NCBI GenBank assembly: GCA_963699165.1
Contig: OY969413.1
Location: 852,562 to 916,561 of the forward strand
Direction of reading: 5' to 3'
From: Candidatus Kaiserbacteria bacterium
GTDB taxonomy: Bacteria > Patescibacteriota > Minisyncoccia > Phycocordibacterales > Phycocordibacteraceae
DNA length: 64,000 nucleotides
Position numbers and translations under genes: made by a program
Notes under the pieces: generated by a model
Database searches by the model: none
Seen by the model: the letters and a program-made list of their open reading frames with translations, nothing else
Told to the model about the DNA's origin: nothing
Shown here: positions 1 to 64,000 of the stretch, in pieces
Numbering within the stretch: the first letter of the stretch is position 1
How the letters are laid out: every line of letters starts with the position of its first letter

Positions 1-9075: not shown

Positions 9076-10143
9076 ATGAATAAGGAAATTCGCGTTTCCA
9101 TCACGCCGGGCACTATTTTTGCGGCGCTGGGCATTGTCCTCGGCGCGTATTTGCTGTGGGTGCTGCGCGATTTGGCGCTACTCGTGCTCACTGCCATCGT
9201 CATCGCTTCGGCTATCGAGCCGGCCGTCTCGTTTTTTACGCGCCGCCGCATGCCGCGTTTCATCAGTGTGATGCTTGTGTACCTTTTGGTTCTCGGTTCG
9301 ATATTTGCGTTTCTGTATTATTTCTTCTCGCCGATTATCGAGGATGCCGCGAATTTTCTCTCGAGCGTTCCGCAGTATTTGAGTACGCTGAACGCGGCGA
9401 CGCCTTTTTCAAACGCTGCGAGCACGGCGGGGTTCACGAGTGCGCAACAGCAGGCGCTGCAGCCCTTCATGCAAACGCTTACGTCGCTTCAAACGGCGAG
9501 TTCGTACGGCGTGCTGCAGCTTTTCTTTACGTTCTTCGGCGGCATTTTCTCGTCGCTCATCGTAGTGGTGCTTTCGTTCTATTTTGCCCTGCAAGACACC
9601 GGCATTGACGATTTCCTTCGTCTCGCCATGCCGGTTGCGCATGAGGCGTATGCCGTCGACCTCTGGCGCCGCTCGCAGAAAAAAATCGGCCTTTGGATGC
9701 AGGGACAGGTATTGCTTTCGGCGCTCGTCGGCATTTTGACGTATCTCGGCCTGCTCATCATCGGCGTGCCGTACGCGCTTCTGCTCTCCGTCTTCACCGC
9801 GATGGCGGAAATTATTCCGATTTTCGGTTCGCTTATCGCGGGCGCGATTGCGGCGATAGTTGCGTATTATTCCGGCGGTCTCGCGCTTGCCGCAATCGTC
9901 GCCGGTCTTTTCATCGTCATCAATCAGTTTGAATCCAATCTCATTTATCCGCTCATTGTTCGCAAAATCGTCGGCCTGCCGCCGCTCCTAGTGCTTGTCG
10001 CGCTTATGGCCGGGTATGCGCTTGCCGGGTTCCTCGGTTCGCTGCTTTCGGTTCCGATTGCCGCCGTCGGTCTCGAATTTATCAACGACTTCGACAAGCG
10101 AAAACGCAAAGAGGCGCATGCCCGCGCCCAAGCGTCCGCATAA
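9076..10143 (+). CDS. AI-2E family transporter (PerM/UPF0118) membrane protein
   Basis: 355 aa polytopic membrane protein; C-terminal …NLIYPLIVRKIVGLPPLLVLVALMAGYALAGFLGSLLSVPIAA typical of the AI-2E family. Confidence 0.7.
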   Translation: MNKEIRVSITPGTIFAALGIVLGAYLLWVLRDLALLVLTAIVIASAIEPAVSFFTRRRMPRFISVMLVYLLVLGSIFAFLYYFFSPIIEDAANFLSSVPQYLSTLNAATPFSNAASTAGFTSAQQQALQPFMQTLTSLQTASSYGVLQLFFTFFGGIFSSLIVVVLSFYFALQDTGIDDFLRLAMPVAHEAYAVDLWRRSQKKIGLWMQGQVLLSALVGILTYLGLLIIGVPYALLLSVFTAMAEIIPIFGSLIAGAIAAIVAYYSGGLALAAIVAGLFIVINQFESNLIYPLIVRKIVGLPPLLVLVALMAGYALAGFLGSLLSVPIAAVGLEFINDFDKRKRKEAHARAQASA

Positions 10144-11611
10144 CGTGAAAAACACTTTCTATCTCACCACGCCCATTTTCTATCCGAACGCGAAACTCCA
10201 TCTGGGGCATGCGTATACGATGACGCTTGCCGATGCCATTATCCGGTATGAGCGAATCGCGGGCAAAAAAACGTATTTTCTTGCGGGGTCGGATGAAAAT
10301 ACCCAGAAGATGGTTGATGCGGCGGCGAAAGCAAATGAGGAACCTCTGGTGTTTCTCGACGGCATTGTGAAGAACTTTATGAAGCTGTATTCATCGCTCG
10401 ATATTTCTTACGACCAGTTTATCCGCACAACCGATACGCGCGTACACTGGCCGGGTGCGCAGGCGCTGTGGAAGAGGATTGCGGAAGCCGGCGACCTCTA
10501 CAAGAAAGAATACGAGGGACTCTATTGCGTGGGACACGAAGCGTTTGTCACGGAAAAGGACCTTGTCGACGGCAAGTGCCCGGACCACGGGACGGAGCCC
10601 GAACATCTGCGGGAAGAAAATTATTTCTTCCGCCTATCGAAGTACGCAGACGCATTGAAGGAAAAAATAGAAAACGATGAATTTCGCATCGTTCCGCAGT
10701 CGCGAAAGCAGGAAATACTTTCATTTATTTCGAGCGGCCTCGAAGACGTGAGTTTTTCGCGTCCGCGAAAGCCCGGGTGGCCCGCCGGCCTTGGAGTTCC
10801 GGTGCCCGAAGACGATGCGCAAATTATGTACGTCTGGTGCGACGCTCTTGCCAATTACATCACCGCACTCGGTTTCGGAGGCGATGACGAACTCTATAAA
10901 GAATTTTGGCCCGCTAATGTGCATGTCATCGGGAAAGATATCCTACGGTTTCATACCGCCATTTGGCCCGCAATGCTTCTTTCCGCCGGACTGCCGCTTC
11001 CGAAGTCGGTCTTCGTGCATGGCTTCATAACTTCCGGCGGCAAGAAAATGTCAAAGACGCTCGGAAATGTCATCGACCCGGAAGAACTCATCGGGACGTA
11101 CGGCGATGATGCCGTTCGTTATTTTCTACTTCGGCACATATCGCCGTTTGAAGACGGAGACATCACCCGGGAAGGGTTTGCGGATGCGTATACCGCCAAT
11201 CTTACGAATGGAATCGGCAACCTTGTCGCGCGCATTATGAAGCTTGCGGAGGAACATCTGCCGCATCCGGTCGAGATTGCGGACTCCGATGTGACGATGG
11301 ATGCCTTGTATTCGCAGCATGTCGAGAATTTTCGCTTCAACGATGCGATGGATTTCACGTTTGCAAAAATTGCCGCGGCAGACACCTTCATGACGGATAG
11401 CGCTCCATATAAGAAAATAAAGAGCGTGGACGAGGGAGACAGAGATTCCGCTCGCGCAGACATCGAATATCTCGTGCGGCAACTTGCGAACATTTCCGCG
11501 CATCTCGAACCGGCAATGCCAAAAACATCCGCCGCCATTTCCGCGGCGATTCGAGAGAACAAGAAACCAGAAAATCTTTTCCCGCGCCTCGCGGCGCCGA
11601 CAGGCGCATGA
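10118..11611 (+). CDS. metG: methionyl-tRNA synthetase
   Basis: Class I HIGH-type motif (PNAKLHLGHAY), KMSKT (KMSKTLGNV), CPDHG zinc knuckle. ATG at 10118 chosen (MPAPKRPHNVKNTFYLTTPIFYPN); overlaps the previous gene by 26 nt. The ORF track begins earlier at 9995. Confidence 0.85.
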   Translation: MPAPKRPHNVKNTFYLTTPIFYPNAKLHLGHAYTMTLADAIIRYERIAGKKTYFLAGSDENTQKMVDAAAKANEEPLVFLDGIVKNFMKLYSSLDISYDQFIRTTDTRVHWPGAQALWKRIAEAGDLYKKEYEGLYCVGHEAFVTEKDLVDGKCPDHGTEPEHLREENYFFRLSKYADALKEKIENDEFRIVPQSRKQEILSFISSGLEDVSFSRPRKPGWPAGLGVPVPEDDAQIMYVWCDALANYITALGFGGDDELYKEFWPANVHVIGKDILRFHTAIWPAMLLSAGLPLPKSVFVHGFITSGGKKMSKTLGNVIDPEELIGTYGDDAVRYFLLRHISPFEDGDITREGFADAYTANLTNGIGNLVARIMKLAEEHLPHPVEIADSDVTMDALYSQHVENFRFNDAMDFTFAKIAAADTFMTDSAPYKKIKSVDEGDRDSARADIEYLVRQLANISAHLEPAMPKTSAAISAAIRENKKPENLFPRLAAPTGA

Positions 11612-12411
11612 ATGCACGGTACATAGACGCGCATTGCCACGTGCAGTTCGGCCAGTATGCAAAGGACGAAGCGGAAATCATTGCGCGAATGAAAGACGAA
11701 GGCGTTGTCGGCATTGTCGTCGGCGCAAACTTTGAATCTTCGCAAAAAGCACTTGCGCTCGCGGAAAAATACGAGCATTTGTTTGCCGCAGTCGGTTTGC
11801 ATCCAAACGACATCGACGACGAAACTTTTGACGATGCGGCGTATCGCGCGCTTGCGCGGCATCCGAAAGTCGTTGCAGTGGGGGAGTGCGGACTCGATTA
11901 TTTCCGGCCGGTTGAAATAAACGACGAGGTGAAAAATAATCAAAAAGAGGTCTTCAGAAAACATGTTGCGCTTGCATCTCTGCTCGACAAGCCGCTCACG
12001 ATTCATGCGCGCCCGAGCAAAGGAACGCAGGACGCCTATCACGACATCGCGGAAATTCTGAAAGAAGAAAAAGCAAAATATCCGAATCTGCGCGGCGACA
12101 TGCACTTCTTCGTGGGCGGCGTCGAAGAGGCGCAGACCTTCATTTCGCTCGGCTTCACGCTTTCGTTTACGGCCGTCATCACTTTCGCCCGCGACTATGA
12201 TGCGGTCATACAAAATGTGCCGCTCGCAAGCATTCTTTCAGAGACCGACGCGCCATACGTGGCGCCGCTTAGCCGCCGCGGACAGCGCAACGACCCGCTC
12301 GCCGTCATCGATGTGGTGGCCAAAATCGCCGAATTGCGGGGCGAAAAGCTCGAAGATGTGCGTGCGGCGCTGCTTAATAATGCCGGAAGGATGTTTGGAT
12401 TGGCCATTTAG
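11608..12411 (+). CDS. tatD: TatD-family metal-dependent DNase/hydrolase
   Basis: HCH motif (IDAHCHVQF), GLHP, ECGLDY and conserved His/Asp/Glu metal ligands of the TatD family. Start overlaps the metG stop (ATGA). Confidence 0.75.
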   Translation: MNARYIDAHCHVQFGQYAKDEAEIIARMKDEGVVGIVVGANFESSQKALALAEKYEHLFAAVGLHPNDIDDETFDDAAYRALARHPKVVAVGECGLDYFRPVEINDEVKNNQKEVFRKHVALASLLDKPLTIHARPSKGTQDAYHDIAEILKEEKAKYPNLRGDMHFFVGGVEEAQTFISLGFTLSFTAVITFARDYDAVIQNVPLASILSETDAPYVAPLSRRGQRNDPLAVIDVVAKIAELRGEKLEDVRAALLNNAGRMFGLAI

Positions 12412-12466
12412 GCGGTCGGCGGGCGTCCTTGCGGGAGGCAAAATCTCGTGCTAGGATTGCGCCATT

Positions 12467-12955
12467 ATGGCGAAGAAAGATATTGAAGTTGCAGCTGACG
12501 AAATTCTCGAAGACGAGGGGCTCGATCCGCGCGTCTACGAGCTTGGTTTCCACCTTGACCCCGAACTCCCCACGGAGGAGGTGAAAAAGGCGTACCAGAA
12601 GGTCCGCGACCTGATTGCGGAAAATGGAACCATCGTCGCAGAAGGCGAACCGCAGAAAATCCAGCTTGCGTACACGATTTCCCGCCAGGACGTCTCCGGC
12701 CGCCGCGATTTCGATTCCGCATTTTTCTCGTGGATTGCCTACGAAACTGTTGCGCCGAAGCACGCGGAAATTATAGCCGCCGCAAATGCGAACAAGCACA
12801 TCATCCGCTTTATCGACCTTCTCACGACCAAGGACGCCGCCCGCCACGCAACCGAGATGCGCGCGTTGTTGCTCAAGGTGCCCGAACCGGAGGAAGATCC
12901 GGAAGCGGTCGCGGGAGCGGAGCTCAACACGGCAATCGAAAATCTCGTTGTCTAA
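12467..12955 (+). CDS. rpsF: 30S ribosomal protein S6 (with terminal extensions)
   Basis: Core RVYELGFHLDPELPTEEVKKAYQKVRDLIAENGTIVAEGEPQKIQLAYTI fits the S6 fold pattern. Lies in the classic rpsF-ssb-rpsR order. Confidence 0.65.
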   Translation: MAKKDIEVAADEILEDEGLDPRVYELGFHLDPELPTEEVKKAYQKVRDLIAENGTIVAEGEPQKIQLAYTISRQDVSGRRDFDSAFFSWIAYETVAPKHAEIIAAANANKHIIRFIDLLTTKDAARHATEMRALLLKVPEPEEDPEAVAGAELNTAIENLVV

Positions 12956-12965
12956 AACATGTATA

Positions 12966-13075
12966 CCGTTAGAAATCGCGAACGCATCAATTTGAATAAC
13001 ACCATGGCAACTATTACTAGCACTAATCGAATAGATACCGGCGTTGTTGAAACGTCCGCGTCCTATTTCTAACGG
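12966..13075. repeat. CCCGTT-palindromic intergenic element, copy 3 (arms CCGTTAGAAATCGCGAACGC / GTCCGCGTCCTATTTCTAACGG)
   Basis: Inverted terminal repeat (11 bp perfect plus an imperfect extension). Starts 11 nt after the rpsF stop and ends 1 nt before the ssb ATG (13077). Interior shares ATTACTAGC with copy 2. Confidence 0.7.
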
Positions 13076-13076
13076 T

Positions 13077-13526
13077 ATGTACCTCAACAAAGCATTTCTC
13101 TACGGCAATCTTACCCGCGACCCGGAGTTGAAGGCGCTTCCGTCCGGCCAGCAGGTCGCATCCTTCGGCATTGCAACGAACCGCACGTACAAGGACAAAA
13201 ACGGCCAGAAGCAGGAGGCAACCGAGTTCCACAACATCGTCGCATTCGGCCGCACCGCGGAAGTCATTGCGCAGTATATGAAGAAAGGCCGCCCGCTGTT
13301 TATCGAAGGCCGCATCCAGACGCGCTCGTGGGAGGGCAAGGAAGATGGCAAGAAGCAGTACCGCACCGAAATCGTCGTCGACAACTTCCAGTTCGGTGCC
13401 GACGGCGGACGCAGCGGGGCAGGCGAAGGCCGCGCATCCGCGCATGATGAACAGCCGGCTCCGAAGGATTCCGACGAGATTAAGTATCCGGACGAGGAAA
13501 TCAATCCGGAAGACATCCCATTTTAA
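13077..13526 (+). CDS. ssb: single-stranded DNA-binding protein
   Basis: MYLNKAFLYGNLTRDPELKALPSGQQVASFGIATNRTYKDKNGQKQEATEFHNIVAFGRTAEV… OB-fold, Gly-rich tail ending in acidic …EDIPF. ATG at 13077 preferred over the TTG at 13044, which lies inside the repeat. Confidence 0.9.
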   Translation: MYLNKAFLYGNLTRDPELKALPSGQQVASFGIATNRTYKDKNGQKQEATEFHNIVAFGRTAEVIAQYMKKGRPLFIEGRIQTRSWEGKEDGKKQYRTEIVVDNFQFGADGGRSGAGEGRASAHDEQPAPKDSDEIKYPDEEINPEDIPF

Positions 13527-13543
13527 AATTTCAATAACTAACC

Positions 13544-13750
13544 ATGGCTTACCAAGCAGAACGGGAAGAAATAGAAATCAAGAAATTCGTCGACTACAAA
13601 GATGTCGCGTACTTGAAGCTTTTCACCAATTCGCACGCGAAAATCCTTTCGAAGAAGCGCACCGGCATTCCGGCTAATAAACAGCGCGACATTACGCAGG
13701 CCATCAAGCGCGCTCGCTACATGGGGCTGCTTCCCTACATTGCTGCCTAA
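13544..13750 (+). CDS. rpsR: 30S ribosomal protein S18
   Basis: 68 aa. FVDYKDVAYLKLFTNSHAKILSKKRTGIPANKQRDITQAIKRARYMGLLPY matches S18. Confidence 0.9.
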   Translation: MAYQAEREEIEIKKFVDYKDVAYLKLFTNSHAKILSKKRTGIPANKQRDITQAIKRARYMGLLPYIAA

Positions 13751-13769
13751 GCAGCAATCGGGCGAGCAA

Positions 13770-13798
13770 AACCGCCTCTGGGCGGTTTTGCTTTAGCC
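13770..13798 (+). terminator. rho-independent terminator after rpsR
   Basis: gcaaaaccgcctctgggcggttttgcttt: GC stem plus T-run. Confidence 0.6.
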
Positions 13799-13830
13799 AT
13801 ACATCGCGGCGTAAGCGCTTTTACGCGAAA

Positions 13831-13868
13831 ACGAAAACCGCCCCGAAGGGCGGTTTTCGTTTTCGCGA
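13831..13868 (-). terminator. rho-independent terminator after efp (convergent)
   Basis: gaaaacgaaaaccgccccgaagggcggttttcgttttc: symmetric hairpin with A/T runs on both sides, able to terminate in both directions. Confidence 0.55.
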
Positions 13869-13879
13869 CTCTGTTTGCG

Positions 13880-14455
13880 CTATGCCTTCTCAACCCGCTC
13901 GGTGTATTCGCCCGTGTCGGTGTTGATGCGCACGACGTCGCCCGTGTTGATGAAAAGCGGGACGTTTATCTTTGCGCCGGTGGCAAGTTCCACGAGCTTT
14001 GTGCCGCCCGACACCGTATTTCCTTTGACTGCCGGAGGAGCGTCTTTGACCGCGAGTTCGACTTTGACCGGAATAGTAATCGTAATCGGTTTCTCTTCGT
14101 AGGTGAGCACTTCGACTTCGCTGTTCGGGACGAGCCACTGCACCTGATTGTGCACCTGTTCTTCGGGAAATGAAAAACGGTTCTTCGGATTGCCGTCCTC
14201 GGCAAACCAGCTCTCGCCGCGGTTCGAGTACAGGTACTGCGCCTTCATGCGGTCGATGTCCGCTTCGGTCACGGTCTCGTTTTGGTGAAAGGAAATTTCT
14301 AGCACTTTGCCGGAGACCAGTTGGCGAAGCTTGGTCTGATTCACCGGCTTCCTCATCTGCATGCGGAAAATGTGCGACGAAAGAACCTCGTACGGTTCAT
14401 TGTTGTAGTTGATAATCGTCTTCGGAAGAATCTCGTTGTAGGACAATACAGCCAT
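13880..14455 (-). CDS. efp: elongation factor P
   Basis: MAVLSYNEILPKTIINYNNEPYEVLSSHIFRMQMRKPVNQTKLRQL… KOW-like N-terminal domain and two OB domains. 191 aa from the ATG at 14455; the longer track ORF starting at 14641 is not used. Confidence 0.85.
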   Translation of the reverse strand: MAVLSYNEILPKTIINYNNEPYEVLSSHIFRMQMRKPVNQTKLRQLVSGKVLEISFHQNETVTEADIDRMKAQYLYSNRGESWFAEDGNPKNRFSFPEEQVHNQVQWLVPNSEVEVLTYEEKPITITIPVKVELAVKDAPPAVKGNTVSGGTKLVELATGAKINVPLFINTGDVVRINTDTGEYTERVEKA

Positions 14456-14535
14456 AGGAATACAGGTTAGACGCAGTCGGGGAGGGTATTGAAACCCTGC
14501 AGACCAAGCGCCGGTTATAAAAAGTATCGCCGACT

Positions 14536-15159
14536 TTGGCGAAGCCAAAAGGTGGGGATTACTGTATGCTAGCAGACATAATGAGTTTTTCAACCACAGA
14601 CCTATCCTTGCTTCCCGACGCCGAGATTCTCGCGCGTTCACAGAAGGAACCGAACCTTTTTGCCCTGTTGGTACGCCGCTACGAGGCCGCTCTGCTTCGG
14701 AGGGCCCGCACCATCCTAAAAAGCCCCGAAGACGCCGAAGAAGCGGTGCAGGATGCGTTCACCAAGATGTATCTGTATGCCGACAAGTATCATGCGCAGG
14801 AAGGAGCGTCGTTTTCTTCGTGGGCATACACGATTCTTAACCGAGTCGCATACACCAAGTATCGCGCAAAGAGCATTGAGCGAGGCAAACGCGCGGAGCT
14901 CCTTCCGGAACACTATGAATCGCTTCCGGATGATCGAGCCGAATTCCTTGAAGATTTATCCGTGCGAAACGAAGTCATAAGTGCGCTCGCAAAACTTCCG
15001 GAAGCCGGAGCGCGTCTTCTCCGTCTCCAATTTATCGAAGGCAAGAGCCAAGAGGAAATTGCGGCATCAGAAAAACTTTCAGTGCCTGCCGTGAAAACGC
15101 GCGTCCATCGCGCAAAGAAATTATTTAAAAAAGCGTATGACGAACAGCGGTATGACTGA
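14536..15159 (+). CDS. RNA polymerase sigma-70 family (ECF-like) sigma factor
   Basis: Region 2 (AEEAVQDAFTKMYLYADKY…FSSWAYTILNRVAYTKYR) and region 4 HTH (GKSQEEIAASEKLSVPAVKTRVHRAKKLFK). The start may instead be the internal ATG at 14566 or 14581. Confidence 0.75.
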   Translation: MAKPKGGDYCMLADIMSFSTTDLSLLPDAEILARSQKEPNLFALLVRRYEAALLRRARTILKSPEDAEEAVQDAFTKMYLYADKYHAQEGASFSSWAYTILNRVAYTKYRAKSIERGKRAELLPEHYESLPDDRAEFLEDLSVRNEVISALAKLPEAGARLLRLQFIEGKSQEEIAASEKLSVPAVKTRVHRAKKLFKKAYDEQRYD

Positions 15160-15481
15160 CAACCCTTCGAACACCGAGCGTATCGTGATGCAGCGCGTGT
15201 ATCTCATCCGCGCGCTTCGGCTTGCGATTTCGAGCAGTGTTTTTTCCATGCTTGTGACACTGCTTGCGCTTTGGGGCATCGGCAGGGAAGTGTGGGTCGC
15301 ACACGTATTACAAAATGCGCCGGTGAATATGACCGACCTTCCGCGTTTTTATCTGCTTGCGTTTGACCGTACGCGCTTCATCGTGCAAGCGCTCATCGTT
15401 CTTGCCATTCTCGCATTTGCCATTCTGGTGCGCGAAGTCGCGCGCGCTATCGCATTTTTTTCCGCGCACGAGGCTGCGTAG
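15137..15481 (+). CDS. small membrane protein (2 TM), possible anti-sigma factor partner
   Basis: 114 aa with two hydrophobic helices. Start overlaps the stop of the sigma factor gene; functional call is by position only. Confidence 0.4.
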   Translation: MTNSGMTDNPSNTERIVMQRVYLIRALRLAISSSVFSMLVTLLALWGIGREVWVAHVLQNAPVNMTDLPRFYLLAFDRTRFIVQALIVLAILAFAILVREVARAIAFFSAHEAA

Positions 15482-15484
15482 GCC

Positions 15485-16528
15485 TTATTCTTCAAGTTTT
15501 GCTTTGATTTGTTTCAAAAGTTCCTTTGAAACGTCTTTGTTCTCGCGCAGGAATGTGCGCGTGGCATCGTATCCCTTTCCGAGCGATGTCTCGCCCATTT
15601 TATAGGACGCTCCACTCTTTGAGACAAGGTCGAATTTCTCGCCGAGCGCGATGAGTTCGCCTTCGCGGCTGATGCCTTCGTTATAGAGAAGGTCGAATTC
15701 GGTCGTTTTAAATGGAGCGGCGACTTTATTTTTCACGACCTTCACACGCACGCGCCCGCCTACCACTTCCTCGCCTTTTTTTATCGATGCGATGCGGCGG
15801 ATATCGAGGCGCACCGAGGTATAAAACTTAAGCGCTTTGCCGCCCGGGGTCGTTTCGGGATTGCCGAACATCACGCCGATTTGCATGCGGATTTGATTGA
15901 TGAAAATCACAATCGTCTTGCTTCGTGCGGCGATGGCGGTGAGTTTGCGAAGCGCCTGACTCATAAGGCGGGCCTGCTTTCCCATGTGCTGCTGGCCCAT
16001 TTCACCCTCGATTTCATCTTTCGGGGTCAGTGCGGCAACCGAGTCGACGACAATCACGTCCACGTTTCCGCTTCGCACCAAACTCTCGACGATATCAAGC
16101 GCTTGTTCGCCCGTGTCCGGTTGGGAAATGAGGAGCTCGGAGAGTTTCACTCCGATACGGCGCGCGTATTCGGGATCGAGCGCATGTTCCGCATCGACAA
16201 ATGCGGCAATGCCGCCCGCTTTTTGTGCCTCGGCAATCACATGCAAAGCGAGCGTCGTTTTGCCCGAGGACTCGGGGCCGAAAATTTCAATGATGCGGCC
16301 GCGGGGAAGTCCGCCGACGCCCAAGGCGGCATCAAGCCCGATGGAACCGGTAGCAATGGCCGGAATTTTTTTTGGCGTGCCGGCGCCGTAGGTCGTGATT
16401 GCCTCGTCGCCGAACTTCGTGCGGATTTCTTTGAGCGCGAGCTCGATTGATTTCTGCCGCTCGCTTTTGTCGCTGACTGCCGCCGAAACGGTTTTGAGCA
16501 CCTTCTCTTTTTTCTTAGCAATGGCCAT
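15485..16528 (-). CDS. recA: recombinase RecA
   Basis: Walker A ([12 protein letters not shown]), RecA signature …[19 protein letters not shown]…, L1/L2 loops. 347 aa. Confidence 0.92.
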
Positions 16529-16552
16529 AAGCGCGGGTTAGTAGTTTACGAA

Positions 16553-16879
16553 TTAGTAGGGTACGAAAATCGAGCGGGTCACGGTCACCGTCCTGCCGAA
16601 GCGGTCGGTTGCCGTAAAGGTAAGTATAGAACCTCCGCGGGGAAAGGTAAGGGTTGACGAAAAGCGTCCCTGTTGGTCATGGAGAAGCGCTTCGCCGTCG
16701 AGCGTCACTTGCGCCGCTCGCGTGGCCGTTCCGGCAATCGTTATCTGTCCGCCCGGTAGTGACGCGTTATTTGCGGGCGACGTTATCGAGAGCGACGGGC
16801 CCGCAATAAGCGGCCATGCCTCCATGAATCCGTAACCGGCAAGGAGTATCAGCACCGCCGCAATGAAATACCGCGTCAT
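16553..16879 (-). CDS. small secreted protein (signal peptide, beta-rich)
   Basis: 108 aa. N-terminal signal/TM (MTRYFIAAVLILLAGYGF) followed by a T/S/G-rich domain. Confidence 0.4.
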   Translation of the reverse strand: MTRYFIAAVLILLAGYGFMEAWPLIAGPSLSITSPANNASLPGGQITIAGTATRAAQVTLDGEALLHDQQGRFSSTLTFPRGGSILTFTATDRFGRTVTVTRSIFVPY

Positions 16880-16885
16880 TCCCGT

Positions 16886-19159
16886 CTACAAATAATCGTC
16901 TTCCGGAGCGGCGTGCGGGGCTGTTGGCGCTTGCCGCGTCAATATCTCGCGCGGCTTTGAGCCGTCGGCCGGGCCGATAACGCCGTGTTCTTCAAGCACG
17001 TCCATGAGCCGGGCGGCGCGCGAGTAGCCGATTTTCAGCTTGCGCTGAAGATAGGAAGTGGAGGCGCGCCCCGCTTCTTCGACCGCCGTGCGCGCGTCTT
17101 GATAGAGATCGTCGTCAATATCCTCATCATCGCCGAAGCTTCCGTTTACAAGTCCGATGACGTCATTCGGCTCATGCGAGATATTTGTTCCGTTGCCGCC
17201 GAAATCAATGCTTGAGAGCCCGCCGACATTGTGACTCTTGATGTAACTCACCACTTTTTTCACCTCGTTTTCGCTAATGTATGCGGTCTGGATGCGTACC
17301 GGCTTTTGCATATCGCTCGAAAGATAGAGCATGTCGCCCGCGCCGAGGAGCGTTTCCGCGCCCGAACCGTCGAGAATGGTGCGGGAGTCGATTTGCGAGG
17401 CGACTTGGAGCGCCATGCGCGTCGGCACATTTGCCTTGATGAGGCCGGTAATCACGTTGACCGACGGGCGCTGGGTTGAAAGCACGAGGTGGATGCCAAC
17501 GGCGCGCGACATCTGCGCAAGCCGGACGATGGCGGCTTCAAGCTCGCGCGGATAGCTTTGCATAATGTCGGCGAGCTCGTCGATGACGATGACGATGTAG
17601 GGAAGCGCTTCGGGCATATCATCACCGCCTTTCTTTTTTGCGGGCTCGTAAATCGACGAGTGGTAGGAATCGACATCGCGCACATGTTCCGCTTCGAGGA
17701 TGTTGTAGCGGCGTTCCATTTCTTTCGCCGCCCATTTGAGCGAGAAGATGGCCTTCTTCGGATCGGTGATGACCGGCGTAAGCAAATGCGGAATGCCGTT
17801 ATAGAGAGTGAGTTCGACGCGCTTCGGGTCAATCATGATGAAGCGCAGCTGGTTCGGTCCGTTTCGATAGAGGAGGGAAGTGATGATGGCATGGATGGCG
17901 ACCGACTTTCCTGACCCGGTCGCGCCCGCGACAAGCCCGTGAGGCATTTTTGCGATGTTCACATAGTGCGGCGTTCCGCTGATGTCGCGCCCGAGCGCGG
18001 CCAAAAGCGGCTTGTCGCTGTCGCTCCATTGCGGTGCGCCCAAAATACCGCCGAGGCCGACCATCGCTTTGACCGAGTTTGGCACCTCGATGCCGACGAG
18101 CGACTTGCCCGGAATCGGAGCTTCGATGCGCACCGGGTGAGCGGCGAGCGCGAGTTCGAGGTTATTGGCAAGAGAAACGATTTTGGAAAGGCGCACGCCC
18201 TCGGCCGGCTTCACGGCGTAACGGGTGACGGTCGGACCGACCGACACCTCGTCCATTTCGAGGTTGATGCCGAAGTTTTGAAATGTCCTTTTAATGATAT
18301 TTGCGTTTGCTTTGATATCGCCCACGCCCGGCTTGCCGCGGTCGGCTCCGAGAATCGAGAGCGGCGGCGCTTCATACTCGGCGTCAAAGTTTGCGATGCC
18401 GGTGCCCTGCGTGCCGGTCGGGCGGTTAAACATCGTTACGACCGGCTCGTGCTCCGGAGGGCGCGGCACGTCTTCATCGTCGGCGTCCTCGTCCTCCGAT
18501 TCTTCCGGCACGCCGACGACGGCAAGTTCGTCCTCCTCGAAATCCTCGTCGTCCTCGGTATTGCGCTCGCGGGCGCGGCGCCAAAGCGAGGAGGCGCCGT
18601 TGCCGATAAATCCGAAGATGGCTTCAATGTCCGATACGAGCGCAATGCCGATGGAGATGATTGCAAGCACAAGCACGAAAGCTCCGGCCAAGCCGAAGAA
18701 ACCTTTGAGCGCCGTCGCCTCCCAGGTTCCCGCCGCGCCGCCCCAGTTCGAGTTGGGAAAGAGTCCGACGAATGCGAGAACCGACGCCGACAAGATGAGC
18801 ACGCCGGTCGTAACCAGCGGTTCGAGTGATGGCCAGCCGAAGCCCGCATACAGTCCGACGAGCAGAAGCGCAATGGGAAGAAGGAATGCCGCGATGCCGA
18901 TGATGCCGTAACTTGCATTGAAGATGGCGTTCTCCACGGTTCCGGCCGGCCCGAAGATTCCGAGCAAAAGCAAAACGCCGACGGCGAACAGAACGATGGC
19001 CGCGGAATAACGGACAAGCGAATCGTACTCTTTAACTTCATCTTCGCGCGACGCGCGAGGACGGCCTTTTTTCGCATTCCCGGCACCTTTTTTACGGCTC
19101 ATATATGAAGGCATTGTACCACTATATCGCTTGCGCAAAACGGGTCGCTTGCGAAGCAT
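16886..19159 (-). CDS. ftsK: DNA translocase FtsK/SpoIIIE
   Basis: N-terminal TM segments, acidic linker, motor domain with Walker A (GATGSGKSVAIHAII) and Walker B (IVIVIDELAD), C-terminal gamma winged helix (TSYLQRKLKIGYSRAARLMDVLEEHGVIG). Confidence 0.9.
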   Translation of the reverse strand: MLRKRPVLRKRYSGTMPSYMSRKKGAGNAKKGRPRASREDEVKEYDSLVRYSAAIVLFAVGVLLLLGIFGPAGTVENAIFNASYGIIGIAAFLLPIALLLVGLYAGFGWPSLEPLVTTGVLILSASVLAFVGLFPNSNWGGAAGTWEATALKGFFGLAGAFVLVLAIISIGIALVSDIEAIFGFIGNGASSLWRRARERNTEDDEDFEEDELAVVGVPEESEDEDADDEDVPRPPEHEPVVTMFNRPTGTQGTGIANFDAEYEAPPLSILGADRGKPGVGDIKANANIIKRTFQNFGINLEMDEVSVGPTVTRYAVKPAEGVRLSKIVSLANNLELALAAHPVRIEAPIPGKSLVGIEVPNSVKAMVGLGGILGAPQWSDSDKPLLAALGRDISGTPHYVNIAKMPHGLVAGATGSGKSVAIHAIITSLLYRNGPNQLRFIMIDPKRVELTLYNGIPHLLTPVITDPKKAIFSLKWAAKEMERRYNILEAEHVRDVDSYHSSIYEPAKKKGGDDMPEALPYIVIVIDELADIMQSYPRELEAAIVRLAQMSRAVGIHLVLSTQRPSVNVITGLIKANVPTRMALQVASQIDSRTILDGSGAETLLGAGDMLYLSSDMQKPVRIQTAYISENEVKKVVSYIKSHNVGGLSSIDFGGNGTNISHEPNDVIGLVNGSFGDDEDIDDDLYQDARTAVEEAGRASTSYLQRKLKIGYSRAARLMDVLEEHGVIGPADGSKPREILTRQAPTAPHAAPEDDYL

Positions 19160-19180
19160 TGCATCGCCCTCTCCGGAGAG

Positions 19181-19256
19181 TATACTGTCCTATATCGTAT
19201 GAGACACGAGCTTACAAATATAGGACGTGTAGGACAAAACCATGATGTCCTACAAA
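19181..19256. promoter_or_regulatory. cluster of GTCCTA/TAGGAC inverted half-sites (putative operator)
   Basis: GTCCTA at 19187 and 19247 and TAGGAC at 19221 and 19230, in an AT-rich stretch at the 5' end of / upstream of the wHTH gene. Confidence 0.35.
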
Positions 19257-19990
19257 ATAAGACAAAAGCTAAAGACCAGCTTTCAGAGGATTTCGTCCTA
19301 GAAAAAAGCATATTTAATAACATCTTCGAAAAAGACATACGCAGGGTTTATATTTACAAAAAAGCGGAACGGCTCGCGAAAGCCATTCATCTCATCGCGC
19401 CGGCATTTGCGGAATCGCCGTCGCTCAGGGACAAGGTAGATACGATTGCAGTCGGTCTTGTCGACGCGGCAATCCTGCCGTCCGGCTCGGCGCGCATGGC
19501 GCTTTCGCGCGAACTTCTCGCGCTCTCGAGCGTGCTCGGAATCGCGCGGACGGGCGGCCTTCTTTCTTCCATGAATTCGGAGCTTATCTCGCGCGAAGCG
19601 CATGCGCTTTTGCAGGAAGTTGCGGCGTACGAAGAGCCGCGTCTTTTCCTCGATGATGCGCCGACGCTCGCCGGCATTGCGAGGCAGGCATACTCGCAGG
19701 AGGCGGTTCCGCGTCCCGCCTCAACGGAACCGAAGCGCATTCAAAAAATGCCGGCCGTCCGTAAAGGACATGTAAAAGACAGCGCGGAACCGGCAGTCCA
19801 TATAAAGGACAGACGTGAAAGCATTATGTCCGTTATACGCAATAAGGACAAGGCGAGTATAAAAGACATATCGACGCTCATTCGCGGTGTTTCCGAAAAG
19901 ACCGTCCAGCGAGAGCTTTCCGCGCTCATTGTCGCGGGACTGGTTCAGAAACAAGGAGAACGTCGCTGGAGTACCTATTCCCTCGCGTAA
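19199..19990 (+). CDS. winged-helix (DeoR/GntR-like) DNA-binding protein; start uncertain
   Basis: C-terminal wHTH (ASIKDISTLIRGVSEKTVQRELSALIVAGLVQKQGERRWSTYSL). The first ~45 codons are AT-rich and overlap the operator-like repeats, so the true start may be downstream. Confidence 0.5.
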   Translation: MRHELTNIGRVGQNHDVLQNKTKAKDQLSEDFVLEKSIFNNIFEKDIRRVYIYKKAERLAKAIHLIAPAFAESPSLRDKVDTIAVGLVDAAILPSGSARMALSRELLALSSVLGIARTGGLLSSMNSELISREAHALLQEVAAYEEPRLFLDDAPTLAGIARQAYSQEAVPRPASTEPKRIQKMPAVRKGHVKDSAEPAVHIKDRRESIMSVIRNKDKASIKDISTLIRGVSEKTVQRELSALIVAGLVQKQGERRWSTYSLA

Positions 19991-20025
19991 TCGGCAATGG
20001 GAAGGTCTGACCTTCCCATTGCCGA
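19991..20025 (+). terminator. perfect 16-bp stem hairpin after wHTH gene
   Basis: cggcaatgggaaggtc tga ccttcccattgccg immediately after the stop; no strong T-run. Confidence 0.45.
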
Positions 20026-20505
20026 TTGGTCCCTCTCAGGACTCCCCAAAACCTCTTGTCCCTTATCGTCCATGAAGGTTAGGCCTTTACAGCCCGAAAA
20101 GCCCTCATACTTCGTTCATGGAACGTTTTGACTTCCATCCCGTATTTGCTATCATGGCGTTTGTGGTAGCGACTCGGAGCACATACGGGCAAGCGCAGAT
20201 ATAAGGCCGGAAACGGTCTATTTTGCGTGCTCGATTCCGATTTGTTATCCACAACGCCGGTGTAGTGATTGCTTGCCTTCACTATATACTTAGCGTTAGT
20301 CCTTGCGGGAACTCTGCAGTTCCCGGTAGGGCGTACTTTGATAATTGAATAGTCCGCAAAAAACGGACGTCAACCCTTGCCAACTAACCCATGGCGTATT
20401 GGTCGAAACTGTACGCTGTGGGGTAGTGTGAAAGTGAAAATGTGCTCGCACGAAAGTGCGCTTAAATTAATTATTATGTGCGTCTTAAAATTCTTATCAA
20501 TCAAT

Positions 20506-23500
20506 ATGAAATCGGTAACTACGAAAGCGATCGCGAAGGTCGCGGCAGTGGCAACCGGACTCGCGATGGCAACCTCGATGCTCTCGCTTGCGCCTATCGC
20601 GCACGCGGCCGCATTGACCCCGTCACAGGTCCAGTCAATCCTCTCGCTCCTCACTTCGTTCGGTGCTGACAGCGGCACCATCGCAAATGTCCAGGCATCG
20701 CTTACGGGCGGTACGCCTTCGACGACAACGACGACTACGACTACCACGAGCAGTTCGTCCTACACCTTCACGCGCGACCTCACGGTCGGCTCGACGGGTG
20801 CAGATGTCCAGGCGCTTCAGACGGCCCTCATTGCTGACGGCTACTTGAATATTGCTACCCCGACGACGTACTTCGGTGCTTTGACGAAGGCGGCACTTGC
20901 AAAGTGGCAGGCGGCAAACAACGTCGCTCCGGCGGCCGGATACTTCGGTCCTAAGACCCGCGCTGTCTTCACGACAGGCGGCTCGACCGGCACGACGACA
21001 ACGACGACCGGCACCGGCACGACGACAACGGCAGTGGGCTCAGGCCTTAAGGTCATGCTCTCGCCGACTTCGCCGAACGGCACGGTTCTCGTTCAGGGCC
21101 AGGGCATCGGCGATCTTGGGGACTTCGTCTTCACGAACCCGAGCAATGCTCCTATCAACGTCACCGGCCTTAGCTTCAATCGCACGGGTGTCAGCAATGA
21201 TGCAACCTTGGCCAACGTGTACCTCTACAATGCAGGCACGCGCATCACGGACTCGGCAGGCGTCTCCGCTTCTGCGTTCAGCTTTACAAATCCGACGGCG
21301 CTCTTCACGGTTCCGGCAAACAGCTCCTACACGGTGTCTGTTCGTTCCGATATCGCGGGCAGCTCCTCAGGACAGCAGCTCGGTGTCCAGCTTGTCTCGG
21401 TCAACAGCAACGGTACGCTTGACGGTTCCGTCAGCTTCCCGATTAGCTCCGGCTACCAGACAATCTCGAATGCAATACTTGCAGGCGTGAGCTTCCAGGC
21501 AAACGTGACGCCGAGTAACGGCACGAACATCAGCCCGCAGACCGGATATCCGGTTTGGCAGGACACCGTTTCGGTGACCAATAATCCGGTCAAGTTCTCT
21601 TCGCTTCGCCTCACGAACCTCGGTTCGATTGACACGCAGTATGTGCAGAGCTTGGCGCTCTATGTTGACGGTACGCAGGTAGGTTCGACGATTCCTTCGG
21701 GCGCAAGCCAGTCGGCAATCACCTTCGACCTCTCGGCAAACCCGGTTCTTCTCTCGACTTCGAGCCACATCATCAAGGTACTCGCAAACATTACGGGCGG
21801 CGCGTCCCGCACCTTGAGCTTCTCGGTGCAGCGCTCCTCCGACGCAATGTTTATCGACAGCCAGCTTGGCCAGCCGGTAACTCCGGGTTCCCTTGGCAAC
21901 GTTGCATGGTCCGGTGCGGTTACAGCCGGCCCGGTCACCATCAATTCGGTGTCCGTAGGTTCGGGCGTCTCGGTCTCTCTTGACCCGAGCTCTCCGAGTC
22001 AGTCGGTCGCTTACAGCGCTTCGAACGTGAAGTGGGCAACCTTCGACTTCCTTGCCTCGGGTGAAAACGTAAAGGTCTCCGACCTCTACGTCTACGCCAC
22101 GACAACGGGCGCAGGTGGTCTTGCAAACGGCAAGATTCTTGTGAACGGCGTTCAGGTTGGTTCAACGAAGTCGATTGGAACGTATAGTTCGCCGACGGAT
22201 TTCTCCCTCGGTTCCTCTCTTATCCTTCCGGCCGGACAGACGACGCTTGTCAGCATCTATGGCGATGCCAAGGATACGAGCAACAACAATCTTCCGAACG
22301 GCACGTCGGTTACGGTTACTCTTAATGCCGGGTCGTCAAACGGCCAGGGCCAGAGCTCCCTCAACGCGACGAATGTTCCGGGTGCACCGATTAGCAGCAA
22401 CGGTGTCGTTGTCTCGAACTCACAGCTCACAGCAACTGCGTACTCGGGCTACGGCAATCAGACCGTTGTTCCTGGAAGCAACAATGCCAAGCTCGGGGCG
22501 TTTACGCTCTCGACCGGCTCGACTGAAGGCGTGACGGTGAACACAATCACCCTCTCGCTTTTGGCAGGTGCGGCAGCAGAACTTACGAACCTTACGCTCA
22601 AGGATGACGCGACTGGCAACGTGCTTGGCACGGTCCAGACCACGCCTTCGACCAGCAACTCGTTCTCCGTTAACTACGATATCCCCGTCTCTTCGACAAA
22701 GGTTGTCGATGTCTACGGAAACGTTCTCTCGAATGCAAGCGTAAGCCCGATTCAGTTGACTGTTACCACCGCCACTTCGGGCAACGGTGATGTCACCGGT
22801 TCCCCCGTGAGCGCTTCACAGTCGACTCTTCAGAACATCACTGTCGGCACAGGTACGCTGACGGTAACTCGCGGTGCGGGTGACCCGACCAGCAACAACG
22901 TCCTCGCGGGCGCAAGCCAGGTCCAGGTCGGCGAATTCAACTTCGCATCCCAGAACACCTCGTACACGGTCCAGAATCTCGCGATTCTCGTTCCGAACGG
23001 TGTAGCGTCTTCGGTTACGAACGTCACGGTATCCTACAAGGATGTCAACGGCGCGACCCAGACGGCTACGCAGGCACTTGCTATCAACTCGGCAAACCAG
23101 TTCGCAACGGCGACCTTCACCGGTCTCACCGATTACGTCCCGGCAAACGACTCGTCTAACATCGATGTCTATGTCGGTACGCCGACGGTAGCATCGGGTG
23201 CAACTTCGGGCGCGAAGATTAACGTCTCGCTCGATGAAGGCAACACCAGCACCGCAGTTGACAACACGTTCCGTGCAATCAACAGCGCAGGCGCTGCTAT
23301 CACGACCCCGACCGGCGGTTCAGGTCTGACGCTCGCTTCGAACGGTACCTTCGTCGTTCGCAAGTCGATTCCGACCTTCGCCAACGTCGCTACGGGCAAC
23401 TCGGTTCCTTCCACCGGTTCTCCGCTCTACAAGTTCACCATTTCGGCTGACCCTGCAGGCGCTATCGAATGGACGCACCTCAGGTTCAACGTATCGACGA

Positions 23501-23916
23501 CGTCTACGACGGTTACCAACGCGTATCTGACGGATGACAGCTCGGGCGCAAGCTTGCTCGACACGGGAACGTATGCTTCGACGACGGCGACAACCATCAC
23601 GGTTGACCTTCCGACGAACAACAATACGCTCGCGAAGTACGCGCAGGTCGCAGCCGGTGCAACCAAGACCTATGACCTCTACGGCACGGTCTCCGGTTGG
23701 CCGACGGGTGCATCCCTCACAATCTCGCTTGCTGCCGACACCGGTACTGCTCAAAACAACACAGCTACCGGAACCGTAGCCGCAAGCCCGACAGTAGGGT
23801 TCGTGTGGTCTGACCGCTCTTCGACAAATCCGTCTCACTCGATTTCTTCGAGCGACTGGACGAACGGTTACCTCCTCAAGAACTTCACGTCTAACGCAAC
23901 GACCTACTCACACTAG
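20506..23916 (+). CDS. giant secreted S/T-rich surface protein with peptidoglycan-binding domain
   Basis: Signal peptide (MKSVTTKAIAKVAAVATGLAMATSMLSLAPIAHAA), poly-Thr linkers (TTTTTTTTTSSSS; GTTTTTTGTGTTTT), PG_binding_1-like domain (DLTVGSTGADVQALQTALIADGYL…YFGALTKAALAKWQAANNV), then about 900 aa of beta-rich repeats. Start taken as the ATG at 20506. Confidence 0.65.
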   Translation: MKSVTTKAIAKVAAVATGLAMATSMLSLAPIAHAAALTPSQVQSILSLLTSFGADSGTIANVQASLTGGTPSTTTTTTTTTSSSSYTFTRDLTVGSTGADVQALQTALIADGYLNIATPTTYFGALTKAALAKWQAANNVAPAAGYFGPKTRAVFTTGGSTGTTTTTTGTGTTTTAVGSGLKVMLSPTSPNGTVLVQGQGIGDLGDFVFTNPSNAPINVTGLSFNRTGVSNDATLANVYLYNAGTRITDSAGVSASAFSFTNPTALFTVPANSSYTVSVRSDIAGSSSGQQLGVQLVSVNSNGTLDGSVSFPISSGYQTISNAILAGVSFQANVTPSNGTNISPQTGYPVWQDTVSVTNNPVKFSSLRLTNLGSIDTQYVQSLALYVDGTQVGSTIPSGASQSAITFDLSANPVLLSTSSHIIKVLANITGGASRTLSFSVQRSSDAMFIDSQLGQPVTPGSLGNVAWSGAVTAGPVTINSVSVGSGVSVSLDPSSPSQSVAYSASNVKWATFDFLASGENVKVSDLYVYATTTGAGGLANGKILVNGVQVGSTKSIGTYSSPTDFSLGSSLILPAGQTTLVSIYGDAKDTSNNNLPNGTSVTVTLNAGSSNGQGQSSLNATNVPGAPISSNGVVVSNSQLTATAYSGYGNQTVVPGSNNAKLGAFTLSTGSTEGVTVNTITLSLLAGAAAELTNLTLKDDATGNVLGTVQTTPSTSNSFSVNYDIPVSSTKVVDVYGNVLSNASVSPIQLTVTTATSGNGDVTGSPVSASQSTLQNITVGTGTLTVTRGAGDPTSNNVLAGASQVQVGEFNFASQNTSYTVQNLAILVPNGVASSVTNVTVSYKDVNGATQTATQALAINSANQFATATFTGLTDYVPANDSSNIDVYVGTPTVASGATSGAKINVSLDEGNTSTAVDNTFRAINSAGAAITTPTGGSGLTLASNGTFVVRKSIPTFANVATGNSVPSTGSPLYKFTISADPAGAIEWTHLRFNVSTTSTTVTNAYLTDDSSGASLLDTGTYASTTATTITVDLPTNNNTLAKYAQVAAGATKTYDLYGTVSGWPTGASLTISLAADTGTAQNNTATGTVAASPTVGFVWSDRSSTNPSHSISSSDWTNGYLLKNFTSNATTYSH

Positions 23917-24027
23917 TTCTAGCGCTAGCTACGGTTCTTGAATCTGTGGAAGTTTAACTTTCACAAGGTCCGGCTAGGAAATTGGCCTAGCAGCAAAAAC
24001 CACCTCGAAAGAGGTGGTTTTTGCTTT

Positions 24028-24063
24028 TGTGGTATGCTTTTTGATATGGATATAACAAGAATC
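24028..24063 (+). repeat. 37-bp direct repeat, copy 1 (tgtggtatgctttttgatatggatataacaagaatc)
   Basis: Near-identical to 25343-25379. The two copies bracket the REP array plus RAYT. The copy contains a putative -10 (TGtGGTATgcT) and the first codons (ATGGATAAAACAAG) of the downstream TPR gene. Confidence 0.6.
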
Positions 24064-24448
24064 TGTGGAAGTTTAACTTTCACAAGGTCCGGCTAGGAAA
24101 TTGGCCTAGCGTGAGCGGCCGAAAGGTCTGTCTCAAAGAAAGAACCCCCGTAAGGGGGTTCTTTCTTTTTATCCATGAGCATCTGTGGAAGTTTAACTTT
24201 CACACTGACCCAATCCACCTCCATGAGCATCTGTGGAAGTTTAACTTTCACACTGACTCAATCCACCTCCGGAAGGTCTGACGTTCCGGAACCGGAACCG
24301 GACGCGGCTAAGGGTTGGCCTAGCAGCAAAAACCACTCGCGAGAGGTAGTTTTTTGCGTTTGTATTTCTCTCACATTCCCCAAATGTAAGCATTTGTGGA
24401 AGTTTAACTTTCACACATGCTTGCTTTCCATGTATTTTGTCTGCGGAG

Positions 24449-24489
24449 GTCGTCGCCCTGTGGAAGTTAAACTTCCACAGGGCGACGAC
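24449..24489. promoter_or_regulatory. perfect 41-bp palindrome (20-bp arms) GTCGTCGCCCTGTGGAAGTT a AACTTCCACAGGGCGACGAC
   Basis: Exact reverse-complement symmetry around a single central A, 6 nt upstream of the RAYT ORF. Its core equals the REP consensus made perfect. Confidence 0.7.
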
Positions 24490-24494
24490 TTAAT

Positions 24495-25244
24495 TTGGCT
24501 ACGCTGTGTGGCTTTCGAGTTATATTGATTGCTATGCGAATAGAACCATACGGCATCGGATCGATTCGGCATATCACGCAAAGAGGCGTCCGGGGTTTGG
24601 ATATCATGCGCGACGTTCACGACCGCGACCGCTCGGTTCGCGGGCTCTTCTATCTCAACGACACCTACGCCGATGCAAATTGGCATCGGCAGGTGCTTGC
24701 CGTCGAGCCGTTTTCCCGCCCCCTGCATTGGCCGGAGCGCGATCCGCTCGTGCGCATTCTCGCGTGGACGTTCCTCTCGAATCATTTCCATATCCTCTTG
24801 CAGGAACTACGCGAGGGTGGAACGGCGAAATTCATGCAGCGTTTCTGCGGGAGCATGTCATCTTATTTCAATGTGAAATATCGCGAGAAGGGAGGCCTTT
24901 TCCAAGGTTCGTATCACGCGCGCACTGTTACCGAGGACGAGCATTATCGGTACCTCGCTTTTTATATTCTCGTGAAGAACGTGCTCGAGATGTATCCGGG
25001 CGGCTTGCGTGCGGCGCAAGCCAACTTCGATGATGCGTGGGAGTGGGCGAAGTGGTACCCGTATTCGAGTTTGCGGGATTCGGTCGCCACGGACCCTTCA
25101 CCGATAATCGATGACCCGGACGGTCTCATTAAGGGCATTATCGGCACGGGCGACGCGTACAAACAGGAGGCACGCGAGCTATTCGATTTCCACATGGCAT
25201 CGCGCGGCGAGGAGTTCAAGGCGCTCATGCTCGAGCCATGGTAA
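24495..25244 (+). CDS. REP-associated tyrosine transposase (RAYT) / IS200-like Y1 HUH transposase
   Basis: HUH motif (LSNHFHILLQE), catalytic-Tyr region (GLFQGSYHARTVTEDEHYRYLAFYILVKNV) with layout like E. coli RAYT (…HMHCIW… / …FWEHAIRN…YIYINPVKHG). TTG start at 24495; an alternative ATG lies at 24534. Confidence 0.65.
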   Translation: MATLCGFRVILIAMRIEPYGIGSIRHITQRGVRGLDIMRDVHDRDRSVRGLFYLNDTYADANWHRQVLAVEPFSRPLHWPERDPLVRILAWTFLSNHFHILLQELREGGTAKFMQRFCGSMSSYFNVKYREKGGLFQGSYHARTVTEDEHYRYLAFYILVKNVLEMYPGGLRAAQANFDDAWEWAKWYPYSSLRDSVATDPSPIIDDPDGLIKGIIGTGDAYKQEARELFDFHMASRGEEFKALMLEPW

Positions 25245-25342
25245 ATGCGCGGCGCATCCTGTGAAAGTCAGACCTTCACGGAAAATGTTCACCGGCGATG
25301 GGCGGGGTCGTTGCACGGCCGTCAAAGGCAGATTCCGCGATT

Positions 25343-25379
25343 GTGGTATGCTTTTTGAATATGGATAAAACAAGGAATC
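25343..25379 (+). repeat. 37-bp direct repeat, copy 2 (tgtggtatgctttttgaatatggataaaacaaggaatc)
   Basis: See copy 1. Includes the ATG (25361) of the TPR gene. Confidence 0.6.
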
Positions 25380-26176
25380 AGATGCTTTTACTCGCGGTCG
25401 TTGTCGTGGGAGCTGCGGCGCTCGCCGTATTTGCCGAGAATCAAGTTTCAAAGGCGCCTGCGCAGACGGCTTCCTCTACCATTACCGTTTCCACAAGTAC
25501 GCCCGGCGCAACTGTCGCTGTTCCGACGGTGCCCGCGGCAACTCCCGCGCAAGGCGCTGTCGCGACCGGTCCGTTTCCGATTAACCCCGCGGACCGCATC
25601 GCTTCGTGGACTTTTAAAGGCGCATATAGCGGCAACGCGACGCTTACGAGCCAGGCAAATGCCGACATAACTCATCTCACCGGCCTGCTCGGAAAAGGGC
25701 AGTACGACGATTACGACCTCTATGACGGAATCGCAAACGATTACACGTCGCTCGGCGACGGACAGACGGCATACGATAATTACAATCGCGCGATTGCGAT
25801 TCATCCGAGCAAAGGTCTTGCATACGCGAATCTCGGGCATTTGTTTGACGGGCTCGGCGCAGAGTTCACGGCTGCCGATGCGTACGCGAAAGCGACAGTC
25901 GTTGAACCGACGCAAATGGAATATTACATCCAGCGCCTCGACTTTCTCACGGGCAAGCTTCCAAATGACAACTCGGCAATCCTCGCGGCATTTTCGGATG
26001 CGAGCAAACAGTTCGGCGATGCGGCGCCCATCCTTTCGATAGAGGCCGAGTGGCTTGCCGGACAAAAGCGATACGCCGATGCGATTGCCGCGTGGCAAAA
26101 AGTCGAATCACTTTCGCCGGGTGCGGACAATTCTTCGATTGATGCGCAGATAGCCCGACTTAAAGCAAAAGAATGA
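25361..26176 (+). CDS. secreted TPR-repeat protein
   Basis: N-terminal hydrophobic signal (MDKTRNQMLLLAVVVVGAAALAVFA), T/A/P-rich linker, TPR-like helical repeats (YDNYNRAIAIHPSKGLAYANLGHLF…). Start at 25361 supported by duplication of this 5' end in the direct repeat. Confidence 0.5.
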   Translation: MDKTRNQMLLLAVVVVGAAALAVFAENQVSKAPAQTASSTITVSTSTPGATVAVPTVPAATPAQGAVATGPFPINPADRIASWTFKGAYSGNATLTSQANADITHLTGLLGKGQYDDYDLYDGIANDYTSLGDGQTAYDNYNRAIAIHPSKGLAYANLGHLFDGLGAEFTAADAYAKATVVEPTQMEYYIQRLDFLTGKLPNDNSAILAAFSDASKQFGDAAPILSIEAEWLAGQKRYADAIAAWQKVESLSPGADNSSIDAQIARLKAKE

Positions 26177-28368
26177 AATATATCGAGCGCGCGTATCCGT
26201 GGCTTCTCCTTTCGCCGGTCCTCCTGCCGGTCGTGATTGCGGGCGGACTCATTTACCCGTATCTCGTTCCGAAGACGCTATCGTTCTATGCGATTTCTTT
26301 TTTGGCGTTCGGAGTATTTGCAATCCTCGCCGCTAACGGCCGCACGTTTTTCTGGTCGCGGCTTTGGCAGCCCGAGACATGGTTTCCTGCCGCGCTTCTC
26401 GCGCTCGCGTACATCGCGAGCGCGTCGGGCATGGATTTCTATCAGAGTTTCTGGAGTTTGTTTGTGCGCGGCGACGGACTTCTGATGCTGACCTGCGCGG
26501 TCGGCAGTTATTATTTGATTTTGCTGTATGCCGACCGCGCGTTTTTTGAGCGTTTGCTTCGCGCAGTCGCGGTCATCGGGACCTTTGTCGCGGTGTATGG
26601 CATTGGCGAGTGGATGCTCGGCGGCGGCTCGCGCATCGGCGGCCTGCTAGGCAACGCGGAATTTTTCGCCTGTTATCTCGGCATCGCTCTTTTCGCGACG
26701 CTCGCCGCCGCCGAGTCGCTCCCGCGCGCGTGGCGCAATGCCGCGTATGCCGGCGCTGCTCTGCAGATAATCGCAATAGTGTTGAGCGCGACGCGCGGAT
26801 CGATACTTGCGCTCCTGGTCGTCGCGCTCGTCTATCTCGCGTATGCCGCGTTAAAAGGAAAAGGGAAGCGCCGCGCGTATTCCGCGGGCCTGCTCGCCGC
26901 GCTCGTCGTTTTCGGAGGGTTGTTCTTCGCGTTTCGCGGCGAACTTGCGAAGTCGCCGTTTGCGCCGATTGCGCGCGTCGCCGCAATCTCGGCCTCCGAT
27001 GCCGACGTCGCGAGCCGGCTTTTCATTTGGAAAAACATGGCCGCGCAGATTGAACGGCATCCGTGGCTCGGCATCGGCTCCGAACACATCGACGCGCTGT
27101 TCAATAATTTCTACGACCCGACGCAAATAGAGGAAGAATGGTTCGACCGTTCGCACAATGCGTTTCTCGATTACTTTGCGCAGTACGGCATCGGCGGTTT
27201 GCTTCTTTACATCGCGATTATCGGAAGTTTCTTTACGGCCGCGGCGCGCGAAGCGCGCCGCGGCTCCCGCCGCGTTGCGGGGATTTTCGCCCTGCTTGCG
27301 GTTTTGTACGCCGTTCAAAACTTCTTCGTCTTCGACACCGTTTCTTCTTTCTGGCTTCTGCTTGCGCTGCTCGCGACGTTGACCGCGGCATCGCTTGGCA
27401 AAACCTCCCGGGAAGCGGTGCCGCTGCCGTCGTGGACGCGCTACGTCTCTTGGATTTTTGCGGTCGTCCTTATCGCGCTTCTCATTCCGGTTTCGATTTG
27501 TCCGGCGCTTGCGGCATATGACCTTGCGCATGCCTACGGCTATCAGATTTTAGACCCCGCGAAGAGCGCCGCGTATCTATCGGAGGGTTACGCGCTTCAC
27601 ACCTATGGCAATCTCGAATACGGCTACGAAGCGTACGACATGTATGCCTATCAGCAGTCCGAGATGCTCACGGGAGCGCAGCGTGCAAATGCGTATCAAA
27701 CCGCCGTTTCTATTTTGACGTCGAATTTTGGAAATTACACCTATGATGCGCGCACGGCGCTCGACTTGTCGCTTGTGTTTTCGTTAGCGCCGCAAGGGGC
27801 GGCGGTCGACCAAAAATTGTATTCAAGCGCGCTCGAGCGCGCCATTCGCCTGTCACCGAAACGACCGCAGTCCTGGTATATCGTGGCGAATGCTTCCATC
27901 GCGCAAGCGAATACCTACCCGCCATCTTCCTCGGACCGTATCGCCGGCTACAATGCCGCTGCCGGTTTGCTCTCGCAATACATCGCGCTCGTGCCGAATT
28001 TGTCGATGCCGCATTTCCTTCTCGCCCAGCTTGACTTTGCTTCCGGCGATGCGGCCGCAGCCGCAGCGGAAGCGGCGAAAGGGAAACAATATTACAAGGA
28101 CGACCTCGAGACGGCGCGGCACGCCGCAGGGTATTACGAAAATGTTAAGGACTGGACGGATGCCGCGTTCTTCCTTCGCGAAATCGTTCGGCTCTCTCCG
28201 ACCGACACCGCATCATTGTATGACCTTGCAAAGGTGTTGTACCTCTCGGGAAATCCGGCCGAAGCAGATGCTATTGTTATAGAGTTGCGGACAACTCATC
28301 CGGAAATACTTCCGACCGACCAGAATTTCCTTGCCGCTATTACTGCCTATGAATCCCGTTCGAAATAG
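26173..28368 (+). CDS. O-antigen ligase-like (Wzy_C) polytopic membrane protein with C-terminal TPR domain
   Basis: 731 aa with about 12 TM helices including the Wzy_C-like segment (…GAALQIIAIVLSATRGSILALLVVALVYLA…), then a C-terminal soluble TPR-like region. Stop codon lies inside the first CCCGTT element. Confidence 0.55.
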   Translation: MKYIERAYPWLLLSPVLLPVVIAGGLIYPYLVPKTLSFYAISFLAFGVFAILAANGRTFFWSRLWQPETWFPAALLALAYIASASGMDFYQSFWSLFVRGDGLLMLTCAVGSYYLILLYADRAFFERLLRAVAVIGTFVAVYGIGEWMLGGGSRIGGLLGNAEFFACYLGIALFATLAAAESLPRAWRNAAYAGAALQIIAIVLSATRGSILALLVVALVYLAYAALKGKGKRRAYSAGLLAALVVFGGLFFAFRGELAKSPFAPIARVAAISASDADVASRLFIWKNMAAQIERHPWLGIGSEHIDALFNNFYDPTQIEEEWFDRSHNAFLDYFAQYGIGGLLLYIAIIGSFFTAAAREARRGSRRVAGIFALLAVLYAVQNFFVFDTVSSFWLLLALLATLTAASLGKTSREAVPLPSWTRYVSWIFAVVLIALLIPVSICPALAAYDLAHAYGYQILDPAKSAAYLSEGYALHTYGNLEYGYEAYDMYAYQQSEMLTGAQRANAYQTAVSILTSNFGNYTYDARTALDLSLVFSLAPQGAAVDQKLYSSALERAIRLSPKRPQSWYIVANASIAQANTYPPSSSDRIAGYNAAAGLLSQYIALVPNLSMPHFLLAQLDFASGDAAAAAAEAAKGKQYYKDDLETARHAAGYYENVKDWTDAAFFLREIVRLSPTDTASLYDLAKVLYLSGNPAEADAIVIELRTTHPEILPTDQNFLAAITAYESRSK

Positions 28369-28712
28369 CGGACACGGAAGAATACCGTCAGTACGATACG
28401 AGATAGTGTGCCACTGCAAAAAGGGGGCGGTAGACATGATGGTACCCCGCCGCGTCCTATTTCAAACGGGATGAATCCCGTTCGAAATAGCGGACACGGA
28501 AGAATACCGTCAGTACGATACGAGATAGCGTGCCACTGCAAGGGAAGGGCGGTAGACATGAATGGTATCACCCGCGTCCTATTTCAAACGGGATGAATCC
28601 CGTTCGAAATAGCGGACGCCTATCGCACCAAAACGCCTGGTATACTAGTTGGGTACCACCAGTAATTTTAGGCTCCGCTCACCGGTAGTGTCTGCGTCCT
28701 ATTTCAAACGGG
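28355..28712. repeat. three tandem CCCGTT-palindromic elements (28355-28470, 28477-28592, 28599-28712)
   Basis: Each unit is CCCGTTCGAAATAGCGGAC… …GCGTCCTATTTCAAACGGG followed by ATGAAT/ATGAAC. Units 1 and 2 are about 95% identical internally; unit 3 has a different interior with a TACTAG motif. The upstream gene's TAG stop lies in the first left arm (gaaaTAGcgg). Confidence 0.75.
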
Positions 28713-29070
28713 ATGAACAATCAAAAAAATAACAATCAATCATCTCCGCGGCCGAGCGTGCTTCCTTTTTTCGTCGAGTTCGTTAAATTTGCAACCGTTT
28801 TCTCGCTTATCGTTGCGATAGCTCTTTTTACGCTTCGCGTGGCAAGCGCTTTTTCGCAGTAATGTACATTTTTGCCTGGTTCTGGTACAGTGCTCCCGTA
28901 CGAACCGAAGACCGTAGGTCCCGATTTTGTCCAAGAGCAAAGCGATTGGAAACAAAATCGAGGATGCCAACAAGTCCGTTTGTCGGCGCCTGATTTTAAT
29001 CGGATAAACCCTACGTAGGGAGACCATAACAAGGTCGAACTCTCCTTTATTTCGTTCGTACGTACAACGT

Positions 29071-29568
29071 ATGGCAATATCAAAAGACAAGAAGCGCGAG
29101 ATAGTCGCGAAACTGAACGATGCTTTCAAGGAAGCGTCTTCGGTCGCATTCGTGACGTTTACGAAGTTTACCGTCGCCGATTCGGCGAAAGTCCGCAAGG
29201 ACCTTTTGCAGTCGGGCGTGCGCTACTTCGTAGCAAAAAAGACACTCATCAAGCGGGCGCTCGACGAACGCGGGTATAAAGGCACACTGCCTACGCTGCC
29301 CGGCGAAGTCGCCGTTGCATGGACTGCGGGCGATGACACTACTGCGCCGGCGCGCGGCGTGTATGAAAACGGCAAGAAGCTCAAAGGCGCGCTTACCCTT
29401 GCGGGCGGCGTGTTCGACGGAGCGTATCTTGATGCGGCCGAGATTACGGCAATCGCAACCATTCCGCCGATGCAGGTGCTGCGCGGCATGTTCGTCAACG
29501 TCATCAACAGTCCGATTCAGGGACTCGTTATTGCTCTGAATCAAATTGCCGAGAAACAGGCAATTTGA
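29071..29568 (+). CDS. rplJ: 50S ribosomal protein L10
   Basis: MAISKDKKREIVAKLNDAFKEASSVAFVTFTKFTVADSAKVRKDLLQSGVRYFVAKKTLIKRAL matches L10; followed by rplL. Confidence 0.9.
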   Translation: MAISKDKKREIVAKLNDAFKEASSVAFVTFTKFTVADSAKVRKDLLQSGVRYFVAKKTLIKRALDERGYKGTLPTLPGEVAVAWTAGDDTTAPARGVYENGKKLKGALTLAGGVFDGAYLDAAEITAIATIPPMQVLRGMFVNVINSPIQGLVIALNQIAEKQAI

Positions 29569-29664
29569 TTGGCCGAACATTTTGCACAGCAAAATGTTTT
29601 AGGCCTCAAAGAGATTCGCGAGCAGAGAGCGGTTTAAATTATTTATTCAATTTAGTTATCTACC

Positions 29665-30150
29665 ATGGCAGATGAAATAACTCAGACACCGGAAGCGGCG
29701 GCTCCCGAGGCGCCGGCAAAGGCGGAAGCGCCCGTCGCGGCAGCTCCGGCAGCAGCACCGGCGGAGGAAGCGGTTGAAGTACCGGCAAAGTTCAAGAAGC
29801 TCGTTGAAGAAGTCGAGAAGCTTACGGTTCTCGAACTCTCGGAGCTCGTGAAGGTATTCGAAAAGAAGTTCGGCGTGAGCGCGGCGGCAGTGGCCGTTGC
29901 CGGTCCTGCGGCAGCGGGCGCGGCCGAAGAGGAAGGGAAGTCGACGGCTGACGTCGAACTTACCGATGCGGGCGCAACCAAGATTGCAGTCATCAAAGTT
30001 GTGAAGGAGGCGCTTGCCCTCGGACTTAAGGAGGCCAAGGATCTCGTCGACGCAGCGCCGTCGATGCTGAAGACCGGCCTTAAGAAGGAGGACGCGGCAG
30101 AACTCGCGAAGAAACTCACGGACGCCGGAGCGAAGGTCACTTTGAAGTAA
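29665..30150 (+). CDS. rplL: 50S ribosomal protein L7/L12
   Basis: N-terminal dimerisation helix, long Ala/Pro-rich hinge, C-terminal domain …[56 protein letters not shown]. Confidence 0.9.
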
Positions 30151-30168
30151 ACTTCAAAGTGACCTTCG
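30126..30168 (+). terminator. perfect 19-bp palindrome spanning the rplL stop codon
   Basis: gcgaaggtcactttgaagt aa acttcaaagtgaccttcgc; the TAA stop sits in the loop. A second hairpin follows (gtacttgaagc ttgc ttcaagtac, 30173-30196). Confidence 0.55.
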
Positions 30169-30285
30169 CGGAGGTACTTGAAGCTTGCTTCAAGTACAAG
30201 GACACAGGATCTCGAGAAAGACAGTATCTCAAAGCCTCATGACTTTTGCGGAGTGGGTATAAACCCTCAAATAACAACACAAAAA

Positions 30286-30321
30286 ACACGCCCCGCTAGA
30301 AGCGGGGCGTGTTTTGCGTTT
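30286..30321 (+). terminator. rho-independent terminator
   Basis: acacgccccgc taga agcggggcgtgt tttgcgttt. Confidence 0.6.
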
Positions 30322-30349
30322 CGCCGAAATACCGTTTACACTCTGGGCA

Positions 30350-30919
30350 ATGGAACCTCTCGCAAAACTGTTCGGCTCAACTGCCCGTCTCAAAACCATA
30401 CGACTTTTTATTTTTAATCAGGATTCGGCATTTACTCTTTTCGAGGTTGCCGAGCGGACGAAAATCGCGAAGGAAACCGTGCGCCATGAACTTGCCGAAC
30501 TCTCCTCGGCCGGCTTGCTTCGAAAAAGAGGGACGCAAACGCCTACGCGTTATCAGATCAATCCGAAGTTTGAGCATCTCGAAGCGCTCGACACGTTTGT
30601 CCGCGAGACGACCAGCGTGCGTCCGCAGGACATTATGAAAGCGCTGAAACGCGCCGGAGTATTGCGGCTTGTTGCCTTGACGGGACTCTTTACGGGTGTT
30701 CTCGAGACGCAGGTGGATTTGCTTATCGTCGGAGACCATCTCGAGGAGCGCGTGCTTGCGACCGCCGTGCGTTCTCTCGAGGCGGAGCTCGGCCGCGAGA
30801 TTCGCTATGCCTCCTTTGCGACGGGGGATTTCCAGTATCGCCGAGGCGCGTACGATCGTCTGTTGCGGGACGTTTTTGACTATCCACACAGAACTCTTAT
30901 CGATAAAATCGGGATCTAA
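30350..30919 (+). CDS. winged-HTH domain protein (ArsR/MarR-like N-term) of unknown function
   Basis: N-terminal wHTH (TLFEVAERTKIAKETVRHELAELSSAGLLRKRG) plus a C-terminal domain of unknown function. ATG at 30350 chosen because the ORF start at 30314 overlaps the terminator. Confidence 0.45.
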   Translation: MEPLAKLFGSTARLKTIRLFIFNQDSAFTLFEVAERTKIAKETVRHELAELSSAGLLRKRGTQTPTRYQINPKFEHLEALDTFVRETTSVRPQDIMKALKRAGVLRLVALTGLFTGVLETQVDLLIVGDHLEERVLATAVRSLEAELGREIRYASFATGDFQYRRGAYDRLLRDVFDYPHRTLIDKIGI

Positions 30920-30994
30920 AGGTTGCTATACTTCCGCTAGAAACTCGCGCATGCGCGTGAGTTATTAATCGTATAAACAAAACGTTACGTACCT

Positions 30995-31678
30995 ATGGTT
31001 TTCACTACTTGGGCGGATGTGTTGAACCAGTCGTTTTCGAATCTTTTCTACGGATTGGTTGCGTTCATTCCGAATCTTGTCGTTGCAATCGTAATCTTTA
31101 TCGTGGGGTGGCTTGTCGGCGCCGGTCTCGGCCGCGTGGTCGAACAGATTGTTACCGCACTTAAAGTCGATCAGGCGCTGAAGCCGACCGGCATCGAGCG
31201 CGTGCTTTCTCGCGCCGGCCTCAAGCTTTCCTCCGGCAAGTTTCTCGGGTTTTTGGTGCAGTGGTTTTTCATTATCGTCTTCCTGCTTGCGTCGCTTGAA
31301 GTGCTGCACCTGACGGCGGTTGAGACCTTTATCAGCACCGTCGTTCTCGGCTACCTTCCGCAGGTGATTGTCGCCGTGCTGATTTTGCTCGTGGCGGCTA
31401 TTGTCGCCGAAGCGGCTGAACGCGTCGTGTCGAGCTCCGCAAAAGCGGGCTCGCTTCGCTCGGCAGGCCTCATCGGCAAGATTGCGAAGTACGCAATCTG
31501 GATATTCGCCTTGCTCGCCGCGCTTACGCAGCTTGGCGTCGCGACGGAGATTCTCCAGGGCCTCTTCCAGGGTATCGTCATCGCGGTTGCGCTCGCGCTC
31601 GGCCTTGCGTTCGGTCTTGGCGGACAGGCATCCGCTGCGCGGTTCCTCGAACGTTTGCAGACGGAAATCAAGGATTAA
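30995..31678 (+). CDS. small-conductance mechanosensitive-channel-like / conserved-TM-helix membrane protein
   Basis: 227 aa with 4-5 TM helices and a repeated (V/I)xxxxRVVxxxxxxLxV TM-helix motif. + strand preferred over the overlapping - strand ORF; followed by a strong terminator. Confidence 0.5.
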   Translation: MVFTTWADVLNQSFSNLFYGLVAFIPNLVVAIVIFIVGWLVGAGLGRVVEQIVTALKVDQALKPTGIERVLSRAGLKLSSGKFLGFLVQWFFIIVFLLASLEVLHLTAVETFISTVVLGYLPQVIVAVLILLVAAIVAEAAERVVSSSAKAGSLRSAGLIGKIAKYAIWIFALLAALTQLGVATEILQGLFQGIVIAVALALGLAFGLGGQASAARFLERLQTEIKD

Positions 31679-31689
31679 TGCCAAGAGAA

Positions 31690-31730
31690 CGGCCGCCCCG
31701 CCTTTGGCGGGGCGGCCGTTTTCATTCGGC
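31690..31730 (+). terminator. rho-independent terminator
   Basis: cggccgccccgcc tttg gcggggcggccg ttttcattc. Confidence 0.7.
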
Positions 31731-31740
31731 TATGCATAAG

Positions 31741-32810
31741 TTCAGATACATTTGGCAGTCCTCATAACCGAGGATATATGCACATCAGAAGCAATTTCAG
31801 GGGTACGAAGGGCTGGTTGAGCATGTGGGAAAGGACGATACGATTGCGGCATATGCGGAAACCAAAGGAAGTCGACAGACGGGTGAAGATATTGGGATTC
31901 TGGGACATGCACGGGACGGAGGCCGCATACGACGCCTTTGGCACCTCGGAGCGCACCTTGTATCGCTGGAAGGAGGAACTCAAAGCCCACGAGGGCCGCA
32001 TTGATGCACTTGACCCGAAGAGCACTGCGCCGAAGGCGCGTCGAAGGAGGACTGTTCTGCCCGAGGTCGAGGATTTCATCATCCGCGAACGACAGGCGCA
32101 TCCCCGGCTTGGGAAAGCAAAGCTTGCCGTTCTCCTGCGCGAAGAAGGGTACTCCGTGTCGGAGTCATACGTTGGGCGGGTCATTCTGGATTTGAAGAAC
32201 CGCGGTCTGCTCCCGCAGCAGAGCCGGCTCTCGTTCCACGCACGTACGGGCAATCACACGGAAACACCGCAGAAACGCCGTACCAAGCTTCGCCGCACCG
32301 GCAAGCGCGGCATGGAGCTCGATACCGTCGTCCGCTTCATCGACGGCGTGAAGCGGTACGTCCTCACGGCAGTGGACGTGGAGCGGAAGTTCGCCTTTGC
32401 GGGCGCGTATACGAACCACTCGTCGAGAAGCGCGGACGACTTCCTTCGCCGAGTCATCGAGGTTTGCCCCTTCGATATCGACGAGTTGCAGACCGACAAC
32501 GGGAGCGAGTTCGCCAAACACTTCGAGGATGCCTGTGCCGAACTCGGGCTCACGCACTTTCACACCCGCCCCCGCACTCCCAAGATGAATGCCCACGTCG
32601 AACGATTCAATCGCACCGTCTCCGAGGACTTCATCATGCTGAATCGGGGCCTGCTGCGGGACGATATTCATTCCTTCAATCTGAAGCTTGTCGACTGGCT
32701 GATTTGGTACAACACCAAACGCCCGCACCAGTCGCTCGGCATGGTGTCCCCCTTGCGGTATATTGTGTGTACATTAACCGTCGGGGACTGCCAAAAGTAC
32801 TGGACGCGTA
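31741..32810 (+). mobile_element. IS481-family-like insertion sequence (about 1.06 kb), ends approximate
   Basis: Single DDE transposase ORF. Imperfect terminal inverted repeat ttCAGATACATTTGGCAGTCC (31741-31761) versus GGACTGCCAAAAGTACTGga (32785-32804). The ORF stop lies 17 nt beyond the IRR as aligned. No clear target-site duplication seen. Confidence 0.5.
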
Positions 32811-32821
32811 CAGGCTATTGA
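31778..32821 (+). CDS. DDE transposase, rve integrase-core (IS481-like)
   Basis: N-terminal HTH, rve catalytic core with D (TAVDVE), D (QTDNGSEF) and E (HVERFNRT; …HTRPRTPKMNAHVERFNRTV…). Confidence 0.75.
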   Translation: MHIRSNFRGTKGWLSMWERTIRLRHMRKPKEVDRRVKILGFWDMHGTEAAYDAFGTSERTLYRWKEELKAHEGRIDALDPKSTAPKARRRRTVLPEVEDFIIRERQAHPRLGKAKLAVLLREEGYSVSESYVGRVILDLKNRGLLPQQSRLSFHARTGNHTETPQKRRTKLRRTGKRGMELDTVVRFIDGVKRYVLTAVDVERKFAFAGAYTNHSSRSADDFLRRVIEVCPFDIDELQTDNGSEFAKHFEDACAELGLTHFHTRPRTPKMNAHVERFNRTVSEDFIMLNRGLLRDDIHSFNLKLVDWLIWYNTKRPHQSLGMVSPLRYIVCTLTVGDCQKYWTRTGY

Positions 32822-33639
32822 CGCATTTACGGCACTCGTCTATACTCCGTCCTACGTGTCTACGAACCGAAAGAACCAAGTGATTTTCGAAGCGGATAGG
32901 CCGTCATAGGCCCGCGCGTTACGTAAACGCGAAAGAACCGCTCGAGGCGGTTCTTTCGTTTCAAAGAGGCACTGTAATTTGACATACGAATATCATTGGT
33001 TGAACCGTCCTTAAAAAGACGGTTCATGTCCGCGACTTGTCGTGGACGAAAATCGAAGTTAGAACGTTAATGATTGTGGTATATAGGTCTCCGTACGAGA
33101 GACAATTAAGAGTGCACGGTGGATGCCTTGGCCTTGGACGGCTATGAAGGACGCGACTAACCTGCGAAAAGCTTCGGGGAGGCGGTTTGTAGCCTTTGAT
33201 CCGGAGATATCCGAATGGGGAAACCCTCCAGTTTTGAACTGGAATCCGCGGAGTAACGTCTGCGAGAAGCGAACCCGGGGAAGTGAAACATCTCAGTACC
33301 CGGAGGAAAAGAGAACAATATGAGTTGCGTTCCATTCAAGCGTATGTTCGTTTGAATGGAACGCGACTCGCGTGATACCCCAAGTAGCGGCGAGCGAAAA
33401 GGGAAAAGCCCAAACCTCTTTCTTCGGAAAGGGGGGTTGTAAGATGTGAACATCGTACTTGTACGAAAAGAGTTATCAATCGTCTGTATAACAGAAGCTG
33501 CTGGGAAGCAGCGCCCAAGAGGGTAATGGCCCCGTATGTGAAATGCATGACGACTCTTGTTCATATTCTTGAGTAGCTCGAGACACGAATAGCTCGAGTG
33601 AATCTGCCGGAACTAACCGGTAAGGCTAAATACGTCCAA

Positions 33640-33680
<41 letters not shown>

Positions 33681-35120
33681 CACCCCGAGAGGGGAGTGAA
33701 ATAGAACTGAACCCGTGTACTTACAAGGGGTCGGAGCGGATGCTTGCATCCGTGACGGCATGCCTATTGAAGAATGAGCCGGCGAGTGTGTGTATCTTGC
33801 TTAGCTAAGCCCTTCCGGGGCGGAGCTTAAGGGAAACCGAGCGTGAATAGCGCGTCTGTAGGATACATACGACCCGAAGCCAGATGAGCTTGCCATGAGC
33901 AGGGTGAAGTTTGTCGAAAGACAAATGGAGGCCCGAACCCGTAGGTCGTACAACGCCTTGGGATGACTTGTGGTAAGGAGTGAAAAGCTAATCGAATCTG
34001 GGAATAGCTGGTTCTCTCCGAAACAGCTTTTGGGCTGGCGTTGCAATAAGTGTACGTGGGGGTAGAGCACTGGAAGGGACCAACAGGGAGAAATCTCGTG
34101 GTTCCTATCAAACTCCGAATACCACGTGCCCGTGCAGCAGTTAGTAGGTGGGGGCGAAGCTCCATCGAACGAGAGGGGAAGAGCCCTGATCGCCACTTAA
34201 GGCCCCTAAATCGACATTCAGTACATCCACAAGGAAGTGAGGACTCATAAACAGTGAGGATGTTGGCTTAGAAGCAGCCACCATTTAAAGAAAGCGTAAC
34301 AGCTCACTCATCGAGAGTCCTTGCGCCGAAGATGATCGGGGTTAAATGTCGTGCCGAAATTGCGGGTTTGGTTTGTTCTGTATACAAACCAAGCGGTAGG
34401 AGAGCGTTCTGTTCGCTATGAAGCTAAAGGGATAACCCATGGTGGAGCGTACAGAAGTGAGAATGCCGGTACAAGTAACCACAATGCGGGTGAGAACCCC
34501 GCACGTCGAAAGACCAAGGTTTCCTCAGCTATGGTGATCAACTGAGGGTTAGTCGGGCCTAAGGGGATGGCGAGAGCCGCACCCGATGGACACACGGTCA
34601 ATATTCCGTGACCGTTTATAGAGGCAATGGAGTGACGGACTGCTGTATGTACTGCCGGTAATTGGATTCCGGTTGGCAGTGCGAGGGCGCGCGTTAGGTA
34701 AATCCGGCGCGCATTACCCCGAGCACTGACACAATTTTCTCCTTCGGGGGAAGAGAGAGTGCAAAGCGCGGTTTCAAGAAAACCTTCTACGCATCAACTC
34801 TATAGACGACCGTACCGCAAACCGACACAGGTGGTCAGGTCGAGAAGACCAAGACGAACGAGTAAGATGTCCTCAAGGAACTCGGCAAAAAAGCGGCCGT
34901 AAGTTAGCGATAAGGCCTGCCCTTCATCCGCAAGGATGGGGGGCCGCAGTGAAAGTTTTCCTGGCAACTGTTTACCAAAAACACAACTCCCTGCAAACTC
35001 GTAAGAGGAAGTATAGGGGGTGACACCTGACCAATGCCGGAAGGTCAACCACGGTGGGTATGCTGCTTCGGTAGTATGCTGGACTGTGTAAGCCCCGGTG
35101 AATGTCGGCGATAACTATAA

Positions 35121-35920
35121 TCGTGGACTCGCTACCACCTGCGCAAGCAGGTCATGAGTAGGGCGATTGTAAAATTCGGCCAAATGCTGGAACAACTGTC
35201 TCGAAAAGAGTTAGAGCATACGCTACCGTGTAGGTAACAATGCGTATGTGCAGTCAATCAGCAGGAAAGGCCGATGCAGGTATTGCCCACGCAAAATAAT
35301 AACTTGCGTATGGACAACACTACAAAAGAGCTCCTGAAACTTTTTCACGGCAAACGAGACGCTCTGCATTATTATGTTGCAGGTTTCGTTGACGGAGAAA
35401 GCAGTTTTAGTGTAGCGATTCTTAAAAATCCCTTCAAAAAAGAAGGGTGGCTGATTAATCCGTGTTTTCAGGTGTATCAACATCAGAATCACAGAGAAAT
35501 CTTGGAGTTATGCAAAGAAGTATTTAAGACCGGAAGAATATATCGCAAAAGCGGTACACATCCCGTCCTAAACTTCAGTATTGACTCAATACGGAATCTA
35601 AAAGAGAAGGTAGTACCTTTCTTCGATAGATATCCGCTCATAACAAAACGCGAATCGTATCAAAAATTCCGGGACATTGTAGTATCAATGGACAGGAAAG
35701 AGCACTTGACCTCTAAAGGGTTTGAGCGTTTGGTACGGCTTGCGTACAGTATGAATCAGCAGGGCAAAGGTCGCAGGAGAACTCTTGAAGAGGTTCTTGC
35801 GACTCAGCCCAAACCTGCATCGGAATCCTCAGAGACTTTACGCCGAACTCACGCTTAGTGGGCAGTGAGATGATAAAGTCCAATCCTCATGGCGACATGA
35901 GGGGCTTCGAGAAATCGAAA
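35121..35920 (+). mobile_element. group I intron in 23S (E. coli position about 1917 region) with LAGLIDADG ORF
   Basis: 23S exon …aactataa | … | cctaaggtagcg…; the E. coli sequence AACTATAACGGTCCTAAGGTAGCG is interrupted by about 800 nt containing ORF 35274..35858. Confidence 0.7.
35274..35858 (+). CDS. LAGLIDADG homing endonuclease (intron-encoded)
   Basis: LHYYVAGFVDGESSFSVAI (LAGLIDADG motif) plus a second half-motif; lower GC than the host; inside the 23S. Confidence 0.8.
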   Translation: MQVLPTQNNNLRMDNTTKELLKLFHGKRDALHYYVAGFVDGESSFSVAILKNPFKKEGWLINPCFQVYQHQNHREILELCKEVFKTGRIYRKSGTHPVLNFSIDSIRNLKEKVVPFFDRYPLITKRESYQKFRDIVVSMDRKEHLTSKGFERLVRLAYSMNQQGKGRRRTLEEVLATQPKPASESSETLRRTHA

Positions 35921-36588
35921 TGCCTAAGGTAGCGTAATTCCTTGTCGGGTAAATTCCGACGTGCACGAATGGTGTAATGACTGGGAAACTGTCTCGAGGA
36001 CTCGCTCGGTGAAAATGCACTTCCGGTGAAGATGCCGGATACCTGTAGTTAGACGAAAAGACCCCAGGAGCTTTACTACAGCTTCGTATTGGCCCTGCGG
36101 GATACATGCGTAGCATAGATGGGAGACATTGAAGCATTCCTTTCGGGGGATGTGGAGTCGTCAGTGAAATACCATTCTTGTATCTTGCAGTGTCTAACCC
36201 CGTTGGGATCCAACGGGGGACCGTGCGTGGCAGGTAGTTTTGGTGGGGCGCTATCCTCCTAAAAAGTAACGGAGGAGTCTATTAAGGTTCTCTAGGCGCG
36301 AATGGAAACCGTGCCGATAGTGTAATGGCATAAGAGAGCTTAACTGCGAGGGGTACTTCCCGAGCAGATGCGAAAGCAGAGCATAGTGAACCGATGGTAC
36401 GCCTTAGATGCGGCCAGAGATTAACGGATATAAGTTACCCTGGGGATAACAGGCTAGTTCCGCCCAAGCGTCCTTAGCGACGGCGGAGTTCGGCACCTCG
36501 ATGTCGGCTCACCATAGCGCGGGGCTGGAGAAGGTCCCAAGCGTTTGGCTGTTCGCCAATTAAAATGGTACGCGAGCTGGGTTCAGAC

Positions 36589-36995
36589 CGTTCAGCAACT
36601 AACAAGAGTTGGTGATTGAACGGTCTGAATCCACGAGGCAATTGTTAGGTGCGTGGAGACGCACTATGCGTCCCGGTAGAGACAAGAACCTCACCAAGGT
36701 TCTGGCTCGCTAAAGCGAGCGTCTCTAACGGGATGCGAAAGACATACTCACGGCGGTCCCGAATAGGAATATTCGGGAAGCAAATCAACTGATATCGGTG
36801 AAATCCAATCTCATTGTGTATGAGAGGACAACACCGAGGGAATTCTTTGCAATCGCAAAGAGACCCGTAGAGACTGAATGTTGATGCTCCAGGCTAAAAC
36901 AATCTCGAAGAGATTGTTCGCCCGAACTTTTGCAACGCAAAAGTTTTAGGGAGTAAGTTACAGTCCGATCCTCCGAGTAATCGGAGTTAACTAGA
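36589..36995 (+). mobile_element. ORF-less group I intron in 23S (position about 2593, I-CreI-type site region)
   Basis: Conserved 23S GGGTTTAGAACGTCGTGAGACAG is split: gggttcaga | about 407 nt | (t)gcgtgagacagg. No ORF. Contains a CCCGTT-palindromic element copy (36671-36733). Confidence 0.6.
36671..36733. repeat. CCCGTT-palindromic element copy inside 23S intron (arms TCCCGGTAGAGACA / GTCTCTAACGGGA + TG)
   Basis: 13-14 bp arms nearly identical to copy 1 (5022-5102), in the same orientation, ending ...aacgggATG. Interior forms two short hairpins (agaacc…ggttct; gctcgc taaa gcgagc). Confidence 0.5.
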
Positions 36996-37050
36996 TGCGT
37001 GAGACAGGTTGGTCTCCTATCTACTACAGGCGTTGATTCTTGAGGAGGGT

Positions 37051-37849
37051 TGTCCCTAGTAAGAAATTGCTACTTCAGAGAGAGATCTCTGATGACAACA
37101 TGGCTTATAACGGTGGAGTCTAATGTGCTTCCGGTTTTAGAGTTTCATATCCCGCGGTCCTGTGGATATTTAACTCGCTTGAGGACCAGAATGCTACTAT
37201 GATAATACCGTGGGAAGTCGACCAAATAAAGTTGCAGATTATGCGTATATTGCGGGCTTCTTGGATGGAGATGGCAGTCTCATGCTCCAAGTAAAGAAAC
37301 GCAATGATTCGACCAAGGGAGTGCGCTTCATGGCGACAATATGTCTGTATCAAGACAGTCGCCACGATGTGCCACTCTCATGGATTCGAACGCGGCTCAA
37401 GTGCGGATACGTTTCTAAACGAAACGATAGTATGACGGAATTGCGCATCAACGGTTTCTCGCAGGTGCGAGAAACTCTAGAGATGCTTCAGCCGTATCTT
37501 CGTTTCAAAAAGAAACAAGCAAGACTCTTGATTCAGGCATGCAAAATGCTCGAGCGAGACACGCTTCGCACTATGAAGCCGAAAAATATACGCAAGATTG
37601 TCGATCTCTTGTTGCTCATACAAAATGAAAACTATATGAGCAAGAGACGAAAGACAAAAGAAGAACTGCATCAGATACTTGGTTTGACCCCGTAACGACT
37701 TAGGTTGAAAGATACCTAGACTCATAGGTTGAGGAATCATTTCTCAGAGAATGACTGCTCCTATGGGTAAGATGCCATCATCCTAACCCCGAATAGCGGA
37801 GAAGGATGAAGATATAGTCTGCGCTCCTGGAAACAGGGGAACGAAGCGA
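37051..37849 (+). mobile_element. group I intron in 23S (between CCTAGTA and CGAGAGGACC, about position 2650s) with LAGLIDADG ORF
   Basis: Conserved CCTAGTACGAGAGGACCGG is split (…gtccctagta | about 800 nt | cgagaggaccgg…). Contains ORF 37210..37695. Confidence 0.7.
37210..37695 (+). CDS. LAGLIDADG homing endonuclease (intron-encoded)
   Basis: YAYIAGFLDGDGSLMLQV motif; 161 aa (single-motif size). Confidence 0.8.
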   Translation: MGSRPNKVADYAYIAGFLDGDGSLMLQVKKRNDSTKGVRFMATICLYQDSRHDVPLSWIRTRLKCGYVSKRNDSMTELRINGFSQVRETLEMLQPYLRFKKKQARLLIQACKMLERDTLRTMKPKNIRKIVDLLLLIQNENYMSKRRKTKEELHQILGLTP

Positions 37850-38219
37850 CGAGAGGACCGGGATGAACTGACCTCTGGTCTACCAGCTGTCCTGCCAAGG
37901 GCACCGCTGGGTAGCTATGTCGGGTTGCGATAACCGCTGAAAGCATATAAGCGGGAAACGTGCTCCAAGATTAGGAATCGTTATGAGACACCTCGGAGAT
38001 GACGAGGTTGATAGGCTCTAGATGGAAGCGCCGCAAGGCGTGGAGTCGAGGAGTACTAATATGTCCAGTCTCTCGTGCGGAACTCTGTATATCAGTCATT
38101 CGTTCGCACTCGGGCGAACGGTTTGCAAAACAAACCGTTGTAGCCGCTTTGTTTTTCAATACCAATGATTTATCGTAGCGTCGAACATGTAAGTGTTCGG
38201 TTCCAATTGTGTGCTTTGT

Positions 38220-38334
38220 GCTGGTGCTTTGGCGGTGGGGTCATACCCGATCTCATTCCGAACTCGGCAGTCAAGCCCGCTAGCGCCGATGGTACTCATC
38301 GTTACAGATGGGGAGAGTAGGTAGGCGCCAGCAC
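38220..38334 (+). rRNA. rrf: 5S rRNA
   Basis: gctggtgctttggcggtggggtcatacccgatctcattccgaactcggcagtcaagcccgctagcgccgatggtactc…gcgccagcac: closing helix 1 and conserved loop C/E motifs. Lies about 130 nt after the 23S 3' end. Confidence 0.85.
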
Positions 38335-38403
38335 AAAGCACGCAATGAGCGGAATCGAATATGTAAACAAAATAACCGCGTTATGCGCGGTTATTTTGTT
38401 ACA

Positions 38404-38922
38404 ATGACCGCTATGCTCACGGAGGGGAATCTCAAATATCTTCAAACAATATCTGACGTCGATATTGTTCACGTTGCGCCATTTGACCCGGGTACTCAAA
38501 AGACGGCTGCAAGCATTATGTCTCAAGTTCGGCAGGCCATACCAACGGCAAAGATATTTTATTTTGGTTCATCCGCACTGGGCATCGCAGGAGAAAACGA
38601 TATCGATCTTGGTGTTATTGATGCCGGCGAATACGGGTCCTGTGGAAGGATGTTGCAAGGCATCTTTGGAGAACCGATAAAAGTTGATGAGAAGCAAAAC
38701 ACAATCAGGTGGGAATTTGTGCGGTCTGGATTTACCATTGAACTGTTTCTTTCTGATGTTTTGGCCGGAAGAATCCTGGAGCACATTAATACTCATGAGC
38801 GTTTGGTGACGGACGAAAATCTGCGGAACGCGTACGAAAAGTTAAAACAAGCAGCCGACGGATTGTCGAAACGCGAGTATATGAAGCGCAAACTTGAATT
38901 TTTTAATACGCTTGCACTATAA
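38404..38922 (+). CDS. nucleotidyltransferase-fold protein (GrpB / minimal NTase-like)
   Basis: GSSALGIAGENDIDLGV (G[SG]…D.D NTase motif) plus a C-terminal helical part. Start chosen at 38404 to avoid overlap with the 5S. Confidence 0.45.
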   Translation: MTAMLTEGNLKYLQTISDVDIVHVAPFDPGTQKTAASIMSQVRQAIPTAKIFYFGSSALGIAGENDIDLGVIDAGEYGSCGRMLQGIFGEPIKVDEKQNTIRWEFVRSGFTIELFLSDVLAGRILEHINTHERLVTDENLRNAYEKLKQAADGLSKREYMKRKLEFFNTLAL

Positions 38923-39026
38923 GCATATTGCGCGCGTCAGGAGGGTTCGGTATCATCGTCCTTGGTATTTACACTTCGTTAGTACCTGTCCCTGCCCCAT
39001 CGGGCAGATACACTTTGTGGCGTCGT

Positions 39027-39100
39027 CGGGATGTGGCTCAGCTTGGTAGAGCGCCTGCCCCGGATGCAGGAGGTCGGTGGTTCAAATCCACTCATCCCGA
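39027..39100 (+). tRNA. tRNA-Pro (anticodon CGG)
   Basis: Cloverleaf: acceptor cgggatg/catcccg, D-arm gctcagcttggtagagc, anticodon stem cctgc/gcagg with loop ccCGGat (C at position 33 if folded canonically), T-arm ggtggTTCAAATccact. No encoded CCA. Confidence 0.75.
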
Positions 39101-39109
39101 GGAGTTTGT

Positions 39110-39136
39110 GGCCGCGCGTCTTCGCGCGGCGTTTTT
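39110..39136 (+). terminator. rho-independent terminator after tRNA-Pro
   Basis: gccgcgcgtc ttc gcgcgcggc gttttt. Confidence 0.65.
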
Positions 39137-39178
39137 CATTCACTACCAACTCTTCCCGACACGCTATATACTATTCGC

Positions 39179-39946
39179 ATGTCCTGGGCAACGAAGCGGC
39201 GGCTTTTCATTCTGCTTATCATCGGAAGCGTTGTCGCCGCATTCCTTGCCGTCGTGCTCATTGCGACATTTTATAAATCCCCGTCATGCAGCGACGGCGT
39301 CCAGAACCAGGGCGAGACCGGCATTGATTGCGGCGGCCCTTGTCCGTATCGGTGTGCCCTTGATGAACAGCCGCCGGTGGTCCTGTTTACGCAGGTGCTT
39401 CCGAACAACGGCCGCACCGATATCATCGCATCGGTTGAAAACAAAAACATCGATGCGGCGGCAAAAGACGTTCCGTACACCATCGCGCTCTATGACGCGA
39501 ATCATGCGCATCTCCGCGATATTTCCGGAATGTTTGATTTGCCCGCGGCGCAATCGGTGCCGATATTCGTACCAAACGTATTTGCGGACACGCAGATTGT
39601 CGTCGCGAGCGCGTTTCTTACCGTCGATCCGTCCGCGCCGAAATGGTTTTCGATGACGAACGACCCGCGCATTGTTCCGAGCGTTTCGAATATAACCCAA
39701 ACGGGAACGGCTGCCGCTCCGCGCATAGAAGCCGTACTCTCAAATCCGAGCGCAACGCTGTTGAACGACGTATTGACGATTGTCGTCGTGAAAGATATGC
39801 AAGGCAACGTTATTGCGGCATCGCAAACGATTGTTCCCCTGATACCGGCACAAGGCCAGGCGACCGCGACGTTTACCTGGAACGGAGCATTTTCAACCAC
39901 GACGGCCTCGATTCAAGTTACTCCTATCATTCCGTTTCCCGATTAG
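39179..39946 (+). CDS. secreted/membrane-anchored hypothetical protein (Cys-rich stalk, beta-rich C-term)
   Basis: N-terminal TM (RRLFILLIIGSVVAAFLAVVLIATF), CxDGxxNxGExGIDCGGPCPYRC motif, then a T/S/V-rich domain. Start at the ATG at 39179. Confidence 0.5.
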   Translation: MSWATKRRLFILLIIGSVVAAFLAVVLIATFYKSPSCSDGVQNQGETGIDCGGPCPYRCALDEQPPVVLFTQVLPNNGRTDIIASVENKNIDAAAKDVPYTIALYDANHAHLRDISGMFDLPAAQSVPIFVPNVFADTQIVVASAFLTVDPSAPKWFSMTNDPRIVPSVSNITQTGTAAAPRIEAVLSNPSATLLNDVLTIVVVKDMQGNVIAASQTIVPLIPAQGQATATFTWNGAFSTTTASIQVTPIIPFPD

Positions 39947-39962
39947 TTCGGCGGGTACCAGT

Positions 39963-41099
39963 ATGGCTGCATATTCTTCGCTCGCGCGCCCACGGTTCTT
40001 TTTTGATTGGACGCTTGTCGCGCCGGCAATTGCGCTTTCGCTCATCGGCGTTTTGACGATGAACACGTTCGGGCAGGGAGCTTCGCTTGCGCCGCGGCAG
40101 CTGATGTGGCTCGCCGTCGCGTTCGTTGTGTACTTCGGATTTTCAAAAATCGATATGCGCTTTCTTCGCCGCACGCCTGTCATCATGACGCTATATGCGT
40201 CTTCGGTCGTGCTGCTCTTGCTTGTGCTCGTTGTCGCGCATCCCGTCATGGGCGCGCGCGCGTGGTTTACGCTCGGGCCGGTTTCTTTTCAGCCGGCCGA
40301 CCTCGCAAAGCTCGCGCTCATTGCACTCCTGGCGAAATATTTATCGCGCCGACATGTTGAAATAGGGGATTTCAGGCACATCATCGTTTCCGGCGCGTAT
40401 ACGCTTACGCTGCTGCTCCTCATTCTTATCGAGCCGGATTTGGGGAATGCCATTATTTTCGGATGTCTCTGGCTCGGTATGATGCTCGTGTCCGGCATTT
40501 CAAAAAAACATCTTTTGCTTCTCGGCATCGCGGGATGCATCATCGCTTCTCTGCTCTGGTTTGGGGGATTGAAGCCGTACCAGCGGGAACGAATCGTCTC
40601 TTTTGTGAATCCGGCGAGCGACATCCACGGCGCGGGTTACAACGCGTATCAGGCGCAGATTGCCGTGGGTTCGGGGCAAATGCTGGGTAAGGGCATCGGC
40701 TACGGCACGCAATCGAAGCTGCGTTTTCTGCCGGAGTACCAGACCGATTTTATTTTCGCAGCATTTGCGGAGGAGTGGGGATTCATCGGCGTGCTGCTGT
40801 TATTAACGGTATACGCGCTTTTGTTCCTGCGGCTTGCGCAAATTGCCCGCGCATCAGCGACGAATTTCGATGCCTTTTTCACGCTCGGCGTATTGATTCT
40901 GTTTGCCGCGCACGTGGCGATACATGTCGGCATCAGTTTGGGGCTGCTGCCCGTCACGGGCACGACGATTCCGTTTATGAGTTCCGGGGGCTCGCATCTT
41001 GTGCTTGAATTCGGCGCGCTCGGCATTGTTACGTCGCTTGCACGGCACGGACGTGCCGCCGCACGCGACGTGAGCGCAAACGAATATTCAGGCGGCTAA
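39963..41099 (+). CDS. SEDS family peptidoglycan glycosyltransferase (RodA/FtsW)
   Basis: 10 TM helices, conserved …RERIVSFVNPASDIHGAGYNAYQAQIAVGSGQMLGKGIGYGTQSKLRFLPEYQTDFIFAAFAEEWGFIG… and …GLLPVTGTTIPFMSSGGSHLV…. Confidence 0.85.
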   Translation: MAAYSSLARPRFFFDWTLVAPAIALSLIGVLTMNTFGQGASLAPRQLMWLAVAFVVYFGFSKIDMRFLRRTPVIMTLYASSVVLLLLVLVVAHPVMGARAWFTLGPVSFQPADLAKLALIALLAKYLSRRHVEIGDFRHIIVSGAYTLTLLLLILIEPDLGNAIIFGCLWLGMMLVSGISKKHLLLLGIAGCIIASLLWFGGLKPYQRERIVSFVNPASDIHGAGYNAYQAQIAVGSGQMLGKGIGYGTQSKLRFLPEYQTDFIFAAFAEEWGFIGVLLLLTVYALLFLRLAQIARASATNFDAFFTLGVLILFAAHVAIHVGISLGLLPVTGTTIPFMSSGGSHLVLEFGALGIVTSLARHGRAAARDVSANEYSGG

Positions 41100-41147
41100 A
41101 ACATTTCTGTGAAATGTTCGACCGACGGCCCGTCGGGCCGTTTAGGG

Positions 41148-42134
41148 TTACCGATAGACGGCAATCGTATTTTTCACCATTGCTTCAAGCGAGAAGTCGC
41201 GCATGTCTTTTGCATCTAAAATTTCACCGACGCCGCCGACGCGATTGGCGACGATTGGGAGTCCCGCCATGCGCGCCTCTATAAGCACATAGGGCAAACC
41301 TTCCTTGAGGGAGGGTAGCGCGAACGTATCGAATCCCCGCAACACATCGGCCGCAGGCATAAATCCAAACAGCTTGACTCTGTCGCGGAGTCCGTAGTCG
41401 GCGATTTTTTTTGTTAAATACGCGCGGTCTTCGCCTTCGCCGACAATAGCGACAAACATTCGCGGATTATTCTTCGCCTGTTCGATAAGTTCGATTTGAT
41501 TTTTATTTTTCGTAAGTTCGCCGATGGTTCCGGTAATGCGGGCTCCTTTTGGAAACGCGTCGCGGATATTTTCGCCCGAACCGAGCGGCGGAAGTTCGAT
41601 GCCGTTGTAAATAAGATGCATCTTATGAGCACAAAAGGGAAGACGTTTACCGATCCGCAAATCATCTTTCGAGACGACGATGACATCATGCGAGAGAAGC
41701 GCCGTTGCCCATGAGCCAAAGAATGCAAACGCCAGCCAAGCGATGCCTCGGTGTTCCTTAAACGGCCAGCCGTGCGCGGTGAAAATTATTTGCGGCACAC
41801 GGGCGATGCGCGCCGCGAGCGCGCCGAGACCCGCGGCTTTCGATGAATTCAGATGCACTATGTCGGGATGTTCCTTTCTGAAAAACCGAATGAGTTCAAA
41901 AAAACTTTTTACGTCGCTTGCGAATGAAATATCCCGCTGCAGTGCTCGAATCGGAAATGTAGAAACGCCGGCCTCCCGCAGTTTTTCGGCAAGAAGACCC
42001 TCCTGCCCAAACGCCACCACCGTGTCGAACTCGTCCCGAATTCCCGTCGCCAGATCAAAGACATACCGCTGGGCTCCGCCCCAGTTGGCCTTGGTGATGA
42101 CGAACAGGATTTTTTTACGGGCGCCGGCGCTCAT
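41148..42134 (-). CDS. glycosyltransferase family 4 (GT-B, group 1)
   Basis: N-terminal …KILFVITKANWGGAQRYVFDLATG… and C-terminal EX7E-type region (…PSLKEGLPYVLIEARMAGLPIVANRVGGV…). Confidence 0.7.
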   Translation of the reverse strand: MSAGARKKILFVITKANWGGAQRYVFDLATGIRDEFDTVVAFGQEGLLAEKLREAGVSTFPIRALQRDISFASDVKSFFELIRFFRKEHPDIVHLNSSKAAGLGALAARIARVPQIIFTAHGWPFKEHRGIAWLAFAFFGSWATALLSHDVIVVSKDDLRIGKRLPFCAHKMHLIYNGIELPPLGSGENIRDAFPKGARITGTIGELTKNKNQIELIEQAKNNPRMFVAIVGEGEDRAYLTKKIADYGLRDRVKLFGFMPAADVLRGFDTFALPSLKEGLPYVLIEARMAGLPIVANRVGGVGEILDAKDMRDFSLEAMVKNTIAVYR

Positions 42135-42179
42135 GAGTGCAACTGTACAATATATTTCCGCGTTATAGTATCTGTACCT

Positions 42180-43517
42180 ATGGCATTCGATAGCCGCGAA
42201 ACGACCATTCTTCTCGTAGGAGATTTTTTCATATTGATGGCGTCTTTGTGGATTGCCCTTCTTATCCGTAACCTCTCCATACCTTCCTATGGTTACTTTG
42301 CGTCAAATGCGGTCCCGTTCTTGCCGATGTTTCTGCTGTCATTGGTCGTGTTTTATGTCGCCGGTTTGTACGAGAAACAGACGCGCCCGATTCGGCGCGT
42401 GATGGGTGTGCGTATCTTGGGCGCGCAGGCCGCGACCGTCGCCATTACCGCCATACTCTTTTTTGTTCTGCCCCTTTCCATCGCTCCGAAAGTTATTCTC
42501 ATGCTGTACCTCGCCGTTTCGGTTGTGGCCGAAAGCGTATGGCGATTCAACCGCATGACCTACGAAATGAAAGCGAACAATCGCGTGTCTGCGCTCCTCA
42601 TCGGCTCGGGTCCGGCAGCCGACGAGTTGTTCGACGAGGTGAACGGCAATGACCGATTCCTCATCCGGTTTGTGCAGCATATCGAAACGGACGATTTAAC
42701 GGAGGGCCGCATGGTTGCGGCTATCGCGTCGGGGATTGCGGAGGGTGCGCGCATTGTAGTTGTCGACGCATTGCATCCCGTCATCGCGCGCAGCGCATCA
42801 AAATTCAACGAACTTATGACGAGCGACGTGACGTTTCGGGATTTCGAAGCGCTGTATGAAGAAATTTTCGACCGCGTGCCGCTCAAGCATCTTGACCCGA
42901 TTCAGCTGCTCGAGTCGCTCCCGCGCCGCCGCGGTTTTTACGACACGATTAAACGCCTTTTTGACATCTTGCTTGTGCTCGTTGCATGCGTCATTGCCGT
43001 CCCGTTGGTAGCGATTTCGGTCTTGCTATTGCTTATGACCGGCGGACGCCCGTTCATTTTCAACGAGCGCATCGGGAAAAGCGGACGGCATTTCCGCATC
43101 GTGAAGTTGCGCACGATGCTGCTTAACGATCATGGCGATCCGGAATTGCAAAAGAGAAATCGCGTGACCGTGCTCGGCGCGGTTTTGCGCAGGACGCGCA
43201 TCGATGAACTGCCGCAACTATGGAATGTGCTTGCGGGCGATTTGTCGTTCATCGGGCCGCGTCCGGAGCTGCCGAAAATCGCCGAAGTGTACGAGCGCGA
43301 AATTCCGCAGTACCGCATGCGCTACCTTATAGCGCCGGGGCTTTCCGGCTGGGCGCAAATTCATGATGCGGATGCGCCGCGCGGTCCGGCGGATGTTTTG
43401 CGCACGAAGCGCAAACTGTCGTTCGATTTGTATTATCTCAAGCATCGGTCAGCCGGTCTCGACCTTGCCATCGCTTTCAAGACATTTCGGACGCTGCTCT
43501 CATTTTCCGGAACATGA
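42180..43517 (+). CDS. polyprenyl-phosphate glycosyl-1-phosphate transferase (bacterial sugar transferase, WbaP/PssY-like)
   Basis: N-terminal TM helices plus C-terminal catalytic domain (…RIVKLRTMLLNDHGDPE…DELPQLWNVLAGDLSFIGPRPELP…AQIHDAD…). Confidence 0.75.
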   Translation: MAFDSRETTILLVGDFFILMASLWIALLIRNLSIPSYGYFASNAVPFLPMFLLSLVVFYVAGLYEKQTRPIRRVMGVRILGAQAATVAITAILFFVLPLSIAPKVILMLYLAVSVVAESVWRFNRMTYEMKANNRVSALLIGSGPAADELFDEVNGNDRFLIRFVQHIETDDLTEGRMVAAIASGIAEGARIVVVDALHPVIARSASKFNELMTSDVTFRDFEALYEEIFDRVPLKHLDPIQLLESLPRRRGFYDTIKRLFDILLVLVACVIAVPLVAISVLLLLMTGGRPFIFNERIGKSGRHFRIVKLRTMLLNDHGDPELQKRNRVTVLGAVLRRTRIDELPQLWNVLAGDLSFIGPRPELPKIAEVYEREIPQYRMRYLIAPGLSGWAQIHDADAPRGPADVLRTKRKLSFDLYYLKHRSAGLDLAIAFKTFRTLLSFSGT

Positions 43518-44335
43518 TTGTCGATGGACGAGCAATTGCGACAGAGATTCTGGTGCGCGCGAAAGCGCGGGCTGCCGCGCTTTCGCGCGCGCCGCGCGTG
43601 CTCGCAATTGTCGCGAATGAAACTCCCGCCACAAAATCCTACCTGTCTATAAAAGGGAAGCGCGCGGTGGATGCCGGATGCACGCTCGACATTTTGCGGT
43701 TTCCGGAAGATACCAGCACGGCGGCGCTTCGCGCCGCCGTGCTTTCCGCGGACGCTGACGCCATCATCGTTCAGCTCCCGTTGCCAATCGGCGTCGACAC
43801 GAGAGAAGTGTGCAATGCCATTCCGGTTGGGAAAGACGCCGATGTGCTTTCTGTCGGCGCGCGCGCAATTTTCGAGTCCGATGCAGAAGGTGCGCTTCTC
43901 CCTCCGGTGGTTGGCGCCGTTGATGAAATCTTCAAACGAAACGGCGTTGTCGTAGCAGGCAAAAATGCTGTCGTCATCGGAGCGGGATTTCTTGTCGGCG
44001 TTCCGGTTGCAAATTGGCTTCTCGCACAGGGCGCGCACGTCGACGTGGTAACGAGTGCGTCGGGAAATATGACGGAACTTCTGAGAACAGTCGATATCGT
44101 TGTCTCCGGCGCCGGCTCTCCGCACTTGATTAAACCGAGTATGCTTACGCCGGGAGTCATTTTGATTGATGCGGCGACCAGCGAATCGAACGGCATCATC
44201 GTCGGCGACATCGATCCCGCCTGCGCCGAAATCGCCTCGCTTTTCACACCCGTTCCGGGCGGCGTCGGCCCAATCGCCGTTGCTCTTCTTTTTGAAAACA
44301 CCGTAACGCTTGCGGAAAGGACAACGAATTCATAA
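43514..44335 (+). CDS. folD: bifunctional methylenetetrahydrofolate dehydrogenase/cyclohydrolase
   Basis: MIVDGRAIATEIL…LAIVANETPATKSYLSIKGKRAVDAGC…IVQLPLP…GAGFLVGVPVANWL… typical FolD. Start overlaps the previous stop (ATGA). Confidence 0.85.
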   Translation: MIVDGRAIATEILVRAKARAAALSRAPRVLAIVANETPATKSYLSIKGKRAVDAGCTLDILRFPEDTSTAALRAAVLSADADAIIVQLPLPIGVDTREVCNAIPVGKDADVLSVGARAIFESDAEGALLPPVVGAVDEIFKRNGVVVAGKNAVVIGAGFLVGVPVANWLLAQGAHVDVVTSASGNMTELLRTVDIVVSGAGSPHLIKPSMLTPGVILIDAATSESNGIIVGDIDPACAEIASLFTPVPGGVGPIAVALLFENTVTLAERTTNS

Positions 44336-44408
44336 AACCGCACGGCTTTGCTTTTCTTCATTTAGTTTACCCAGCACGGAAGGCGTTTTGGCAAGTCCAA
44401 GCCGCTCG

Positions 44409-44438
44409 TTGCAAAATCTTGAGTGCTGGGTATATAAT
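44409..44438 (+). promoter_or_regulatory. sigma70-like promoter (TTGCAA -18- TATAAT) for secDF; implies a leaderless transcript
   Basis: TTGCAA at 44409-44414, TATAAT at 44433-44438. The predicted TSS about 7 nt downstream coincides with the secD ATG at 44446. Confidence 0.45.
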
Positions 44439-44445
44439 CCTCCTA

Positions 44446-45756
44446 ATGGCTCGCTATCGAGTGTTTGCAGCAATTGCCCTTATCGCGGGCTTTTTGCTTG
44501 CATATTTCATCTGGTCAACGGAAGCAATTCCGGGAAGCCCGTACCATTTCAAACTCGGCCTTGACCTTGCCGGAGGCACGGAGCTCGTCTACACGGCAGA
44601 CATGTCGCATACGCCTTCGGGCGAACGCTCCGATGCGCTTTCGGCGCTTCAGGGCGTCATTGAACGCCGCGTGAACCTTTTCGGCGTCGCGGAGCCGCTT
44701 GTACAAACAGAGCAGGCGAGCGCGCTTTCAGGCACGACGGAAGACCGGCTCATCGTCGACTTGCCGGGCGTGACCGATGTGAAGGCGGCCGTCGCGGCGC
44801 TCGGACAGACGCCGACGCTTGAATTTCGTCTGGCTACCACCACCACGGTCGGGACGACAACTCAAACGGTATTCACGTCGACCGGGCTCGACGGCCGGTA
44901 TCTCACGAGCGCGACGCTTGGCTTTGGTTCCGGTGCAACGGCGGGACTTTCGGAGCCGCAGGTGATTCTCAATTTCAATAGTGCGGGCGCAACCCTTTTT
45001 GAAAAAATTACGAGTGAAAACGTTGGGCGCACGCTTGCGATTTTCCTAGACGGCCAGCCGATTTCAGAACCGACCATTCAAGAAGCGATTCCCGGCGGAC
45101 AGGCGACTATCACGGGTCACTTTACTGCCGCAGAGGCGCGCGATTTGGTGCGTAACCTGAACTTTGGCGCGCTTCCGGTTCCGATTACTCTTGAGAGCAG
45201 TTCGGCAGTCGGCCCGACGCTTGGCGCCGCCGCGATTTCCGCGGGCGTGGTTGCCGGCATTATCGGGTTCCTCATTGTCGCTCTCTTCATGATTGTTTGG
45301 TACCGCCTGCCGGGTGTTATCGCCGCAGTCGCTCTCACCGAATATCTCGCCTTCATCCTTTCAATCATCAAAGTGATTCCGGTAACACTGACGGCGTCCG
45401 GCATTGCGGGTCTCATTATTTCCGTCGGTATGGCGGTCGACGCAAACGTGCTTATCTTTGAGCGCACGAAAGAAGAATTGCGCGACGGCAAAGGGCCGCG
45501 CGAAGCGGTGCACATCGGTTTCGGTCGAGCATGGCCGGCGATTCGCGACGGACACCTCACGATGCTCATTTCCGGCGTGATTCTTTTCTGGCTCGGCACG
45601 AGCATCGTGCAGGGTTTTGCGCTCGTCTTCGTGCTCGGCGTTCTTCTCTCCTTCATTTCCGCCGTGTCGCTCTCGCGCGTCTTCCTGCTTGCGATTGTGC
45701 CGGAAGAGAAATCAAACGTGTGGAAAAATCTTCTCACGTCCGGCTTCACCAAATAA
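44446..45756 (+). CDS. secD: protein-export membrane protein SecD
   Basis: N-terminal TM (MARYRVFAAIALIAGFLLAYFIW), periplasmic P1 domain, C-terminal 5 TM with …LDLAGGTELVY… and …GMAVDANVLIFERTKEEL…. The ATG at 44446 is preferred to 44419, which lies inside the promoter -35. Confidence 0.85.
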   Translation: MARYRVFAAIALIAGFLLAYFIWSTEAIPGSPYHFKLGLDLAGGTELVYTADMSHTPSGERSDALSALQGVIERRVNLFGVAEPLVQTEQASALSGTTEDRLIVDLPGVTDVKAAVAALGQTPTLEFRLATTTTVGTTTQTVFTSTGLDGRYLTSATLGFGSGATAGLSEPQVILNFNSAGATLFEKITSENVGRTLAIFLDGQPISEPTIQEAIPGGQATITGHFTAAEARDLVRNLNFGALPVPITLESSSAVGPTLGAAAISAGVVAGIIGFLIVALFMIVWYRLPGVIAAVALTEYLAFILSIIKVIPVTLTASGIAGLIISVGMAVDANVLIFERTKEELRDGKGPREAVHIGFGRAWPAIRDGHLTMLISGVILFWLGTSIVQGFALVFVLGVLLSFISAVSLSRVFLLAIVPEEKSNVWKNLLTSGFTK

Positions 45757-45759
45757 ATT

Positions 45760-46662
45760 ATGTACATCATCCGCCATCGCACGTTTTTCTTCTGGCTCAC
45801 GGGACTTATTCTCGCGGCGGCCATCGGCGCCATCGTAGTATTTGGTTTGCCGCTCGGTCTTGATTTCACCGGCGGGTCGCTCATTCAGGTCAATTATCAG
45901 GGTGCGCGTCCGGCGCTTTCGGATATTCAAAAAGAAATTTCAACGGCTTACGCAAGTCCGGCATCGGTGCGCGAATTGGGCGCAAACGGCATTTCCATCC
46001 GCACGCGCAACACCACACCGGCGGAACATGACGCCATTTTGGCCGCGATTTCTCAAAATGCATCAACGACCGAGCTTTCATCCACGTCGGTCGGTCCAGC
46101 TCTCGGCAGCCAGTTCACCAACAAAGCCATTTGGGCGCTTCTCGCCGTTGTTCTCGTCATCGTGCTCTACATAGGATTTGCCTTTCGAAAGGTTCCGGGA
46201 CGGGTACCGGGCTGGGCGTACGGCCTTACGGTGGTGGCGATGCTTGCAATCGACATCATCGTCCCGACCGGCTTCTACGCCGCATACTGCCATTTCACCG
46301 GAGCCGAGGTCGACTCGCTGTTCATCGTCGCCCTCCTCTCGCTTCTCGGATACTGCGTGAACGATGTCATCGTTATTTTCGATCGCATCCGCGAACATCT
46401 CATTAAAAATGGAAAGACCGGGCTGAAAGAATCGTTTGAAGATACGATAGGGAAGTCCATCAACGAAACGATGGCGCGTTCCATCAATACGGCCCTCACG
46501 GTTGCACTCGCCCTCCTCTCGCTCATCTTCTTCGGCGCCGCCGCAACGCGCACCTTTGCGCTCGTCATGCTCGTCGGCGTGGTCGCCGGCACTTTCTCCT
46601 CAATCTGCCGCTCCGCTCCGCTTCTCATTCCTATTGCTAGTTGGTTCACGAAGAAGAAATAA
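45760..46662 (+). CDS. secF: protein-export membrane protein SecF
   Basis: GLDFTGGSLIQV…, 6 TM, …VNDVIVIFDRIRE…; immediately follows secD. Confidence 0.85.
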   Translation: MYIIRHRTFFFWLTGLILAAAIGAIVVFGLPLGLDFTGGSLIQVNYQGARPALSDIQKEISTAYASPASVRELGANGISIRTRNTTPAEHDAILAAISQNASTTELSSTSVGPALGSQFTNKAIWALLAVVLVIVLYIGFAFRKVPGRVPGWAYGLTVVAMLAIDIIVPTGFYAAYCHFTGAEVDSLFIVALLSLLGYCVNDVIVIFDRIREHLIKNGKTGLKESFEDTIGKSINETMARSINTALTVALALLSLIFFGAAATRTFALVMLVGVVAGTFSSICRSAPLLIPIASWFTKKK

Positions 46663-46663
46663 A

Positions 46664-47224
46664 ATGATTATTGGTCTCACCGGAACTTTGGGCGCAGGAA
46701 AGGGGACGGTGGTCGAATATCTCGCACAGAAAAAAGGATTCAAACACTTCGCGGTATCGGATACGCTTCTCGCGGGTGAAGCTGTAAAGCGAGGTCTCGA
46801 AGCGACTCGGCTTGTGCGGCAGCAGATTGCAAATGAGTACCGTGCGAAAGGGCCGACCAAATTGCAGGAAGCGGTCTATGACATGGCGCGCGCCGACATT
46901 GAAGCCGGGCATGATGTGTTTATCGAGCCGCAGCATACGGTCGCCGAAGTGCAGTTCATTCAATCAATCGGCGGGAAAGTGATTTCCGTTGATGCGAATT
47001 TGCGAATCAGATACGACCGCATAAAACTGCGGGGAAGCGCGAAAGACAACGTGTCGTTTGAAGAGTTTGAGAAAATTCAAAAAGAAGAAATGGCTTCGGA
47101 CAATCCAAACAAGAATAATCTTGCGGCTGCAATTGCTGTTGCTGATTTCCATGTGACCAATGACGGCTCGTTTGAAGAATTGCACGCGCAAATCGACGAC
47201 GTTCTTCGAAAAATTTCCGAATAA
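46664..47224 (+). CDS. P-loop nucleotide kinase (dephospho-CoA kinase / dNMP-kinase-like)
   Basis: Walker A at the N-terminus (MIIGLTGTLGAGKGT), about 186 aa as in small NMP kinases; no LID motif recognised. Start at 46664, not the track's 46502. Confidence 0.4.
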   Translation: MIIGLTGTLGAGKGTVVEYLAQKKGFKHFAVSDTLLAGEAVKRGLEATRLVRQQIANEYRAKGPTKLQEAVYDMARADIEAGHDVFIEPQHTVAEVQFIQSIGGKVISVDANLRIRYDRIKLRGSAKDNVSFEEFEKIQKEEMASDNPNKNNLAAAIAVADFHVTNDGSFEELHAQIDDVLRKISE

Positions 47225-47281
47225 CCGCTGAAACTTTGTTCGGGCGGCGGGCGTTTCAATATGTGAAAGCAGCACAGTCGC

Positions 47282-48055
47282 ATGCAAAGCAAAAAGATTC
47301 TTATCGTCGGAGAAACCTGCCTTGATAGGTTTGTATATTGCGCTGCGGATCGTCTCGCTCCCGATTTGCCGGTACCGGTGCTCAAAGTTATTTCAGAGAC
47401 CGAGAATCCGGGCATGGCGAAAAACGTAGAGCGGAATGTGAAAGCCATATATACGCATTGCGACTTGGTCACCAACAAAGGATGGAAGAAGATAACGAAG
47501 ACGCGCTATGTGCATCAAGAGAGCAACTATACGTTTATCCGCATAGATACCGAGCCGCGCATTCCGCGCATCGCCGTGCGCGAGCTTCCGCTTAGCAAGT
47601 ACGACATTGTCGCCATCTCGGATTACAACAAAGGTTTTTTGACCGAAGAAGACATCAAATATATTTGCGAGCGTCACGATACGGTTTTTATTGATACGAA
47701 AAAAATTCTCGGGCCGTGGGTGCGCCGCGCAAAGTTTATAAAAATAAACAATCAGGAATACGAACGCTCACGGCACGCGCTCACCCCGTCGCTCGCGAAG
47801 AAAATCATTTGCACCAAGGGCGGTGCCGGAGCCGAGTATCAGGGCGCGCTGTTTCCCGTTGAAAAAGTCGATGTTAAAGACCTGACCGGCGCGGGCGACA
47901 GTTTTTTCGCCGCGATTGTTGTCCGCTATGCCGAGACGGGGAACATTAAAGAATCCATTGAGTTCGCAAACGAGTGCGCGAAAGAAGTGGTAAAGCACAA
48001 GGGCGTGACGCTGATACGGCGCCCGCAGGTTTGCGTGCAAACCGTTAAGAAATAA
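47282..48055 (+). CDS. PfkB-family carbohydrate kinase (RfaE domain I-like)
   Basis: KILIVGETCLDRF… N-terminus and PfkB signature 2 (DLTGAGDSFFAAIVV). Confidence 0.6.
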   Translation: MQSKKILIVGETCLDRFVYCAADRLAPDLPVPVLKVISETENPGMAKNVERNVKAIYTHCDLVTNKGWKKITKTRYVHQESNYTFIRIDTEPRIPRIAVRELPLSKYDIVAISDYNKGFLTEEDIKYICERHDTVFIDTKKILGPWVRRAKFIKINNQEYERSRHALTPSLAKKIICTKGGAGAEYQGALFPVEKVDVKDLTGAGDSFFAAIVVRYAETGNIKESIEFANECAKEVVKHKGVTLIRRPQVCVQTVKK

Positions 48056-48761
48056 TCGTACCTGCAAACGGCTTGTTGTCGAGGTAGTTTGAAAATTCTT
48101 CGAGGTGTTTGCCGTTCATAATGGCGACTTCGAGTCCGAGCAATTCGGCTTCCTTTGCGGCGATAGGGTCAAACGGGGTAGAGAGTCCCGGGTCCCAACT
48201 CTCCGGAATAAGCTTGCGAAATTCAGCCCATTCGATTTTCTCTATTTTTTTTGCATTCGCGTTTTTCTTCGGGTCTTTGTCGTACACATAGTCGATGTTC
48301 GAGAGGTTCACCAAGCGCCGCGCATCGAGATTTTTTGCCATGAGGACAGCGACATAATCGGTTGAACAGCCGGGCTGCCATCCGGCGGCGATGATAATCG
48401 GCTCGTCCGCATCGATGTCAATCGTCGGATTTTTTATGACTTGCGTATGCGCATAGCCGACAAAAATATTTCGTAAAAGTTGGGCATTCAATCGCGTTGA
48501 ATGAATGCCAATCCAGTCGGTGTCTTGGCGCGAGAGGGGAGTCACCGTATTCGCGGCATCTTGATATCGGCGCGCGGTTTTACCGCCGCCGGCGATGATA
48601 GTAAACGTAAACCCGCGTTGAACTTTTCCCAAAATCAGCTCTTTGAAACGCAAGAGAAATCCTGTGTCGATTCCGTCGGGGACAATAAGAGAACCTCCGA
48701 CAGACACAACAATACGCTCTCGCTCATGTGCGTTATTTTCATTCGTCTGAAGTGCGGGCAT
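48045..48761 (-). CDS. pyrH: amino-acid-kinase family protein, UMP kinase-like (archaeal-type PyrH)
   Basis: RIVVSVGGSLIV… N-terminus, …FTFTIIAGGGKTARRY…, 238 aa; overlaps the end of the PfkB gene by 11 nt. Confidence 0.5.
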   Translation of the reverse strand: MPALQTNENNAHERERIVVSVGGSLIVPDGIDTGFLLRFKELILGKVQRGFTFTIIAGGGKTARRYQDAANTVTPLSRQDTDWIGIHSTRLNAQLLRNIFVGYAHTQVIKNPTIDIDADEPIIIAAGWQPGCSTDYVAVLMAKNLDARRLVNLSNIDYVYDKDPKKNANAKKIEKIEWAEFRKLIPESWDPGLSTPFDPIAAKEAELLGLEVAIMNGKHLEEFSNYLDNKPFAGTIIS

Positions 48762-49039
48762 AAGATATGTTTGCGCTTAGTATACCGCAACGAATCAAGA
48801 TGGGGGAAGCCCATACACCACATTTGGCATCGTGTCTGTACTGCTCGTGCGAAAAACGCAACTAACTATCCTTCCTCTTAGAGAGGGAGTGATTCGATTC
48901 TTCGTATGACACGAATGCAGCAATGCCAAAAGTGGTGTCTGGGCAAGGGTGACGGCTCGCTCAATCATACCGCGCGCAAGTCCGCGCGCAAGGGATTGAC
49001 TTCACATTCAATCTACGTAGTATGCGTTTGAACAAGCGT

Positions 49040-50100
49040 TGGCACCCAAACCCCTCAATTCGAACGACGGTTTTTTGCGCTCCTCTGAGCGCGTTGTTTC
49101 TTTTCCGCAGCATACGCCTCATCTGGCGTGAGTGAACCGAGCACATCCATGAAGCGGCGATTCATCTTTGCTTCGAGTTTCTGCACAAATCTTTTTGAAT
49201 ACTTTGAAATATCCGAGCTTTTCGGGATGTACCGCCGCAAGTCCTTGTTCAGATTCTCGATTGATGGCTTCTCCCATGGCGCATGCACATGACAGAAATA
49301 TATCTTCACCCCAAGCACCTTCTCTAGCCGTTTGTGTTCGAGAAAGAGAATATCGTTGTCGAATGTGATGGTCTGCATCTCGGGATACCGCTTTTTCATT
49401 CTGCGAAGCGCTCGCTCCACGTTTCGCACTGACACTGGCAGGATCCGCTCCAGCAGGTTTTTGCGCACCCTGCGATCCCGCAGACCAAGAATGATGCCTT
49501 GACCGCTCTTGCCCGACACGATGAAGTCGCCCTCCATGTGACCCAATCCCCATCGCTTGTTGATTTTGCTCGGTCGTTTGTCGATCAGGCGCTTGTCGGC
49601 AATGTGTGGTTTCGATGGCCGAGAGCGTCGCCTCTTCTTGAATACCTTTGCTCGATGCGACTCGATCCGTCTGCCATACGGGCTCTTGATATATCGGCGT
49701 ATAGCCGAGGATGAAGCATATCCGATATCCTTCTCGATCCGCTTCAATCGAAGTGAGATGTTTTCGGGCGACTGATCGTCGAAGAGATGCGCCTCGATGA
49801 ACTTCCGGAGCTTCGGGTCGAGAGCAATCATCTTGCCGACCGCTCGGCTGTATTTCCTTCGTACGTATGAAATGTGATGCGCATATGCAGCATCATACGG
49901 CCGTCCCTTCCTCTTCTTTTGCGTCTCGTACCATATGACACTCTTCGGTCGGTCGAGTGCATCTCCGACATCTTGCAAAGAGTATCCCTTCGCTAACAGT
50001 ATCTGTATTTCGTCTCGTTCGGACCTTGTGAAGTGCGCACCGCCGGAGGTTTTTTCATTCGCTCAATGTATCAAACGTTCGAATTCAAAAGACTAGTCGC
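49040..50100 (-). mobile_element. IS30-family-like insertion sequence (boundaries approximate)
   Basis: IS30-type transposase flanked by the short inverted core cAATTCGAACG (49056-49066) / CGTTCGAATTc (50076-50086). Longer IRs could not be defined by eye. Confidence 0.4.
49055..49978 (-). CDS. IS30-family DDE transposase; N-terminal HTH continues upstream (to about 50062) without an in-frame ATG, likely frameshifted
   Basis: GHMEGDFIVS…, FDNDILFLEHK…, …PWEKPSIENLNKDLRRYIPKSSDI match the IS30 D-D-E core. Upstream in-frame peptide …HFTRSERDEIQILLAKGYSLQDVGDALDRPKSV is the IS30 HTH. The nearest ATG (50058-50056) is in the +1 frame, just before an A6 run. Confidence 0.65.
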   Translation of the reverse strand: MQDVGDALDRPKSVIWYETQKKRKGRPYDAAYAHHISYVRRKYSRAVGKMIALDPKLRKFIEAHLFDDQSPENISLRLKRIEKDIGYASSSAIRRYIKSPYGRRIESHRAKVFKKRRRSRPSKPHIADKRLIDKRPSKINKRWGLGHMEGDFIVSGKSGQGIILGLRDRRVRKNLLERILPVSVRNVERALRRMKKRYPEMQTITFDNDILFLEHKRLEKVLGVKIYFCHVHAPWEKPSIENLNKDLRRYIPKSSDISKYSKRFVQKLEAKMNRRFMDVLGSLTPDEAYAAEKKQRAQRSAKNRRSN

Positions 50101-50166
50101 CGTTCTTTCCCAAAGCACTGTGGCCGCGACTTTCGACGGCAATTCTGCAAGAAAGGCAATACGGCA

Positions 50167-50424
50167 ATGGGCCAGTACCAAATTTCAGTCGTGATTCCTC
50201 CGGAATCGGACGGTATCTACCGTGGGTTGAATCAGGAATCCTATGGTTCGTTTAAAACAATCGAAGAAGCCGAAAAGCTTCTAGAGGATTCGTTTTTCGT
50301 GCGCGTACCTGGGTCGCCGGATGGTAGCACCCTTTGGCGCTCACTTTACCCACATGGTCCCGGACTTGTGATAGTCAAGACAGGATCTCCCGAAGATTTC
50401 TTAAAGGCGTTACCGCCGCGATAA
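50167..50424 (+). CDS. small hypothetical protein (85 aa)
   Basis: ORF with host-like GC between the IS30 element and the 16S; followed by a GC hairpin with T-run (50437-50480). No recognisable motif. Confidence 0.3.
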   Translation: MGQYQISVVIPPESDGIYRGLNQESYGSFKTIEEAEKLLEDSFFVRVPGSPDGSTLWRSLYPHGPGLVIVKTGSPEDFLKALPPR

Positions 50425-50978
50425 TATACCGTCTTCCGTCAGAAGACCCCTTGCCGGGCCTTCTCGGCGGGGCGGTTTTCTGATTTTTTGGGGCAAGTTC
50501 CCCCGCACATTTAAAGGCCGCTCCGGCTATTGACTTGCTTTGGCCGTTCATATAGTATGCATCTACTGCCTCGAAAGAGGCGGGATTTCTTTTGCTCTAG
50601 TTCGTTGACATTCTAAATACGTGTTAATTCCCGCGACGCGCAGCGTCGCGGGAGAAAGATGTGTGAATTCTTTTGTTCCGCCTATTCTTATTGAGAGTTT
50701 GATCCTAGCTCAGGGTGAATGCTGGCGGCGTGGATAAGTCATGCAAGTCAAGGGGGCCCGCAAGGGCAACCGGCAGACGAGGTAGTAACACGTAGGTACG
50801 TCCCCCGAAGTCGGGCATAGCCATCCGAAAGGATGGGTAATTCCCGATAGTCCCGCAAGGGTAAAGGTTTTTCGCTTCGGGAGCGGCCTGCGTAGTATCA
50901 GCTAGTTGGTAGGGTAACGGCCTACCAAGGCTACGACGCTTAGGGGAGCTGAGAGGCTGACCCCCACCGATGGGACTG

Positions 50979-51678
50979 CGATAAAAGTTGTCGCCTTGGG
51001 GAGTAATCCCCAATGATTAATCTTGCTCATAACGGTGAAGCCTGACTGATGGGTGTATAATAATACCCATCAAAGGTAATACCGTGGGAAGTCGACACTA
51101 TCTTTCAGACGCATATTTGGCAGGATTCTTGGACGGAGACGGCTCTGTTGTGGCAACGCTTGAGCGATACCACAGCAAGCGGTTTCCGTATCGTGTGCGC
51201 ATCAAGGTGAATTTCACCCAACATGCAAAACACAAAGATAAACTGGCACTAATGCAAGAGGCGCTCGGCGGTTATGGAGTTATCCGAACCAATGCGCGCA
51301 AAAATCTTGCGGAGCTGGTAATCCAAGAACGAAATCAAGTACAAGCGGTGCTCGCGCGTCTCGTGCCATTTCTTCTAATAAAAAAAGACCAGGCAATTCT
51401 GGCTCTTGAAGTATTAGAGAAAATGAGCTCCAACGAGAAGCATAAACCGAGCACGTTGTCTGAAAGAGCGTATATTCGTATTCTGTCAGTAGTACAGAAA
51501 ATTCGTCGTTTGAATTCCCATACGGGAGGCAAACGCGAGATACGAGTGTTTGACCCCGTAACGACTGAATTTCCGGAGCAACCCGGAATGAAGACGGAAT
51601 CTTCGGATTCTGTAAGACGCAAGCCCCTCGCACGAACGAGGGTGAAAGTATAGTCTGTGCCATAAGAAATTATGGAAT
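50979..51678 (+). mobile_element. group I intron in 16S (after ...GGGACTG, E. coli position about 320s) with LAGLIDADG ORF
   Basis: Conserved …ACTGAGACACGG…CTCCTACGGGAGGCAGCAG is split: …gggactg | about 700 nt | aacgacggcccatactcctacgggaggctgcag. Confidence 0.65.
51084..51653 (+). CDS. LAGLIDADG homing endonuclease (intron-encoded)
   Basis: AYLAGFLDGDGSVVATL motif; 189 aa. Confidence 0.8.
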   Translation: MGSRHYLSDAYLAGFLDGDGSVVATLERYHSKRFPYRVRIKVNFTQHAKHKDKLALMQEALGGYGVIRTNARKNLAELVIQERNQVQAVLARLVPFLLIKKDQAILALEVLEKMSSNEKHKPSTLSERAYIRILSVVQKIRRLNSHTGGKREIRVFDPVTTEFPEQPGMKTESSDSVRRKPLARTRVKV

Positions 51679-52109
51679 AAACGACGGCCCATACTCCTAC
51701 GGGAGGCTGCAGACGAGAATATTCCGCAATGGACGAAAGTCTGACGGAGCGACGCCGCGTGATGGATGAAGTGCTTTGGTACGTAAACATCTTTTACCGG
51801 GGAAGAAATTATTGACGGTACCCGGTGAATAAGGGGCTCCTAACTCTGTGCCAGCAGGAGCGGTAATACAGAGGCCCCAAGCATTACCCGGAATCATTGG
51901 GCGTAAAGGGTGTCTAGGCGGCCATATTAGTCTCTCGTTAAATCCGCGGGCTCAACCTGCGGCATGCGAGGGAAACGGTATGGCTCGAGGGCGTAAGAGG
52001 TGCACGGAACTCATGGTGGAGGGGTGAAATCCGTTGATATCATGGGGAACACCGAAAGCGAAGGCAGTGCACTGGTACGTTCCTGACGCTCAAACACGAA
52101 AGCCAGGGT

Positions 52110-52143
<34 letters not shown>

Positions 52144-52727
52144 CCTCAACGTTGCTCGCTCGTTTTACGGAGTATCGACCCTCTGTGAGACTAAGCTAAC
52201 GCGGTAAGCGAGCCGCCTGGGTAGTACGATCGCAAGATTAAAACTCAAAGGAATAGACGGGGACTCGCACAAGTGGTGGATTATGCGGCTTAATTCGTCG
52301 ATAAACGAAGAACCTTACCAAGGTTAGAAATCCAGCTGCATCCAACTCGAAAGAGATGGAGCCTTCGAGGGTGCTGGACAGGTGATGCATGGTCGTCGTC
52401 AGTTCGTGGTTTGAACTGTTCCCTTCAGTGGGGTAACGAACGCAACCCCCGTTGTCTGTTGCCTATATGGTCAGGCGAGACTGCTCCCTCACGGGAGAGG
52501 AAGGTGGGGATGACGCCAGATCAGCATGTCCCTCTGATACCTTGGGCTGCACGCATAATACAATGGTCGGTACAACGGGTTGCAATGCCGTAAGGCGGAG
52601 CCAATCCTTATAAAACCGACCCCAGTACGGATTGAGGTCTGCAACCGACCTCATGAAGCCGGAATCACTAGTAATCCCGGGTCAGCCAAACCGGGGTGAA
52701 TACGTTCTCGAGTCTTGTACTCGGGTC

Positions 52728-53710
52728 GCCATGCGATCCGAGCATCTAGTTGGTGACTCTTGGAATAGAGAAGTCCAACCGCGCCGTGGCGGCGTGAAGC
52801 GAAATCGCAGTGTCGATACCGCGAGGTATGGCATGAAGGGTGAAAGTAGCAGTGTGTAGCGTGAACGCTAGTTTGTGGCGCCTAGAGTGGGAGATCCCGC
52901 GAGTACAGGGAGAATCCAGCCACACCAAAAGCTCTAGGCGTGTAGTGGCGTCGCGATACATATACACAGATGTTCGGGTTACCGTGGGAGATCTGTTATG
53001 TTCCTCGTGGTAAACTAACCTCGAGGTATGCGGATGAGCAATCATCGTAAATGACATGACAGAAGTCAGCAGAGGTCGTAGTACCGCCGTATGAAAGGTA
53101 AACGCAATACGCGTCTGCTTGAACCGGTAGGGAAGGACCGAATTCGTAGGAAGCCGCTCGACGGAGCATATGTTGCCGGATTTATCGACGGGGAAGGTTC
53201 CTTTTCCGTCAGTATCGGCAAACACGCGACTCTATCGCGCGGACTTGAAGTGCGTCCTGAATTTGAAATTGAAGTGCGTGCGGATGATCGAGAAATTCTT
53301 GAGCGAATTCTCGTTACTGTCGGCTGCGGAAGAATCTATGACTGCTCGTATGAGCGGTACGGATGGTATCCGCATGTCAAATACAAAGTGACGAGCACGC
53401 GCGAGATGGAGGAGATTCTCTTCCCGTTTCTCGATAACAATCCGCTCCAAGCGAAGAAAGCGGAATCGTATCTTCTCTTTAAAGAGATTGTGCTTTCGTA
53501 TCGGCGCAAGGAGCATCTCACCGATGCCGGTTTCAACAACATTCTCGAAACGCGCAATCGATTGCGAGCTCTCGGAAAGAAGGCTAAAACATTTCAGTTA
53601 TGAAATGTTCGCCCAATGAAGAGCTCGCACCTACGGAAACCGCTAGGGTGCAGGAAAGCTGCTTGCCCAGTGGTGTTTGTGAGAGTGGTAGTAATATCAC
53701 AAAACGCAAG
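52728..53710 (+). mobile_element. group I intron in 16S (within CTTGTAC|ACACCGCCCGTCA, position about 1400) with LAGLIDADG ORF
   Basis: …gaatacgttctcgagtcttgtac | about 980 nt | (at)accgcccgtcaagtcaagg…. Confidence 0.65.
53091..53603 (+). CDS. LAGLIDADG homing endonuclease (intron-encoded)
   Basis: AYVAGFIDGEGSFSVSI motif; 170 aa. Confidence 0.8.
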   Translation: MKGKRNTRLLEPVGKDRIRRKPLDGAYVAGFIDGEGSFSVSIGKHATLSRGLEVRPEFEIEVRADDREILERILVTVGCGRIYDCSYERYGWYPHVKYKVTSTREMEEILFPFLDNNPLQAKKAESYLLFKEIVLSYRRKEHLTDAGFNNILETRNRLRALGKKAKTFQL

Positions 53711-54051
53711 ATACCGCCCGTCAAGTCAAGGGAGCTGGGGGTGCCCGAAGGTCTGCCTTGCGCAGGACTACGGCAAATTCAGTGACAAGGACTAAGTCGT
53801 AACAAGGCACGGGTAGCGGAAGCTGTTCGTGGAACATATCCAAATTGGAACCGATATCGCCCGAAAGGCATATCATGTCGATACGATTCGCAAGAATCGT
53901 GAGAGATAGTACTCGTCTCTAAACGGTACTCGGAAGCCGGATAACGTAACCCGGTGGTCCTTCACACGAGAAAGCATCGCGGAGCTTCGCTTCGCATGTG
54001 TATACAATGCTTTCTCGTGTGTGGGGGAACAGAATAGGCGGAACAAAAGAG

Positions 54052-54101
54052 CGCACACAAACACAAATAAGCCCCTGCGGGCTTATTTGTGTTTGTGTGC
54101 G
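54052..54101. terminator. perfect 21-bp-stem hairpin (bidirectional terminator candidate) downstream of 16S
   Basis: cgcacacaaacacaaataagccc ctgc gggcttatttgtgtttgtgtgcg; preceded by a second inverted repeat (cacacgagaaagca…tgctttctcgtgtg, 53964-54024). Confidence 0.5.
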
Positions 54102-54290
54102 AGGTGGAGCGATGTTCGGCTAGCAAGCCGAACCGCGAGCCGGGGTCGCGCAAATTCGCGAGTGGCGACGAGCGAATTATGCGTGACCACACATCTTTCA
54201 ATAGCATCACAAAAACACCCGAGATGGGTGTTTTTGTATTCAGTCGGGATATTAGAAACCCATTTCTTCAGCGCGTTTTCTTGCTTCTGG

Positions 54291-54767
54291 TTACAGGGAA
54301 TCTCTTATGGAATGAGGTCCCCTCAGCAATGTTTGTAGCGCCTCCAGCCCGGGATTGCCGTCGACTTTGCGTGTTGATAATTTTACCGTCAAATACAACC
54401 TCGCCCTTTCGCGCATCCCCGGAGTTAGTGTTCCTGCGAGAGAGGTCGATTCGTCGCTCGAAAAATAAGAAACCCCTTTGGCAAGAGCTAACACGAAGAC
54501 ATCAAAGTCCTCTCCGACTATCGTTAAAAGATTCCGCCTTCCGCGAGCGTCATCAATTCCAACATCAAGCGATTCGACTTTGTCCAAAAAAGCTTTCGCT
54601 TCCTTCTCGGCATTGAATGTCTCGTGATGTTCGATATGTGTGGCTGGTGGGACTGTTGCCGCGGATACCTCGGGTTTGTCGACCGCTCCCGAAAGAGCTG
54701 CCGCCAGCGCAACGACTTGGCCGATTTTTTCTAGGTGATTGATTTTTGGTTTTCCCGGGCCTTCCAT
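54291..54767 (-). CDS. hypothetical protein (158 aa)
   Basis: ORF with host-like codon usage starting MEGPGKPKINHLEKIGQVVALAAALSGAV…; no recognisable domain. Lies between the 16S and tRNA-Ile on the opposite strand. Confidence 0.35.
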   Translation of the reverse strand: MEGPGKPKINHLEKIGQVVALAAALSGAVDKPEVSAATVPPATHIEHHETFNAEKEAKAFLDKVESLDVGIDDARGRRNLLTIVGEDFDVFVLALAKGVSYFSSDESTSLAGTLTPGMRERARLYLTVKLSTRKVDGNPGLEALQTLLRGPHSIRDSL

Positions 54768-55031
54768 AATTAATATTGAAATTGTACTACAAACATGCGA
54801 ATCCGTTTTGGATGTTCTAGACAATTTTAGGCGGTGAGTTTTGCAACACAGCGGCGCCAGATACGCGCCTTATTTTTATGCCTGCGCAATTTTTCCTCAA
54901 GAGTAGATATCCGCACCGTGCGGATTCGTTTCGATTCACGGGGTCGTGGACCTCGGAACATCTTGCCCTTAGTATAGCAGGCGAGAGTGGAAGGGAAGTG
55001 GAATATCTGGTACTATCCAAAAGTTCCAACT

Positions 55032-55104
55032 GCACGCGTAGCTCAGTTGGTAGAGCACCCGACTGATACTCGGGCGGTCGTAGGTTCGACCCCTACCGCG
55101 TGCA
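55032..55104 (+). tRNA. tRNA-Ile (anticodon GAT)
   Basis: Acceptor gcacgcg/cgcgtgc, D-arm gctcagttggtagagc, anticodon stem cccga/tcggg with loop ctGATac, T-arm gtaggTTCGACCcctac. Followed by a terminator hairpin at 55106-55141. Confidence 0.8.
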
Positions 55105-55105
55105 C

Positions 55106-55141
55106 AAAATGAAAGACCGCCTTCGGGCGGCTTTTCATTTT
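55106..55141 (+). terminator. rho-independent terminator after tRNA-Ile
   Basis: aaaatgaaagaccgcc ttcg ggcggcttttcatttt. Confidence 0.65.
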
Positions 55142-55269
55142 GCGCACGCGAGAACACCGCCTGCGCGGTGTTCGTGTAGTGGTCGAAGGCCGGGGCTATC
55201 ATGCGGCCAAGAATGACAGTTATACACACACCGCCCGATATTTTGTTGTGCAATAGGTATACTAAGGCC

Positions 55270-55779
55270 ATGAAAGATAGAAATATTCTCATCGGCACCG
55301 CGCTTGTCTTGGTAGTGTTCGGCGTGTTTGCATTTTTGAACGTGAATTTTTTTAAAATGCCGTCGTCAGCCCTAACAAACAATCAACTTACCGCTACGGC
55401 CGTTCCGTTCGTCCCTATAGTTGAAGGTTCAAATTCAAAAGTTACGACAAGGACAAATTATCTCATCACCTCTTCAGATCAACTTCAGAAACTCTGGGGT
55501 TTGATTGATGCAACCGGCACTCCGCCGCCGATTGACTTCTCGAGCCAAAATGTTCTTGCCGTTTTTGCCGGACAGGAGCCGACCACCGGGTATGCCGTCG
55601 CGGTTTCGAAAGTTGTCGATTCAAACAATCGCGTGGTATCTGTAACCATTCAGCAGCCCGATAGTGCGTGTCAGCCGAAAGCTCAGCCGACGGCGCCGTA
55701 CGAGCTGGTCACCGTGCCGGCAACCACGCTACCGCTCACGCACCAGGATATTCCGGGCACGAACGACTGTCAGAACTGA
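55270..55779 (+). CDS. secreted hypothetical protein
   Basis: Signal/TM (MKDRNILIGTALVLVVFGVFAFL), about 145-aa soluble domain ending …PGTNDCQN with two Cys. The ATG at 55270 is preferred to 55201. Confidence 0.45.
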   Translation: MKDRNILIGTALVLVVFGVFAFLNVNFFKMPSSALTNNQLTATAVPFVPIVEGSNSKVTTRTNYLITSSDQLQKLWGLIDATGTPPPIDFSSQNVLAVFAGQEPTTGYAVAVSKVVDSNNRVVSVTIQQPDSACQPKAQPTAPYELVTVPATTLPLTHQDIPGTNDCQN

Positions 55780-55785
55780 TTTTAC

Positions 55786-57195
55786 GTGCATAGAGCGTGC
55801 GAGTGCGTTACGATTCTCTTGATGGACGCGTCGGCGCATTTTCGCGGCAAGCGTATAACAGTCATGGGACTCGGCCTGTTGGGCAGGGGTGTTGGTGATG
55901 CCCGATATTTGGCGCAGTGCGGCGCGGAACTCATCGTGACCGACTTAAAGTCACGAGAAGAGCTTGTCGAATCGGTCGCGCAGCTCGAATCGTTTCCAAA
56001 CATCACGTTTGTGCTGGGTGAACATCGGCTCGAGGATTTTCGCGACCGCGACATGATTTTGAAGGCGGCAGGAGTGCCGCTTGATTCTCCGTACATTGCC
56101 GAGGCCAAGAAGAACGGCATTCCCGTGCGAATGAGCACCGATTTGTTTGCCGAGATTTCGCAGCTACCAATCATCGGCATCACGGGGACGCGCGGGAAAT
56201 CGTCTGTGACGCACATGCTTTTCAATATTCTCAATACGGCGTACGAGCTTGGCCTAAACCTCTCCGAAGGAGAGGTCGGCCGAACAGGTTTGCTTCGCAA
56301 ACCTGTTTTAGGCGGGAACGTTCGCGGCGTTTCGACGCTTGCACTTTTGAATGAAGCATCGCCGGATTGCACGGCGATTCTCGAGCTCGACTCGTGGCAA
56401 TTGCAGGGCTTTGGGGAAGCAAAAATAAGTCCGCATATTGCGGTATTTACGACGCTGTATTCCGACCATTTGAATTACTATAAAAATGACCTGGGCGCGT
56501 ATCTTGCGGACAAGGCAAACATATTTATCCATCAGTCGGAAAGCGACACGCTCGTGCTTGGCAAACAGTGCGCGCCGACGATTATCGACCGCTATGGCGA
56601 GCAGATTGAATCGAAAATAATCGTAGCCGATGAATTGAAGCTTCCCGACACGTGGATACTTCGCGTGCCGGGCCGGCATAATCGATACAATGCCGCGCTC
56701 GCGCTCGCTGCCGCTCGCGCGTACGGCATTTCCGACGACATAAGCAAATCGGCACTTGAAAAATTCCCGGGCGTGCCCGGCCGTCTTGAATTCATCGCCG
56801 AAAAAAACGGCGTGAAAATCTACAACGATACGACTGCCACGACACCTGACGCCACGCTTGCTGCGCTTGATGCTCTGCAAAGTGTTGCGCCATCAGGCAT
56901 CATTTTGATTATGGGCGGGGCAGACAAAGGACTCGAAATGGATGCGCTTCTCTCCGCGCTTCCGGAGGCAACCAAGCGTGTCATTTTGCTTTCCGGCACC
57001 GGCACCGACCGCATTAAAGACGCAGTCCAAGGGGGTATGATATATCATACCCTTTCTGACGCGGTTGCCTCGGCGTTTGCGGATGCGGTGCAGGGCGACA
57101 TAATCTTGTTTTCGCCGGCCTTCGCATCGTTCGGCATGTTTAAAAACGAATACGACCGCGGCGACCAGTTTAATGCGGTCGTGCAGAGTCTATGA
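55786..57195 (+). CDS. murD: UDP-N-acetylmuramoylalanine--D-glutamate ligase
   Basis: GKRITVMGLGLLGRGVGDARYL (Rossmann N-term), GITGTRGKSS (P-loop), Mur ligase middle and C-terminal domains. Possible internal start at 55819. Confidence 0.85.
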   Translation: MHRACECVTILLMDASAHFRGKRITVMGLGLLGRGVGDARYLAQCGAELIVTDLKSREELVESVAQLESFPNITFVLGEHRLEDFRDRDMILKAAGVPLDSPYIAEAKKNGIPVRMSTDLFAEISQLPIIGITGTRGKSSVTHMLFNILNTAYELGLNLSEGEVGRTGLLRKPVLGGNVRGVSTLALLNEASPDCTAILELDSWQLQGFGEAKISPHIAVFTTLYSDHLNYYKNDLGAYLADKANIFIHQSESDTLVLGKQCAPTIIDRYGEQIESKIIVADELKLPDTWILRVPGRHNRYNAALALAAARAYGISDDISKSALEKFPGVPGRLEFIAEKNGVKIYNDTTATTPDATLAALDALQSVAPSGIILIMGGADKGLEMDALLSALPEATKRVILLSGTGTDRIKDAVQGGMIYHTLSDAVASAFADAVQGDIILFSPAFASFGMFKNEYDRGDQFNAVVQSL

Positions 57196-57773
57196 GCGCG
57201 CCCAAAGACCTTGTCTATATCGACGAGTACGGCCTTCTCGGCAGTAATTTTTATTGGCACAAATACGCTGCGCACGGGCTGTCGAAGGAAGACATTTTAA
57301 ATGCCGGTCTTACGAGCGACCGCGTGCAGGTCAGCGAAAAAATTATCGACATTCTGGTGCGGATAGACACGGAGTTGCGGCAGCAAGGGCGCCGGCTCTA
57401 TATCAAAGAAGGGTATCGTTCAAAGGATTTGTACAACATCGTTTACAAACGGCGTGTCGCAAAATACGGAAAGGAAATAACCGATACCATTTTGAATGTG
57501 GAAGCGATGCCGCACGCGCTCGGACTATCGGTCGATGTTGCGATTTGGGATGTCGAGACGAATCAGGAAATTTATTTGCGCCGCGCAGAGGATGGTGTGC
57601 CCGCATTTTTCATAGGATTTTATAAAGACAAGGACGGTAATGATTCGAAGCGTTATCAAGAGCTGCAGGACGCGCTGGCGGAAGTAATGCTTCGGCACGG
57701 TTTTCGCTTCGGTTCAAAGAAAGAATATTTTCACTACGATTATCGGCCCGAGCTTCCACCGTCGTATTTATGA
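57192..57773 (+). CDS. D-alanyl-D-alanine dipeptidase (M15D, VanX/DdpX-like)
   Basis: KEGYRSKDLY (compare DdpX GYRVWDAYRP), PHALGLSVDVAIWD (SxHxxGxAxD zinc site), EYFHYDY (compare EWWHFEW). Start overlaps the murD stop. Confidence 0.65.
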   Translation: MSAPKDLVYIDEYGLLGSNFYWHKYAAHGLSKEDILNAGLTSDRVQVSEKIIDILVRIDTELRQQGRRLYIKEGYRSKDLYNIVYKRRVAKYGKEITDTILNVEAMPHALGLSVDVAIWDVETNQEIYLRRAEDGVPAFFIGFYKDKDGNDSKRYQELQDALAEVMLRHGFRFGSKKEYFHYDYRPELPPSYL

Positions 57774-58252
57774 GCAAAAAGAAAATCAAGCACATACTCG
57801 TGAGCGCATATTACACGGTCATCAACCCGTTTAGAACACTGTATTGTTTTGTCTTTCGGCCGCCGGTGCGGGGAGCGAAAGCAGTGATATTTTGCGAAGA
57901 CAAAGTGCTTCTGGCGCGAATTTCCTACGGCCATAAACGATGGACATTCCCGGGCGGCGGCGTCGGAAAGAATGAAAGCTTTCGGGACGGTGCATTGCGG
58001 GAAATGAAAGAGGAGGTCGGGATAGAGGCGGACAGCGCCGAATTTTTCTACGAATATCACGGCACATGGCAATACTGCGCTCATACGGTGCAATGTTTTG
58101 CAGTCCATGTTTCAAAGCCCGATTTTGTCATTGATGAGCAGGAGATTGTTGAGGCGGCATGGTTTCATCCCGACAATCTTCCGGAAAATATCCGTCCGAG
58201 TGTAAAAGAAGTGCTTTTGAAGTACAGTGATTGGGCGAAGAATAAATCATGA
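57770..58252 (+). CDS. NUDIX hydrolase
   Basis: Nudix box GGGVGKNESFRDGALREMKEEVGI (Gx5Ex7REUxEExGU). Confidence 0.8.
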   Translation: MSKKKIKHILVSAYYTVINPFRTLYCFVFRPPVRGAKAVIFCEDKVLLARISYGHKRWTFPGGGVGKNESFRDGALREMKEEVGIEADSAEFFYEYHGTWQYCAHTVQCFAVHVSKPDFVIDEQEIVEAAWFHPDNLPENIRPSVKEVLLKYSDWAKNKS

Positions 58253-59520
58253 AAAAAATTCATTTTATCGGCATCGGAGGCATAGGCATGAGCGCGCTTG
58301 CGCAGATGCTGGCGGAGCAGGGAGTGCAAGTGAGCGGTTCGGACCGCGAAGAGAGTCCCGTGAGCGAGTTGCTGGAGTCAAAGGGCATTCACGTCATCAT
58401 TGGGCAAAAAGCGGAGAATGTGCCGACGGACGCGGATTGCGTTGTGTACAGTGACGCCGTGCCCGCGGACAATCCGGAGCGCGCGCGGGCTTTGGAGCTC
58501 GGCATCGAACAGCACTCGTATTTTGAGATGCTCGGAAAGGTTTCGGAAGGGAAGCGGACGATTGCGGTTGCCGGAACGCACGGGAAAACGACAACATCGG
58601 GGATGCTCGCGAGGATTTTGCACGATGCGGGCGCAGAGCCGTCTGCGGTCATCGGGTCAATCGTGAAGGACTTCAAATCGAATTATTTGCATGGGAATTC
58701 AAATACATTCGTTGTGGAGGCGTGCGAATACCGCGACCATTTGCTCGAACTTTCTCCGCAGGTGCTTGTCATAAATAATCTTGAATGGGACCACACCGAT
58801 TATTTTCACTCGCTCGAAGCGTTGCAGGAGACGTTTCGAAAAGCGATTGCAAAGGTACCGGAGGGTGGCGCCATTGTGACAAATCCGCACGATAAAAATA
58901 TTGCACCCCTGCTCGACGCGGCGAAGGCACGGATTGTCGATTATACGAAAGAGCCGGCATACGAACTTCGCTTGCCCGGAGAATTCAACCGGAACAATGC
59001 CCGCGCGGCCGCAGCGGCCGCGCGCATCGCGCTCCCGGGAATCACCGACGCCGCCATTTCCTCCGCGCTCGCCGATTTCCACGGCATGTGGCGCCGCTTT
59101 GAATACAAGGGCAAGTCTGCAACGGGAGCTGATGTGTACGATGATTATGCGCATCATCCGACCGCAGTGAAAGAAACATTGAAAGCATTGCGCGAAAAAA
59201 CCAAAGGGAAAATCTTTGTTGCTTTTCAGCCCCACCTCTTTAGTCGCACGCACGATTTACTAGCGGAATTCGCACAAGCATTTGGAGATGCCGACGACGT
59301 TTTTCTGGCTCCTATATACGCCGCTCGTGAGAAAGATGATGGAACGGTGTCGAGCGATCTCCTTGCCGCGCTTATTTGTGCGCAGGGTACGGATGCTCGA
59401 GCATATAAATCCTTTTCTGAAATCGAACAAGCACTTTCACTGGCGAGAGGGGGAGACGTCATCATGACCATGGGCGCAGGCGATATCTACAAAATAGCAG
59501 ACGCCTTGACGCATCGTTAA
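58249..59520 (+). CDS. murC: UDP-N-acetylmuramate--L-alanine ligase
   Basis: MKKIHFIGIGGIGMSALAQML (Rossmann), AVAGTHGKTTT (P-loop), Mur ligase C-terminal domain. Confidence 0.85.
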   Translation: MKKIHFIGIGGIGMSALAQMLAEQGVQVSGSDREESPVSELLESKGIHVIIGQKAENVPTDADCVVYSDAVPADNPERARALELGIEQHSYFEMLGKVSEGKRTIAVAGTHGKTTTSGMLARILHDAGAEPSAVIGSIVKDFKSNYLHGNSNTFVVEACEYRDHLLELSPQVLVINNLEWDHTDYFHSLEALQETFRKAIAKVPEGGAIVTNPHDKNIAPLLDAAKARIVDYTKEPAYELRLPGEFNRNNARAAAAAARIALPGITDAAISSALADFHGMWRRFEYKGKSATGADVYDDYAHHPTAVKETLKALREKTKGKIFVAFQPHLFSRTHDLLAEFAQAFGDADDVFLAPIYAAREKDDGTVSSDLLAALICAQGTDARAYKSFSEIEQALSLARGGDVIMTMGAGDIYKIADALTHR

Positions 59521-59576
59521 GTTCGTGCTTAGATACAGAACAGGTGCTCTCTGGTGGAGCACAGAAAGGTTTTAGG

Positions 59577-60887
59577 ATGCGCAAGTTATCTAAAAGAATC
59601 TGGGCTCTTGATCCGCGCGCCGTAGAAGAGGCGCGGAAATTGTACGAGGCAGATCCGGAGGGACAGTTGGTCGCATGGATGAGCGTCTTGTACAGCTTTC
59701 GCCATATTCCGTCGTGTGAGCTCGAGCTGGATAATCTGGTATACGACGGTTTTAATCGAGCATGGTCGCCCGACAGACTCATGAACAATTATCATGTCTA
59801 TGATAATGCTGACCAACTTGATGTGCTCTCGACCATCTTTGTATGGTTCGTTAAGCGACATAAATTTGCCGGCACGATTCTCGAATGGTGCAATCTAATC
59901 GCATGGCAGTTAGGGAAAGATCCCGGTAGCTATCAAGGCACGTTCGCAAAGTTTACCGGTCAGATTTTACAAATTCAGCAGAGCGGAAACGATGGCATTA
60001 TACGACTCTCGGTTACCGACGAGGGATATGGTATTTGGAGTCCGAATGATGTTGTGTATGTCGAGTATCATCAAGCCACTACAGCAGTCAACGGTGACAT
60101 AGTAACAATATACGGAATGCTTAACGGTTCCACTACCTATACTTCACAGGCCAATTATCAAATCACTCTACCAGATATGGTCGCCTGTGCTGTGGGAGCT
60201 ATTCCAGCTGCGACTACTTCGTCCGCATCCAATTCTCCAACAAATACAAAAATGACTCCGACACCGGTGAGCAACACAAATGCGACGGCTAATACCGTCG
60301 CATCGACGCCTCCGACACCGTCTGCTCCAGCATCCCCAACGTGCACGCTCTCGCTGTCCCCGACTTCAATAGTCGGCGGTAATTCAGCCACGCTTTCGTG
60401 GACGACTACAAATACCACTTCACTATCTTTAGATCACGGCATCAATTTCGTTTCTCCGATATCTTCGGGTTCTACCTCCGTTTCGCCTCCTGCCGGTACG
60501 ACCTACACTGGCACCGCGACGGGTCCAGGCGGCAGTGTGATTTGCACAGGAAGTATTGCGGTCACTGCTCCTGCAACTTGGCATACTACGGTCACCTATA
60601 ATGGTGGCACAGATACCAAGACATCTCCATTCACGATGAATGGGACCGAGTGGCGCATCACATACAGTTGTTCGCCCACTGACACCAGTGATTCAACAAG
60701 TGATCTCTTTGGGTCCATTGAATCTACGAATGGAGAACTTTCCGGTTTCGACAATTTCGCCAATGATGCACAATGTCCAGTTTCGAATAGCGTTTCCTAC
60801 GTCTATGCTCAAACGCCAGGACAATACTATCTAGACATAGGTCCGATTAATTCAAGTTACACAGTAACTGTCGAGGATCTCTACTAA
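59577..60887 (+). CDS. hypothetical protein with S/T-rich and Ig-like beta regions
   Basis: N-terminal about 180-aa globular part (no signal peptide seen), poly-S/T/P linker (…TTSSASNSPTNTKMTPTPVSNTNATANTVASTPPTPSAPASPTCT…), then beta-rich repeats. Start at the ATG at 59577. Confidence 0.45.
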   Translation: MRKLSKRIWALDPRAVEEARKLYEADPEGQLVAWMSVLYSFRHIPSCELELDNLVYDGFNRAWSPDRLMNNYHVYDNADQLDVLSTIFVWFVKRHKFAGTILEWCNLIAWQLGKDPGSYQGTFAKFTGQILQIQQSGNDGIIRLSVTDEGYGIWSPNDVVYVEYHQATTAVNGDIVTIYGMLNGSTTYTSQANYQITLPDMVACAVGAIPAATTSSASNSPTNTKMTPTPVSNTNATANTVASTPPTPSAPASPTCTLSLSPTSIVGGNSATLSWTTTNTTSLSLDHGINFVSPISSGSTSVSPPAGTTYTGTATGPGGSVICTGSIAVTAPATWHTTVTYNGGTDTKTSPFTMNGTEWRITYSCSPTDTSDSTSDLFGSIESTNGELSGFDNFANDAQCPVSNSVSYVYAQTPGQYYLDIGPINSSYTVTVEDLY

Positions 60888-60924
60888 TGTCTCATCAATA
60901 AATTACCAAATTAACTTTCACGCC

Positions 60925-62658
60925 ATGCTTACCGCCACACAAGTCGCCGCCATCATCATGCTTCTCAATGCGTTCGGCGTATCTTCGAGCGTCGTGGCTC
61001 TCGTACAAAACGAACTCACCCAACCGACAGTACAGATCCCTCAAGCCAAGACGGCTCCAACACCTGTGCCTTCCGCAAGTTTGACGTACGCTCCAGTCTC
61101 GGTCGCGCAGTATACATCGGATCCGCTCGGCTATCTCGGCAAATCGATCGTCATTACCGGCATGGTGAATACGCTCATGCCGCGTACCGGAAGTAGCGGC
61201 TCGACGAATTACATCCAAATTATTAATCCGTTCGATCCCTCGCAACCGAAAATTCAATTGGAAGTCGATGACAATTCCGCATACAGCGCAGCCGCCAGTT
61301 CGCTTCAGGACAAGAGCAGTCCGATACTCCAGTTTGTGCAGGCATATGGCACCGCCGTATCCAGCCAAGCATTCACCATGACGACTTTATTCGGAAGTCA
61401 GACAGTGATGCTGCCGGTCGTGAATATAACTCGTATCGACAAGTGCTTGCACGGTTCGATGAAAACAACAGTCCTTACGGGTTCGAGCTTCGACGAAAAC
61501 TTTAAATGTTCGAGTTGGATAACATTAAGCCCATCCACGATTACAGTAACTCCTGCGCCTGTTATCGTCACTCCCGCGCCGCAGCCAACAACCCCAGCAT
61601 CAACCCCGGCACCAGCATCGCCAGTGCTTCTTTCCTCTTGCACAATATCGTATGTAACTCCCGATATATCTGTTACTAAAGTCGTCGGCGGGTGGAACTT
61701 CAACGTTCCTTGGACTGCGACAAACGCCAGCGAGGTGGATCTAACCTCAGATGGAGGGACAATTTATTTCCCACTAAGTTTGGGCCTGCCAAAACAGAAT
61801 GGCAATAACACCTCAGGAAATTATTTCTCTGGCACGCTGACTGAAAATGGGAACTATTCCACTACCGCTAGAACATACACTTTGCGAGTTCACGGCATGC
61901 AAGGATATTCTGACAGTTCTTGTTCCGTGGTCGTTCCACCGTACGCGGGAATCTCAATTGCGGGCGCAACACCCACTCCACTCGACTCAGACGCAACTCT
62001 AAAAACATTGACGGTCAACGGAACGCCAGTATCAGGATTCAACGCAAGCACATATACGTATACCGTTCTATTGCCAGCAGGCACACTTCAATCTCCGAGC
62101 GTTGTCGCAACGCCGAATGATTCAACCGCCACAGATGCCATCACGCAGGCAACAAACTCGCTCGGAACGGCGACGGTGGTGGTGACAGCGCAAAATGGTA
62201 CGTCTCGAAGTTACACTCTCAACTTTAGGCCGTCAGACGCTGGGCAGTGCAATTTCAACGGTAACATCTTCTATTGCGAGTCCAATCCAAGCATAACCAT
62301 CAGCCCGCTCTCTCTTCCGAATGCAACGGTCGGTATCAGCTACAATCAGCCCGTCACTATCACCGATCCAGATACTTCGTCTCAGAACTTCAGATGGAAC
62401 GGCATCTCGGGAACATTTCCGCCAGGTCTAGGCTTCGTATTCTCTCCGACCATGGCGTTCGAATGCTCCGGCACCTACTGTTTCTTCACGTCGCCACCGA
62501 GCGGTGTGATAGTTCCAGCGAACACTCCGGGCATGTTTTTCGGGACGCCAATAACTGCCGGAACTTATACCTTCACGCTCCAAGCCATCGACAATTTGAA
62601 TTACATATCTCTGCCGACGTTCACATTGACGGCCACCAACACAATTGGCAACGAGTAG
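60925..62658 (+). CDS. secreted hypothetical protein with P/T-rich linker and beta-rich repeats
   Basis: Signal peptide (MLTATQVAAIIMLLNAFGVSSSVVALV), PAPVIVTPAPQPTTPASTPAPASP linker, then repeated T/S/N-rich modules. Confidence 0.5.
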   Translation: MLTATQVAAIIMLLNAFGVSSSVVALVQNELTQPTVQIPQAKTAPTPVPSASLTYAPVSVAQYTSDPLGYLGKSIVITGMVNTLMPRTGSSGSTNYIQIINPFDPSQPKIQLEVDDNSAYSAAASSLQDKSSPILQFVQAYGTAVSSQAFTMTTLFGSQTVMLPVVNITRIDKCLHGSMKTTVLTGSSFDENFKCSSWITLSPSTITVTPAPVIVTPAPQPTTPASTPAPASPVLLSSCTISYVTPDISVTKVVGGWNFNVPWTATNASEVDLTSDGGTIYFPLSLGLPKQNGNNTSGNYFSGTLTENGNYSTTARTYTLRVHGMQGYSDSSCSVVVPPYAGISIAGATPTPLDSDATLKTLTVNGTPVSGFNASTYTYTVLLPAGTLQSPSVVATPNDSTATDAITQATNSLGTATVVVTAQNGTSRSYTLNFRPSDAGQCNFNGNIFYCESNPSITISPLSLPNATVGISYNQPVTITDPDTSSQNFRWNGISGTFPPGLGFVFSPTMAFECSGTYCFFTSPPSGVIVPANTPGMFFGTPITAGTYTFTLQAIDNLNYISLPTFTLTATNTIGNE

Positions 62659-62684
62659 ACATCGTCACTGAAGATTGTCACTAA

Positions 62685-64000
62685 TTATCTTCCCCGCATC
62701 ATCTTGTTGAAGATATCGCGCTCTTCATTCTTGATTCGTTCCTTAGCTATGCGCTTTGCCTCCTCCGCTCTTATAAGAAGATTCTGTGCGGGATTGTATC
62801 CACCTCTCGTTGTTTCCTGCTTTACGATAAGTTCTTGGTCGGCATCCTTCTCGTTTAACGGATATGGCGGCGGAGACGTATATGAACCTTCTGGAATGCG
62901 AATCTTTCCCGCCAAACGATCGCGCATTTCCGAAAACGCAAACCATAGCGCCATCAGTGCATCGCCAGTGTGGCCATCGGGGAACGCTCGCATTTCATTT
63001 ACGAGTTGCGCGACGAGTTGTCGCGTTCGCGCGTCTTTTGGACTATTCGGAAGGATAAATTTTCCTTGCTCGAACAGCACGGCCAAACTGTTCACGCCAA
63101 TCGCCGGATCATTTTTCTCCGCACCGGTCTTATAACTGGTGACAATCACACCCGATTCGCCCAAGTCGCGATACATCATTTCCTGAAATCCGTTCGTCTC
63201 GACACGAGTTGCGGTCGGTCTCACGATCGCTTCATTGCGGATGACCATATCGCACGTTTCTTTCGGTGAGAACTTCCCGCGCCGTATGTTGCGAAGCACA
63301 TAGTCGCCGACTTTAAAAGTTCCGTCCGTTGAGCCGCGGAGAACACGGTCGAGCGTGAGAAGAACGGTGTCGTCATTCCAATTCTCGGTAGCGATAGCGA
63401 GATCGAGACCAGCGGTTGTCATTTCCGCGTCATACTCGGTATACGGCGCGTCTTGCAAGATCAAGTCCTTGCCCTTAGCAAGTGCTGCTTCAATGTCCTT
63501 CTCAAGGAACTTCTGATTCGGGCGGATTGAAGGATCACACATATACATGCGTGCGAAGGCATATGGATTGGCGATGCGTTTCAGATAAAGATCTCCATAT
63601 GAGAACCGCTCCGGCCAGAGCACTTCTATACCTTCCTCCATCTCCGCCTTATGCTCGGCACGATACTCGCTCGCTTTCGCAGTTTTTTCTTCGGGTGAAA
63701 GAGATTCATCGAGATGGATATTTGCCCATTCCTGCCAGAGATCTTGTCGGTTCGCTTCATGGAGTATCGATGGCACACGCTTCCTAACTTGGAACTGCGG
63801 ATCCTTGAGCAGATTATTCATCAAGTCGTCCATGTGCCATGTGTTGCCAAGACAGATGAGACGACCGTCCGTCATTAAGACCGGCAGAAGCGTCGTGTAT
63901 ACCCAATCCTTGATCTTCGCACGCTGCTCCTCGGTCGCGGCGTTTTCCTGCGTCACCACGTCATCAAGAATGATGATATCGGCACGCTTGGAAACAATTG
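62685..64000 (-). CDS. phage terminase large subunit (TerL), N-terminus beyond window
   Basis: The ORF track starts this CDS at 63959, but the frame reads on to 64000: …ADIIILDDVV (Walker B)…LICLGNTWHMDDL…; C-terminal RNase-H-like nuclease with …ETNGFQ… and …PDGHTGDALMALWFAF (HDDxxDAL-type motif). The reading frame continues through the window's 3' end. Confidence 0.7.
   Translation of the reverse strand, partial: IVSKRADIIILDDVVTQENAATEEQRAKIKDWVYTTLLPVLMTDGRLICLGNTWHMDDLMNNLLKDPQFQVRKRVPSILHEANRQDLWQEWANIHLDESLSPEEKTAKASEYRAEHKAEMEEGIEVLWPERFSYGDLYLKRIANPYAFARMYMCDPSIRPNQKFLEKDIEAALAKGKDLILQDAPYTEYDAEMTTAGLDLAIATENWNDDTVLLTLDRVLRGSTDGTFKVGDYVLRNIRRGKFSPKETCDMVIRNEAIVRPTATRVETNGFQEMMYRDLGESGVIVTSYKTGAEKNDPAIGVNSLAVLFEQGKFILPNSPKDARTRQLVAQLVNEMRAFPDGHTGDALMALWFAFSEMRDRLAGKIRIPEGSYTSPPPYPLNEKDADQELIVKQETTRGGYNPAQNLLIRAEEAKRIAKERIKNEERDIFNKMMRGR

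Follow-up and report, generated by a model that had tools for sequence, protein, structure and literature searches.

The window analysed here, a stretch of 64,000 nucleotides considered at its full length, holds a single copy of a gene encoding a Y1 HUH enzyme, flanked by seven palindromes upstream (five imperfect, one perfect and one degenerate of a second sequence type) and by one downstream. Upstream of this array lies a gene of the PG_binding_1 family and downstream of the Y1 gene a TPR gene. The features of the region, in window coordinates, are the following:

19991-20025: perfect 35-bp palindrome of the second type, core TGGGAAGGTC-T-GACCTTCCCA (19998-20018)
23945-23965: hairpin repeat copy 1, TGTGGAAGTT-T-AACTTTCACA, 9 of 10 pairs; first element past the stop of the upstream gene
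23972-24025, + strand: GGCTAGGAAATTGGCCTAGC hairpin and intrinsic terminator, conserved 3' module of the upstream PG_binding_1 gene
24012-24059, + strand: repeat of the start of the downstream TPR gene (its promoter-like region and first codons; cf. 25326-25374)
24064-24084: hairpin repeat copy 2, within a duplicated 52-nt module
24135-24168, + strand: second terminator-like hairpin, AAAGAAAGAACCCCC-GTAA-GGGGGTTCTTTCTTT, then a T-run
24184-24204: hairpin repeat copy 3, in unit 1 of a 48-bp tandem duplication (24172-24219)
24232-24252: hairpin repeat copy 4, in unit 2 of the same duplication (24220-24267)
24268-24290: degenerate second-type palindrome, TCCGGAAGGTC-T-GACGTTCCGGA
24395-24415: hairpin repeat copy 5, whose 3' end TTCACA is the -35 of a promoter-like site
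24449-24489: perfect 41-bp palindrome, arms of 20 nt and one centre base
24534-25244, + strand: Y1 HUH nuclease gene, 236 amino acids plus stop (Pfam Y1_Tnp, conserved residues, structural model)
25260-25280: downstream second-type palindrome, TGTGAAAGTC-A-GACCTTCACG, 8 of 10 pairs

The 21-mer TGTGGAAGTTTAACTTTCACA occurs exactly five times, always on the + strand (at 23945, 24064, 24184, 24232 and 24395), against a chance expectation of 0.00 matches in shuffles, and these imperfect copies and the perfect 41-bp palindrome stand where a preliminary description of this DNA had placed them; allowing up to three mismatches reveals no further match within the 64-kb window. Inside the 41-bp palindrome, a perfect version of the 21-mer (24459-24479; TGTGGAAGTT-A-AACTTCCACA) is framed by 10-nt arms, GTCGTCGCCC and GGGCGACGAC, found at this locus alone, and the centre lies 65 nt 5' of the Y1 start codon. 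Folded as single-stranded DNA, the 41-mer is predicted to reach -25.6 kcal/mol (z = -11.8), a single imperfect copy merely -4.6 kcal/mol (z = -2.8). The second sequence type, GAAGGTC-W-GACCTTC, includes the palindrome at 24268-24290 and the one 3' of the gene; the latter, described earlier as a degenerate copy, is indeed present (25253-25282 in the repeat search, its centre 29 nt past the last sense codon and 26 nt past the stop) but belongs to this second type. Directly 3' of the stop of the ORF at 19199-19990 stands the perfect 35-bp palindrome, the only copy in the 62 kb of the window outside the locus, and in this genome the hairpin family is almost confined to the locus.

Duplication is evident throughout the array. 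Two identical 52-nt modules (23940-23991 and 24059-24110) each consist of a palindrome plus GGCTAGGAAATTGGCCTAGC, the two units of the 48-bp tandem duplication, as described before, are 98% identical, and the stretch at 24012-24059 reveals that a segment has been duplicated locally inside the array. The five imperfect copies and the perfect one probably arose through local duplication of the upstream gene's 3' module together with the 48-bp tandem repeat. In four genomes, the first palindrome, a GGCTAGG...CCTAGC hairpin and a G/C-stem terminator form the conserved 3' end of the PG_binding_1 gene (1100 amino acids), and this 3' module is duplicated in the present one, with a second GGCTAGGAAATTGGCCTAGC hairpin (24091-24110) followed by the different terminator-like hairpin at 24135-24168, and a degenerate copy of the hairpin-terminator module at 24306-24358. 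Because the module is conserved behind the upstream gene in four genomes it is not RAYT-specific, and the CTAG hairpins and G/C-stem terminators, once assigned to a RAYT module, belong to the 3' end of the PG_binding_1 gene. A terminator scan retrieves two of the three G/C-stem, T-run hairpins noted earlier on the + strand (23992-24025 and 24338-24358); it puts the core of the third (24145-24157) on the - strand, though its stem is symmetric (24135-24168) and its T-run is on the + strand. The four terminator-like sites of the region represent no enrichment over shuffles (2.2 +/- 1.8), and an Rfam search of 19800-25500 at E <=1 gave sub-threshold matches alone, centred on terminators.

The promoter-like site that takes its -35 from copy 5 is the only one upstream of the Y1 gene. 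A CRP/FNR-type operator (TGTGA-N6-TCACA) is ruled out, as the stems co-vary (see below) and TGTG and CACA are spaced 13 nt apart, with 11 nt from TGTGG to TCACA in the 21-mer. The small ORFs that run across the array (e.g. 24175-24528) are not genes; they are by-products of the palindrome's open readings, five of the six possible (three frames, with A or T at the centre) being open. Such a hairpin array creates spurious ORFs in annotation and breaks short-read assemblies.

The Y1 protein

Translation starts at the ATG at 24534 (MRIEPYG), which is conserved in homologues, rather than at the TTG at 24495 from which the ORF had been read before. The 236-residue length is very uniform across the family, whose named sources (Minisyncoccia, Paceibacteria, Kaiserbacteria) place this Y1 subfamily in Patescibacteria. 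Two of the checks proposed in the preliminary description, a match to the Y1 profile and the presence of the HUH and tyrosine residues on alignment, came out in its favour: residues 73-145 match Pfam PF01797 (Y1_Tnp) in a narrow pass, with 25.9 bits against a cut-off of 23, and N42, H84, H86, Y144 and N149 are invariant in 62 relatives down to 24% identity, with the HUH motif formed by H84-F-H86 and Y144, in a predicted helix (135-151), as candidate catalytic tyrosine. AlphaFold2 run on 24 close homologues gave an unusable model (pLDDT 52), a problem overcome with the alignment of 62 sequences (pLDDT 91.6). The best solved match to this model in Foldseek is 4ER8_A (E = 4.9e-5, target TM-score 0.62, probability 1.00), the structure of the E. 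coli REP-associated tyrosine transposase (RAYT) with a REP hairpin bound, followed by IS608 and ISDra2 TnpA chains (2A6M, 2XM3 and 2VJV, E <1e-3, probability 1.00). A search of PDB sequences with the single protein found no match, and profile searches yielded ISDra2 alone with a shallow profile (E = 1.2) and E = 0.017 with a diverse one. The nearest curated family is REP_Tyr_transpos, whose RAYT equivalog model NF047646 is matched at E <=0.001 by 54 of the 62 diverse relatives (best E 3.8e-13); the protein itself scores 32.3 bits, below the cut-off of 80. Hence the RAYT identity suggested at the outset stands as regards the Y1 HUH fold and the closest structure, but not as membership in the curated RAYT model.

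Flanking pairs, co-varying stems and dispersed copies

A palindrome of this kind lies on each side of the Y1 gene in 16 of 17 distinct homologue loci for which both flanks are available (27-75% identity), the exception being L014 (28% identity), while in L008 the palindromes are imperfect and were recognised as direct repeats. In alignments that include the first residue of the protein, palindrome centres precede the start by 14-65 nt and follow the last aligned codon by 16-72 nt. Across the family the palindrome measures 21 nt (N10-W-N10), has an invariant centre, GTY-W-RAC, and usually ends in TG...CA; its arms vary between genomes yet remain complementary, with 8 of 11 stem pairs changed on both sides and 96.4% of cells paired, a degree of co-variation equalled in none of 500 shuffles. 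The window, L002 and L008 share the gene order PG_binding_1, Y1, TPR, Wzy_C, part of which is also found in L004; the preservation of this order at 65-71% protein identity argues for vertical inheritance, as for RAYTs (PMC5581495). The neighbours differ in L005 and L007, and the RNR-TPR-MurJ site that matches their neighbourhood is empty in this species, so the unit must have moved at some time. One contig carries several types of hairpin sequence alongside the one Y1 gene in view, so that a pairing of one enzyme with one hairpin does not follow.

The flanking type of L005 and L007, the sister 21-mer TGKGAAGGTCWGACCTTCMCA, is present on at least 120 metagenome contigs, against about one or two chance matches per 10^12 bases by our own estimate. 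Among the matches listed, it stands in 118 distinct flanking contexts, and a Y1 homologue accompanies it on 14 of 120 contig stretches, about 88% having no such gene nearby. The window's own 21-mer has no copy outside the locus in the 64 kb, nor in 13 kb of a further assembly of the same species, and its perfect version was met, in a scan of a genome collection, at an unrelated intergenic site in one Saccharibacteria contig. Dispersal, which the preliminary description had proposed to check, is seen for the superfamily in related genomes, but its 23-mer is confined to the locus in the 64 kb and 13 kb, an outcome that goes against the REP reading by the refuting condition set there. Across 118 oriented copies there is no GTAG or CGTC tag or guide at the foot of the hairpin, and flank positions carry at most 0.48 bits, a symmetric T/A preference alone. 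Inverted doublets occur, for instance at 10659-10705 of L131 with centres 26 nt apart, the spacing between centres being 19-32 nt overall. In 11 of the 118 copies perfect complementarity runs at least 4 nt further into unique flanks, for which we estimate a chance of about 0.4% (1/256 for four more random pairs). Palindrome pairs 1.0-1.35 kb apart with identical flanks were seen in L017, L097, L128 and L083; a second associated gene type between such pairs was considered and rejected, as the enclosed ORFs are unrelated and ordinary-looking.

Many of the dispersed copies are intragenic, a point absent from the preliminary description. Open frames of at least 250 amino acids contain 34 of 103 non-redundant copies, 33-50% of sampled copies are in frame within genes, and all ten frames tested are real genes by Pfam. 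Genes with in-frame copies include those for LepA, ArgRS, MetRS, Tgt, MurC and UDG. LepA alleles with and without hairpins differ by 10-15 amino acids; one of them, P0425, carries an in-frame inverted doublet, and the longest contig of its record measures 693,323 bp, as does the JGI contig that encodes the Y1 protein P0093, which would link such a hairpin and a Y1 gene within one genome. At the ArgRS site, a palindrome replaces an 11-residue loop with no change in length, and the orthologous position shows three different perfect palindromes and one non-palindromic state in the same 11 codons, both arms changing together at the cost of amino-acid changes. Such same-length replacement is not predicted by simple cut-and-paste insertion.

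A probable REP/RAYT-type module and the alternatives

On balance, we consider it likely that the locus represents a lineage-specific form of REP/RAYT-type module, whose Y1 nuclease acts on the hairpins that flank it, a reading that draws on the fold, the catalytic residues, the flanking arrangement, the stem co-variation, the dispersal and the in-frame intragenic copies reported above. The original assignment to a REP/BIME-RAYT module is partly supported: it was right in kind, with qualifications, since palindromes on both sides prove to be a conserved trait of the family but lack the GTAG or CGTC tag. By this mechanism, the Y1 protein would bind the hairpin in single-stranded DNA, e.g. at a replication fork, and Tyr144 would cut at the hairpin foot, with H84, H86 and probably N149 holding the metal. 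Rejoining of the cut strand elsewhere would copy or move hairpins, singly or as inverted doublets, preferentially to sites beside or inside existing hairpins. Copies landing in genes would survive only when in frame and free of stops, whereas those flanking the Y1 gene would be the resident source copies and, given that one palindrome stands between the promoter-like site and the start codon, would probably also shape its expression.

The association of hairpins and gene could also arise by mere accumulation of hairpins beside the Y1 gene, and the alternative that survives best, which we nonetheless hold to be unlikely, is that hairpins spread by a process independent of the Y1 protein, such as intra-strand template switching, by which quasi-palindromes are perfected and lengthened, or a biased uptake or repair drive, the protein being a domesticated hairpin-binding factor that serves another role or its gene one whose flanks collect hairpins. 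The variety of palindromic and non-palindromic states at the ArgRS site, the extended complementarity of the 11 copies, the locus-specific outer arms of the 41-bp and 35-bp perfect palindromes in the window, and the several hairpin types with one Y1 gene in view would all suit such a process. Template switching, however, perfects palindromes and cannot put the same 21-mer into over 100 unrelated contexts, co-varying stems are incompatible with an uptake receptor that depends on a specific sequence, and chance accumulation fails to explain palindromes on both sides of Y1 genes across 27-75% identity. The true length polymorphism of LepA, and a nearest structural relative whose structure was solved on just such a substrate, likewise speak against a process of this sort.

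Quite improbable, in our estimation, is an autonomous insertion sequence of the IS200/IS605 type, with the flanking palindromes as left-end and right-end subterminal hairpins and the solo palindromes as relics or miniature derivatives. It would fit the catalytic residues and fold of a Y1 enzyme, hairpins on both flanks no more than tens of bases from the ORF, and the past movement indicated by the neighbourhoods of L005 and L007 and the empty RNR-TPR-MurJ site, yet the window contains a single copy in 64 kb instead of several near-identical units at unrelated sites, and the neighbours are kept at 65-71% protein identity. Moreover, the protein, very uniform in length, has 236 amino acids, compared with about 130-150 in the matched solved TnpA chains, its left and right hairpins share one symmetric sequence rather than forming distinct ends, and RAYT outranks the IS608 and ISDra2 TnpA as structural match. 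Immobile local regulatory DNA or RNA (operators or 5'-UTR/3'-UTR hairpins) for the Y1 gene and the upstream surface-protein gene deserves very little credence: within 77 kb of this species the 21-mer type (TGTGGAAGTTWAACTTYCACA) stands nowhere but at the locus, one copy overlaps a promoter-like -35, the perfect copy is placed between the promoter-like site and the start codon, and the first copy is part of the upstream gene's conserved 3' module, but the same architecture recurs elsewhere with different, co-varying sequences, a sister type stands 4.5 kb away behind an unrelated gene, the exact perfect 21-mer occurs at the unrelated intergenic site in Saccharibacteria, and the superfamily is abundantly dispersed, including inside genes.

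The REP/RAYT-type module favoured here departs in several respects from those already described. In classical REPs the 5' foot of the hairpin bears a conserved tetranucleotide, the tag or guide GTAG or CGTC (PMC3733652, PMC6006769), and the repeats are extragenic and usually present in >100 copies per genome (PMC2817692). RAYT genes are flanked in extragenic space by their own repeated palindromes (PMC5581495, PMC3733652), a core feature being that the flanking 16-mers are very frequent in the genome that carries them (PMC5581495). E. coli TnpA_REP/YafM (4ER8; PMC3479197, PMC2817692, PMC8266576) resembles the present system in its Y1 HUH fold, cognate flanking hairpins, repeats that occur singly and as inverted doublets, and one gene copy seen, with synteny largely conserved. 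It has 165 amino acids, however, as against 236 here, with extra N- and C-terminal helices, and the elements differ in being near-perfect 21-nt palindromes with a one-base centre and no GTAG tag or guide, many of them intragenic and few seen in this genome. The REPIN-RAYT systems of Pseudomonas and enterobacteria (PMC3116915, PMC5581495) have a single-copy Y1 gene passed on vertically, as would seem to apply here too, and share inverted doublets and flanking repeats with further copies at other sites, but the high frequency of flanking repeats is not seen for the window's 21-mer in 77 kb, the doublets here are much tighter (19-32 nt between centres), and several unrelated stem sequences share one contig. 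Rickettsia palindromic elements and intragenic REPs (PMC3733652) provide a parallel for in-frame insertions, as singles or dimers adding short peptides, in genes that stay functional. Of these, RPE-1 elements are described as longer palindromic insertions and the intragenic REPs carry GTAG or CGTC tags (PMC3733652), whereas here the unit is 21 nt (7 codons), 33-50% of sampled copies are intragenic, the hosts are Patescibacteria, and one site has been rewritten in place with compensating arm changes.

With IS608 and ISDra2 TnpA (2A6M, 2XM3) the Y1 protein shares a fold match and hairpins on both sides and, by analogy, would share HUH and tyrosine chemistry and the recognition of single-stranded DNA hairpins; it differs from IS200/IS605 in showing no sign of multiple gene copies, in its conserved synteny and identical symmetric ends, and in its larger protein and lack of a tnpB gene. 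The uptake sequences (USS/DUS) of Pasteurellaceae and Neisseriaceae are short motifs that accumulate in coding regions where the peptide is tolerated and length is unchanged, and so resemble the same-length change at the ArgRS site, but they are fixed sequences with no co-varying palindromic arms, occur at far higher density, and are not accompanied by a Y1 gene.

Significance for Patescibacteria

Most descriptions of REP/RAYT systems concern Proteobacteria, and a literature search combining REP or RAYT with CPR/Patescibacteria, and also using DNA and peptide strings, found nothing relevant. The source and related genomes are those of Patescibacteria of about 1 Mb, in which repeat families would have seemed unlikely to be tolerated, and least likely within LepA, aminoacyl-tRNA synthetases, Tgt or MurC. 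The way in which REPs move has, to our knowledge, yet to be settled, and a 21-nt, symmetric, tag-free element with an invariant centre and freely varying stems constitutes a very small, well-defined substrate, tractable for testing how a Y1 protein recognizes and relocates hairpins. The ArgRS and LepA sites add a natural series, the same position being found filled, empty, switched or decayed. It is tentatively conceivable, though we would not call it probable, that Patescibacteria carry undescribed hairpin elements of 21 nt, or 7 codons, associated with a conserved 236-residue Y1 nuclease, which routinely colonise essential genes in frame and are then rewritten in place, both arms altering in concert so that the palindrome stays perfect while the amino acids change. 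If this is true, rewriting in place would call for a conversion or writing step that is templated by the hairpin and goes further than ordinary cut-and-paste, and the hairpins would steadily generate loop variants in core proteins encoded by ultra-small genomes.

The Y1 protein and its relatives

The Y1 gene of the window is best read from an ATG at 24534 to a stop at 25244 (+ strand), with a start common to its homologues, and encodes a protein of 236 aa. A preliminary description, made from sequence alone, took 23943-25282 for a module of a REP-associated tyrosine transposase (RAYT) and hairpin repeats (REPs/BIME), and the Pfam check that it proposed was narrowly passed (Y1_Tnp, 25.9 bits, the gathering score being 23). 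The sole NCBIfam match, the REP-associated tyrosine transposase model, reached 32 of the 80 bits needed, and the window protein does not belong to the curated RAYT family. Searched by word index, 5.8 billion proteins yielded more than 250 relatives, labelled in their sources as Minisyncoccia, Paceibacterota, Kaiserbacteria or Parcubacteria; the best 120 of these are 61-100% identical and nearly all exactly 236 aa long, the top one being the window's own protein, the exact sequence of which was located on a 993,452-bp contig. Among 1.84 billion cluster representatives, profile searching brought up 9,572 relatives at E ≤0.001, 63 of them at E ≤1e-30.

An alignment of 62 relatives, reaching down to 24% identity, has N42, H84, H86, Y144 and N149 as its sole invariant residues, a set that takes in the two HUH histidines, the tyrosine and, five positions on, an Asn, and the residues on which the preliminary description had staked its reading (H84, H86, Y144) are thus present throughout. 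AlphaFold modeling from this alignment gave a pLDDT of 91.6, as against 52 from 24 close sequences, and of the solved structures 4ER8_A, in which the E. coli REP-associated tyrosine transposase sits on a REP hairpin, matches best (E = 4.9e-5), followed by the IS608, ISDra2 and IS200 transposases. Domain scores, invariant residues and structure match together identify the protein as a Y1 HUH enzyme, with a RAYT as its closest characterised relative.

Palindromes around the gene

The surroundings of homologues were fetched from other genomes and metagenome contigs (loci denoted L001, L002 and so on) and their flanks searched for palindromes. Among the 17 distinct loci with flanks on both sides, 16 are bordered left and right by the same type of palindrome, some with proteins only 27-50% identical; the exception is L014 (28% identity), and in L008 the copies are imperfect, showing as direct repeats. 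Where proteins align from the first residue, the palindromes are centred 14-65 nt upstream of the start and 16-72 nt past the last aligned codon. The palindrome sequence varies between genomes, always as N10-W-N10 with the common centre GTY-W-RAC.

Examples of palindromes flanking Y1 genes
Window: TGTGGAAGTT-W-AACTTCCACA
L002: TCTGGAAAGTC-W-GACTTTCCAGA
L004: TGAGTAAGGTT-W-AACCTTACTCA
L005: TGTGAAGGTC-W-GACCTTCACA
L007: TTGGGAAGGTC-W-GACCTTCCCAA

Over 28 flanking copies, stem cells are paired in 96.4%, a value that is partly circular because copies were located by palindromy, and two-sided changes occur in 8 of 11 pairs, a diversity of pair types that is not circular. None of 500 shuffles reached these two figures, and slid controls were 32-48% paired. 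The fold, the invariant catalytic residues and this conserved association suggest that the Y1 protein would bind and cleave the hairpin.

The window, L002 and L008 share the synteny of the Y1 gene at 65-71% identity. In the Kaiserbacteria locus L005 (3202-5618) the gene lies between RNR and TPR-MurJ genes, an interval that in L130 (5309-5912), from the window's species, is about 600 bp long and holds neither Y1 gene nor hairpin, the gene being elsewhere; the unit has relocated at least once. An autonomous IS200-like element is a less probable rival reading, which this relocation favours and the kept synteny speaks against. Family palindromes also occur within the coding sequence of distant homologues, 27-31% identical to the window protein (L103, ~10559; L108, ~343; gene on +). 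In L032 (homologue 35% identical, gene on +), palindromes of another family, AAATGTGGACTTA-C-GAAGTCCACATTT, lie both around and within the Y1 gene, at 648, 817 and 1367, which suggests other enzyme/hairpin pairings in the same environments.

Hairpin array at the window locus (Y1 gene on +)
23945, 24064, 24184, 24232, 24395: exact copies of the imperfect palindrome TGTGGAAGTTTAACTTTCACA
23940-23991 and 24059-24110: mutually identical 52-nt modules (repeat finder)
24012-24059: duplicate of ~48 nt of 25326-25374, the TGGTATGCT promoter-like box and first codons (ATGGATAnAACAAG) of the downstream TPR gene
24172-24219 and 24220-24267: 48-bp tandem duplication, 98% identical (repeat finder)
24268-24290: degenerate copy of a second type, GAAGGTC-W-GACCTTC
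24449-24489: perfect 41-bp palindrome, containing a perfect 21-mer at 24459-24479
25253-25282: degenerate copy 3' of the gene, containing the other degenerate second-type palindrome (25260-25280)

The five imperfect copies, 41-bp version, tandem duplication and degenerate 3' copy of the preliminary description were all recovered within 23500-25700. Chance matches to TGTGGAAGTTTAACTTTCACA are expected at 0.00 (100 shuffles), and none at ≤3 mismatches occurs elsewhere in the 64-kb window. Folding of the single strand gives -25.6 kcal/mol (z = -11.8) for the 41-mer; an imperfect copy by itself reaches just -4.6 kcal/mol and makes a marginal hairpin.

The CTAG hairpins and terminators, previously assigned to the RAYT module, are instead the 3' end of the neighboring gene, since the same three elements close the upstream 1100-aa PG_binding_1 gene in four genomes: a genome-specific palindrome, the sequence-conserved CCAGCTAGGAAATTGGCCTAGC hairpin and a AAAAACCACC...GGTGGTTTTT terminator (window 23917-24025; L002 3755-3870; L004 3760-3885; L008 9812-9930). 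PG_binding_1 is a large Thr/Ser-rich surface-protein gene, and its CTAG hairpin is kept in sequence though the proteins are 34-60% identical. The window has some two and a half copies of this 3' module (23943-24025, 24062-24170, degenerate 24306-24358) and, with the repeats interleaved with the TPR-gene copy and the 48-bp tandem repeat, the array reads as the product of local duplications around hairpins; the TPR-start duplicate, upstream of the Y1 gene within the array, speaks for segmental duplication or rearrangement there. Two independent short-read assemblies encoding the identical protein (L133, L134) have contigs ending 65-75 nt upstream of the Y1 start, inside the 41-bp palindrome, making the array an assembly breakpoint.

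Hairpins away from the gene

The sole off-locus copy in the window is a perfect 35-bp palindrome at 19991-20025, TCGGCAA-TGGGAAGGTCTGACCTTCCCA-TTGCCGA, of a type other than the Y1-flanking one and with outer arms unique to its locus, following directly on the stop of ORF 19199-19990 (winged-helix-like C-terminus). Counting did not bear out dispersal of the palindrome first described, which is confined to its locus in the 64-kb window and has no 21-mer copy in 13 kb from another assembly of the species. A genome-collection scan placed the window's own 21-mer at one intergenic site, on a Saccharibacteria-labelled contig, the source genome being evidently outside the collection. That site, in L001, has the perfect version of the 21-mer (TGTGGAAGTTAAACTTCCACA, 4463-4489) once, upstream of a NUDIX-like ORF; the contig, 5.9 kb long, lacks a Y1 gene.

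The L005/L007 type (TGKGAAGGTCWGACCTTCMCA) was found by metagenome scan on at least 120 contigs, for about one or two chance matches per 10^12 bases by our own estimate, with 118 distinct flanking contexts for 137 copies among the matches listed. By tblastn, a Y1 homologue lies on only 14 of 120 listed contig stretches. A palindrome drive independent of the protein is a less probable rival reading, which the two-sided flanking of Y1 genes speaks against. A generic-architecture scan of all fetched loci revealed many stem types, often several per contig (for example TGGACAAGTC..., TAAAGAGGTT..., TGTTTAAGTT..., TGGGAGAGTC..., GTGGGACGTC... and CGCGGAAGTC...; ~0-0.25 per locus when shuffled). Relatives' hairpins occur as singles and tight inverted doublets, often adjacent, with centres 19-32 nt apart, and among the 118 listed copies no asymmetric GTAG or CGTC tag was found beside the hairpin, only a weak symmetric T...A preference. 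Palindrome pairs 1.0-1.35 kb apart each enclose a single unrelated ORF (L097, 337/1561; L128, 1268/2271; L017, 217/1568) and have 29 to at least 45 nt of upstream flank in common, as identical sequence for L097 and L128 and in part for L017; at some gene boundaries a longer repeated unit may include the palindrome.

Many copies lie inside genes. Among the matches listed, stop-free frames of at least 120 aa span 70 of 137 copies and, more strictly, 34 of 103 non-redundant copies lie in frames of 250 aa or more that extend 60 aa or more to either side, translated according to frame as [MLV]GRSDLPK, WEG[QL]TFP, CEG[QL]TFT or GKVRPSQ. All ten frames tested by Pfam are genuine (ArgRS, LepA, UDG, Tgt, MetRS, MurC, TsaD, class-V aminotransferase, ScpA, reverse transcriptase). 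LepA orthologues have a basal loop PPP-x7-EPRG, and alleles with the hairpin, bearing for example GRSDLP..EGQTF doublets or the variants RKSDFR, WKSDFH and WTSDVH, are 10-15 aa longer, a true length polymorphism. The LepA allele P0425 carries an in-frame inverted doublet, read as DNA on the 92-kb sister-sample contig L131 (10659-10705, CGCGGAAGTCtGACTTCCGCA-GCAAC-TGCGGAAGTCaGACTTCCGCG, peptide SRKSDFRSNCGSQTSA). Its longest listed contig is as long as the 693,323-bp JGI contig of the Y1 protein P0093, a shared size that provides a within-genome link between Y1 gene and intragenic doublet; the Y1 gene there is flanked by a hairpin type other than the doublet's. LepA of the window species (P0510) is plain, and the window has no intragenic copy. 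A purely local regulatory role of the hairpins in this genome, the remaining and least probable rival, is favoured by the locus-only window palindrome and opposed by these dispersed copies.

The ArgRS loop and the nature of the system

Across 120 ArgRS orthologues one loop is 11 aa long nearly throughout, typically E-A-G-T-Q-D-A-P-A-E-A, and stays so in palindrome-bearing alleles. At the same 11 codons, following ...KEAGVE, lie three different perfect 21-nt palindromes or non-palindromic sequence.

ArgRS loop sites
L041: TGGGAAGGTC-A-GACCTTCCCA, peptide EMGRSDLPKEA
L030: arms of L041 with T centre, peptide EMGRSDLPKEA
L135: TGGGGAAGTC-G-GACTTCCCCA, peptide EVGKSDFPKEA
L136: TGGGAGAGTC-T-GACTCTCCCA, peptide EMGESDSPKE
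L137: GGG ACG CAA GAC GCA CCC, non-palindromic, peptide EAGTQDAPAQA

In the L041/L030, L135 and L136 sequences perfect palindromy persists while the two arms change in concert, which alters the protein, pairing R, K or E with L, F or S (GRSDLP, GKSDFP, GESDSP versus GTQDAP). Simple insertion does not predict this pattern, which points either to a tolerated site where replacement has recurred or to correction of one arm on the template of the other. Such a process could also account for the 11 of 118 copies among the matches listed, a group that takes in the window's 35-bp and 41-bp palindromes, in which perfect complementarity continues for at least 4 nt into unique flanks (~0.4% by chance, our own estimate); alternatively, these copies may have inserted into the loop of a hairpin already present. 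Two more in-frame inserts recur in the loop, ...DGRRSGPLGQVLP... (orthologues P0124, P0143-P0145, P0151, P0159, P0176) and ...GKTWPSGPERRP... (P0125, P0156, P0186, P0221, P0232), and may represent additional, longer repeat families.

A tetranucleotide guide or tag on the 5' side marks classical REPs (PMC6006769, PMC3733652), which usually number more than 100 in a genome (PMC2817692). The 16-mers on the flanks of RAYT genes are abundant across the genome (PMC5581495), and there are earlier descriptions of intragenic REPs and of Rickettsia palindromic elements (PMC3733652). The window system is alike in its working but departs from REP/RAYT systems on several membership criteria, its points of difference being the size and symmetry of the element, the missing tag, the host phylum and the high in-frame share; our literature search found neither a REP or RAYT link to the Candidate Phyla Radiation nor these sequences. 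The best-supported reading is a REP/RAYT-type system, in which a largely vertically inherited Y1 nuclease is accompanied by resident copies of its hairpin substrate, and the family-wide behavior of these hairpins is of more interest than the window locus alone.

Follow-up and report, generated by a model that had tools for sequence, protein, structure and literature searches.

The best reading of the direct repeat at this locus is a lineage-specific tandem duplication, followed by microhomology deletions, in a hairpin-rich hotspot between a surface-protein gene (SURF) and a TPR gene of a Candidatus Kaiserbacteria genome. We give this reading a probability of roughly 55%. The locus was analysed within a 64-kb stretch of the genome (64,000 nt, hereafter the window), and the features discussed here are collected in Table 1.

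Table 1. Features of the SURF-TPR locus, in window coordinates.
Feature	Position	Strand	Description
SURF (surface-protein gene)	20506-23916	+	1136 aa from this ATG; PG_binding_1 domain; upstream neighbour
GAATC pentanucleotide	23940-23944	+	5' of first REP; left junction of unit 1
Unit 1	23945-24063	+	119 nt: REP, CTAG hairpin, intact terminator, promoter copy 1, six codons
REP hairpin copy A	23945-23965	+	TGTGGAAGTTTAACTTTCACA
Conserved CTAG hairpin copy 1	23970-23992	+	CCGGCTAGGAAATTGGCCTAGCA
Intrinsic terminator term1	23992-24025	+	15-bp perfect stem, GAAA loop, T tract; abuts promoter, as in RAYT-less relatives
Repeat copy 1	24028-24063	+	36 nt: -10 box, 7-nt spacer, orphan ATG at 24046, codons MDITR, AATC end at REP foot
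Orphan 16-codon ORF	24046-24096	+	MDITRICGSLTFTRSG, then stop; reads into REP A' and CTAG hairpin
Unit 2	24064-25379	+	1316 nt: REP A', CTAG hairpin, REP cluster, RAYT gene, promoter copy 2, six codons
214-nt segment missing from unit 1	24111-24324	+	Direct repeat TTGGCCTAGC at bounds
Terminator term2	24135-24168		Within 214-nt segment; matches post-SURF terminator in L019 and L020
Tandem pair of 48-nt REP units	24172-24267		Within 214-nt segment
Second-type palindrome	24268-24288		Within 214-nt segment
Degenerate CTAG hairpin	24307-24324		Within 214-nt segment
Degenerate term1 copy	24325-24363	+	34/40 identity to 23992-24030; stem disrupted
981-nt RAYT segment missing from unit 1	24364-25344	+	TTGT at bounds; REPs, palindrome, RAYT gene
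REP	24395-24415		Within 981-nt segment
Long perfect palindrome	24449-24489		Within 981-nt segment; adjoins RAYT gene
RAYT-like HUH/Y1 transposase gene	24534-25244	+	236 aa
Degenerate inverted REP	25258-25281		Within 981-nt segment; 3' of RAYT gene
Repeat copy 2	25342-25379	+	38 nt: -10 box, 8-nt spacer, true ATG at 25361, codons MDKTRN, GAATC end before AGATG
TPR gene	25361-26176	+	Membrane protein of 271 aa with a hydrophobic helix at the N-terminus; conserved in Kaiserbacteria and Minisyncoccia generally
Wzy_C/TPR membrane protein gene	26173-28368	+	Conserved downstream neighbour

The pair of repeats is confirmed as real and beyond chance. Its 17-nt core, TGTGGTATGCTTTTTGA, has exactly two sites in the window, at 24028 and 25342, and still two when up to three mismatches are allowed, where 0.13 are expected; one of 100 shuffled sequences gave two. 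A 567-nt stretch that starts at the surface-protein stop codon, takes in copy 1 and reaches the long REP palindrome is identical in contig JBAPNL010000080 (MAG GCA_049279115.1), and copy 2 is present without any mismatch in three further contigs. Since an independent assembly has the same structure, an assembly error in the window does not account for the arrangement. A metagenome scan with the 17-nt core returned 88 loci, none of which extends past the core or encodes TPR, RAYT or SURF, and thus all are chance matches; the window's species is absent from the collection scanned.

The two copies are separated by one substitution (T24053 versus A25368) and two single-base indels (GA-TATGG versus GAATATGG and CAAG-AATC versus CAAGGAATC). 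A sequence-only reading of the same DNA had described 37-bp repeats differing at three positions; the repeats and the number of differences stand, but copy 2 begins at 25342 and not at 25343, and the differences are not three substitutions. The orphan mini-ORF of that reading likewise has its 16 codons, with the ATG at 24046 instead of 24043. Its placing of copy 1 before the first REP was mistaken: one REP (copy A) already lies upstream of the terminator, and the repeats therefore do not bracket the whole REP cluster.

What is repeated is the stretch that controls the TPR gene at its 5' end: an extended -10 promoter, a spacer of 7-8 nt, the ATG and the codons up to the sixth. The extended -10 box TGGTATGCT (TG-G-TATGCT) occupies 24030-24038 in copy 1 and 25344-25352 in copy 2, and is followed by the ATG after 7 and 8 nt, respectively, with no Shine-Dalgarno sequence. 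Copy 2 is the working promoter and start of the TPR gene. That it holds the real ATG and first codons, as had been proposed, agrees with 18 homologues beginning M-x-[ILVF]-[TS]-[KR]-x-Q-W. The MDITR of copy 1 is nearer to this family consensus than the MDKTR of copy 2 and fits the N-terminus of the family; copy 1 thus carries a true orphan start, again as proposed. In a protein cluster look-up, the TPR entries differed only in which of two starts had been called for the one protein; a variant N-terminus was not among them.

The earlier suggestion that TGTGGTAT is a promoter element is borne out by the relatives, where 29 of the 30 orthologous regions upstream of TPR share an unchanged TGGTAT core, at a near-fixed distance from the ATG. 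The box consensus in these relatives is T[GA]TGGTATnCT, mostly ending 8 (7-9) nt before the ATG; the end of the -10 box lies 8 nt away at 15 orthologous loci, 9 nt at seven and 7 nt at three. Shifts of about one base in this distance indicate a constraint on the DNA and not on coding. As judged from sequence, the promoter is of the leaderless type, and the TPR mRNA is probably leaderless, given the lack of a Shine-Dalgarno sequence. Leaderless genes with extended -10 promoters are common in Actinobacteria and Deinococcus. The TPR promoter resembles these in its TGn-TAnnnT box ending 7-9 nt before the ATG, in having no Shine-Dalgarno sequence, in its conservation at the DNA level and in the variation of its spacing by about one base, but differs in a hexamer consensus of TAT[CGT]CT rather than TATAAT.

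Further genes of the same genome likewise lack a Shine-Dalgarno sequence and show a -10-like box 6-12 nt ahead of the ATG. TGGTATnCT was rejected as a general promoter consensus, its count in the 64 kb being near chance (three sites against 1.7 expected, two of them the repeat copies). The exact box is thus specific to TPR, and related TGn-TAnnnT boxes precede other genes. TGTGGTAT also occurs at 33075, 21 nt before the 23S start, a single case of a putative promoter.

Copy 1, in turn, is an orphan that already has two single-base deletions; it may still fire, giving a short transcript ending at term2. Selection might have kept it to transcribe the REP cluster, as a REP/hairpin small RNA, or to aid expression of RAYT, although we consider this highly improbable. 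Its -10 box is identical to that of copy 2, its 7-nt spacer falls inside the range of the relatives, and the duplicated promoter halves in relative L016 precede real genes. On the other hand, between the orphan ATG and the RAYT gene stands the intact term2, 90 nt 3' of the former, copy 1 has suffered a frameshift and a spacer deletion, and no relative retains such a copy. The region has no Rfam family match either: a search of 23800-25500 at a permissive threshold gave only sub-threshold hairpin look-alikes.

The paralogy extends well beyond the repeat. A perfect 52-nt repeat (23940-23991 = 24059-24110) and a 22-nt repeat (23982-24003 = 24315-24336), both absent from the sequence-only reading, reveal that the entire 119 nt ending in copy 1 (unit 1) is a paralogue of the RAYT-bearing unit (unit 2). 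With 24111-24324 and 24364-25344 removed from the latter, the two units align end to end at 113 of 122 positions (93%), with 47/47 identities in the REP and hairpin, 34/40 in the terminator and 32/35 in the promoter. Both begin at a REP hairpin with GAATC immediately 5', and both follow the order REP hairpin, CTAG hairpin, terminator, RAYT block where present, promoter, ATG and ...ACAAG(G)AATC. The junctions read GAATC/TGTGG, AATC/TGTGG and GAATC/AGATG. The locus thus has the structure of a tandem segmental duplication, with units head to tail, in the same order and orientation, and GAATC at all three junctions. The GAATC at 23940-23944 is host-derived, being the counterpart of the 3' arm of a small hairpin that follows the SURF stop in relatives. 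The AAAAACCACC...GGTGGTTTTT terminator was also considered as a genome-wide dispersed repeat driving homologous exchange and was discarded, as neither the window nor any of eight relatives has it outside this locus.

About 20 relatives have a SURF orthologue upstream of TPR, and a RAYT orthologue is found between the same two genes in seven relatives (L006, L007, L011, L013, L019, L020 and L027), at 60-74% identity, on par with the flanking genes. No second promoter copy is present in any of the seven; the duplication is lineage-specific. The RAYT-to-promoter junction of the window, GGCAGATTCCGCGAT/TGTGGTAT, is similar to that of L006, and the filled, RAYT-bearing arrangement therefore looks older than the repeat. 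The idea that a 1.3-kb REP-RAYT block inserted at the TPR start is thus not supported, RAYT being syntenic in relatives that lack the repeat, whereas the wording 'duplicated or recombined' in the same reading was correct. Simple insertion or target-site duplication cannot explain the 82 nt upstream of copy 1, which are paralogous too.

Direct repeats on both sides of a transposase-like gene do call to mind a classical target-site duplication, made by REP-RAYT transposition into the TPR start. This, or an origin by chance or assembly artefact, is scarcely credible. Repeats of 36-38 nt with three differences are far above the size of any such duplication (2-14 bp), and the reading is contradicted by the extended paralogy, by the synteny in relatives and by the identical structure in the independent assembly; chance is opposed by the expectation for the 17-nt core alone. 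HUH/Y1 transposases (IS200/IS605) are not known to make target duplications.

Comparison with relatives, which had been proposed as a check, did yield RAYT-less SURF-TPR junctions (L023, L010, L008 and L009), and unit 1 with its SURF flank is collinear with these from the SURF stop to codon 6. The sequence-only reading had also named an observation that would speak for ordinary promoter duplication, namely the same duplicated arrangement without any RAYT. This was found in part: relative L016 has no RAYT and carries a hairpin-terminator-TGTGG(TAT) module three times, around two HicB/HicA-like cassettes. In L024, a 97-nt flank repeat surrounds its RAYT and 4 kb of genes. These two loci show flank duplication to be a general habit of the hotspot. 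L019 and L024 have different RAYT families at the same site, and the RAYT family of the window also occurs in other contexts in other genomes. The RAYT tree is roughly congruent with the flanking-gene trees; the neighbour-joining trees of WZY, RAYT and SURF are too star-like to separate vertical inheritance from repeated gain. The SURF-TPR intergenic region is a hotspot in which inserts have repeatedly been gained, lost and exchanged, the terminator-promoter flank being duplicated as well.

The RAYT protein scores 25.9 bits with Pfam Y1_Tnp (cut-off 23), which places it only in the wider IS200-like superfamily, and 32.3 bits with NCBIfam REP_Tyr_transpos, the cut-off of 80 for this curated family model not being passed. 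H84-F85-H86, Y140 and Y144 are invariant across 34 family members. Searches of the PDB by sequence and by an eight-sequence profile gave no matches. An AlphaFold2 model (pLDDT 86, pTM 0.86) nonetheless predicts the TnpA-REP / IS200 TnpA fold, with 4ER8_A as the top Foldseek match (E 1.3e-4, probability 1.00, TM 0.59 on target) and IS608, ISDra2 and IS200 TnpA next. The window holds one copy of the gene. Its upstream REPs and long palindrome oppose the degenerate inverted REP downstream, and each of the seven orthologues has its own palindrome, a different one in each case, on both sides. All six REP copies of the window lie inside 540 nt beside the RAYT gene and none elsewhere in the 64 kb (about 6% of a genome of about 1 Mb); loci of 5-17 kb from 10 relatives likewise show palindromes only near RAYT. 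The family is widespread, with over 600 divergent sequences of about 236 aa and co-varying palindromes that stay local in the window and at the loci of the 10 relatives.

Known REP/RAYT systems include E. coli TnpA-REP with its BIMEs (PDB 4ER8) and the REPIN-RAYT of Pseudomonas (PMC3337134, PMC3116915, PMC3479197). The locus described here is like them in its single HUH/Y1 gene between inverted palindromes, in the cognate palindrome family particular to each orthologue, in a REP that opens with a GTGG head (compare the GT[AG]G tag), in its best fold match (4ER8) and in the long perfect palindrome by the gene, which resembles the 'long palindromic REP singlets' (PMC3337134). It is unlike them in the length of the protein (236 aa, where the E. 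coli enzyme has about 165), in the sub-cut-off NCBIfam score and missing PDB sequence match, and in palindromes found only near RAYT, with no dispersed population in the window or at the loci of the 10 relatives. The literature searched contained no description of a RAYT for Patescibacteria (Minisyncoccia/Kaiserbacteria).

On the preferred reading, the unit between the post-SURF GAATC and the GAATC in TPR codons 5-6 would first have been duplicated in tandem, the join being made at the GAATC microhomology, possibly as long as GAATCnGTGG. The upstream copy would then have lost 214 nt between the TTGGCCTAGC direct repeats, and also 981 nt, including the RAYT gene, between TTGT repeats. What was left would be a compact hairpin-terminator-promoter stub resembling the RAYT-less form of the locus. 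We infer this order of events, and slippage or illegitimate recombination stimulated by the many hairpins as their cause. The 48-nt tandem REP unit in the same region argues for local duplication. RecA-independent deletions and duplications between short direct repeats are promoted by palindromes that these repeats flank, and Shyamala, Schneider and Ames reportedly found, in 1990, REP sequences at the join points of tandem duplications in Salmonella. The join described here differs from those in uniting a REP flank with coding sequence and not two REPs. The locus shares with tandem duplication and deletion by slipped mispairing the head-to-tail units, the 5-nt microhomology at the REP foot and the deletions bounded by 10-nt and 4-nt direct repeats in a hairpin-packed region, but its 1.3 kb contrasts with the kilobase-to-megabase duplications studied in enterics.

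Several observations weigh against this in-situ route. It needs three events (one duplication and two deletions), and no intermediate or alternative allele was found by the metagenome scan or among the protein clusters. The paralogous segments have diverged unevenly (0/47, 6/40 and 3/35 differences), and the terminator of unit 1 is a perfect hairpin, whereas its counterpart in unit 2 is degenerate; a separate RAYT-less allele fits both at least as well. An equivalent route would be unequal recombination, following DNA uptake, between a RAYT-less allele (SURF, REP, hairpin, term1, promoter, TPR) and a RAYT-bearing one, with a crossover at GAATC giving the tandem. Unit 1 does resemble a fully functional RAYT-less junction, with its intact terminator and ancestral Ile codon, and agrees with L023 and L016, RAYT-less relatives that branch inside the same clade. 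RAYT is present, absent or replaced between close relatives, as in L019 versus L024, and alleles evolving separately would account for the uneven divergence. However, a RAYT-less allele of the window's species was found in no collection searched, and an illegitimate 5-nt join would still be needed. We regard allelic recombination as quite unlikely, although the present data do not tell it from the in-situ route.

A further point against the in-situ route is that a host GAATC stands immediately 5' of each REP-left junction, as a target-specific HUH enzyme would give. RAYT might itself have catalysed the joining, by cutting single-stranded DNA 3' of GAATC (loosely G[AC]AT[CT]) at the 5' foot of the hairpin. 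Cuts at the post-SURF GAATC and at the GAATC of TPR codon 6 (site ACAAGGAATCAGATG) would free a circle running from REP through RAYT and promoter to GAATC, its junction being ...ACAAGGAATC joined to TGTGGAAG; reinsertion 3' of GAATC in a sister or RAYT-less chromosome would give the exact order observed, and unit 1 would lack the 981-nt segment so precisely through a clean excision. We consider this route unlikely. The six REPs are preceded by GAATC (twice), GCATC (twice), GCATT or, at the long palindrome, CGCCC; at both junctions GAATC is host sequence outside the palindrome, and a GAATC would coincide with the breakpoint in TPR by chance about one time in 1000. The HUH motif and conserved tyrosines are present in the protein, its model is closest to the E. 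coli RAYT bound to a REP hairpin and then to the IS608 and ISDra2 transposases, and TTGT/GGTAT in unit 1 is an exact empty site for the RAYT segment. Against this, one enzyme specificity cannot cover three junction motifs (GAATC, TTGGCCTAGC and TTGT), equivalent flank duplications occur in L016, a locus without RAYT, and RAYTs are considered single-copy and non-mobile (PMC3337134). With REPs undispersed in the 64 kb, target preference is not measurable.

The IS200/IS605 elements (IS608, ISDra2, 'peel and paste') are another known system to compare. The predicted HUH/Y1 fold, the subterminal hairpins on both sides of the gene, the junctions directly 3' of a host pentanucleotide with no classical target duplication, and the RAYT segment precisely missing from unit 1 at a 4-nt repeat would all be in keeping with them. 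Unlike these elements, the putative RAYT shows no sign of multiple copies or of activity, the junction motifs are not uniform, and a like flank duplication is found in L016 without any such gene. It is doubtful, in our estimate, that the GAATC/REP junctions are the footprint of RAYT strand transfer mobilising or duplicating an entire RAYT-bearing unit and the SURF-TPR interval a cassette-exchange hotspot. Were it so, hairpin modules (REP, CTAG hairpin and terminator-promoter) would bound the swapped inserts, with flank duplication, and the inserts would comprise RAYTs of two families, HicAB cassettes and 4-kb gene blocks.

The preferred reading, duplication followed by deletion, replaces one that comes easily to mind: here the direct repeat on either side of a transposase-like gene marks the end of a decayed tandem duplicate, an ordinary local rearrangement, and not the scar of an insertion. 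The analysis also provides three reusable facts on a poorly known group: a strongly conserved leaderless-type promoter box before the TPR gene across Kaiserbacteria and Minisyncoccia, the RAYT-like family with its palindromes, and the intergenic hotspot. If the GAATC junctions were made by an enzyme, the locus would supply defined substrates on which to test cutting and joining by RAYT. If RAYT strand transfer is true, mobility of RAYT units in Patescibacteria would have left a natural record at this locus, and its 5-nt target could be defined.

Two near-identical direct copies of a ~37-nt sequence are found in the window, as the sequence-only reading had claimed. They differ by one substitution and two single-base indels, and their 17-nt core occurs at exactly two sites in the window, with none further at up to three mismatches (0.13 expected). 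Copy 2 starts at 25342 rather than at 25343 as first placed, and the orphan ATG of copy 1 lies at 24046 rather than 24043. The repeats had also been described as bracketing the REP cluster, REPs being the palindromic hairpins of a RAYT-like HUH/Y1 transposase; one REP (23945-23965) already lies upstream of the terminator, and therefore the whole cluster is not bracketed. A perfect 52-nt repeat (23940-23991 = 24059-24110) had been overlooked. In an independent MAG (GCA_049279115.1), contig 80 is identical at 567/567 positions from the stop codon of the surface-protein gene (SURF) via copy 1 to the long palindrome, while contig 70 and two Logan contigs span copy 2, so that the arrangement recurs without a single difference. 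These independent assemblies are interrupted at the REPs, as repeats would cause.

Features of the SURF-TPR interval (window coordinates)
Feature	Position	Length	Remarks
SURF gene	20506-23916		surface protein
Copy 1	24028-24063		TGTGGTATGCTTTTTGATATGGATATAACAAGAATC
Copy 2	25342-25379		TGTGGTATGCTTTTTGAATATGGATAAAACAAGGAATC
Unit 1	23945-24063	119 nt	first REP through end of copy 1
Unit 2	24064-25379	1316 nt	directly after unit 1
First unit-2 piece missing from unit 1	24111-24324	214 nt	bounded by TTGGCCTAGC
Second unit-2 piece missing from unit 1	24364-25344	981 nt	bounded by TTGT
CTAG hairpin copies	23970-23992, 24089-24111, 24307-24324		also in L005-L032 just after SURF stop
RAYT gene	24534-25244		236 aa
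TPR gene	25361-26176

Copy 2 is followed by the gene for a TPR protein of 271 aa whose N-terminus forms a hydrophobic helix, and the names of homologues and related loci place the host in the Minisyncoccia/Kaiserbacteria of the Patescibacteria. Eighteen homologues begin with M-x-[ILVF]-[TS]-[KR]-x-Q-W. Compared with this pattern, MDKTRNQ of copy 2 and MDITR of copy 1, which retains the consensus Ile, show that both copies hold genuine TPR codons, in agreement with the proposal that copy 2 carries the ATG and first codons of TPR and copy 1 an orphan start. Thirty-three related loci were fetched and the TPR start was placed in 30 loci, the window counted among them. Upstream of TPR, T[GA]TGGTAT[CGT]CT is present in 29 of the 30, with TGGTAT invariant in those 29, which bears out for the TPR gene the suggestion that TGTGGTAT is a promoter element. 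The distance from box to ATG is 8 nt in 15 loci, 9 nt in seven and 7 nt in three. A coding constraint on the in-frame translation (VVS..HM) was rejected, because this distance shifts by about one base between loci, as for a DNA element; the box is, judging by its sequence, an extended -10 box (TG-n-TATnCT). The 8 nt preceding the TPR ATG leave no room for a Shine-Dalgarno sequence, and -10-like boxes also lie 6-12 nt before the ATG of the FtsK, 263-aa protein, DUF7342 and RAYT genes of the window genome. On these grounds the repeat is read as a leaderless-type promoter, with a predicted transcription start, followed by the start codon and six codons. The exact promoter box is not enriched across the window.

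A single extended -10-like box, TGTGGTATATA at 33075-33085, lies 21 nt upstream of the 23S start; if it is a promoter, the transcription start would fall just a few bases upstream of the mature 23S 5' end. The rRNA genes are unlinked in the window, with matches at 33096-36677 (23S) and 51498-52752 (16S). The 23S match is 3582 nt long against a 2925-position model and thus includes an insertion of ~650 nt. The 16S match covers only 1255 nt against a 1533-position model, and a group II intron D1-D4 domain (53027-53138; 47 bits, above the gathering score) follows 275 nt past it, which suggests that the 16S gene is interrupted.

Unit 1 aligns end to end with unit 2 minus two internal pieces, with 113/122 identity (47/47 in the REP and CTAG hairpin, 34/40 in the terminator, 32/35 in the promoter part). 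By this alignment, the '37-bp direct repeat' is the final third of a paralogue, in tandem and with internal deletions, of the entire REP-RAYT-promoter unit. Within the larger missing piece lie a REP, a perfect palindrome of 20+20, the RAYT gene and, in inverted orientation, a degenerate REP. Both units open with TGTGGAAG and close with ACAAG(G)AATC, and GAATC (23940-23944) stands immediately 5' of unit 1; with a slash at the join, the three junctions read GAATC/TGTGG, AATC/TGTGG and GAATC/AGATG. At each of its two original sites GAATC belongs to the host: after SURF it corresponds to one arm, on the 3' side, of a small hairpin present in relatives (aaagGAATca), and in TPR it makes up codons 5-6 (AGG AAT C). 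A second palindrome type, GGAAGGTCTGAC(C/G)TTCC, which is the REP family of locus L013, occurs upstream of the SURF gene (20000-20016) and within the REP cluster (24271-24287), and the degenerate REP 3' of RAYT (25262-25278) is a hybrid of both types.

The order SURF (PG_binding_1), TPR, Wzy_C-TPR protein is conserved in relatives. A 236-aa RAYT orthologue lies between SURF and TPR in L006, L007, L011, L013 and L027, and also in L019 and L020, together with ~4 kb of extra genes; these orthologues are 60-74% identical to the RAYT of the window, a level similar to that of the flanking genes. In L021, L024 and L026 this place is taken by a second, distant type (30-34%), and every RAYT has its own palindrome on each side. 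The interval is RAYT-less in L005, L008, L009, L010, L023, L028, L032 and L033, measuring 113-184 nt from SURF stop to TPR ATG in all but L005, in which it is ~2.5 kb long with other sequence inside. The terminator AAAAACCACCC...GGGTGGTTTTT directly abuts GTTTTGTGGTAT in the RAYT-less loci as well as in L019 and L024, just as the first terminator of the window (23992-24025) abuts copy 1. The sequence from RAYT to copy 2, GGCAGATTCCGCGAT, resembles GGCAGTTTCTGCGTA of L006, and the RAYT-bearing relatives all lack a further promoter copy 5' of RAYT. Thus, RAYT-promoter adjacency seems to predate the 92%-identical repeat, which is lineage-specific.

The REP-RAYT block had been proposed to have inserted, been duplicated or recombined at the TPR start. 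Duplication is upheld by the paralogy of the units, while an insertion scar in the form of a target-site duplication is rejected: the repeat is too long, the paralogy of REP, hairpin and terminator would be left unexplained, and HUH/Y1 enzymes are not known to make target duplications. The simplest mechanism, and the most likely one, is that the GAATC-bounded unit was duplicated in tandem, with a join at 5 nt of microhomology, or possibly more (GAATCnGTGG) provided that codon 8 was once the TGG of the family; two stretches lying between short direct repeats would then have been deleted from the upstream copy. Such repeats stand at each of the three junctions, and hairpins crowd the region. Rearrangement by slipped mispairing classically occurs in these surroundings, and in Salmonella, REP sequences are known from the points where duplications join. 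Local duplication is also seen as a 48-nt tandem REP unit (24172-24267; TCCATGAGCATC, REP, CTGAC[C/T]CAATCCACC; 98% identical). Unequal crossover between a RAYT-less and a RAYT-bearing allele would be an equivalent route, better accounting for the perfect first terminator hairpin in unit 1 against its degenerate unit-2 counterpart and for the uneven divergence of the units; no alternative allele was found in the collections searched.

It is also possible that RAYT catalysed the joining of the duplicated unit. The protein has the invariant HFH motif and tyrosines and a confidently predicted fold (pLDDT 86), for which E. coli RAYT in complex with a REP hairpin is the closest structural match (4ER8, E 1.3e-4), ahead of the IS608, ISDra2 and IS200 transposases. 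Cleavage by such enzymes falls 3' of a short sequence at the hairpin foot, and the ends are joined through a circle. Cuts at both GAATC sites with reinsertion 3' of a GAATC would yield the exact order observed, and, with respect to the RAYT segment, the TTGT/GGTAT join in unit 1 is a clean empty site. However, catalysis would have to explain three differing junction motifs, and an equivalent event is found in the RAYT-free locus L016. There, a module of CTAG hairpin, terminator and GTTTTGTGG(TAT) is present three times (6753-7888; 41 nt at 100%, 65 nt at 92%), bracketing two small HicB/HicA-like cassettes (HicA_toxin 29.2 bits), with the first promoter copy directly preceding the first cassette gene. 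Similarly, in L024 a stretch of REP, CTAG hairpin and terminator is directly repeated over 97 nt at 97% identity (1412-1508 and 5700-5796), enclosing the RAYT of this locus plus ~4 kb of genes. Judging by these two loci, flank duplication around inserts is a general property of the hotspot and no RAYT signature.

In L014 (6713-7709) and L018 (1842-7921) the SURF-TPR interval contains tandemly duplicated genes, whose copies match over 250 nt at 92% identity and in segments as long as 300 nt at 79-94%; this again marks the interval as rearrangement-prone. L019 and L024 are close relatives, with short branches for the Wzy_C-TPR protein and a shared 4-kb insert at 87% nucleotide identity; their RAYTs, at the same positions, belong to different families (72% and 31% identity to that of the window) with different palindromes, which implies that a RAYT was replaced along with its REPs while the site stayed fixed. 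In L019 (7781-7849), a REP lies inside the terminator with an 18-nt direct repeat, CAAACAAAAAACCAC(T/C)CC, on both sides.

Copy 1 retains its -10 box, with a 7-nt spacer inside the range of the relatives, so its promoter may still fire. The transcript would pass through the REP opening unit 2 and the CTAG hairpin into an intact terminator (24135-24168) well before RAYT. The 16-codon ORF (24046-24096) loses the TPR frame after codon 5. Relative to the consensus, copy 1 has two single-base deletions and copy 2 one substitution (Ile to Lys), and copy 1 is regarded as a probable decaying orphan.

The CTAG hairpin, an inverted repeat of the form CCAGCTAG[G/A/C]-N7-[C/T/G]CTAGCAA, lies 35-90 nt past the SURF stop, just 5' of the terminator, in more than 20 relatives and is almost confined to this site in each locus. 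Five of its pairs are invariant and the innermost covaries (GC 15, AU 6, CG 1) with zero mispairs. It may act as an RNA element of the 3' UTR or be bound by a dimeric protein; an Rfam search gave no match.

In most respects the gene and its palindromes resemble a REP-RAYT system: the palindromes flank the gene in inverted orientation, are specific to their cognate RAYT, carry a GTGG head and include a long palindromic singlet, and the protein has the RAYT fold. In contrast to known RAYTs, the protein is longer and fails the curated RAYT sequence model, and unlike in known REP populations, all its palindromes lie near RAYT in each of the stretches that were covered. The perfect 20+20 palindrome on the REP core (24449-24489; -25.6 kcal/mol, z -10.9), 44 nt before the RAYT ATG, is a point at which short-read assemblies break; similar 'long palindromic REP singlets' have been explained by excision of REPINs (PMC3337134). 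For the RAYT-like family, 621 members were detectable, almost all ~236 aa long, and many sit on ~1-kb contigs, which suggests that flanking palindromes break assemblies around these genes. In distant genomes (L127-L132), the gene is found in other contexts, just downstream of a large surface-protein gene in two of four examined. The literature searched yielded no description of RAYTs in Patescibacteria. The duplicated promoter and start are an ordinary structural rearrangement; the clean junctions and hotspot behaviour of the locus could make RAYT activity testable.

Follow-up and report, generated by a model that had tools for sequence, protein, structure and literature searches.

A putative MITE-like hairpin element at start codons of Patescibacteria, found as a three-unit array upstream of rplJ

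Results and Discussion

A 64,000-nt stretch of a Candidatus Kaiserbacteria genome (contig OY969413.1), referred to below as the window, harbors a tandem array of three hairpin units at positions 28355-28712. Judged by their sequence, these units are copies of a small, hairpin-forming, non-autonomous, MITE-like mobile element, and members of the same family were found in more than 100 genome loci of the ultra-small CPR (Patescibacteria). The array is probably best explained by a MITE-like element that settles at start codons, duplicates 4 bp of its target and is translated through, thereby relaying ribosomes to the host gene. The family is apparently undescribed so far, as a literature search on CPR, palindromic repeats, MITEs, start codons and leaderless genes yielded no description of it. 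All features named below lie on the forward strand of the window.

Structure of the array

The array consists of three head-to-tail units of 116, 116 and 114 bp (28355-28470, 28477-28592 and 28599-28712), in agreement with the coordinates and lengths of the original prediction, and the units are joined by ATGAAT. For units 1 and 2, Tandem Repeats Finder reported a period of 122, 2.2 copies, 93% matches and a score of 466. Their identity amounts to 89-93%, with 89% in a gap-free comparison, and their differences include a compensated frameshift. The earlier description of both units as near-identical thus captured their similarity but was somewhat generous in its wording. Unit 3 has only the arms in common with units 1 and 2, about 25 nt per side, and its interior is unrelated, as had been stated. 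The accompanying claim that this interior carries the ATTACTAG-like motif of the solo copies fares less well, since ATACTAG in unit 3 resembles ATTACTAG only weakly. When folded, each unit forms a long hairpin (z = -3.5 to -5.9) with a predicted stability of -36 to -53 kcal/mol, and folding of the whole array gave z = -5.8. The hairpins had been described as nested; their arrangement is tandem. The arm motif occurs nine times in the window compared to 1.2 expected occurrences, a number that was reached in none of 100 shuffled sequences.

Tandem, repeat-rich regions are of the kind that assemblers expand or collapse. An assembly artefact is nevertheless an unlikely source of the array, because a separate NCBI record (JBAPNL010000070.1, GCA_049279115.1) is identical to the window at 100% over 5287 bp, including all three units. 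In addition, the units differ from one another and are therefore not collapsed copies. That the array is an artefact, or else of CRISPR-like, REP or attC type, is scarcely credible; against the array types also stand the dispersal of solo copies over the window, the reversed order of the attC core and the lack of a U-tract terminator. CRISPR arrays are built from direct repeats of about 21-48 bp and unique spacers of similar length, whereas the hairpins measure about 116 bp and units 1 and 2 share 89-93% identity in their interiors; CRISPR had correctly been dismissed before. REP/BIME sequences are GC-rich palindromes of 20-40 nt that carry a conserved GTAG at their 5' end and occur at gene 3' ends, whereas the elements described here comprise about 115 nt, lack a GTAG head and are located at 5' ends. 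Integron attC sites show the core order 5' RYYYAAC ... GTTRRRY 3' at the 3' ends of cassettes. Here the order is 5' GTTAGA ... TCTAAC 3' on either strand, without cassette context. No intrinsic terminator (GC-rich hairpin plus U-tract) or other terminator-like site was detected within the array. A search of the whole window against Rfam yielded no match above the gathering threshold, and a permissive scan of positions 28300-29100 gave nothing relevant, its sole match (Glutamine-II, E = 5.4) being at chance level.

The array lies on the start codon of orf49

The original prediction placed the array immediately upstream of the rplJ leader. The array is instead positioned on the start codon of orf49 (28713-28862), which precedes rplJ. 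This conserved 49-codon ORF encodes a small membrane-like protein (MNNQKNN...LPFFVEFVKF...) and showed tblastn matches with conserved synteny in most of 80 related loci. Its start codon abuts unit 3 and has been regenerated; orf49 is the gene entered by the array. The genes rplJ (ribosomal protein L10, 29071-29568) and, downstream of it, rplL (29665-30150) were assigned by Pfam. Upstream of the array lies an O-antigen-ligase-like gene (26173-28368, 731 aa) with Wzy_C and TPR domains (Pfam Wzy_C, E = 8e-24), whose stop codon at 28366-28368 is overlapped by the array. The left arm of unit 1 provides the last four sense codons and the stop of the ligase gene (TCC CGT TCG AAA TAG). The ligase ends in ..AYEQSKK in relatives and in ..AYESRSK in the window, so that its last residues were rewritten by the array.

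Each unit has its own ORF. The unit-1 ORF (28349-28474, 41 codons, MNPVRNSGHG...RVLFQTG) ends in a TGA that overlaps the ATG of unit 2 in the form ATGA. The unit-2 ORF (28471-28596, 41 codons) overlaps the ATG of unit 3 in the same manner and is kept open by the compensated frameshift relative to unit 1. The unit-3 ORF (28593-28688, 31 codons) stops at a TAG at 28686-28688, 24 nt before the ATG of orf49 and in the same frame. Neither orf49 nor the element peptides belong to a Pfam family, and a promoter scan revealed no convincing candidate upstream of the array. The original prediction had been silent on the ORFs with their ATGA overlaps, as well as on the duplication of the start codon and the CPR-wide distribution described below.

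A family of MITE-like elements in the CPR

The proposal that the array represents a dispersed palindromic element, here in tandem, is supported by solo copies in the window. Those expected at 8963 and 12966 were located at 8962-9075 and 12965-13076. The copy at 12965-13076 lies between rpsF and ssb, is flanked by ATGTAT and ATGTAC and contains an intact 37-codon ORF (12959-13072), whose TAA is followed after 4 nt by the ATG of ssb (13077); orthologous insertions occur in two other loci (L087 and L105). The copy at 8962-9075 is preceded by a class II aminoacyl-tRNA synthetase gene and followed by an AI-2E transporter gene, whose ATG is at 9076. It has a diverged left flank (ATGTGT versus ATGAAT) and an interrupted ORF, and an orthologous insertion is present in locus L096. 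An 80-nt member of a different subfamily (5023-5102, arms CCCGTTAGAGAC..GTCTCTAACGGG, flanks ATGCGT and ATGCGG) is situated at the recO start and provides the class I aminoacyl-tRNA synthetase gene upstream of it with its stop. Two members are not associated with a gene start. A 102-nt member (2063-2164, arms CCCGTTACAAAT..ATTTGTAACGGG, flanks gcttgc and gctagg) is intergenic and off any start codon, and a 61-nt member (36672-36732, flanks ATGCGT and ATGCGA) lies at the 3' edge of a 23S rRNA match, where no gene start is recognisable.

The consensus of the family including its flanks reads ATGNR-Y-CCCGTTAGAAAT...ATTTCTAACGGG-R-TGNR, of which Y-CCCGTTAGA...TCTAACGGG-R is the element proper. The 18-mer of the right arm matched at least 119 stretches. 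Among the matches listed, about 110 fall in MAGs labelled as CPR and have a matching left arm 97-142 nt upstream; the labels comprise Kaiser-, Giovannoni-, Nomura-, Wolfe-, Lloyd- and Niyogibacteria, Paceibacterota, Parcubacteria and Saccharibacteria. MITEs are by definition small, generally below 200 bp and up to about 400 bp, and the elements described here range from 97-142 bp for the major family to 26-200 bp when the whole superfamily is considered. Terminal inverted repeats are present, with positions -2 to 12 paired in more than 90% of 168 elements, although these and all other element counts represent samples that are not phylogenetically independent. At stem positions -1 and 10-12, subfamilies differ by compensatory changes. 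The closing pairs of the stem include the first two nucleotides of the AUG downstream: pair -1 is Watson-Crick in 161 of the 168 elements, and pair -2 is A-U in 111 and G.U in 38. Among the stem mismatches of these elements G.U is not in excess over A.C, which thus provides no evidence for selection on RNA structure.

None of the elements contains a transposase gene, as the longest ORF comprises 41 codons and has no Pfam match. A profile of 43 element peptides retrieved only four tiny proteins from a protein database, none of them long and with the MNPVRNRGR N-terminus, and therefore no candidate transposase. A search for an autonomous copy with arms 0.2-4 kb apart in about 1.3 Mb of loci gave no long element with these termini and only a few orphan cores, a number consistent with chance, and in viral contigs neither the arm nor the gapped superfamily pattern was matched. 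Mobilisation would be provided in trans by a transposase.

Target duplication and occupancy of sites

Start codons are found on both flanks of 113 of the 168 elements, and the orientation of the element relative to the gene is fixed. In 104 of these 113 elements the two bases following the ATG are the same on both flanks, compared to a mean of 43.4 and a maximum of 59 in 10,000 shuffles. The first base of the downstream start codon is always complementary to the base that precedes CCCGTT (base combinations A/T/A in 97, A/C/G in 12 and G/T/A in 4 elements). The array site is empty in most of about 80 related loci, where it reads ...gcctATGAACAATC. Syntenic relatives show ...gcctATGAACAATCAAAAAAATAA, whereas the window shows ...gcctATGAA, followed by T with the three units and by ATGAACAATC. 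Comparison of empty and filled sites identifies positions 28349-28354 as the left target copy ATGAA plus the terminal T of the element. This is the former start codon of orf49, which now serves as start of the unit-1 ORF. In four relatives, one unit of another subfamily occupies exactly the site of the array. Insertion activity, as originally suggested, is supported by these empty and differently filled sites. Ongoing activity is not supported here, given the 7-11% by which units 1 and 2 have diverged.

The genes downstream of the elements are functionally unrelated and include recO, ssb, a transporter gene and secA-like and rpmJ-like genes, the latter two labels being based on N-terminal sequence only. 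An identical pair of copies was found at different genes within one MAG (L022 and L043). These observations bear on the alternative that the elements are cis-regulatory RNAs of the host, that is, structured leaders which sequester the start codon, couple a regulon to upstream translation or to a trans factor, and are repeated because they are useful rather than mobile. Such a function would agree with the fixed orientation, the start codon within the stem, the conservation of the arms across distant CPR lineages and the retention of orthologous copies before ssb and secA. It is improbable, however, in view of the target duplications, of a site that is empty or filled among relatives by different subfamilies, and of the identical copies at unrelated genes in one genome. 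The unrelated functions of the downstream genes, the unconserved interiors, the copies away from gene starts and the missing Rfam match also argue against it.

Twenty-six of the 168 elements, including the window copies at 2063 and 36672, are located away from start codons. The association with start codons may therefore reflect selection and not targeting. It is a tentative and rather doubtful suggestion that the element homes actively to the starts of genes, with the open promoter complex or the 5' end of leaderless genes as conceivable targets, and/or that the hairpin is removed from the transcript to leave a leaderless mRNA. If true, some enzyme would have spread a start-site-homing element with RNA-level 'invisibility' over a whole bacterial radiation.

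Reading frames and a proposed translational relay

According to the preferred explanation of insertion plus translational relay, 4 bp of target (TGNR) are duplicated on insertion, probably by way of a 4-bp staggered cut, and surviving copies are those directly behind the first base of a start codon. At this position the old start codon stays on the left and a new one is rebuilt on the right, composed of the element's own last base (A or G) and the duplicated TG. The signals for transcription and initiation would remain with the left copy; at the array locus, the initiation signal would be the overlap with the ligase gene. We infer that a ribosome starting at the left copy reads the short ORF through the hairpin, stops at the TAA 4 nt before the rebuilt start or at an ATGA overlap, and reinitiates on the host gene. 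Translation through the element followed by reinitiation would keep the cost of an insertion to the host low. The start of orf49 would have been entered three times, or twice with one unit duplicated, the regenerated target being re-used each time. The resulting relay would lead from the ligase stop to the unit-1 ORF, via ATGA to the unit-2 ORF, via a second ATGA to the unit-3 ORF and finally to orf49.

The reading frames of the family are consistent with such a relay. The elements fall into length classes of 61, 21 and 15 members, which is non-uniform (p = 4e-9). In the main class an ORF begins at the old start codon, crosses the hairpin and ends with a TAA that is separated from the new start by 4 nt. 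Of the 61 elements of this class, 50 have an open interior in the frame of the start codon, compared to one and six in the other two frames. The stop is a TAA 4 nt upstream in 46 of 98 elements of the major family and an ATGA overlap in 6 of 98, and in-frame fusion of the element ORF with the host gene occurs in only 4 of 113 elements. A small ORF beginning at an internal ATG behind a -10 box of its own was discarded as a candidate, as the main class is open from the left ATG. In orthologous insertions at ssb, secA and other genes, the frames are open despite 20-30% divergence and the indels are codon-sized. The ORF through the element appears to be selected to stay open. A premature stop in the start-codon frame is present in 46 of 98 elements of the major family and in 15 of 20 elements of other subfamilies, among them unit 3 and the copy at 8962. 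As about half of the elements are interrupted, the relay cannot be required in every case.

The excess of open frames might also be expected if the product of about 38 residues (MNPVRNRGR...SASYF) were a multi-copy small-protein family, for instance a leader peptide, a toxin or a ribosome-associated protein. Its termini are conserved and many copies contain an N-R-I-G-F/Y-G-like motif. The conserved termini, however, are merely the two complementary arms, frame-shifted copies have a different C-terminus (VRVLFLTG), half of the copies are interrupted and no Pfam family was matched. Substitutions between orthologous copies lack a bias towards the third codon position (82 : 93 : 77), and a functional peptide was therefore rejected. 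This explanation is accordingly very improbable.

A peak of -10 hexamers was found 6 nt upstream of the left ATG in 23 of 96 elements (38 of 96 at 6-8 nt), whereas SD-like motifs occurred in 2 of 96. A -10 box exactly 6 nt upstream of the left ATG at many loci implies a leaderless mRNA. A hairpin of -36 to -53 kcal/mol that begins at nucleotide 5 of such an mRNA would be expected to impede initiation, except where ribosomes load while the mRNA is still being transcribed. The hairpin might instead be cut at its base, for example by RNase III, which would rescue the insertion by creating a new leaderless mRNA from or near the regenerated AUG and render the ORFs secondary. Processing by RNase III has been reported for Correia elements of Neisseria. 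The involvement of the first two nucleotides of the downstream AUG in the closing pairs of the stem and the leaderless appearance of many targets would fit, and half of the copies have premature stops but are still located before essential genes. RNA processing leaves unexplained, however, the excess of open frames, the length class in phase with the TAA and the open frames kept across orthologous insertions, and is considered rather unlikely as the main explanation.

Relation to known mobile repeats

The closest analogues of the element appear to be the MIRUs of mycobacteria and hairpin MITEs. MIRUs are 46-101 bp long and are not known to form long hairpins bounded by terminal inverted repeats. 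Mycobacteria are, moreover, another group rich in leaderless genes. According to one description (PMC12548453), MIRUs are mobile repeats whose insertion sites are start codons and whose internal ORF is coupled to the gene. The CPR elements resemble them as short, apparently mobile repeats in fixed orientation with start codons on both flanks (113 of 168), and in an ORF whose stop overlaps or abuts the gene start (ATGA in units 1 and 2, 24 nt upstream in unit 3). They differ in that most end at a TAA with a 4-nt spacer and not in an ATGA overlap, are usually solitary, duplicate the ORF start and provide the first base of the new start codon. Sequence homology to MIRUs is not expected, in view of the unrelated phylum and the differing architecture. 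The parallel in another leaderless-rich group suggests convergent evolution.

As bacterial hairpin MITEs (defined in PMC3184786), Correia/NEMIS, ERIC, RUP and Nezha elements share with the CPR element a size of about 100-160 bp, terminal inverted repeats, target-site duplication and the absence of a transposase, as well as long stable stem-loops, co-transcription with neighbouring genes and empty and filled sites. In contrast to these hairpin MITEs, the target of the CPR element is the start codon itself, its orientation is fixed and its through-ORF appears to be selected to stay open. Its termini (CCCGTTAGA) bear no relation to theirs, and its host range is the CPR. Palindromic elements of Rickettsia (RPE) land within genes in the same frame and are incorporated into the encoded protein, whereas the CPR element forms a separate upstream ORF and only rarely a fusion (4 of 113). 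Like the CPR element, the Rickettsia elements are palindromic and mobile, and they are said to be tolerated on account of being translated; a reference to Ogata et al. 2000 is given in PMC3184786.

Implications

The CPR comprise a large share of bacterial diversity, and to our knowledge almost nothing is known about their mobile DNA and gene expression. The element family marks real start codons and hints at leaderless transcription at many loci, where a -10 box lies 6 nt upstream and a Shine-Dalgarno motif is absent. It will also mislead gene callers into false N-terminal extensions, such as the TTG-started ORF at 13044-13526 as opposed to ssb from 13077, and genes upstream of an insertion have altered C-termini. 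Tandem arrays like the one described here might be of use as VNTR-like strain markers. The element would also illustrate a route by which selfish DNA can occupy essential genes such as ssb, recO and the rplJ operon cheaply.

The array between the ligase gene and orf49

The region at 28349-28718, downstream of the O-antigen-ligase-like (Wzy) gene, consists of three hairpin units arranged head-to-tail, as described in the original prediction, and joined by the hexamer ATGAAT: unit 1 at 28355-28470 (116 bp), unit 2 at 28477-28592 (116 bp) and unit 3 at 28599-28712 (114 bp). Tandem Repeats Finder assigned units 1 and 2 a period of 122, a score of 466 and 93% matches, and a gap-free comparison gave 89% identity. 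The distinct interior ascribed to unit 3 was borne out, as only the two arms (terminal inverted repeats) of about 25 nt each are common to it and the other units. Folding predicted a long hairpin for each unit on either strand (z -3.5 to -5.9), and for the whole array z was -5.8. The arm motif occurs nine times in the window versus 1.2 expected by chance. Contig JBAPNL010000070.1 of GCA_049279115.1 is 100% identical over 5287 bp, three units included; this second public record makes the gross assembly artefact that had been raised against the array unlikely.

The downstream neighbor is not the rplJ leader, as had been stated, but orf49, a conserved 49-codon ORF (28713-28862, forward strand). 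Its small, membrane-like product (MNNQKNN..LPFFVEFVKF..) has no Pfam family. In most of about 80 related metagenomic loci the gene immediately precedes rplJ, usually overlapping the end of the Wzy-like gene.

Insertion and target duplication

Related loci were retrieved from metagenomes with the L10 protein as query (80 loci, 60-77% identity) and retain the order TPR protein, Wzy ligase, orf49, rplJ and rplL. Most of them harbor an empty site, ...actgcctATGAACAATCAAAAAAATAA, where the ligase stop overlaps the orf49 start; the ancestral overlap of the two genes is 17 nt. The filled site in the window is ...actgcctATGAA/T[three units]/ATGAACAATC, and the insertion changed the end of the ligase from ..AYEQSKK to ..AYESRSK. 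In four loci (L143, L148, L152 and L179) this very site is occupied by a lone unit from another subfamily, likewise with the ATGAA repeat.

Insertion takes place at start codons. The two bases 3' of the ATG match between left and right flanks in 104 of 113 elements, compared with a mean of 43.4 and a maximum of 59 in 10,000 shuffles. Regardless of the left start codon, the base preceding CCCGTT always has its complement at the first position of the downstream start codon (left start base/base before CCCGTT/downstream start base: A/T/A 97, A/C/G 12, G/T/A 4). On the simplest reading the element would be Y-CCCGTTAGA...TCTAACGGG-R and would duplicate 4 bp of target, TGNR, so that the start codon would be regenerated with an initial base supplied by the element; the A/T/A majority fits a 5-bp duplication equally well. 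The earlier idea of a mobile palindromic element was right in essence, although the association with start codons, the duplicated start, the putative translated relay and the spread across the CPR had been missed.

Two sequence-identical 115-nt elements from a single MAG (L022 and L043, JBBDVD01) precede different genes, and in both a -10 box is located 6-7 nt before the left ATG. They are the best sign in the sample of recent transposition. Orthologous insertions diverged by 20-30% at ssb (window, L087, L105), a secA-like gene (L076, L099) and the transporter gene (window, L096) are evidence for age.

Distribution of the family

The right-arm 18-mer GCGTCCTATTTCNAACGG, searched against one genome per prokaryotic species, matched at least 119 stretches. 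About 110 of the matches listed are from CPR/Patescibacteria MAGs, deposited as Kaiser-, Giovannoni-, Nomura-, Wolfe-, Lloyd- and Niyogibacteria, Paceibacterota, Parcubacteria and Saccharibacteria; the few non-CPR matches among those listed have no left arm and look fortuitous. In the consensus, ATGNN-T-CCCGTTAGAAATCGCGGACGC is followed by about 75 variable nt and GTCCGCG-TCCT-ATTTCTAACGGG-ATGNN, with lengths of 97-142 bp (mode 115). A relaxed search by the 9-nt termini CCCGTTAGA...TCTAACGGG yielded 168 distinct elements, 26-200 nt long and divided among many subfamilies, whose arms are divergent yet still complementary: T-A forms the terminal pair in 120 and C-G in 40, and arm positions 10-12 vary among A-T, G-C and T-A. 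The element matched no Rfam family and its peptides no Pfam family; a profile from 43 element peptides, run against 5.8 billion proteins, hit no more than four, all of them tiny, and no elements were found in IMG/VR viral contigs. The literature searched, with incomplete coverage, contained no prior description. Nested and adjacent insertions occur, such as a 142-nt element (L089) representing a 115-nt element with an internal 27-nt mini-hairpin (CCCGTTAGAGGCTGTGCCTCTAACGGG) bordered on both sides by a GCGTG repeat, a tandem pair from different subfamilies (L048), and full units adjoining arm remnants (L078, L020, L006).

The window harbors eight units across six sites. Solo copies end directly before the genes for an AI-2E transporter (8962-9075; start 9076) and ssb (12965-13076; start 13077), and an element of another subfamily (5023-5102) lies at the recO start (5103), so that with orf49 (28713) these genes carry an element at their start. 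Further elements are located away from gene starts at 2063-2164 (intergenic) and 36672-36732 (rRNA region, 3' edge of the 23S match); together with the recO copy they have only the CCCGTTAGA/TCTAACGGG termini in common with the main family. The recO start in two relatives (L025, L088) is occupied by the 115-nt family instead.

The rRNA genes themselves are unlinked and unusual (33096-38333 and 51498-52752). The 23S match spans 3582 nt versus a 2925-nt model and thus carries insertions; the 5S gene follows 1.5 kb beyond, with a LAGLIDADG endonuclease ORF (37210-37695) in between. The 16S match, 15 kb distant, spans only 1255 nt versus a 1533-nt model. The 16S region is flanked by a 29-nt inverted repeat (50660-50688/54031-54059, arms 3.3 kb apart), which may be an rRNA processing stem, and the distal arm is overlapped by a perfect 23-bp hairpin (54052-54101) situated shortly before a tRNA at 55032. 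A separate cluster at 23933-24489 comprises six or seven copies of the 22-25-nt motif CTGTGGAAGTTTAACTTTCACA, one of them a perfect 20+20 palindrome (24449-24489), and a 48-bp tandem repeat (24172-24270). As TGTGGAAGT is similar to a DnaA box (TGTGNAWAA), the cluster could represent an origin or a group of operators.

Open frames and a possible translational relay

Element length modulo 3 is non-uniform (n=97, p = 4e-9). The left ATG is in phase with the right-arm TAA (TTTC-TAA-CGGG-ATG) in 61 of 97 elements, with an ATGA overlap in 21 and in frame with the gene in 15. Within the TAA class the interior is stop-free in the ATG frame in 50/61, compared with 1/61 and 6/61 in the other frames. Across all 98 elements, the frame beginning at the left ATG runs uninterrupted to the TAA in 46 and to an ATGA overlap in six. 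In the array, the 41-codon ORFs of units 1 (28349-28474) and 2 (28471-28596) each end in a TGA overlapping the next ATG and both stay open through a compensated frameshift, and that of unit 3, otherwise in frame with orf49, stops at a TAG (28686-28688) 24 nt upstream of it.

The peptides of 36-41 residues have common ends (M-x-PVRNRGR and SASYF), which are nothing more than the complementary arms in translation. Among the substitutions that separate orthologous copies, the third codon position is not favored (82 : 93 : 77), and frame-shifted copies end in ...VRVLFLTG. It therefore appears that an open frame is what is selected for, and not the peptide sequence. The orientation of the elements is fixed; stops on the reverse strand number 205 in the frame of an inverted copy versus 86 and 88 in the others, so this orientation could follow from selection alone.

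The data establish the element family, its duplicated target, filled and empty sites, a fixed orientation and a surplus of open frames; translational read-through and reinitiation on the host gene are what we infer. Ribosomes would begin on the start codon that was retained, unwind the hairpin as they translate it, and terminate beside the regenerated start codon. Reinitiation there would keep the host gene expressed, and insertion would be tolerated even before essential genes. Tandem arrays would arise because every insertion restores the target on both flanks. Weak points of read-through are premature stops in half of the copies (15/20 in other subfamilies), copies away from gene starts such as those at 2063 and 36672, a lack of G.U bias in stem mismatches, and a search for a transposase that found none.

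A -10-like hexamer upstream of the left ATG peaks sharply at 6-nt spacing (23/96 elements; 38/96 at 6-8 nt), and Shine-Dalgarno-like motifs precede only 2/96, which implies that a large fraction of loci would produce leaderless mRNAs from the left AUG. A stable hairpin from +5 should impede such initiation, a further weak point of read-through. Other sites are operon-internal (rpsF-ssb, aminoacyl-tRNA synthetase-recO and Wzy-orf49 junctions), and a promoter scan of the array revealed none evident. A serious rival or complement to reinitiation is processing, in which cleavage at the hairpin base would generate a new leaderless mRNA.

Relation to known systems

The array was compared with CRISPRs, REP/BIMEs, attC sites and intrinsic terminators and corresponds to none of these, in line with the earlier dismissal of CRISPR. 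The element is classified as a MITE with MIRU-like translational coupling. It agrees with the MITE definition (PMC3184786) in every testable respect: size, terminal inverted repeats, target duplication, lack of a transposase, and occurrence of both filled and empty sites. Its nearest functional counterpart among described systems is the mycobacterial MIRU. MIRUs are described as mobile repeats whose insertion at a start codon couples an internal ORF to the gene with -4 spacing, minimizing the impact on expression (PMC12548453). In contrast to MIRUs, the CPR element forms a long hairpin bounded by terminal inverted repeats, mostly uses TAA and a 4-nt spacer, contributes the initial base of the new start codon and spans the CPR.

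The elements will lead to N-terminal mis-annotation of genes. A mechanical ORF list begins ssb at a TTG within the right arm (13044-13526, 160 aa), whereas the duplicated start and the Pfam SSB match place the true start at ATG 13077 (149 aa). orf49, too, is easily overlooked by annotation.

Follow-up and report, generated by a model that had tools for sequence, protein, structure and literature searches.

Are the three inserts that interrupt conserved blocks of the 23S rRNA gene at this locus genuine group I introns, and are the proteins encoded in two of them homing endonucleases? In the window (the whole stretch of 64,000 nt that was analysed), the gene spans positions 33096–38075 of the + strand, as judged from the Rfam LSU_rRNA_bacteria match and alignment to Escherichia coli rrlH; its 3′ end is approximate, and all features described below lie on the same strand. 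The exons (33096–35124, 35923–36591, the 63-nt 36998–37060 and 37849 to ∼38075) are separated by intron 1 (35125–35922, 798 nt), inserted after U1923 in helix 69 at the I-CeuI site, intron 2 (36592–36997, 406 nt), located after U2593 in the helix 93 region at the I-CreI site, and intron 3 (37061–37848, 788 nt), located after U2656 in the sarcin-ricin loop. We conclude that the gene bears three genuine group I introns, two of which (introns 1 and 3) contain intact homing-endonuclease genes, ORF1 and ORF3.

All three junctions were set from relatives in which the respective site is empty, and at each site the empty sequence exactly matches the predicted ligated exons, AAUCGU-CCUAAGG, ACCGU-CGUGAG and CCUAGU-ACGAGAGG for introns 1, 2 and 3 (hyphens mark splice junctions). 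The first site is empty in loci L002–L007, which read AATCGT-CCTAAGGT, the second in L008, L011 and L012, and the third in L011 and L012; homologous introns occupy the first site in L010, L011, L017, L037, L047, L181 and L185, and intron content varies among close relatives. Junctions taken from a plain global alignment with E. coli were dropped, as this alignment split inserts 1 and 3 into several false gaps. A naive E. coli alignment puts the gap of intron 1 at 1919–1923; in the window, the intron is flanked by AACTATAATCGT and CCTAAGG, and helix 69 has the sequence GGCGA...TCGTC, a compensated stem. The junction of intron 3 has a 1-nt ambiguity (an A), and we place the intron between U2656 and A2657 because this position obeys the rule of a U ending the exon and a G ending the intron. 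That rule holds throughout: a terminal U is universal in the upstream exons at all three sites, and a terminal G, which was not a requirement in extracting the introns, is found in 8/8, 80/80 and 54/54 of the homologues of introns 1, 2 and 3 (here G35922, G36997 and G37848).

An earlier note on this DNA, made from the sequence alone, had placed three inserts in conserved 23S blocks, and both the E. coli alignment and the empty sites bear this out, with corrections. The flanks that it quoted are an E. coli-like consensus and not the literal sequence (the window reads, for example, GGGTTCAGACCGT-intron-CGTGAGACAG), the first site, given as about 1917, lies after U1923 according to loci L002–L007, and the lengths of 800, 407 and 799 nt become 798, 406 and 788 nt.

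Assignment of the inserts to group I could not be left to Rfam. At the gathering threshold no intron was found, and only a permissive search detected matches to Intron_gpI (RF00028) in all three inserts, with scores of 33.7 bits (E = 3.6e-6) for intron 2, 28.5 bits (E = 1.3e-4) for intron 3 and 20.8 bits (E = 0.026) for intron 1, all below the gathering score of 50 bits. Within the 3 kb searched, these matches are confined to the inserts. In our own reading, only those to introns 1 and 3 are partial alignments, covering the 3′ part of the core, and the model is weak for these subgroups. Classification needed comparative analysis. In each of the three inserts, core helices P3 to P9 were found in order, with the P3/P7 pseudoknot and compensatory changes (among 41, 45 and 8 sequences for introns 2, 3 and 1). 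With the exon U paired to a guide-sequence G and the terminal G, this gives every insert the structure of a group I intron. In introns 1 and 2 a P10 helix (UAGG/CCUA and CACG/CGUG, respectively) adjoins P1. When 35000–38000 was searched permissively with Rfam, no group II intron was matched; the same kind of search did find a group II match in the 16S gene, at 53027–53138.

The internal guide sequence of intron 1, UAGG-GCGAUU (35159–35168), differs by one A-to-G change from the reverse complement of the joined exons. Its GCGAUU pairs with the 5′ exon AAUCGU (35119–35124) as P1, with a U·G wobble at the splice site, and its UAGG pairs with the 3′ exon CCUA (35923–35926) as P10; among 8 homologues, 100% of the cells of P1 and 91% of those of P10 are paired. 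P2 is missing. In the same comparison, limited to 8 sequences, there is covariation in P3, P6, P7, P8 and P9, with compensated pairs in P3, P6 (10/11 pairs), P8 and P9, while P4 (UGCUG/CAGCA) is invariant, its pairing being judged by eye. An earlier definition of P4 was in the wrong register and only 50% paired. A stem UCGGCC/GGCCGA was likewise rejected, as P3 (UUCGGC/GCCGAA) and an 11-bp P6 covary instead.

Intron 3 consists of P1 (37057–37062/37067–37072, with a U·G pair and a GAAA loop), P2 (37075–37081/37086–37092), P3 (37100–37104/37774–37778), P4 (37110–37115/37206–37211), P6 (37215–37220/37696–37701, enclosing ORF3), P7 (37718–37722/37816–37820), P7.1 (37723–37728/37760–37765), P8 (37779–37783/37804–37808) and P9 (37824–37829/37834–37839); with its P7.1, it is subgroup IA-like. 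All 54 distinct homologues are preceded by T and end in G. Helix statistics come from 45 sequences, in which P2, P3, P7.1, P8 and P9 each have 4–7 compensated pairs, P4 is 100% paired and one position of P7 is non-canonical (G/G) in 6/45. The short P1 (6 bp; UAGU/GCUA) has the U·G pair in 45/45 sequences. No P10 was found by helix analysis of the 45 sequences and inspection; this helix is absent from many group I introns. A GGUCC/GGACC pairing is 92% paired but crosses another helix, and it is given no name here. The 17-nt 'inserts' seen at this site in L031 and L108 were discarded, as the search pattern had hit the P9 of a complete intron.

Intron 2, which lacks an ORF, comprises P2 (36760–36775), P3 (36784–36789/36880–36885), P4 (36795–36800/36832–36837), P5 (36804–36806/36826–36828), P6 (36838–36840/36864–36866), P7 (36872–36876/36961–36965), P8 (36886–36890/36950–36954) and P9 (36972–36976/36981–36985). 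In its family, 80 distinct homologues each end in G, and the 41 aligned sequences have 95.8% of cells paired and 42 pairs with compensatory changes, compared with 28–40% paired in slid controls; 0/500 shuffles reach the observed value on any of five measures. The guide sequence CACG-GCGGU (36749–36757), directly upstream of P2, likewise departs from the reverse complement of its joined exons only by a single A-to-G wobble change: GCGGU (36753–36757) pairs with the 5′ exon ACCGU, including the wobble U2593·G36753, and CACG with the 3′ exon CGUG, this P10-like helix being 100% paired. CACG-GCGG(U/C) is present in 71/80 introns (79/80 counting close variants) and lies 57–275 nt into the intron; alignment A1 shows little or no variation in it.

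The U2593 family has a further element at the 5′ splice site. The segment UUGAACGGUCUGAAUC (36616–36631) pairs with exon positions 36580–36591 and intron positions 36592–36595, spanning the splice site with U2593 opposite an A. The pair that it forms with exon position 2588 covaries, with 44 G-C, 32 A-U, 7 G·U and 0 A·C among all 83 loci (25 G-C and 16 A-U in alignment A1). As the P1 of intron 2, this hairpin would need a non-canonical U-A at the splice site, and it was ruled out in that role by the invariant CACGGCGGU upstream of P2; we retained it as a separate element, an alternative or extension to P1. This second hairpin, which covaries and can hide the 5′ splice site, may be new: we found no description of it in the literature, although our search of the group I literature was not thorough. 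It is possible, if rather doubtful, that the family recognizes the 5′ exon in two parts, by the guide CACG-GCGGU and by a separate 5′ segment UUGAACNGUYUGAAYC, which forms up to 16 bp with the sequence spanning the 5′ splice site. If so, the helix could be a selected folding switch, keeping the splice site hidden until synthesis of the ribozyme core, or could alternatively hold the freed 5′ exon like a clamp in the second step. Because the competing 16-bp hairpin can lock the 5′ splice site, intron 2 may depend on a conformational switch or on the help of a protein to be spliced efficiently.

Both encoded proteins are single-motif members of the LAGLIDADG_1 family. ORF1 (35274–35858) has 194 aa as listed, but translation likely begins at ATG 35310, giving 182 aa; an identical protein (P0121) occurs on other contigs and other homologues have 181–185 aa. 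It begins inside the 5′ strand of P6 (35271–35281) and extends through the 3′ strand of P6 (35813–35823), P7 (35834–35838), the 3′ strand of P3 (35842–35847) and P8 (35848–35869). ORF3 (37210–37695, 161 aa), of the I-CreI/I-CvuI/I-MsoI type, has a GTG start inside the conserved 3′ strand of P4 and a stop just before the 3′ strand of P6; it has >2000 homologues, the nearest being 88–90% identical. ORF1 and ORF3 score 72.0 and 41.2 bits against Pfam LAGLIDADG_1 (PF00961; cut-off 23.1), with one matched stretch per protein, and their best PDB homologues have E-values of 5e-40 and 3e-22, respectively. The motif residues D28 and E30 of ORF1 (GFVDGE) are invariant among 28 homologues and D19 and D21 of ORF3 (GFLDGDG) among 30, their equivalence to the catalytic D20 of I-CreI being based on alignment to PDB homologues. 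With dN/dS values of 0.10–0.12 (ORF1) and 0.09–0.15 (ORF3), both are intact genes under purifying selection. Their AlphaFold2 models (pLDDT 87.5 and 89.7, respectively) have the predicted alpha-beta-beta-alpha-beta-beta-alpha core fold, and in Foldseek comparisons ORF1 has TM scores of 0.71–0.74 (normalized to the query) to I-TnaI, I-CeuI and I-Vdi141I, while ORF3 has 0.85–0.86 to I-CvuI and 0.83 to I-CreI. ORF3 must recognize a different target than I-CreI because it lies in the sarcin-ricin-loop intron; the putative target is approximately GTCCCTAGT-ACGAGAGGAC, a partial palindrome.

The host is, judging from sequence similarity, a Kaiserbacteria-like bacterium of the candidate phyla radiation (CPR): the spliced exons share 92% identity with their relatives (BLAST), and the closest relatives of both the 23S rRNA and the endonucleases carry the names Kaiserbacteria, Minisyncoccota or Paceibacterota. 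This agrees with the CPR origin proposed in the earlier note, which was also right in calling the inserts group I introns (U·G guide pairing, terminal G, covarying P3–P9), in finding two LAGLIDADG proteins (VAGFVDGESSF in 35274–35858 and IAGFLDGDGSL in 37210–37695, both now matched by Pfam) and in the lower G+C of the introns (44.6, 47.3 and 44.9%, compared with ∼51–54% in exons and 53.6% in the whole window). The checks that it suggested came out unevenly: alignment to the I-CreI/I-CeuI family showed intact motifs and the structural matches to both enzymes, whereas the Intron_gpI matches stayed below the cut-off in every insert. As the 16S gene has two interruptions as well, its count of five introns for the rRNA set is plausible. 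The sarcin-ricin loop does not belong to the classic organellar homing sites and is known as a hot spot from CPR bacteria only (2657; PMC11270868), and the label 'programmable meganuclease' is generic speculation.

Very probably, then, the 23S rRNA gene of this bacterium harbours three mobile group I introns. The transcribed intron, which has the structural prerequisites, would fold into a ribozyme core; the guide sequence would pair with the end of the upstream exon, the U·G wobble included; an external guanosine would attack the 5′ splice site, and the freed exon would then attack the bond past the terminal G, so that ligation would precisely restore helix 69, the helix 93 region and the sarcin-ricin loop. 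In introns 1 and 3, a homodimer of the endonuclease would cleave an allele that lacks the intron, close to the insertion site, and the intron would be copied in by repair. Such homing is suggested by homology, intact catalytic residues, purifying selection and the precedents of I-CeuI, I-CreI and I-ShaI; dimerization and cleavage are suggested by the single-domain length and by I-ShaI (PMC11270868). The ORF-less intron 2 might, speculatively, persist by vertical descent, through a trans-acting enzyme or by co-conversion with intron 3, which lies 63 nt downstream.

Self-splicing and protein-assisted splicing would both fit the sequence evidence on these introns. The inserts could be group I derivatives that no longer self-splice and need LAGLIDADG maturases or host factors, a trans factor in the case of intron 2. 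The sub-threshold Rfam scores, the short P1 and missing P10 of intron 3, the competing 5′ hairpin of intron 2 that covaries with the exon and the overlap of the ORFs with core helices would all fit such dependence, and LAGLIDADG proteins elsewhere can double as maturases (PMC11270868). Nevertheless, core helices, guides and the terminal G are all conserved and covary as a working ribozyme needs, and the persistence of ORF-less derivatives in all three families argues against strict dependence on a protein encoded in cis, so we consider this reading unlikely.

[quoted passage not shown] Bacteria do carry such intervening sequences, the 23S rRNA of CPR bacteria has short unclassified inserts (PMC11270868), and this very gene has extra hairpins at 33318–33370 and 33416–33475 relative to E. 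coli. None of the three inserts, however, is a simple stem-loop at helix 9, 25 or 45 without a ribozyme core; they have covarying group I cores, guides that match the ligated exons and a terminal G. The 23S intervening sequences that RNase III excises in bacteria sit at the tips of helices 9, 25 and 45, away from the sites seen here, and 400–800 extra bases or a break in helix 69, near the peptidyl-transferase centre or in the sarcin-ricin loop should disable the ribosome. We give equally little credence to an assembly artefact, a metagenomic chimera joining intron-bearing fragments of different organisms. In its favour, this genome was probably assembled from a metagenome, rRNA operons pose problems for assembly and close relatives differ in intron content; but L002–L007, from ENA, NCBI and JGI, have the same architecture at U2593 and U2656 with exons 92–96% identical, ORF1 is found in identical form on other contigs, and the exon flanks here are continuous in a complete 23S gene. 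The reading as spliced, mobile group I introns is the one adopted below.

Intron 1 occupies the same point of helix 69 as Ce.LSU.5, the I-CeuI system of the Chlamydomonas chloroplast 23S rRNA, which we take to be L1923. The CTAA overhang left by I-CeuI (PMC2790883) is contained in CCTAAGG, the first bases of the 3′ exon here. I-CeuI is also a single-motif LAGLIDADG protein (TM 0.73 to the ORF1 model, 29% identity), but the host here is bacterial, and ORF1 more closely resembles single domains from the I-OnuI/I-SmaMI/I-LtrWI group in its sequence and I-TnaI in its structure. Compared with Cr.LSU and the I-CreI, I-CvuI and I-MsoI systems at L2593, the pairing is swapped: intron 2 is at the same site but ORF-less, and an enzyme of that structural group (TM 0.83–0.86) resides in the sarcin-ricin-loop intron. 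Literature searches on sarcin-ricin-loop group I introns and on 'L1923' gave no result.

Among bacteria, Coxiella burnetii has two group I introns in its 23S rRNA gene, one of them presumably at L1917. The other is at L1951 (PMC1995217), and the two flank a 34-bp exon (Raghavan et al., 2007, as cited in PMC11270868), recalling the 63-nt exon at 36998–37060, but one of them has no terminal G, unlike all three introns here. In Synechococcus sp. C9 (Haugen et al., 2007; PMC1995217), sites L1917, L1931 and L2593 each hold a group I intron of the LAGLIDADG kind, likewise three in one bacterial 23S rRNA gene. Its L1917 intron has the layout of intron 1, with no P2 and an ORF running from P6 through P7, P3 and P8. 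The differences are the sites (1923 and 2656 here), the ORF-less intron, the host clade and the absence from intron 2 of the P7.1/P7.2 seen in cyanobacterial L2593 introns (PMC1995217).

The closest precedent is the survey by Tsurumaki et al. (2024; PMC11270868), in which 1917, 2593 and 2657 are hot spots for LAGLIDADG introns in the 23S rRNA of CPR bacteria. Host clade, hot spots, single-domain LAGLIDADG_1 proteins and several introns per gene toward the 3′ half are the same; positions in that work come from E. coli alignment, whereas we place the first junction after U1923. I-ShaI, the related enzyme with demonstrated cleavage, belongs to site 23IS7 of that survey, placed at 1931 by position order and thus none of the sites here. 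Brown et al. (2015), as cited there, reported such inserts to be absent from CPR transcripts. The Rfam criterion of that study (E ≤ 1e-5) would class only intron 2 as group I, going by E-values from our 3-kb search.

This three-intron pattern has already been catalogued for CPR bacteria, and the general picture of their rRNA introns is unchanged by this locus. ORF1 and ORF3 are natural single-domain scaffolds with new targets (a TCGT variant of helix 69 and the sarcin-ricin loop), but of modest engineering value because thousands of close homologues are already in public data. The introns mislead standard rRNA annotation, in that Rfam ends the 23S gene at 36677 and starts the 16S gene at 51498, and they must therefore be removed before this genome is analysed by its 23S or 16S gene. 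Finally, rRNA inserts of CPR bacteria that score below the Rfam cut-off can still be real group I introns; thus, the published 45% share of 23S inserts classed as group I is probably an underestimate.

The bacterial 23S rRNA gene of the window starts at 33096 on the forward strand according to Rfam; a 5S gene lies downstream at 38220–38333 and the 16S gene is farther downstream of both. Alignment of the region 32500–38800 to E. coli rrlH showed that the 23S sequence is otherwise conserved and is broken by three large inserts. Their junctions were placed by direct inspection and by BLAST comparison of the spliced exons with rRNA loci of relatives, which came from contigs encoding homologues of ORF1 or ORF3 (the LAGLIDADG genes of introns 1 and 3) and from genome and metagenome collections scanned with junction or core motifs. 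An empty allele was present among these loci at every site: AATCGT/CCTAAGGT at site 1 (L002–L007, whose 23S exons are 85–92% identical to the window in the main 5' exon block, with 92% in L002–L005), ACCGT/CGTGAGACAG at site 2 (L008, L011 and L012) and CCTAGT/ACGAGAGG at site 3 (L011 and L012), the slash marking the insertion point. The inserts therefore follow U1923, U2593 and U2656 (E. coli numbering), with a 1-nt ambiguity at U2656, and the expected ligated RNA junctions are AAUCGU/CCUAAGG, ACCGU/CGUGAGACAG and CCUAGU/ACGAGAGG.

Intron 1 thus occupies 35125–35922 (798 nt), intron 2 36592–36997 (406 nt) and intron 3 37061–37848 (788 nt), all on the forward strand. The earlier note had correctly seen three inserts in conserved 23S blocks, but it put the first site at about 1917 instead of after U1923, and its lengths of 800, 407 and 799 nt are revised by the empty alleles. 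The flank that it quoted for site 1, AACTATAA/CGGTCC, is not the literal sequence: in the helix 69 stem of the window TCGT replaces CGGT, the change being compensated (GGCGA with TCGTC), and intron 1 comes after the T.

Other insertions were seen in the same gene and its relatives. Domain I of the window's 23S contains two additional segments of ∼ 50–60 nt (33318–33370 and 33416–33475, close to positions 227 and 274 of E. coli). They resemble expansion segments or hairpins of the intervening-sequence type rather than introns, and the first folds into a long, almost perfect hairpin (GCGUUCCAUUCAA...UUGAAUGGAACGC). L002–L007, which lack the U1923 intron, have an insert after U1931, just past AATCGTCCTAAGGT (e.g. 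4498–4688 in L002), that measures ∼ 190 nt in L002–L005 and 571 nt in L006 and is part of ∼ 1150 nt in L007. The 190-nt form could not accommodate a complete group I core.

A permissive Rfam search of 35000–38000, the check proposed in the earlier note, gave one Intron_gpI match in each insert and none outside the three, with scores of 33.7 bits for intron 2 (E = 3.6e-6), 28.5 bits for intron 3 (E = 1.3e-4) and 20.8 bits for intron 1 (E = 0.026), all below the gathering score of 50. Group I features were therefore tested by comparison with homologous introns. The genome scan yielded 80 distinct introns at U2593, every one with a terminal G. In an alignment of 41 of them, tested against the RNAalifold consensus plus P7, 95.8% of the cells were in standard pairs and 42 pairs showed compensatory changes; in none of 500 shuffles was this level reached, and with slid partners pairing fell to 28–40%. 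Helices P2, P3, P4, P5, P6, P7, P8 and P9 all covary; they are arranged canonically and include the P3/P7 pseudoknot. The 54 distinct U2656 introns all come after a T and end in G; in the 45 used for helix statistics, from which the ORF was excised, pairing in P1 is 99% and U·G occurs in 45/45, P2, P3, P7.1, P8 and P9 each contain 4–7 compensated pairs, P4 is invariant and fully paired, and P6 and P7 are ∼ 90% paired. The presence of P7.1 suggests that intron 3 is of a subgroup IA-like type. For intron 1 there were only eight distinct homologues, among which compensatory changes occur in P3, the 11-bp P6, P8 and P9, and P7 exchanges U-A for A-U. With covarying P3–P9 helices, a terminal G and guide sequences that place U·G at the splice site, the comparative evidence shows all three inserts, as judged from aligned sequences, to be group I introns, in agreement with the earlier note.

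ORF-less derivatives that keep the ribozyme core were found at U2656 (L078, L100, L172, L219 and L240; 292–426 nt) and at U1923 (L185; 494 nt), as expected from a cycle of endonuclease gain and loss. Intron 2 of the window shares with L002 an extra branched insertion of ∼ 64 nt (36671–36734), located in the variable stretch that separates the guide sequence from the 5' hairpin and absent from family members of 255–300 nt.

The guide sequence of intron 1, UAGG/GCGAUU (35159–35168, forward strand), equals the reverse complement of AAUCGU/CCUA, the ligated junction, with one A changed to G to give the wobble; P1 and P10 therefore adjoin in the textbook arrangement. In intron 2, CACG/GCGGU (36749–36757, forward strand), immediately 5' of P2, is the reverse complement of ACCGU/CGUG with a single A-to-G change. 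CACG/GCGG followed by U or C is found in 71 of the 80 U2593 introns, and in 79 if close variants are counted, at 57–275 nt from the 5' splice site. P1 of intron 3 is a 6-bp hairpin (UAGU/AA GAAA UUGCUA), and a search for P10 in this intron found none.

A further helix forms at the 5' splice site of intron 2, where 36616–36631 pairs with the last 12 exon and first 4 intron bases. Exon position 2588, which is G or A, covaries with its hairpin partner (44 G-C, 32 A-U, 7 G·U and no A·C in 83 loci; 25 G-C and 16 A-U in the 41 aligned introns). This hairpin was considered as the catalytic P1 and rejected, as it sets U2593 opposite A in 40 of 41 introns. We interpret it as a helix that either extends P1 or is an alternative to it: the distal 8 bp could be compatible with the real P1, and the proximal part would compete with it.

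As the earlier note held, two of the three introns encode LAGLIDADG proteins. ORF1 (35274–35858, forward strand) probably starts at ATG 35310, because its homologues are 181–185 aa long, and ORF3 (37210–37695, forward strand) begins with GTG; each protein matches Pfam LAGLIDADG_1 and contains one motif. Among solved structures, ORF1 is nearest in sequence to single domains of I-LtrWI, I-SmaMI and I-OnuI; I-TnaI, I-CeuI and I-Vdi141I come next, and these three are the top matches of its AlphaFold2 model (pLDDT 87.5). ORF3 is similar in sequence to I-MsoI, I-CvuI and I-CreI, and superposition of its model (pLDDT 89.7) on those of I-CvuI and I-CreI gives TM 0.83–0.86. The motif acids of both are invariant in the homologues compared (28 for ORF1 and 30 for ORF3), and dN/dS against relatives is ∼ 0.1 for each ORF. 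The two families are large: public data hold 337 homologues of ORF1 and >2000 of ORF3, from Kaiserbacteria, Vogelbacteria, Kerfeldbacteria or Minisyncoccota where names are given. Coding and ribozyme sequences overlap in both introns: ORF1 begins in the 5' strand of P6 and continues across P6', P7, P3' and P8, and ORF3 starts within the conserved 3' strand of P4 and ends just 5' of P6'.

The structural prerequisites of two-step, guanosine-initiated splicing are all present, and the three introns would be expected to catalyse it. Homology, conservation and the biochemistry of I-ShaI, a related enzyme from a candidate-phyla-radiation bacterium (PMC11270868), suggest that ORF1 and ORF3 act in homing. 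Intron 2 encodes no enzyme; because it lies only 63 nt upstream of intron 3, it might spread by co-conversion during intron 3 homing. Site 3 is empty in 44 of the 70 intron 2 loci with both flanks; many genomes thus have intron 2 without intron 3, so co-conversion is only a suggestion.

The 23S and 5S genes come before the 16S gene and are unlinked from it, with ∼ 12.6 kb between. A transposase or integrase-like coding sequence (32500–32800) lies directly upstream of the 23S gene and a 307-aa ORF (49055–49978, reverse strand) directly upstream of the 16S gene. In the 16S region (50690–54900) a first insert was seen at ∼ 50963–51683, near E. coli position 310–328. It shares AAUACCGUGGGAAGUC (at 51078), CCGUAACGACU and GAAAGUAUAGUCU with intron 3 and belongs, on these motifs, to the RNA family of that intron; its LAGLIDADG ORF (51084–51653; 189 aa) is 32% identical to ORF3, indicating one intron lineage at two rRNA sites with diverged endonucleases. 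Beyond the U2656 introns, the core motif AATACCGTGGGAAGTC of the intron 3 family is present at 99 further loci (among metagenome loci L144–L263), some contigs having two copies, so the lineage has spread to several rRNA sites. A second 16S insert follows E. coli position 1395, within the region from 52721 to ∼ 54900. It has a group-II-D1D4-1 match at 53027–53138 (Rfam; 47.3 bits, the gathering score being 35) and a LAGLIDADG ORF at 53091–53603 (170 aa; YVAGFIDGEGSF), and so corresponds to an insert described at position 1400 in the 16S genes of candidate-phyla-radiation bacteria, which is group II-like and encodes a LAGLIDADG protein (PMC11270868). Because of the introns, the Rfam boundaries of both genes are wrong: the LSU match claims the full model within 33096–36677 and ends inside intron 2, and the SSU match (51498–52752) begins within the ORF of the first 16S intron. 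Both the 23S and the 16S gene would be mis-called if the genome were annotated automatically.

Site 1 is the I-CeuI site, and site 2 is that of I-CreI, although the I-CreI-like enzyme is here encoded in the sarcin-ricin-loop intron (intron 3) and the window's L2593 intron is ORF-less. The CTAA overhang of I-CeuI (PMC2790883) falls within CCTAAGG at site 1. Cyanobacterial L2593 introns have P7.1/P7.2, which the window's intron lacks. The cyanobacterial L1917 intron of Haugen et al., with an ORF running from P6 across P6', P7, P3' and P8, has the same layout as intron 1 (PMC1995217). Tsurumaki et al. (2024; PMC11270868) surveyed rRNA genes of candidate-phyla-radiation bacteria by the hundred: 82% of the 23S genes carried inserts, 45% of which were called group I at Rfam E <= 1e-5, a criterion that intron 2 alone of the three introns here would pass. 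LAGLIDADG_1 ORFs clustered in their survey at 1917, 1931, 1952, 2593, 2604 and 2657, several of these sites, including 23IS14 (equated with 2657 from the order of positions), being, according to the paper, previously unreported from other bacteria. All three sites of the window are in that list, 1917 differing from our 1923 because the survey positions come from an alignment. As features of a candidate-phyla-radiation genome, the three 23S introns are ordinary and already catalogued. Only the hairpin that covaries across the splice site in the U2593 family may be undescribed, and it is the one lead here that deserves specialist attention.
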